This document shows, piece after piece, positions 1 to 20,000 of a stretch of 20,000 bases of DNA (its first letter is position 1; the number at the start of each line of letters is the position of its first letter). Origin of the DNA: an uncultured bacterium (lineage in GTDB: Bacteria > B130-G9); assembly GCA_965372715.1 (NCBI GenBank), contig CBDVDH010000013.1, positions 52,532 through 72,531 on the forward strand. The letters are read 5' to 3'. A program made the position numbers and the translations under genes. Below the pieces are notes generated by a model, which was given only the letters and a program-made list of their open reading frames with translations, had not been told where the DNA came from and ran no database searches.

Positions 1-98
1 TAGCACAACGGGAGGACGGGATGCAAATTGGATTCGTCCGCGCCGATGTGCCGGTGAGGATGAGGACCTGACTGCTTTGACCGGCGATTCACCGGGAC

Positions 99-776
99 TT
101 AGATCAGATTAAGATCTTTTAGCTCCGATTCGTACTTGGCGATTACTTCGGCCACCCATTTGCTGACCATATCTCCGAGTGGTCCAAGATTCTTGTAATC
201 CGTTATACCAAGGGCCTCGGCCGCTCGATGCATATCGACATGGGTGCAGTCCTTGAATGCAACGACCTTGCTGATGATGGCTTTCGAATTTGATGAATGC
301 CTCCCAATCCGGTGCTTGAAAAAATCCGCAAATATGTCAATAACCTCAACTTCTGTACATTCCGGGTGCTTTGTCAGCGGGCTGCCCAGCCGTAGGAGAC
401 AATTTCTCCGTTGTTTACCTTTGCCTTTGCTGCATGTGGGTAGGACATGCCCTTTAGACTTTGCGTCCTTTTGCAGGCGGAAGACACCTGAGACGACCCC
501 CGAAATCATGACTTGACACATGACAAAAGCAACGCCCAGTAGGTTCTCTACCACCTCGCATTCGTCCTCCGCAACTACGTCGAGATATTCTTGGTTTCCG
601 CAGTCTTCTGCCTCGCGGATTGTGGCGCCGCAGTCCGTGATCGCGCTGCCGAGTGTGTCAAGAACACTCAACAAGACGTGATCCGACATTTGCATTCGAA
701 TCAACTGGAGTCTCAAGGCGTATATATTCAGGGCAGCAAAGCGCCGGGAAGGACTATTTCCTTCTGTATTACCCAT
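99..776 (-). CDS. Hypothetical protein (~225 aa), mostly helical
   Basis: Long ORF 99..941. Start moved to ATG 776 (MGNTEG) because the longer version overlaps the HicB gene. No family recognised with confidence; visibly more AT-rich than the core genes. Confidence 0.65.
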   Translation of the reverse strand: MGNTEGNSPSRRFAALNIYALRLQLIRMQMSDHVLLSVLDTLGSAITDCGATIREAEDCGNQEYLDVVAEDECEVVENLLGVAFVMCQVMISGVVSGVFRLQKDAKSKGHVLPTCSKGKGKQRRNCLLRLGSPLTKHPECTEVEVIDIFADFFKHRIGRHSSNSKAIISKVVAFKDCTHVDMHRAAEALGITDYKNLGPLGDMVSKWVAEVIAKYESELKDLNLI

Positions 777-888
777 CTTTTGGATCCCCAAGTAAGTCTT
801 GAGAAAAGCATGATATATGATGTCGGTTGGGGCGTGCGGTGGAGGTGCTGTCCATTGTTGCTTTCTGCTCGTTGATGTGTGGTGTTTC

Positions 889-1080
889 CTACTCGGAATC
901 ATGTAGCCTTGCGCTAACTTCTTCAGGCGACGCGGCTTCAAAGAAGAGCTCCAACGCTTCCTTCAGGTTGCTCCTCGCCTCGTCAACGGTGTCCCCTTGG
1001 CTTGCAACATCTACTTCGGGACACAATGCCACGTAACCGTCGCCTTCTCTCTCTATGATTGCGGTCAATTGCCTACTCAC
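889..1080 (-). CDS. hicB: HicB-family (UPF0150-like) type II antitoxin, short form, possibly C-terminally clipped
   Basis: LTAIIEREGDGYVALCPEVDVASQGDTVDEARSNLKEALELFFE matches the HicB N-terminal motif. GTG start preceded by a GAGGTG Shine-Dalgarno. Confidence 0.88.
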   Translation of the reverse strand: MSRQLTAIIEREGDGYVALCPEVDVASQGDTVDEARSNLKEALELFFEAASPEEVSARLHDSE

Positions 1081-1304
1081 GCATCACCTCTCATCGTTGC
1101 CTTATGTCGTTGTTGTGCCTTATGGCGCTCACCCTAATCGCAGCAGTCTCGATGAGGATACTGCTCCTGATCGGCGTGCCTGTCAATCGGGTCGAGGCGA
1201 GGGTTTCGTGCTTACATTTCTGCCGACTTCTGCTATACATTGGCAATGAGCGGCGGCACCATTTGACGCCCCTATGGAAGCCAAGCGTTGGAGGAAGCAG
1301 AAAA

Positions 1305-1811
1305 GTGCCTTTGAATATCAATGATGAACTTGAATCAGTCGCGAGGTCTCTCAACGAAAGCGGCATCGCATACGCGCTCTGCGGAGGATTGGCGGTGGCC
1401 GTTCATGGATACCCGCGAGCCACTCAGGATATCGACATGCTGATAAGAGAATCGGACCTGAATCAGGCAATAGCCCTTCTTGGCAAAAAGGGCTATTGTC
1501 TATCGGCGGGATTTGCTCCTTTCGATGTGGGAAAGGAATCGGAATCGCGGGTCTATCGCGTCTCTAAGGCGAGCGGCGAGGACCTCCTTACCATCGACTT
1601 GGTTCTTGTCTCTCCGATTATGGAGGACGTTTGGGAGGACCGGGATACCTTCCAGGTTGACGATTATGAGATAACGGTCGTTTCTCTATCGGGATTGAAG
1701 AAGATGAAACGGCTTGCGGGAAGACCGCAAGACCTTGTAGATTTGGAGCGACTGGAAGATGTGGAGCGAGATGATGAATCCGGACAACAAGAAGATCAGT
1801 CGCGAGATTAG
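1305..1811 (+). CDS. Pol-beta superfamily nucleotidyltransferase (stand-alone, AbiEii/DUF6036-like), ~168 aa
   Basis: YALCGGLAVAVHGYPRATQDIDML (GG...R.T.D.D motif), a third Asp in IDLV, and C-terminal MKRLAGRPQDLVDL. GGAGG at 1290-1294 precedes in-frame GTG 1305; the upstream ORF extension to 1059 looks non-coding. Confidence 0.85.
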   Translation: MPLNINDELESVARSLNESGIAYALCGGLAVAVHGYPRATQDIDMLIRESDLNQAIALLGKKGYCLSAGFAPFDVGKESESRVYRVSKASGEDLLTIDLVLVSPIMEDVWEDRDTFQVDDYEITVVSLSGLKKMKRLAGRPQDLVDLERLEDVERDDESGQQEDQSRD

Positions 1812-1974
1812 CCGGGATATGTCCCCGGAAGCGATTTCCCGGAGGCTCAGGATAGTCTCTGACCTTCGAATCCTCTGCCTCAAGCTCGGCCGAGCGAAGA
1901 AGCTCAAACTCGAAAGGACCAGGTCCCAGCAATCGGAGCCACCGGAGCAATCCGCAGACGCGGATGCAGGATGA
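1771..1974 (+). CDS. Small hypothetical protein (~67 aa), probable partner of the nucleotidyltransferase
   Basis: GGAG precedes ATG 1771; overlaps the 3' end of the upstream gene; amphipathic helical core DMSPEAISRRLRIVSDLRILCLKLGRA. Confidence 0.6.
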   Translation: MMNPDNKKISREISRDMSPEAISRRLRIVSDLRILCLKLGRAKKLKLERTRSQQSEPPEQSADADAG

Positions 1975-2191
1975 TTTCCATCGTCGTTATGCGTGCAAAG
2001 AGAAGGGGGAACGCGATGATCGAAAAGCCCGGTGAGCTGTTCGGCAAATCTCGATTTCCGCGATGTAAACACTCGCCCCGAAGTTAGTGATTGACAGTGG
2101 AGGCAGAAAGCCCGCTGCCGGTCAGCGCTAGTCCCTTTGCCCCTTTTTCCCTTTGTCCTTTTCTCCCCCCTCAACTGGGCGACTCGCCGTG

Positions 2192-2220
2192 TTGACGGAA
2201 AAGACCCACGCCACTATAGT
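2192..2220 (+). promoter_or_regulatory. Sigma70-type promoter for tRNA-His/hisS
   Basis: TTGACG (2192-2197), 17-nt spacer, TATAGT (2215-2220), 70 nt upstream of the tRNA. Confidence 0.7.
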
Positions 2221-2290
2221 TGTTCTGCAATTGATGCTTGCATACGGGCAGTTGGGTTTTTGCCTGACCAGCCCGCGCAATTGACAGCGT

Positions 2291-2365
2291 GCTGGCGTAG
2301 CTCAGTTCGGCTAGAGCACCTGACTGTGGATCAGGAGGTCTCGGGTTCAAGTCCCGACGCCAGTA
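2291..2365 (+). tRNA. tRNA-His (GUG), non-canonical: no encoded G-1, G1:U72, discriminator A73, CCA not encoded
   Basis: Full cloverleaf: acceptor GCTGGCG/CGCCAGT, D-stem GCTC/GAGC, anticodon stem CCTGA/TCAGG with loop CT-GTG-GA (anticodon 2326-2328), T-arm TCGGG-TTCAAGT-CCCGA. Confidence 0.97.
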
Positions 2366-2425
2366 CTTTTGTGTATCCTTTGCCGTGGTTTCATAGTTTG
2401 CAGGGGACTGGGATTAGAGATAGTC

Positions 2426-3889
2426 ATGGACGAGAAAAACAAGCGGCCGAAGGCGAGGCTCGCGCGCGGTTTCCGTGATGTCATTGGCGCGGACCTCGTT
2501 GCCCGGTACAACATGATCGAGACGATCCGCAAGGTTTACGAGCTTTACGGCTTCATGCCGCTTGAGACGCCAACGGTCGAGTTCGCGGACATGCTCGGCA
2601 AGTTCATTCAGGAGACGGGTCTTCCCGATGAGGGTGTGTTCTCGTTCAAGGCCGACCAGCCAGACTGGCTTGCACTAAGATACGACCTCACAGCGCCTCT
2701 TTCGCGCTTTGTTGCCCAGCACAAGGACCTGCCCAAGCCGTTCAGGCGCTATCAGATCGGGTCGGCGTTCCGCATCGAAAAGCCGGGGCCGGGGCGGTTC
2801 CGGGAGTTCATCCAGCTTGACATCGACACGGTGGGCAGCGCGAGCATGGCGGCCGACGCGGAGATATGCTGCGCCCTCTGCGACGCCTTTGACGCGCTCG
2901 GCCTCGATGGCATGTTCGTGGTCAGGGTCGGTAACCGACGGGTCCTGAACGGCGTGCTCCAGGCGGCGGGCGTCGATACGAAGGGCGGCGGCGGCATCAT
3001 CTCGACGCGGGTGATGCGCTGCATCGACAAGTTCGAGCGCCTGGGCCTGAGCGGTGTCGCGGAGCTTCTGAGGCAGGGCCGTATGGACGAATCGGGCGAC
3101 TTCACGGAGGGAGCGGGTCTGACCCAGGCGCAGGCGGAGGTTGTTACAGAGTATCTGAAGGGGTCGGGAGAGAGCAGGAAAGAGGTTTGCGAGGCGCTGA
3201 GAGCGATCGTCGGCGAATCCGAGGAAGGGAGGAGCGGCGTCGATGAGCTGGTAGAGATAGACGAGTTCCTGACGGCGGCCGGTTATGACGAGCGAAAGGT
3301 GATCTTCGATCCGACAATAGTCCGAGGGCTGACATACTACACGGGGCCAGTCTATGAGGCGTCGCTTATTGACGAGAATGGTCGCTTTTCAAGCAGTATC
3401 GCGGGGGGCGGGAGGTATGACAACCTCATCGAGCGTTTTACGGGCCAGAAGGTCCCCGCGACTGGCGCCTCAATTGGGCCTGATCGCTTGCTTGCGCTCC
3501 TGATTGGCCTTGGGAAGGTCTCGGAGTCGCTTTTGGCGCCGGTTTTTGTTACTCAGATGGACAGGGCCTGGGCGAAGGACTACCAAGCGATGACGTTCGA
3601 GCTCAGGCGCGCTGGTATCCCTGCGGAGCTCTTCCTGGGGAGGGCCAGCATTGGCAAGCAGCTGAAATACGCCGACCAGCGTAACATGCCACTTGCGGTG
3701 ATCGCTGGGGAGGACGAGTTTGCAAGCAAGACCGTCTCTATCAAGGACCTCCGCCGGGGCAAGCGGGTCGCGTCTGAAGTATCCGAGCGGTCGGAGTGGC
3801 TGAAGCACGAACAGACCCAGGAGACGGTTCCCCGCGGGCGGCTCGTCGAGCGCGTAATCGAGCTTCTGGCCAAGTATCCAGACGGCTAG
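2426..3889 (+). CDS. hisS: Histidine--tRNA ligase (class II), alphaproteobacterial-type, 487 aa
   Basis: RGFRD N-terminus, LRYDLTAPL, motif 2 FRIEKPGPGRFREFIQLD, RGLTYYTG, GGGRYDNL, anticodon-binding domain with KQLKYAD. Start set at ATG 2426. Confidence 0.97.
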   Translation: MDEKNKRPKARLARGFRDVIGADLVARYNMIETIRKVYELYGFMPLETPTVEFADMLGKFIQETGLPDEGVFSFKADQPDWLALRYDLTAPLSRFVAQHKDLPKPFRRYQIGSAFRIEKPGPGRFREFIQLDIDTVGSASMAADAEICCALCDAFDALGLDGMFVVRVGNRRVLNGVLQAAGVDTKGGGGIISTRVMRCIDKFERLGLSGVAELLRQGRMDESGDFTEGAGLTQAQAEVVTEYLKGSGESRKEVCEALRAIVGESEEGRSGVDELVEIDEFLTAAGYDERKVIFDPTIVRGLTYYTGPVYEASLIDENGRFSSSIAGGGRYDNLIERFTGQKVPATGASIGPDRLLALLIGLGKVSESLLAPVFVTQMDRAWAKDYQAMTFELRRAGIPAELFLGRASIGKQLKYADQRNMPLAVIAGEDEFASKTVSIKDLRRGKRVASEVSERSEWLKHEQTQETVPRGRLVERVIELLAKYPDG

Positions 3890-3915
3890 GAGGGACCCCC
3901 ATCCAGGACCGAATT

Positions 3916-5844
3916 GTGAGGAACGATAGTAAGGACAGCGGGCATCCGGATGAGCATCCCGTGCTCTACATTATGGGTCGGCCGGTGGAGAACCCGGTCG
4001 TCATCGACCACAGCCCCGATTGCCTGACGCTGGACAAGCTCGTTGCGGTCGCGCGGGGTGACGACGAGGGGCGGCTGGCGCGCGTCGTCGTGGCAGAGGA
4101 GAGCCTCCGGCGGACCGAGCGAAGCGCGGCTATGATTCAGAAAGCGGTCGTCAAGGCTCAGAGCGAGTTTGCGTCTGCCTCGCCCGAGAACCGGCACTTA
4201 TTCCTCATCTACGGCGTGAACACGGGCTTCGGCATCAATCGCGACAAGCCCGTGGAGTCCTATGCTGACTGCTGCAAGCTCTCCGAGAATATCCTCTTCA
4301 GCCATGCGACTGGTGTTGGGTCGCCACTTCCATCCGAGATCGTCCGAGCGACGATGCTGCTTCGCTTACGGACGTTCGCGCAGGGTCGGTCGGGCGTCAG
4401 ACCCGAGTTGCTCGTTCTTCTCGCCGAGATGCTCAACCGCAAGGTTCATCCGATGGTCCCCTCTCAGGGGAGCGTTGGCTCGTCCGGCGACCTGTGCTCG
4501 CTTTCGCACCTGTCGCTCGTTCTCATCGGCGAGGGAAACGCTTGGGTTGAGCCTGATTACCCCGCCCGTACCCCACACACATGGGACGACACGGTCGATG
4601 CGAGGCGCGGCCTGATGACAGGACGCAAGGCGCTGAGAGCGGTCGGGCTTGAGCCGCTGCGAGCGCCCGAGGTCCCGAACGGCTCTATTGCGGCAGGAAT
4701 GCGCTTGGCTCCCAAGGAAGGTCTGGCTCTGACCAACGGCGCGACCGTCGCGACTGCGATTGCCGCGCTTGCCACCTACGACGCAGGTCTGCTCTTGACC
4801 TCATCCAATCTCACCGGGGTGATGACGCTTCAGGCTATGGGCGGGACAACTCGCGCATTCGAGCCGTGCGTGCACGAGGCGCGGCGCCACAAGGGTCAGA
4901 AGGCCGTCGCGGAGGAGCTCATGTCATTCATCAACAACCCCGACCCATCCGGACTCGACAACCGTGCGGCCGTCATGTTTCAGACGCAGGACGACTATAG
5001 CCTGCGAGCGATGCCTCAGGTGCACGGCGCGGCGCTATCTGCGGTATGGCACGCGCGGGAGGTGATCGAGGGGGAGATGAATGCCGTAACTGACAACCCT
5101 CTAGTCTTCTGCGAGTCGGAGGACCAGGGCCAAAAGCCCTACGACGAACGGGTGGGGCGTCAGGTGAGCCTGTGGCCCCTGTATTCGGCGGCCAACTTCC
5201 ATGGGGAGCCGATAGGCCTCGTCGCGGACTACCTGAAACTCGCTGTTTCGGAACTCGCAAACATCTCCGAACGCCGCGTGCAGATGCTCTTGGACGTCAA
5301 CAGAAACCGGGGCCTGCCCGCCAATCTCTCCGGGGGCAGAAGCGGCCTCGATAGCGGCTTCATGATCTTTCAATACACGGCCGCGAGCCTCGTTTCTGAG
5401 AACAAGGTGCTGTGCCATCCGGCGAGCTGCGATTCGATACCCACGTCGTCCGACGCGGAGGACCACGTGGCGATGGCCACGACCGCGGCGCGGCATCTGC
5501 GAACGGTCGTATTGAATCTCGCGAACGTGCTGGCGATTGAGTTCATCTGCGCGACCCAGGCGCTAGCGTTTCGGACCTCTAAGCGTGGTCTGCTATTGAC
5601 CCTCACGGGTGCGTCTGGATGGGGCGCCAATGACCTCGCCAAGCCCACGTCTCAGGCCGCATTCCAGATGAGCGAACCCTGTAAGGCGGCGACCGAAATG
5701 GTTCTGTCAGTCTCGCGATTTGTGGTTGACGACGGGGATTTCGCAGAACTCTCGCCCCACGTCAGGATTGAATCGGTACGGAACCTCCTCGTGTCTGGCG
5801 GTCTGCTCCGCGCGGCCACAAAAAGGCTAGGCCGAAAGCCGTAG
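3916..5844 (+). CDS. hutH: MIO-dependent aromatic amino acid lyase, histidine ammonia-lyase type
   Basis: YGVNTGFG, NILFSHATGVG (HAL-type SH pair), GSVGSSGDL (MIO triad SSG), KEGLALTNG, QDDYSLRAMPQVHG, DNPL, NFHGEP, SERR, EDHVAM. Start uncertain (GTG 3916 or ATG 3973). Confidence 0.85.
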   Translation: MRNDSKDSGHPDEHPVLYIMGRPVENPVVIDHSPDCLTLDKLVAVARGDDEGRLARVVVAEESLRRTERSAAMIQKAVVKAQSEFASASPENRHLFLIYGVNTGFGINRDKPVESYADCCKLSENILFSHATGVGSPLPSEIVRATMLLRLRTFAQGRSGVRPELLVLLAEMLNRKVHPMVPSQGSVGSSGDLCSLSHLSLVLIGEGNAWVEPDYPARTPHTWDDTVDARRGLMTGRKALRAVGLEPLRAPEVPNGSIAAGMRLAPKEGLALTNGATVATAIAALATYDAGLLLTSSNLTGVMTLQAMGGTTRAFEPCVHEARRHKGQKAVAEELMSFINNPDPSGLDNRAAVMFQTQDDYSLRAMPQVHGAALSAVWHAREVIEGEMNAVTDNPLVFCESEDQGQKPYDERVGRQVSLWPLYSAANFHGEPIGLVADYLKLAVSELANISERRVQMLLDVNRNRGLPANLSGGRSGLDSGFMIFQYTAASLVSENKVLCHPASCDSIPTSSDAEDHVAMATTAARHLRTVVLNLANVLAIEFICATQALAFRTSKRGLLLTLTGASGWGANDLAKPTSQAAFQMSEPCKAATEMVLSVSRFVVDDGDFAELSPHVRIESVRNLLVSGGLLRAATKRLGRKP

Positions 5845-5865
5845 AACCGCCGGCCGAGAGGGACT

Positions 5866-8800
5866 CTACGGTGCAACGTGGAGTTCAGGCCAGGGGTCGC
5901 TCGTTTGCCCCAGGGTGTCGGCCGCGAGAATCTGGAGCTTGTATCGCCCAATGGGCACGTCGGTCGGAATCTGAAACAGAGTTGAATAGATGCCGTCGCC
6001 AGCAAACGCATCCCCGGACAGGCCCTCGTCATTGAGGAGCACCCCTAATCGCATGCTGTCAAACATGAGCTCTACCAGCTGGACCGCGTTGCCGTCGCCA
6101 AACGCCTGGGGCATCGCGACCGCGTGTAGGGCGTGCCCAGGGCCCAGCATCTGCGAGTGCATGAATCCGCCCGCGAGAATCACCGGCGCCTGAGCCGACG
6201 TGTCCCTGGTCTGGAACCAGTGGGTGTCATCTCTCAGGCAGTTGCCGACAAAATCGCAAGCCGCGATCTCGAGGTCGTAGCGCGTGTCCGGAGCGAAGCC
6301 TCCGGAGGGGGTATAGGCTACTGACAGAAGGCGCTCACCGTTGATACGAGCGATCTCAGCCGAGACGCTCGTCCCGTTCACCGAAAGCTCCACCGTGCTC
6401 ACGTCAACCCCAATTCCCGAATCGGCGAGCCTGAACGAAAGCGTGGTGTTGGGTGGGACTGTTGCACCCGTGTGGGGGCTCACATCAGAAAGGACGGGCG
6501 GGGCACTATCGCGAACGTAGTCTGAGAGGTAGTAGGTGCAGTTCTCGATTAGCTGGGTCCGCTGGCCTACGTCGTCTGATACGTATGGGACCGCGAAGGT
6601 CATGTAGATGATCTGTCCACCGTCCGCGTCGATGGTGTTGTCGTCGAAGTATATTAGCCCCGGCTGGGAATAGCGCGACCAGTTGTAGAGCACGTTGCCA
6701 TCTGCCGCGGGCACGCAGACATCCCTCGTTGCGAGGAATTCTCCATAGAACCCGACCGTGGACTCGAGCGCGTGCGGGGTCGTCGCGAGAGTCGCTTCGG
6801 GGCTTCTGAGAATGAGTATGTCGCCGTAGTCGGCCTTCCAGGAATCGATGTGCAGAACGTACTGCTTCAGATCAGAGAGGGGCGTTGGATATTGCTCGCA
6901 CGCGCTCCAGGCGAGGTCGCCCGCCTCTATCAGAAGCCGCCCGCCCGCGAGCACGTAATCGACGAGGCCCTCGTGGTACGCCGGCATCGGCTCGGATGCG
7001 TCGCCCAGGCAATAGACCACGATGTTGAACGGGGCGTCCGGTAGGTCCTCGCCGGGCGCGTGTGCGTTGACCACATATCCGGCGGCCTCGAGCGTCTCCA
7101 AGAAGACACCGGCGGAATCGCCGGAGTTGTCATCTATCAGCAGCACAGACCCCAGGGACGGGACGAGGGAGAACGTGAAATAGCCCTCCTCTGGAAGGGC
7201 AGCGTGATTAGGCGTCTTCGCAACGTCGGTGGCTTCGAGGCGATACCACACGCGGTCGCCCGGCGCAAGACCCGTCGCTGGAATCTCTCCCGAATACGCA
7301 GAGCCGCCGCCTGGTTCGAGGGTTACGGACGTCTCGTTCTGACCGCCAAAATGGTAGTAGAGCTTCACGCTGTCATCGTCCACGCCGAGGTTGTCCCAGA
7401 CGATGCAGCGAATTTCAAACGCTTCCCGGCTCGCCGGCTGGCTGCTGAGTGGGGTATGCTCGATCGTCGGCGCAAACGTGTCGGCTCGCACCCAGAAGCT
7501 GTGGACGCTGTCCGGGGCGTTTGGGGGGCTTGTGGAGTAGGCCCGGGCGATGTTCTCCGCGTAGATGTAGTAGAAGACCTGCGTGTTGTCCGGCTGGCCG
7601 GGGATGGTCGCAAGATACTGATCGGGCAGCAGGCCGCGCTCGAGCGAGACGGAAGTGTAATCGTCGGCCGATTGAGATGCGCTCTCCGTTCTGAGAAGAA
7701 GTGCCGATTCTGCGAGCGGCAGCGTCGAGTGAATGAAGCAGCTTAGGTGGATTTCCTCGCCCGATTCCTCAGTGTCCGGCAGCGGCTCGAAATCGATCTG
7801 CGGGGACATCTCACCAGGGTTGTAGAAGGACCTCAAGACCTCGTCCCACAGCGTGTCAGCCGTGAAGTCGAGAAAGCCCCGGTCCCCGTCGTAACGGTCG
7901 TCGTAGCTATGCTCTTCTGACTCAAAGTAGATCGAGAGCCCGTAGCAGTAGGGTAACCCGTCCCCGGCGCGATAGTGAAAAACGAGCTCATCGTGCTCGG
8001 ACGCCGCCTCTTGTGCCGCGTCTGAGACCGCGTCCGAGATGTCCTGATGGTCTAGCGCGAGCATGAAGTCCTTGAAATCAACGTAATACCAATAATCCTG
8101 CATTCTATAACTCGATATGTAGGCATCACGCACCTTGCTTTTGTTTTGCTCCATTGATGCGATGAGCAGCTGAGCAAGCTCGTCGAGTGTTGCGATAAAC
8201 CCATCGCCGAACTTTGCTATATCCACTGCGGACAGGACGACGAAAGAATCGTCGCTCGGATATGGGTCCCCGTCGGTGTAAGATCGGTAGAAGTAGTCAA
8301 CAATATGGACGGCGAGCTCCTTTGGACTGAGGTCTGCGCCGGGGCTGAGCTGGCTCAAGAACGCGTAGTCCCAGCCGTCCCAGGGTACCGATTCCTCCGA
8401 TGCGATCAGGACTTGGCAGAGGTCCTTGAGCTGATATGCGACCTCGACCATCCCCATCAGGCAGGCGTCCATGCCGATTATGTCCAGCGTCCTACCGGTG
8501 TTCTGCTGCAACCCGGCGAGGGCGGATTGGAGCTCAGAGATGTCCATCGCGTCGTAGCCGTCGTAGCAGATGTCTTTCGTCATCCGCCCGGCGGCGAGCT
8601 TTCTCCTCCAGCCATCCCCATGGTCCCAAAGAACGAGCGCGAGACGCTCCGCGGGGTAGCTATCGATTGCCCATTCAGAGAAGCGAAGCAGCGTGTCGGG
8701 CTCCGCGAGGTTGAGCTCGGTCAGCCCATCCCAATCAGCGTAAATGTCGCCGAGGGGAATCTGCTCTGACACGAGCGAGCTGTTCTGCGGGCCCAATGCG

Positions 8801-9090
8801 TCGTACTCGGCCTGATATGCCCGCGTATCGCTGTTGCTAATCTGGTCAACCAGAATCAGGACGTTCGCGTCAACCGACTCAATCGCCGCCTCGACCTCGT
8901 TCATGTCGTCGAGCGCACAGTCAGAGAGGCTGTTGTCGGCGCAAATGTACAGAATGAGCGTCCAGGCCTTTTCGTCGAACGACAATGGGTCTGCTCCAAA
9001 CACCATGCTCGCGGATGCGACTGTGAACAGCGCAAAAACAAGCGGCAAACATAACATTCTCAAGATTGTGCTCCCATCTATCCAATTCAT
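5866..9090 (-). CDS. Secreted clostripain-family (peptidase C11) multidomain protein with Ig-like repeats and a C-terminal choice-of-anchor X-like motif
   Basis: Hydrophobic signal peptide; WTLILYICADNSL; catalytic His in LVLWDHGDGW and Cys in GMDACLMG; ASEE; C-terminal LNDEGLSGDAFAGDGIYS. Start ATG 9090 or 9057. Confidence 0.88.
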   Translation of the reverse strand: MNWIDGSTILRMLCLPLVFALFTVASASMVFGADPLSFDEKAWTLILYICADNSLSDCALDDMNEVEAAIESVDANVLILVDQISNSDTRAYQAEYDALGPQNSSLVSEQIPLGDIYADWDGLTELNLAEPDTLLRFSEWAIDSYPAERLALVLWDHGDGWRRKLAAGRMTKDICYDGYDAMDISELQSALAGLQQNTGRTLDIIGMDACLMGMVEVAYQLKDLCQVLIASEESVPWDGWDYAFLSQLSPGADLSPKELAVHIVDYFYRSYTDGDPYPSDDSFVVLSAVDIAKFGDGFIATLDELAQLLIASMEQNKSKVRDAYISSYRMQDYWYYVDFKDFMLALDHQDISDAVSDAAQEAASEHDELVFHYRAGDGLPYCYGLSIYFESEEHSYDDRYDGDRGFLDFTADTLWDEVLRSFYNPGEMSPQIDFEPLPDTEESGEEIHLSCFIHSTLPLAESALLLRTESASQSADDYTSVSLERGLLPDQYLATIPGQPDNTQVFYYIYAENIARAYSTSPPNAPDSVHSFWVRADTFAPTIEHTPLSSQPASREAFEIRCIVWDNLGVDDDSVKLYYHFGGQNETSVTLEPGGGSAYSGEIPATGLAPGDRVWYRLEATDVAKTPNHAALPEEGYFTFSLVPSLGSVLLIDDNSGDSAGVFLETLEAAGYVVNAHAPGEDLPDAPFNIVVYCLGDASEPMPAYHEGLVDYVLAGGRLLIEAGDLAWSACEQYPTPLSDLKQYVLHIDSWKADYGDILILRSPEATLATTPHALESTVGFYGEFLATRDVCVPAADGNVLYNWSRYSQPGLIYFDDNTIDADGGQIIYMTFAVPYVSDDVGQRTQLIENCTYYLSDYVRDSAPPVLSDVSPHTGATVPPNTTLSFRLADSGIGVDVSTVELSVNGTSVSAEIARINGERLLSVAYTPSGGFAPDTRYDLEIAACDFVGNCLRDDTHWFQTRDTSAQAPVILAGGFMHSQMLGPGHALHAVAMPQAFGDGNAVQLVELMFDSMRLGVLLNDEGLSGDAFAGDGIYSTLFQIPTDVPIGRYKLQILAADTLGQTSDPWPELHVAP

Positions 9091-9218
9091 CTCGCCGGTT
9101 ACAACGCCTTGCCAGGACAATATAACATAACTCAACGCGCCCAGTTGTGAAAACCCGCTATTCCCATTGTCGCAGGAGCGCCGTCTCAAGAGGTCGGCGC
9201 ACAGTCGCGATTTGTGCT

Positions 9219-9242
9219 GTAGGTGCGGTGTTTGCCCCGCCC
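9219..9242 (+). repeat. GTAG-type REP-like imperfect palindrome
   Basis: GTAG-GTGCGG-TGTTTGCC-CCGCCC; 20/24 identical to the element at 15401-15424. Confidence 0.5.
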
Positions 9243-9270
9243 GTTCTATACGTTAATAGATACGAGCCGG

Positions 9271-9323
9271 CGCGGCGTCAAGCCGCGGCCAGCCAAAGCG
9301 GCGTCAAGCCGCCGCACTCCAAA
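9271..9323 (+). repeat. REP-like tandem hairpins ending in CGCACTCCAAA
   Basis: GCGGC-GTCAA-GCCGC occurs twice (9272-9286 and 9298-9312). The tail CCGCCGCACTCCAAA (9309-9323) recurs as its reverse complement at 19857-19871. Confidence 0.7.
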
Positions 9324-9448
9324 GCGCCCAACGGGTGCAAGGCGCATCGCTACTGTATTCGACAAGATCAGCCTCGCGAATGGCTCAGGCGAGCTCAGGA
9401 CACGATGTCAGGGGCCCTCAATCTGATTTTTGGGCGGTTTTTGGGTGC

Positions 9449-9477
9449 TTGACAAGCGCTATGTGTGGAACTACATT
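9449..9477 (+). promoter_or_regulatory. Sigma70-type promoter upstream of the LysM lipoprotein gene
   Basis: TTGACA (9449-9454), 17-nt spacer, TACATT (9472-9477); Shine-Dalgarno GGGAGG at 9543-9548. Confidence 0.7.
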
Positions 9478-9556
9478 GGTCAGTTGAGGTTCTTTGTAGG
9501 GAGTTCCAAAGAAGTAACAGTTATCTGCTGTCTGGTTCAGTAGGGAGGAAATTGCG

Positions 9557-10387
9557 ATGAAAGTGGCGCGTCAGTGTGCATTGATTCTCTTCGTTGTGGC
9601 GCTTGTTGGCTTGCAGGCTGCTTGCACTATGTTCTACAAGCGTCCTGACATGGAGTTGGAGGCGGCTTCGGCGAGCATCTCCGATTCCAAGCAGGCGTGT
9701 GGCGACATTTACGCCACGGACACATTCCAGGAGGCGCAGCGCAAGCTCGATGAGGCGCGTGTGGCCGCGGACAACAAGGAGAAGGGCGCGAAGGATTTGG
9801 CGCTCGAGGCCAAGTCGCTTGCCGAGGAATCGAAGACAGACGCGAGCAAGCGTGGCGCCGACGCTCGCGCTGTTGCGGAGAAGAATCTATCAGCTACTGG
9901 TGATTTGCTGTCCGAAGTTGAGGGAGTGCTCAGCGACTTGGGCGAGGACGAGGGCACGGCGCCGTTTTTGAGTAGGCTAGCCTCATTGCGTGAATTGCGG
10001 TCGAAAGTTGAGTCCCAGCTAGGAGGCTCGGGTTGTGATCTTCTGCTTGCAGAGGCGGGGAGCAAGACGCTTTTGGCGGACGCAAAGGAGCTGGCGGCGG
10101 ACATAGAGAACTACTCAACGTCGGCCGCGGCGGTCGAGGCGTCAGTTCTGCACTCGGTCGTGAAGGGCGAGTGCTTGTGGCGTATAGCGGGCTACCCGAC
10201 GGCCTATTCGGACTCTTTCCTTTGGCCGTTGATTTACAGCGCGAACAGGGATCAGATCAAGGACCCTGACCTGATCTTCCCGGGACAGGTTTTCGAGATT
10301 GTGATGGACGCGACGGACGCGGACCTGGATCAGGCCAGATATAAGGCGCGTACTCGCGGGGCGTGGAGCCTTTACGACGGGAGGTAG
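9557..10387 (+). CDS. Lipoprotein with a DUF4398-like helical region and C-terminal LysM peptidoglycan-binding domain
   Basis: Signal peptide ending in a lipobox-like LQAAC; Ala/Glu/Lys-rich helices; HSVVKGECLWRIA...WPLIYSANRDQIKDPDLIFPGQVFEI. Confidence 0.88.
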   Translation: MKVARQCALILFVVALVGLQAACTMFYKRPDMELEAASASISDSKQACGDIYATDTFQEAQRKLDEARVAADNKEKGAKDLALEAKSLAEESKTDASKRGADARAVAEKNLSATGDLLSEVEGVLSDLGEDEGTAPFLSRLASLRELRSKVESQLGGSGCDLLLAEAGSKTLLADAKELAADIENYSTSAAAVEASVLHSVVKGECLWRIAGYPTAYSDSFLWPLIYSANRDQIKDPDLIFPGQVFEIVMDATDADLDQARYKARTRGAWSLYDGR

Positions 10388-10461
10388 TGTCCGAGGGGGC
10401 TGCGGCTTCTGTATTTCGGCGTCTGCGTTGTGCAGCGTAAGCCGCAGGTTTTCTCTTTGAG

Positions 10462-11481
10462 ATGGAAAGAGTCGTAGATTTTGCGGAAGATGAGAGCCTG
10501 AAAAGGCTTCTCGGTTCTTGCGATTCGGGTTCCAAACTTATTGAGGACGAGTTTGGTGTCGTCCTTATCTCTCGGGGCAGCAAGGTCAAGGTGCGCGGCG
10601 AGGACAGCAAGGTTCTTCTGGCCGAGGATTTCCTGCGGAAGATGGCTCCCCTCTTGGATAGGCACCCGCAGGCCGATGATTCGCTCGTTAGCGATGCGGT
10701 CTATGCGTATCTGAACGACAGTGATATCGATTTGCCTGGGCTGTTTCTTGACAAGATAAGGGTTCCCTCCCGGGCCGCGGACATATATCCCAAGACGCGG
10801 AACCAAAAGCGCTACGTTCGGCTGATGCGGACTTGCGACATAGTCTTCTCGATCGGCCCCGCCGGAACTGGGAAGACCTACCTCGCGATGGCGATTGCGG
10901 TGTCGGTCTTCTTCGCGAAGCAGGTCAAACGAATTGTTTTGACCAGGCCGGCGATTGAGGCGGGTGAGCGGCTTGGGTTCTTGCCCGGCGATTTCAAAGA
11001 GAAGATCATGCCTTATCTGAGGCCGCTCTACGACGCCCTTTATGACATGATTCCGATGAGCAAGGCGAGTTACTTGATCGAAAACGGCGCGATTGAGATT
11101 GCGCCTCTTGCGTATATGCGGGGTCGAACGCTTAATGACAGCGTCGCGATCTTGGATGAGGCGCAGAATACGACCCCGGAGCAGATGAAGATGTTCCTCA
11201 CACGCCTGGGCAAGGGTTCGAGAGCGGTGATTACTGGGGACATCACTCAGATAGACCTCCCTGCCGGGCAGGTTTCCGGGCTTGTGCAGGTCCAATCAGT
11301 ACTTTCCGCAATACGAGGGATAGAGTTTCAGTATTTCTCGTCCGCCGATGTTGTGCGGCACAACCTGGTTCAAAAGATAATCGATGCTTACGAGGTACAC
11401 AGCAGGCCGGCGGAGTCGTTGCCGAAGTCGTTGGCTCAAACCTCTTTCAGCGGGGAAGAGAGTGAGAGCAGGGACGGTTAG
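10462..11481 (+). CDS. phoH: PhoH-family ATPase (YbeZ-like)
   Basis: GPAGTGKT Walker A, LTRPAIEAGERLGFLPGD, PLAYMRGRTL, ILDEAQN, GDITQIDLP, DVVRH. Confidence 0.96.
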   Translation: MERVVDFAEDESLKRLLGSCDSGSKLIEDEFGVVLISRGSKVKVRGEDSKVLLAEDFLRKMAPLLDRHPQADDSLVSDAVYAYLNDSDIDLPGLFLDKIRVPSRAADIYPKTRNQKRYVRLMRTCDIVFSIGPAGTGKTYLAMAIAVSVFFAKQVKRIVLTRPAIEAGERLGFLPGDFKEKIMPYLRPLYDALYDMIPMSKASYLIENGAIEIAPLAYMRGRTLNDSVAILDEAQNTTPEQMKMFLTRLGKGSRAVITGDITQIDLPAGQVSGLVQVQSVLSAIRGIEFQYFSSADVVRHNLVQKIIDAYEVHSRPAESLPKSLAQTSFSGEESESRDG

Positions 11482-11518
11482 TTGAGCCTGGTGTGCAGGG
11501 CAATCGGCGGGAATTGAG

Positions 11519-13993
11519 ATGAGCAGAAGAAGCCGCTCCAGGCAGAAGCGTCAAGGCCTGGCCCGCGATTCGGAACCCCCTGAGCGGCGCTGGTCCTGGC
11601 ATTCATTTGTCGCTCGGCTCCCGGCGGTCATCGGCCGGAGCAAAGTTTATCGCACGATAATAGCCTGCGCGGCGATAGCGCTTCTTTCCGTTTTACTCGT
11701 TCCCAAGCGGCACACGATTGACGTGGAGCTTTATCGTGTTGGTGAAATAGCGAGACAGGATATGTGGGCTCCGAGCGAGATCACGATTGAGGACGAGCAG
11801 ACCACCGAGGCGAAAAGGAAGACCGCTGCGCAGAACGTAGCGCCTGTCTATGATTATGACGAGCGCGCCGTCTCTCAGACGATTGCGCTCATAGCATCTG
11901 CATTTTCAGGTCTTCGGGATGATCTCGGGAGGCGCAATGAGCTGCTGCGGTCCATCGAGCAAGCTTCTCCCGCGGAGGGTGAGGATGAGAGCGCCCGGTC
12001 GGGCACTGATAGCTCGGCAGAAGGTTCGCAGGAAGTGCAATCCGAGGCAACGGAACCAGCAGCACGGCCTGAGATCAAACCCACGATTGATGATTTGCAC
12101 GAGAAGTTCAAACAGACGCTTGGTGCGGACATGCCTCGCGAGGAGTTCGACCTGCTGGTCTCCTCAGGTTTCAGCGTTTCGGTTGAGCGATGTCTTACGA
12201 GGTCATTCGAGGAGGCCACCAGGGACGGCGTAGTCGGGGACAAGAATCTTTTGATAGGCAGTTCTGATAACGGGATAACGGTTAAGGAGGTTGGAAGCGT
12301 CATGACCAGATTGCTTGCTCCCAACGTGCTTTACAAGATTCCGGATGCCCAAGAGGCGCGTGCGACAGCGGCACGATTCGTGAGGTCTCGGTGCGCCGAC
12401 CTTAATATGCTTCACTCCGTGCTCGCCTCGATCGCTTCGCAGCTCATCAAGCCCACGCTAACCTTCAACAAGAGCGAGACGGAAAAGAGCAAGCAGGAAG
12501 CGATAGATGCGGTAGAGCCTGTTTATTTCAAGATCAAGAAGGGGCAGATGATCATCAGGGCTAGGGAGATGGTCACGCCTAAACATAACAAGATTATCAA
12601 TGTTGTCGCGAAGAACGTTCAGCCTCGCAAGCAGGTCTATTCGGCCGTTGGCACGCCGTTGTTCCTCGCAATTGTGATTCTGCTCATCTACTTGTCGGCT
12701 CGTAGGTTTGGATTTGAGGCCCGGCCGGGTTGGAAGAATGAGGCACTGTTCTGGTCGATCATCGTCCTGGCGGTGCTGTTCTCAAAGGTCTTTCTCTGGG
12801 GTGTGAGAAGCCTCGTTGGCACGATAGAGCAATTCCCGTTCAACCAGCTGGAGTCGTACTACTTCGCAGCCCCACTGGGGCTTGGCACGGTATTGACGAC
12901 GCTCCTTCTAGGTAAGAGATCGGGTCTGGCCGCGGCGGTTCTGGCTTCGGCGATTGTCCCACTGCTTTTTGGCAATTGGCCTGTGATCATCATGGCGACG
13001 CTTCTCTCCGGTATAGCCGTCGTGTTCGTCGCAGAGAAGTATAAGGGCGGGGCGCTGGTGTTCAAGATGGGCCTCTCGATTGGGATAGCTGCTGCCGTAA
13101 CGATACTCTCGATGCAGCTGCTTGATCCGAACGTAAAACTCGCGGACACGGGCTATTTCAATGCGCTGTGTGGTTTTGGTCAGGGGGTAGTAGTGATTGG
13201 GTTTACAAGCATCCTTTTGCCCATTCTGGAGCTCGTGTTTGGTGTCTGGACGAAGTCAAAGCTGCTCGATCTTGCGTCGAGCGACCGACCTCTCATCAAG
13301 CGGCTCATGATCGAGGCGGGTGGGACCCACAACCATAGCCTCAGGGTAGGCGAGCTCGCTCGAAACGCGTGCGAGGCGGTAGGCGCCAACGGTGTTATCG
13401 CGCTGGTTGGCTCGTATTATCACGACATAGGCAAGCTGAGGCGTCCCGGCTATTTCATTGAGAATACGCCAGTGGGAGGCGACAATCCTCACGAGAGTTT
13501 GACCCCGGCGATGAGCGTCCGTGTCCTCGTAGAACACGTAACCTACGGCCTCGAGCTGGCGCGGAAGAACAAGCTCCCGCCGGTCATCCATGACGCCATC
13601 GAACGGCATCACGGCACGTCGCTGATGAGGCCGTTTTATCATAAAGCCCAGGAAGCGGCGAAGCGGACCGGGGAGAACCTGGAGGAGTCCGAGTTCCGCT
13701 ATCCGGGCTCAAAGCCCAGGACCCGAGAGACGGGAATCATAATGCTTGCCGACTCGGTTGAGGCGGCCTCTAGGGTACTGACCAATCCGACCAGAGACAA
13801 GGTCTCGAAGATGGTCGATAGAATAGCGTCTTGGTATGTGGAGGACCATCAGCTTGATGAGTGCGACCTTACGCTCCGAGAGGTCCAGAAATGCAAGGAT
13901 ACATTTGTGCTGGTTTTGCAGGGGATGCTTCATTCCAGAATTGAGTATCCCGAGGACCAATTGGCCGGCCCAGATTCACAAGAGACAAGATAG
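11519..13993 (+). CDS. 7TM-HDIG membrane HD phosphohydrolase (PgpH-like cyclic di-AMP phosphodiesterase)
   Basis: N-terminal TM helix, large extracellular domain, multiple TM helices, then GTHNHS, YYHDIGK, YFIEN, HHGT, FRYPG, MLADSVEAA, RIEYP. Typical position between phoH and ybeY. Confidence 0.92.
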   Translation: MSRRSRSRQKRQGLARDSEPPERRWSWHSFVARLPAVIGRSKVYRTIIACAAIALLSVLLVPKRHTIDVELYRVGEIARQDMWAPSEITIEDEQTTEAKRKTAAQNVAPVYDYDERAVSQTIALIASAFSGLRDDLGRRNELLRSIEQASPAEGEDESARSGTDSSAEGSQEVQSEATEPAARPEIKPTIDDLHEKFKQTLGADMPREEFDLLVSSGFSVSVERCLTRSFEEATRDGVVGDKNLLIGSSDNGITVKEVGSVMTRLLAPNVLYKIPDAQEARATAARFVRSRCADLNMLHSVLASIASQLIKPTLTFNKSETEKSKQEAIDAVEPVYFKIKKGQMIIRAREMVTPKHNKIINVVAKNVQPRKQVYSAVGTPLFLAIVILLIYLSARRFGFEARPGWKNEALFWSIIVLAVLFSKVFLWGVRSLVGTIEQFPFNQLESYYFAAPLGLGTVLTTLLLGKRSGLAAAVLASAIVPLLFGNWPVIIMATLLSGIAVVFVAEKYKGGALVFKMGLSIGIAAAVTILSMQLLDPNVKLADTGYFNALCGFGQGVVVIGFTSILLPILELVFGVWTKSKLLDLASSDRPLIKRLMIEAGGTHNHSLRVGELARNACEAVGANGVIALVGSYYHDIGKLRRPGYFIENTPVGGDNPHESLTPAMSVRVLVEHVTYGLELARKNKLPPVIHDAIERHHGTSLMRPFYHKAQEAAKRTGENLEESEFRYPGSKPRTRETGIIMLADSVEAASRVLTNPTRDKVSKMVDRIASWYVEDHQLDECDLTLREVQKCKDTFVLVLQGMLHSRIEYPEDQLAGPDSQETR

Positions 13994-14040
13994 CGTTTGG
14001 GGGCCGGATCGCATGGGTATTAGAGCTGAGCGGAGGTATC

Positions 14041-14496
14041 ATGGCCAGAATTGAAATCATCTCAGATGCAGGTTGGGACAGAGTGGACGAGAGCCGGGCG
14101 CGGGGCGTTGTGTCTCAAGCCCTAAGGATGATCGGCAGAAGCGGCGCCGCGGTCAACGTGCTGTTCAGCGGCGATGAGAGGATACGGAGGCTGAACAAGG
14201 AGTTCAGAGATGTTGACGCCCCGACCGATGTGATGGCGTTCCCGTCCGGGGATGACGGCGGCTTCCTGGGAGACATCATTATCTCCGTTGAGACGGCGAA
14301 GATGCACGCCGACGAGCTTGGCCACAGCCTCGAGCGTGAGATTAGAATCCTGCTTGTCCACGGCATTCTGCACCTCATCGGATACACCGATTATGACGAC
14401 TCAGCCAAACAGGGCATGTTTCAAAAGACGGACGAAATGTTAGAGCAACTTAATGTTTCTCACAATCCAGGGAAGGTGACAAGAAGTGGAGGATGA
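14041..14496 (+). CDS. ybeY: rRNA maturation endoribonuclease YbeY
   Basis: LNKEFRDVDAPTDVMAFP, LGDIIIS, HGILHLIGY; Shine-Dalgarno GGAGG. Confidence 0.95.
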   Translation: MARIEIISDAGWDRVDESRARGVVSQALRMIGRSGAAVNVLFSGDERIRRLNKEFRDVDAPTDVMAFPSGDDGGFLGDIIISVETAKMHADELGHSLEREIRILLVHGILHLIGYTDYDDSAKQGMFQKTDEMLEQLNVSHNPGKVTRSGG

Positions 14497-15367
14497 CCAA
14501 AGCGCGGGCAATTTAGGGCTGCTCGCCAAGCTAAGAAACTTTGTCAAGCGTCTTAAGACGTCGGGGAGGGCCGAACCCGTCCATGACAGGATAATCTCGC
14601 TAATCGACCGCTCGATTGAGGACCCGTCCGAGATCGATAGCAGCGTGCTAAGGATGATTGGCAGCGTGCTCGAGTTCAGCGACAAGATCGTTCGCGAGGT
14701 GATGGTCCCGCGTGTCGATATGATCTGCGTGGAGCTTTCGGACGGTGTTCAAGAGCTCAAGCGCGTCATGGCGGAGGAGGGCTATTCGAGGGTCCCGATC
14801 TTCGACGACAACATCGACAACATCGTCGGCATCGCCCACGTCAGGGACCTCATCCGACAGGAGAACATCCACGGCAGCGGGGCATTCGAGATGTCGCAGA
14901 TAATGATGAAGCCGTTCTTCGTGCCCGAGACCAAGAAGGCCAAGGACCTCCTGGCTACGTTCCGCACCGACAAGAACCTCATGGCCATAGCGGTCGATGA
15001 ATATGGCGGCACGGCCGGGCTTATCACGATTGAGGACCTGCTCGAGGAGATAGTCGGCGAAATACGAGGCGAGTTCGAGCCTGAGCTGGAGGAGCCGCTG
15101 AAGGTGCTCGACGACGACACCATCATCGCCGACGGCAATACCGACCTCGACCTGCTTCTGGAGCATGTGCCGCTCGCAGTTGAGAATCACGATTTCGACA
15201 CGCTCGCCGGGTTCATACTCGACCAGACTGGCTCGGTTCCGGCCGAGAACGAGAGCTTTGTGTTCGGCGGCTTCCGCTTCACCGTGCTCCAGGCCGACGA
15301 GCGCCGCATCCTGAAGGTCAAGATCGAACGCCTCAAGGCCCAATCCGAGCAGGATGACGATATGTAG
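14486..15367 (+). CDS. corC: CBS-pair plus CorC/HlyC domain protein (YbeX/CorC-like)
   Basis: VREVMVPR, GYSRVPIF, FFVPETK, VDEYGGTAGLITIEDLLEEIVGEI, DTLAGF; directly follows ybeY. Confidence 0.92.
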   Translation: MEDDQSAGNLGLLAKLRNFVKRLKTSGRAEPVHDRIISLIDRSIEDPSEIDSSVLRMIGSVLEFSDKIVREVMVPRVDMICVELSDGVQELKRVMAEEGYSRVPIFDDNIDNIVGIAHVRDLIRQENIHGSGAFEMSQIMMKPFFVPETKKAKDLLATFRTDKNLMAIAVDEYGGTAGLITIEDLLEEIVGEIRGEFEPELEEPLKVLDDDTIIADGNTDLDLLLEHVPLAVENHDFDTLAGFILDQTGSVPAENESFVFGGFRFTVLQADERRILKVKIERLKAQSEQDDDM

Positions 15368-15500
15368 GGGCGTATTGCATACGCCCGTTGGCTGTTGCCC
15401 GTTGGGGCGGTGGTTGTCCCGCCCTGTATCGGCAGTGTTTCGTACGGGCAGCCCTTGCGTCTGCTTAAGATAAAGAGGGTGCAGCAAGCGGCACCCCTAC
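15364..15500. repeat. Cluster of four GTAG-type REP-like palindromes
   Basis: GTAG-GGGCGTAT-TGC-ATACGCCC (15364-15386); GTTG-GGGCGG...CCGCCC (15401-15424); degenerate GTAC-GGGCAG...CTGCTT (15442-15466); inverted GGGTGC-AGCAAGCG-GCACCC-CTAC (15477-15500). Confidence 0.8.
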
Positions 15501-15536
15501 AAGACCTATTACATAACAGGATAAACCGGAGGCACA

Positions 15537-16322
15537 ATGACTTACACAAACGTCCTCTACGAGAAGAAGGATCGCGTCCTTCATCTGACGATTAACCGAC
15601 CCAAGGCGCTCAACGCGCTCAACGCTAAGACCCTCGACGAGCTCGAGGACGCTATCGACGAGGCCAGCGCCGACGATGAGATACTGGCGATCATCCTGAC
15701 CGGCGCCGGCGAGAAGGCATTCGTTGCGGGCGCAGACATCTCTGAATTGGTCGATCTGGACGAAGAATCTGGCGCGGCCTTCTCGAGGCGCGGTCAGCGT
15801 CTGTTCCTAAAGATTGAGAGGCTCCCCAAGCCCGTTATTGCGGCGGTCAACGGCTTTGCGCTCGGCGGCGGCTGCGAGCTCGCCATGGCCTGCGCAATAC
15901 GCATCGCCTCGACCAACGCCAGCTTCGGCCAGCCGGAGGTCAAGCTCGGCCTCATCCCAGGCTACGGCGGCACACAGCGCCTCCCGCGCCTCGTCGGCAA
16001 ATCCAACGCGATGAGCCTGACGCTGACGGGTGACATAATCCCCGCCGAGCGGGCATACGAGATTGGCCTCGTCTCAAAGGTCGTCTCACTCGACGGCCTC
16101 ACGCAGGCGGCGGAGAAGATCGCCAGCAAGATAGTCTCGATGGGGCCGCTTGCGATCAAGGCGTCAATTGAGGCGATCAACGCCGCTTACGAGCAGCCGC
16201 GCCTCGAGCACGGCCTGAAGCGCGAGGCAAACCTCTTCGGCGCCATCTGCGCCACTGAAGACGCGAAAGAGGGCACCGGCGCCTTTTTGGAGAAACGCAA
16301 GGCCGACTTCAAGGGCAAATAA
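15537..16322 (+). CDS. Enoyl-CoA hydratase (crotonase family)
   Basis: INRPKALNALN, AFVAGADI, NGFALGGGCELAMAC, GQPEVKLGLIPGYGGTQRL (both catalytic Glu present), AFLEKRK; Shine-Dalgarno GGAGG. Confidence 0.96.
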   Translation: MTYTNVLYEKKDRVLHLTINRPKALNALNAKTLDELEDAIDEASADDEILAIILTGAGEKAFVAGADISELVDLDEESGAAFSRRGQRLFLKIERLPKPVIAAVNGFALGGGCELAMACAIRIASTNASFGQPEVKLGLIPGYGGTQRLPRLVGKSNAMSLTLTGDIIPAERAYEIGLVSKVVSLDGLTQAAEKIASKIVSMGPLAIKASIEAINAAYEQPRLEHGLKREANLFGAICATEDAKEGTGAFLEKRKADFKGK

Positions 16323-16349
16323 GCCACAGAGGGGGCAGTTCTGGCGAGC

Positions 16350-16370
16350 TGCGCTATCGGGGCTAGCGCA
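16350..16370. terminator. Hairpin between convergent genes, possible terminator
   Basis: TGCGCTA-7 nt-TAGCGCA; no U-tract on either strand. Confidence 0.25.
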
Positions 16371-16382
16371 AGGGGGGTGCGT

Positions 16383-18848
16383 CTATTCGAGGTTTTCAGG
16401 CCAGATGCGTTTGTCTTTCATCTCGACCCAGGCGTTGCCTTTGCGGCGGTAGAGGTTGCCGATTTCTGCTCTGTGCTTCGTAATGGGGCCCAACCTCAAT
16501 GACGCAGTTATGATCATCTCTCCGCGCGCTTGGCAGATATTGTATTTCACGCTATCTTTGGGGTACAAGCCTACCCCCTCAAAATTGGGGAGGGCGTATC
16601 TCTCCTGATAGGAGATGATGGCAGTGCCCCCACCACCTGTTACTTCCTTGAATTTGGCTTCCGCAGCATTGCAGACAAGCACGAATAAGTGATTCTTGTC
16701 CTCCTCTGGAGTATGCATCATGTCATTAGCCCTACTAAGAAACGCGTGGTCTCTAGCAATGTCGAATCTCGGATTTAGTATGATGTCAATGGGTATTCGA
16801 GAGAACCTGTCCCGCATCTGATTGAAGTCGATGCAGTTAAGCACTGCAATTCTTCCCCACTTGGTCTGAAAAAGCGGGACAAAACGACCTGGGTTCATAA
16901 CTTTTCCCGTCTGTTGCTCGAAAATGGAGGGATAACATTTCTCATACTGCCAGGGTTCGCAGTTAATTATTATCTGGCACACGTTCTGGTTATACTCGTT
17001 GTAGTAGCTACCGCACACAACCACCATATCCAGCTGCCTATTCTTGACTTCCTCAACCCACTCTTCCGTGAAGCTCAGTTCCGGGAAGCAGATTATGTCC
17101 GCGCTCTCTGCCATTGCGACGTCCAGCGCCTCAAAGACCTTCCGCCTCACATCCTCCTTGCAGCTGTCCTCCAATCTTGGTGGGGGCTTCGTGACAATGA
17201 AGTCGAGCTGCACGAGACACACCTTCACCCACTCCTTCCCAAAGTCCCTGTCCGCGATGTGAATCGGCCTTATCTCAACCCGCTCCTCCAGTCCTGCTGG
17301 CCCGGCAAGGAGTGGTGGTATCCTGAATGCCCCTTCAACCTCAGCGCTCAAAGCACCATCCAAGGCTTGCACAGTATTCAAAGTGATTAGAAGCCCGTCC
17401 TCCTCAGCGAGAGGAATCTCATGGAGGGTCTTGTATTTCTTAAGGGCGTGCAAAAAAGTGTCAATTGCATTCACGGCGGAGAAGAACTTCAACAGATTGA
17501 ACTCTCGAAAAACTGCTCTGGCCTTCTCAAGGGCATCCAAGTCGACCTCTTTGAAGCACAGTGAATCCGAAAGAGCCGCGAAGCAGGCTGCTTTGCTTTC
17601 CAACAGGCGCAGGGCATCCATGGGAATGCGCAGTCCTCCGAATTCCCTTGTCAAAGACGTTACGGAGCCGGCGCTGAGTCGTGCTTTGTCTCTCAGCTCC
17701 TGTAGAGTTCGGCTGCTTAGCGAACTCATGAACTCGCGATCCAGACAGCTCAATTTCTCCACTAACAGAAGACCGTTCCGGGCACTATCCGCCGCTTCGG
17801 CAGCTATTTGGGCTTCCTTGTGTGCACCCAGGGCTGAAAACAAATCGCGGGCCTTGTCGAAACTCCTCGCTGCCTCTTCGTAGCTGAACATATTCAATAA
17901 TTCAACGCCTCTATTGAACCACGCTTTGGGATTCTCGGGACTCGTCTCGATAACATCATTGTGAGCCTGCAGCGCCTTTTGATAGTGCCCAAGTCTGCTC
18001 AGAACGACGCCCCTGTTGATCGCCGCCGGCGTGAATTTCGGGTCGAGGGCCAATGCCCCATCATAGGCATCCAGCGCTTCCTGATAGCGATTCAAGCTAT
18101 CAAAGGTGACGCCTTTGTTATGCCAGGGCTTCGGGTTTTTCGGATCAAGGGTGATGACCACATCATTCGCTTCAAGCGCTTCTTTATGTCCACCGAGCTC
18201 CGCCAGGGTAGTGCCTTTATTGAACCACGCAGCTGTGAAGTTTGGGTTGATTTCTGTCGCCATGTCAAATGCGATGAGTGCTCCCCGATAGTCGCCAATT
18301 CTGACAAGCGTAATGCCCTTGTTGTACCATGCTTTGGCATTATTTGGGTCAAGGGCTATAGCCTCGCCTAGGACCTGCAAGGCTTCGTTATATCGCCCTA
18401 GATCAGCCAGTACAGCACCTTTATTATGCAGCGCCATGGCGTTGCCGGGTTGCAGTTGTAGCAAATCTTCAAGTGACTTCAGGGCAGCCTCAAACCTCCC
18501 CAGTTTGGAATAGGCAACGCCAATGTCATGGATCGCCTGCACATTTGCCGGATCAAGCTTGAGGACCCTATCGAATGCGTCCAGTGCATCCGCATGCCTG
18601 TTCAATTCGGCAAGGGCGCTACCCTTATTGAACCAGGCAGTGGCGTTCTCTGGGGCCAGTTCTGTCATCCGCTCGGCTACACTCAAAGCAACATCGTATG
18701 CCCCGGCCTTCCGGAAACGTTCTGCAATTCGAGACAGGCCTAGAACGTCCTCCTTCCTGGCTAGTCTCAGGGCTTCGTTTACCCGGCCTTTCCTAAGAAG
18801 CCATGAGATCTTCTTGAGCCTTGGGGTCGGCATCTTCCCTTGAGTCAT
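16383..18848 (-). CDS. TPR-repeat protein fused to a C-terminal carbon-nitrogen hydrolase (nitrilase-superfamily) domain
   Basis: About nine 34-aa TPRs (AWFNKG...ALxLDP), a helical linker, then VKVCLVQL, DIICFPELSF (Glu), YEKCYPSIFE (Lys) and GRIAVLNCIDF (Cys). Confidence 0.88.
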   Translation of the reverse strand: MTQGKMPTPRLKKISWLLRKGRVNEALRLARKEDVLGLSRIAERFRKAGAYDVALSVAERMTELAPENATAWFNKGSALAELNRHADALDAFDRVLKLDPANVQAIHDIGVAYSKLGRFEAALKSLEDLLQLQPGNAMALHNKGAVLADLGRYNEALQVLGEAIALDPNNAKAWYNKGITLVRIGDYRGALIAFDMATEINPNFTAAWFNKGTTLAELGGHKEALEANDVVITLDPKNPKPWHNKGVTFDSLNRYQEALDAYDGALALDPKFTPAAINRGVVLSRLGHYQKALQAHNDVIETSPENPKAWFNRGVELLNMFSYEEAARSFDKARDLFSALGAHKEAQIAAEAADSARNGLLLVEKLSCLDREFMSSLSSRTLQELRDKARLSAGSVTSLTREFGGLRIPMDALRLLESKAACFAALSDSLCFKEVDLDALEKARAVFREFNLLKFFSAVNAIDTFLHALKKYKTLHEIPLAEEDGLLITLNTVQALDGALSAEVEGAFRIPPLLAGPAGLEERVEIRPIHIADRDFGKEWVKVCLVQLDFIVTKPPPRLEDSCKEDVRRKVFEALDVAMAESADIICFPELSFTEEWVEEVKNRQLDMVVVCGSYYNEYNQNVCQIIINCEPWQYEKCYPSIFEQQTGKVMNPGRFVPLFQTKWGRIAVLNCIDFNQMRDRFSRIPIDIILNPRFDIARDHAFLSRANDMMHTPEEDKNHLFVLVCNAAEAKFKEVTGGGGTAIISYQERYALPNFEGVGLYPKDSVKYNICQARGEMIITASLRLGPITKHRAEIGNLYRRKGNAWVEMKDKRIWPENLE

Positions 18849-18899
18849 CTATCGGTAGCCTCACACCGTTAAGTCAAACGCGTTATGCATAGCCCGGCT

Positions 18900-18929
18900 A
18901 TCATATAACGTCATGTCAAGTTGTGTCAA
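18900..18929 (-). promoter_or_regulatory. Putative sigma70 promoter of the TPR-nitrilase gene
   Basis: Minus strand TTGACA (18929-18924), 18-nt spacer, TATGAT (18905-18900); overlaps an inverted repeat at 18881-18910. Confidence 0.5.
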
Positions 18930-18959
18930 TTCGGCTCCCATTCATGCGCTTCGAGCTCT

Positions 18960-19190
18960 TCAATCGTTCGCGAGGGCGATGCGGAGCCATTCTTCGGGGG
19001 TGTAGCCGCCGAGGTAGAAGGGGACCTGCCAGAAGTCGTTGGGGCAGAGTGGGGTATCAATGCCGAGGTCACGTAGGAGCTCGGCGAAGTCGTCCCACGA
19101 GGCGAACTTGAACGCGCTGGCCCCGTGCGTTGCGAGGAAGCAGGCGGGGTATCTGTCCCCGGGCGCCTGCCACCCGGACACGATGAGCAC
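18960..19190 (-). CDS. Small hypothetical protein (~76 aa) or 3' remnant of a truncated gene
   Basis: Codons in this frame overwhelmingly end in G/C, as in the host genes; candidate GTG start 17 nt after the nitroreductase stop. Confidence 0.5.
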   Translation of the reverse strand: MLIVSGWQAPGDRYPACFLATHGASAFKFASWDDFAELLRDLGIDTPLCPNDFWQVPFYLGGYTPEEWLRIALAND

Positions 19191-19207
19191 GTATGGGGTC
19201 TGTCCTA

Positions 19208-19723
19208 CTACAGCCCCCACTCGTCCCAGCAGATGATGTCTTCCAGCGCAAGGCGCGATTTGGGCCTGGGCGAGTCGGCGGGATAGCCGAGCGTCATGAG
19301 CTGCACGACGCGGATGTCGTCCGGAATCCCGAGAACCGACTTGGCCTTGTCCTCGTAAAAGGAGCCGATCCAGCACGTGCCTAGGCCCTCGGCCACCGCA
19401 GCGAGCGTGATGTGGTCGATGGCTATCGCAACGTCTATTGGGTAGCACGGCTGGCCGCACCTCATCAAGTGCTCGTCGGTCTTGGCGCAGCACGCTATAA
19501 CGGCCGGCGCCTCGCCCACGAACTTCTGGTTGTTGGCGATCTGCATCATCCGCTGCCGCTTTTCATGGTCGGTAACGACGACGAAGCGCCACTCCTGACG
19601 ATTGCTCGCGGAAGGCGCAAGCCTGGCCGCGTCAAGGACTTTGAGCAGAACCTCCCTGTCGATTGGGTCCGGCTTGTATGCCCTGACACTTCGCCTCGTC
19701 TTTATTGCCTCATAAACGTCCAT
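19208..19723 (-). CDS. Nitroreductase family flavoprotein, 171 aa
   Basis: AIKTRRSVRAY, ARLAPSASNRQEWRFVVV, LAAVAEGLGTCWIG, LGYP; Shine-Dalgarno AAGGAGG before ATG 19723. Confidence 0.95.
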   Translation of the reverse strand: MDVYEAIKTRRSVRAYKPDPIDREVLLKVLDAARLAPSASNRQEWRFVVVTDHEKRQRMMQIANNQKFVGEAPAVIACCAKTDEHLMRCGQPCYPIDVAIAIDHITLAAVAEGLGTCWIGSFYEDKAKSVLGIPDDIRVVQLMTLGYPADSPRPKSRLALEDIICWDEWGL

Positions 19724-19856
19724 CAGAATCCCTCCTTGATGAAATCCCAGAAATGTTGCTCTCAAACCTCAGTTTGCATGGAGTGTTCAATTTGAGGCTA
19801 TCGCAGGCGGTCGGATAGATCAAGTTGACGTCGGGATGATCCTCAGTGTCAGTCGA

Positions 19857-19871
19857 TTTGGAGTGCGGCGG
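19857..19871 (-). repeat. Isolated half copy of the CGCACTCCAAA REP-like element
   Basis: TTTGGAGTGCGGCGG is the exact reverse complement of 9309-9323. Confidence 0.55.
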
Positions 19872-20000
19872 GTGTGCGTCCTGAAAGCTGTGGATTGTCC
19901 GAGTTGGTGAGAGGCCAACCCGCTCGCCCAAAGGCATGGGAGTGTTAACCCGAATAATTCAAGGGCATGACTCTCGTCGGTGTGGGGCAGGCTTTCCAGC

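Follow-up and report, generated by a model that had tools for sequence, protein, structure and literature searches.

The extra guanosine at position -1 (G-1) is taught as an identity mark that nearly all tRNA-His share. In canonical bacterial systems, such as those of E. coli and T. thermophilus (4RDX), the G-1:C73 pair is encoded in the tRNA gene and kept by aberrant RNase P cleavage, and the motif-2 loop of histidyl-tRNA synthetase (HisRS) contains Gln. In two articles the bacterial exception is confined to 'a small alpha-proteobacterial clade' (PMC3245924, 2011; PMC9976931, 2023). According to two further sources, the alphaproteobacterial pair occurs in Rhizobiales, Rhodobacterales, Caulobacterales, Parvularculales/Hyphomonadaceae and most SAR11 (PMC3064791; Amrine et al. 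2014, PMC3937112). In C. crescentus, HisRS relies on the anticodon, A73 and U72, the last being a major determinant, and functions without G-1; a 9-nt D-loop with U20a was reported to be invariant in the alphaproteobacterial group (Yuan et al. 2011, PMC3064791). Outside bacteria, G-1-independent charging is described for the HisRS of the protists Acanthamoeba castellanii and Trypanosoma brucei in two reports (PMC3561963, PMC4338351), which concern another domain of life and an independent loss of Thg1. No description of the pair outside Alphaproteobacteria, phages and protists was found in the literature searched, the scope of which excluded most subscription journals.

In the window, by which we mean the whole 20,000-nucleotide stretch of DNA analyzed here, ARAGORN found a single tRNA, tRNA-His(gtg) at 2291-2366, and Rfam RF00005 matched 2291-2365 with 69.5 bits over model positions 1-71 of 71. 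The gene (2291..2365, + strand) encodes an ordinary 7/5 cloverleaf. Direct reading of the sequence gives T, not G, at position -1 (2290, + strand), a first pair of G2291 with T2364, which corresponds to G1:U72, and A2365 as the discriminator, i.e. A73 and not C73. An initial annotation of this DNA had read these three features in the same way, and the sequence bears it out. The tRNA resembles that of the alphaproteobacterial pair in the lack of an encoded G-1, in G1:U72 and A73, and in the GUG anticodon with G37. It differs as follows: CTTTTG follows directly 3' of A2365, so that CCA is not encoded, and the D-loop is enlarged to 10 nt (AGTTCGGCTA) rather than the 9 nt with U20a of the alpha group. 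Among other non-alphaproteobacterial members, D-loop length ranges from 8 to 10 nt. The G-1-less tRNAs described in PMC5389517 (2017) are also alike in having A73 (or U73, as in the surveyed genome G272), but their acceptor/T-stem arrangement is 8/4.

The hisS gene (2426..3889, + strand) encodes a 487-aa HisRS of the G-1-independent type, which scored 353.6 bits against TIGR00442 (cut-off, 286.75). The protein shares the class IIa HisRS fold families (PF13393 and PF03129) and the GGGRYD motif 3 with canonical enzymes, as the tRNA shares their GUG anticodon, whereas the window lacks G-1:C73, has Gly-Pro in place of the canonical Gln-Lys in the motif-2 loop EKPGPGR (2777..2797, + strand; residues 118-124), and carries an extra, clade-specific insert that the alignment places at residues 218-232 (GRMDESGDFTEGAGL; 3077..3121, + strand). 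Both of these peptides, together with KARLARGF (residues 9-16), had been singled out in the initial annotation and were found in the hisS product. Gln at the loop position was absent from all 29 displayed rows of the G-1-independent clade in the alignment and present in nine of the ten other displayed rows, G034 being the exception. None of the seven displayed alphaproteobacterial rows has Gln; five of them carry an identical EKPGPGR, and the remaining two differ solely at the R/Y after the loop or at one Gly. The insert, GRxDESGDFTxGAGL, of roughly 12 residues, was seen in every displayed row of the G-1-independent clade, alphaproteobacteria included, while this position was gapped or unalignable in the canonical rows. 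HisRS length likewise separates the two types (476-509 aa for the G-1-independent type versus 430-458 aa for the canonical one). The window enzyme is thus like that of the alphaproteobacterial pair in its size (about 490 aa), its (E/D)KPGPGR loop and its DESGDFT insert. Its closest solved structures are bacterial 3net and 6nhi, followed by human cytoplasmic and trypanosome HisRS, and structures of E. coli/Thermus-type HisRS align with only parts of it. In the Protein Atlas, the homologue P0006 returned only HisRS clusters, with labels mostly of Pseudomonadota or Planctomycetota.

The host genome (3.56 Mb, 95.9% complete) contains one tRNA-His among 49 tRNAs, and tblastn over the whole genome found one hisS. 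No match to Thg1 (PF04446) was found in this genome. The checks proposed in the initial annotation thus revealed no second hisS, no canonical tRNA-His and no Thg1 match, and in having neither Thg1 nor a second system the host is like the alphaproteobacteria with this pair. The GTDB phylum of the host consists of seven genomes in one family, whose next relatives share the domain only, and one family member, 77% identical, bears the label Candidatus Coatesbacteria (NCBI rank: phylum Candidatus Coatesiibacteriota). The host accordingly lies outside Alphaproteobacteria, as had been inferred at first. HisRS of this type is present in all seven genomes of the phylum with 73-100% identity, and the same tRNA-His lies directly upstream of hisS in all six family genomes that are readable at this point, the seventh being cut by a contig end. 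The acceptor stem, the anticodon arm, T at -1 and A73 are identical in these six genomes. Since these features are kept throughout the family and, among unrelated genomes, the loop motif goes with the type of tRNA, the tRNA type is not a chance finding. We consider it very probable that the locus is native to a bacterium of the Coatesbacteria phylum and provides its sole histidine-charging system, which is G-1-less and organized as one apparent transcription unit of promoter, tRNA-His, hisS and a histidine-ammonia-lyase-like gene.

Upstream of the tRNA by about 70 nt lies a putative sigma-70-like promoter (2192..2220, + strand), in which TTGACG and TATAGT are separated by a 17-nt spacer. It matches the consensus at 10 of 12 positions and is the only promoter-like site on the + strand in 1800-4100; in our reading, the other five readable genomes of the family show a TTGACGGA ... 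TAT(A/G)(G/T)T pair equally far from the tRNA. The spacer between the tRNA and hisS (2366..2425, + strand) measures exactly 60 nt to ATG 2426, as the initial annotation had given it, and no terminator-like site was found in these 60 nt. Because the upstream TTGACG-17-TATAGT is conserved and no terminator separates the two genes, transcription of tRNA-His and hisS from one promoter, which had also been suggested, is plausible. A terminator-like hairpin at 2235-2250, between the promoter and the tRNA, was considered as a leader attenuator and rejected; the hairpin count was 1 versus a shuffle mean of 1.8, and G004, G002 and G003 do not share its sequence. A mixed operon is familiar from E. coli thrU-tyrU-glyT-thrT-tufB, in which tRNA genes stand ahead of a translation-factor gene under one promoter. 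What sets the window apart is that the adjoining gene encodes the synthetase for which the tRNA is the cognate substrate.

We then examined the position of the window enzyme in HisRS trees, which were built by a quick search only, with SH-aLRT support and no bootstraps. The second tree left out P0006, P0009 and P0032 (identical to G004, G003 and G022) as well as P0102, P0086, L028, L079 and L006, and G366 was replaced by the identical P0241. Both trees were made without eukaryotic sequences. The G-1-independent enzymes form a clade apart from the canonical ones (SH-aLRT 96-97), within which subclade C holds both the Coatesbacteria and the alphaproteobacterial enzymes (100). The window enzyme thus groups with the alphaproteobacterial G-1-independent type and not with canonical HisRS. 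The Coatesbacteria sequences are a clade of their own (100). An AU test, for which the grouping was chosen after the tree had been inspected, rejected a topology in which the alphaproteobacteria fall outside the rest of the G-1-independent enzymes (delta lnL 90.3, p 0.0004). The alphaproteobacterial enzymes form a nested group within a larger, multi-phylum family of G-1-independent HisRS.

The source names in this family include Planctomycetota, Zixibacteria, Marinimicrobia, Acidobacteriota, Bacteroidota/Ignavibacteriae, TA06, Hydrogenedentes, Omnitrophica, Verrucomicrobiota and Abditibacteriaceae. In a survey of 394 genomes from other phyla, a HisRS match at E <= 1e-80 was obtained in 18, and tRNA-His was typed in all 18, the other 376 genomes being left out. 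Twelve of these have no G at -1, A73 and a motif-2 loop without Gln, five have canonical G-1:C73 with a Gln loop, and one has C at -1 and U73. The covariation of loop and tRNA is imperfect, since G272 keeps Gln in the loop yet has no G-1:C73. Nor is U72 universal in the wider family: alongside A73, the first pair is C1:G72 in G032 and G1:C72 in L223, so that the identity set known from Caulobacter may not apply in every detail. A covariance model (R1) found tRNA-His in G025, G032 and G041, which BLAST with the window tRNA had missed; in G012 and G043 tRNA-His was not found, the best covariance-model matches being tRNA-Pro. Linkage of the two genes also recurs, with tRNA-His 65-175 nt upstream of hisS in G039, G055, G306 and G366 and 36-129 nt upstream in 7 of the 13 metagenome loci that have an xDKP loop. 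No tRNA of any kind was found within 3 kb of hisS in the 78 other loci of the contig search. The alphaproteobacterial pair differs here from the window, with its 60-nt gap, putative shared promoter and following lyase-like gene: tRNA-His was beside hisS in none of 77 alpha-like loci (L006-L082) and in none of 62 alpha-like metagenome loci. The initial annotation had raised, as an alternative to transfer, the idea that this identity system is more widely distributed than described, and the occurrence of the family in many phyla with 12 of 18 genomes G-1-less and A73 strongly supports it.

The host genome encodes a type A RNase P RNA (294 bits). We suggest that this RNase P would cut the pre-tRNA at the normal +1 site, so that the mature tRNA-His would start at G1, with CCA added after transcription. 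The HisRS would have lost the motif-2 loop Gln/Lys that serve G-1:C73 and gained the insert of roughly 12 residues, and by analogy with the Caulobacter crescentus enzyme it may recognize the GUG anticodon together with U72 and A73. The 5' end at G1 and the co-transcription of the two genes are predictions from sequence.

A very improbable alternative to a mature end at G1 is that the tRNA carries an extra 5' nucleotide, either a G-1 added after transcription or a U-1 kept as a U-1:A73 pair in an 8-bp stem. T-1 can indeed pair with A73, ARAGORN drew T-1 into the tRNA in several relatives, and T stands at -1 in 21 of 25 A73-type tRNA-His genes (host family counted once). However, T-1 is equally common in the other A73 tRNAs of the host genome (21 of 26; 20 of 49 for all tRNAs in a cruder count by ARAGORN borders), which makes it a generic pre-tRNA feature, and the idea of a special retained U-1 was dropped. 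C, A and G also occur at -1 among G055, L256, G356 and Aliishimia, no Thg1 family match was found in the genome, and the loop Gln that is associated with G-1:C73 is missing from the HisRS. In the alphaproteobacterial system, moreover, the tRNA starts at position 1 and an added G-1 cut charging 5-fold (Yuan et al., PMC3064791). A binning or assembly artefact, in which the contig would come from some other organism (an alphaproteobacterium, for instance), has a negligible probability; the assembly has 112 contigs and 1.5% estimated contamination, but the tRNA-hisS-lyase arrangement recurs in six other species-level genomes of the family with HisRS 73-97% identical, the genome has no other hisS or tRNA-His, and the contig of the window is at least 72.5 kb long.

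Recent joint transfer of a tRNA-hisS cassette from an alphaproteobacterium of the known clade, one of the readings first proposed, would fit the compact pair with its own putative promoter, the GC content of 2001-8000 (0.59-0.64 versus a genome mean of 0.567), and the best named contig matches after the own family, which are mostly Rhodobacterales and Hyphomicrobiales. Those alphaproteobacterial enzymes are only 48-53% identical to the Coatesbacteria ones, though, and non-alphaproteobacterial proteins (Blastocatellia, Zixibacteria, Planctomycetota, Marinimicrobia) are equal or closer to the window HisRS at 51-56%. The alphaproteobacterial clade excludes Coatesbacteria with an SH-aLRT of 98-99, the linkage is absent from the alpha-like loci counted above, and the alphaproteobacterial genes of Aliishimia, Tateyamaria, G110 and G292 encode CCA, unlike the window tRNA. 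Taken with the presence of the enzyme throughout the phylum and the nesting of the alphaproteobacteria, these observations do not support such a transfer, which we regard as very improbable. An ancient transfer is a possibility of some weight, albeit not one that we favor: the linked tRNA-His/hisS(/lyase) would have moved between phyla, reached Coatesbacteria before the family radiated and replaced a canonical G-1 system. The linkage is seen in each of the three HisRS subclades and across families that are unrelated (f1, G039, G055, G306, G366 and the 7 metagenome loci), and within the host family the upstream neighbors vary (NTP_transf_5, FGE-sulfatase, PolA, protein kinase) while tRNA-hisS-lyase keeps together. 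The HisRS tree does not follow phyla, with Planctomycetota-labelled rows in two places, and the GTDB family f17 holds enzymes of two subclades (G022 in C, G196 in B). On the other hand, selection for co-expression could keep or re-form the linkage, and with one family in the phylum a gain is indistinguishable from ancestry.

The window and the survey around it show the G-1-less pair type as the sole one of a candidate phylum, and the source labels put the family in many other phyla. This changes the view of where and how often the histidine identity switch happened, and weakens the trait as a phylogenetic marker for Alphaproteobacteria. As a tentative and rather doubtful extension, we propose that linked tRNA-His(no G-1) and hisS, in part with the lyase-like gene, are the ancestral form, capable of horizontal movement, of a second histidine identity system in bacteria, which would have spread over a dozen or more phyla as a self-sufficient cassette, the alphaproteobacterial case being one late acquisition from a donor of this kind, with tRNA and enzyme genes drifting apart afterwards. 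If this is true, a whole tRNA identity rule would be a transferable trait, and a supposed alphaproteobacterial synapomorphy would be an import. The many natural compact tRNA-synthetase cassettes are candidate orthogonal pairs; by extension from the Caulobacter work (PMC3064791), they may be portable and orthogonal to G-1-dependent systems.

Directly after hisS lies a gene for a putative MIO enzyme of the histidine ammonia-lyase family (3916..5844, + strand), the start of which is uncertain (GTG 3916, GTG 3961 or ATG 3973). Its product matches PF00221 with an E value of 3.5e-147. NF006871 and TIGR01225 are still its best families, with scores below the hutH cut-offs (477 versus 524 bits and 454.9 versus 539.15, respectively), and the MIO position (from 4477) reads Ser-Ser-Gly, not Ala-Ser-Gly, so that the protein has neither the score nor the motif of HutH. 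A lyase-like gene also follows hisS in the host family, G022, G039 and G055, and stands near hisS in G041 and G272. The module of tRNA-His, hisS and lyase-like gene thus recurs in non-alphaproteobacterial lineages and never in the alphaproteobacterial loci surveyed, and this recurrent neighbor suggests a so far unstudied link between the charging and the turnover of histidine.

The tRNA-His gene without G-1 and the histidyl-tRNA synthetase (HisRS) gene of the window form a real pair, and its presence in this phylum was unexpected. ARAGORN found tRNA-His(gtg) at 2291-2366 (+ strand) as the only tRNA in the window, and the Rfam tRNA model covers 2291-2365 end to end with 69.5 bits. As the initial annotation had read, position -1 is T (2290, + strand), G2291 pairs with T2364 as G1:U72, and the discriminator is A2365. 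CTTTTG lies directly 3' of A2365, so the gene encodes no CCA. T occupies -1 in 21 of the 26 A73 tRNAs of the window's genome and, being generic there, is no sign of a retained U-1. Two tRNAs outside the window were also observed. On contig C37 (8498-8572, - strand), ARAGORN predicted a 75-nt tRNA with a UUA anticodon, which would decode the stop codon UAA; it has an A1/A72 mismatch, an encoded CCA, 51.2 bits on the Rfam tRNA model and an acceptor stem similar to the tRNA-Pro genes of the same genome. The RNase P RNA gene (C37:9240-9618) is some 670 nt away. This tRNA could be a suppressor, or else have decayed. Given a tRNA-Sec (UCA) gene at C18:164-261, the organism probably uses selenocysteine.

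The hisS gene starts with ATG at 2426, 60 nt after the tRNA-His gene, and ends at 3889 (+ strand, 487 codons). Its product scored 353.6 bits against TIGR00442 (histidine-tRNA ligase, cut-off 286.75) and also matched PF13393 and PF03129. The spacing and the segments pointed out in the initial annotation were all present, namely KARLARGF at residues 9-16, EKPGPGR at 118-124 and GRMDESGDFTEGAGL at 218-232. The closest solved structures were the bacterial HisRSs 3net and 6nhi, then the human and trypanosome enzymes, while E. coli/Thermus-type structures aligned in parts only; none of the matched structures belongs to the G-1-independent HisRS clade (the long clade). The genome that contains the window (on contig C13) measures 3.56 Mb in 112 contigs and is rated 95.9% complete. 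The initial annotation had proposed a scan for a second hisS, a canonical (G-1:C73) tRNA-His and Thg1, and in this 95.9% complete genome we found one hisS by tblastn, one tRNA-His among 49 tRNAs and no match to the Thg1 family. The RNase P RNA is of the ordinary type A.

When we searched one genome per species, six same-family relatives were found with HisRS, and the next matches shared only the domain. A phylum-wide search returned the same seven genomes, all with this type of HisRS (73-100% identity). In named collections, Candidatus Coatesbacteria is the label of a 77%-identical family member, a name that stands for a candidate phylum at NCBI (Candidatus Coatesiibacteriota). Based on this seven-genome phylum and its NCBI label, the host is not an alphaproteobacterium, as had been supposed from the neighbouring genes. 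In all six readable family genomes, the same tRNA-His gene (T at -1, G1:U72, A73, no CCA) lies directly 5' of hisS; in the seventh, the tRNA region is cut by a contig end. This shared layout rules out a binning artefact and makes the arrangement older than the radiation of the family. Upstream neighbours vary even inside the family (NTP_transf_5, FGE-sulfatase, PolA and protein kinase). Elsewhere in the window, the described order of phoH, a PgpH-like 7TM-HD gene and ybeY was recovered, followed by a CBS/CorC gene; the four together span 10462-15367 (+ strand), and each has a clear Pfam match. At 5866-9189 (- strand), a 1107-aa protein carries an N-terminal clostripain (Peptidase_C11) domain, and Pfam gave nothing at E <= 1e-5 for the other ~650 residues.

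We then searched 401 genomes with the HisRS of the window, 7 of the phylum and 394 across ~270 other families, and 18 of the 394 matched at E <= 1e-80. The tRNA-His genes of all 18 were found by BLAST or with a covariance model from eight G-1-less tRNA-His genes, and their ends were read after ARAGORN. Twelve have A73 and no G at -1 (G022, G025, G032, G039, G047, G055, G110, G196, G292, G306, G356 and G366), and their HisRSs are 39-56% identical to that of the window over the full length; the first pair is G1:U72 in 11 of them and C1:G72 in G032. In G272, C at -1 is combined with G1:C72 and U73. The other five are canonical (G337, G164, G318, G093 and G079), with HisRSs 38-42% identical whose match to the window's enzyme ends near residue 450-470. 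The proportion of 13/394 is a lower bound, because tRNA-His was typed in the 18 genomes with a close HisRS match, the other 376 having none. T at -1, G1:U72 and A73 were likewise read in a Planctomycetota-labelled genome, reached via hisS locus L005 (HisRS 52% identity). In the alignment, all 29 displayed long-clade rows carry the motif-2 loop (E/D)KP(G/D/E)(P/L)(G/A)R and a DESGDFT-type insert, and Gln follows Pro in 9 of the 10 other displayed rows (all except G034). The G272 enzyme retains this Gln, the sole case in which loop and tRNA type disagree, and its pair (locus L184) could represent an intermediate or else a third type. The HisRS of G032 (L132) is sister to that of G356, yet their tRNA-His genes have C1:G72/A73 and G1:U72, respectively; the tRNA-His at locus L223 combines G1:C72 with A73.

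The closest HisRSs outside the family are 51-56% identical, the named ones being from Blastocatellia/Pyrinomonadaceae, Marinimicrobia, Zixibacteria and Planctomycetota; for named enzymes from Rhodobacterales and Hyphomicrobiales, the identity is 48-53%. Two concordant maximum-likelihood trees (quick search, LG+C20, SH-aLRT; 62 and 66 rows) both placed the long HisRSs (476-509 aa), including that of the window, in one clade (support 96-97), separate from the canonical enzymes (430-458 aa). By source labels, subclade A (support 100) contains Hydrogenedentes, Omnitrophica, Verrucomicrobiota and Abditibacteriaceae, with the G366 enzyme matching a Candidatus Hydrogenedentes-labelled protein at 100% identity; subclade B (support 87) contains Acidobacteria, TA06, Bacteroidota and Ignavibacteriae. 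Subclade C (support 100) contains Planctomycetota, Zixibacteria, Marinimicrobia, Blastocatellia, Coatesbacteria (support 100) and one alphaproteobacterial clade (support 98). An AU test, on a grouping chosen after tree inspection, rejected the tree holding the 43 non-alphaproteobacterial enzymes together apart from the alphaproteobacterial ones (delta lnL 90.3, p 0.0004). Based on the trees and this test, the alphaproteobacterial HisRSs nest within a far broader family, which fits the older idea, cited in PMC3937112, that Alphaproteobacteria gained it by lateral transfer. Separately, G022 (L089/L113) and G196 (L146/L154), both of GTDB family f17, share a near-same tRNA-His acceptor stem and have HisRSs in subclades C and B, respectively, which suggests that one G-1-independent HisRS replaced another without a tRNA change.

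The initial annotation had offered joint transfer of the pair or a wider distribution of the identity system. There is no support for a recent joint transfer of the pair out of Alphaproteobacteria, the Coatesbacteria HisRS lying outside the alphaproteobacterial clade, while G-1-less tRNA-His together with long-clade HisRS in many other phyla supports the wider distribution. PMC3245924, PMC9976931, PMC3937112, PMC5389517, PMC13433404 and PMC3064791 confine the bacterial exception to Alphaproteobacteria, and we found no report of the pair from other phyla in the full-text literature searched, whose coverage excludes the two founding papers and supplements. At the sequence level, the locus agrees with a G-1-independent pair in everything compared, bar the exact D-loop length; what sets it apart from the known group of organisms is its non-alphaproteobacterial host. 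The C. crescentus HisRS charges a transcript without G-1, G-1 addition cuts its efficiency 5-fold, and changes of the anticodon or U72 cost ~100-fold or more (PMC3064791). By analogy, the Coatesbacteria HisRS would read the GUG anticodon, U72 and A73; RNase P would cut the pre-tRNA-His at the normal +1 site, and CCA would be added post-transcriptionally.

An old spread of a linked tRNA-hisS cassette among phyla may also have occurred. In the Coatesbacteria family, G039 (65 nt), G055 (79 nt), G306 (85 nt) and G366 (174 nt), the tRNA-His gene closely precedes hisS in the same orientation. In G292 it is 74 nt downstream and convergent, in G272 1.2 kb away, and in G022, G025, G032, G047, G110, G196, G356, G041 and all five canonical genomes it is unlinked. 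Among 80 named-genome loci, both Coatesbacteria-family loci and 0/78 others have any tRNA within 3 kb of hisS. We also retrieved 80 metagenome loci with the alignment of the long clade. The RNEKPG... loop of the Rhodobacterales and Hyphomicrobiales rows occurs in 62, none of which has tRNA-His close by. Another 13 carry an xDKP loop resembling that of subclades A and B, and five were unclassed by loop pattern. In seven of the 13, a G-1-less tRNA-His precedes hisS by 36-129 nt in the same orientation; one more has it at 2.2 kb, and one lacks upstream sequence. In the window, TTGACG-17-TATAGT (2192-2220, + strand) is the only promoter-like + strand site in 1800-4100, and by eye the five other readable family genomes have comparable hexamers at an equal distance. 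No terminator-like site was found between tRNA-His and hisS. Together, these features make co-transcription of the two likely. A leader hairpin with a T-run between promoter and tRNA (2235-2250, + strand) was weak, not above chance and unconserved in the family, and was rejected as an attenuator.

Directly after hisS, a gene at ~3916-5844 (+ strand) encodes a histidine-ammonia-lyase-like MIO enzyme of the aromatic-amino-acid-lyase family (PF00221, E 3.5e-147). The protein is nearest to histidine ammonia-lyase, yet it scores under the curated hutH cut-offs and has Ser-Ser-Gly in place of Ala-Ser-Gly at the MIO position. The gene comes after hisS in every family genome as well as in G022, G039 and G055, is near hisS in G041 and G272, and follows it in 7 of the 13 xDKP loci, four of which have tRNA-His, hisS and lyase together. 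It was found at none of 77 named-genome loci (L006-L082) and none of nine canonical loci. The pairing of hisS and lyase recurs in unrelated non-alphaproteobacterial lineages and in no alphaproteobacterial or canonical locus examined. At L145, the hisS locus of the Hydrogenedentes-labelled G366, tRNA-His and hisS are followed in the lyase's place by a HisG-like (ATP phosphoribosyltransferase) gene, another histidine-themed neighbour.
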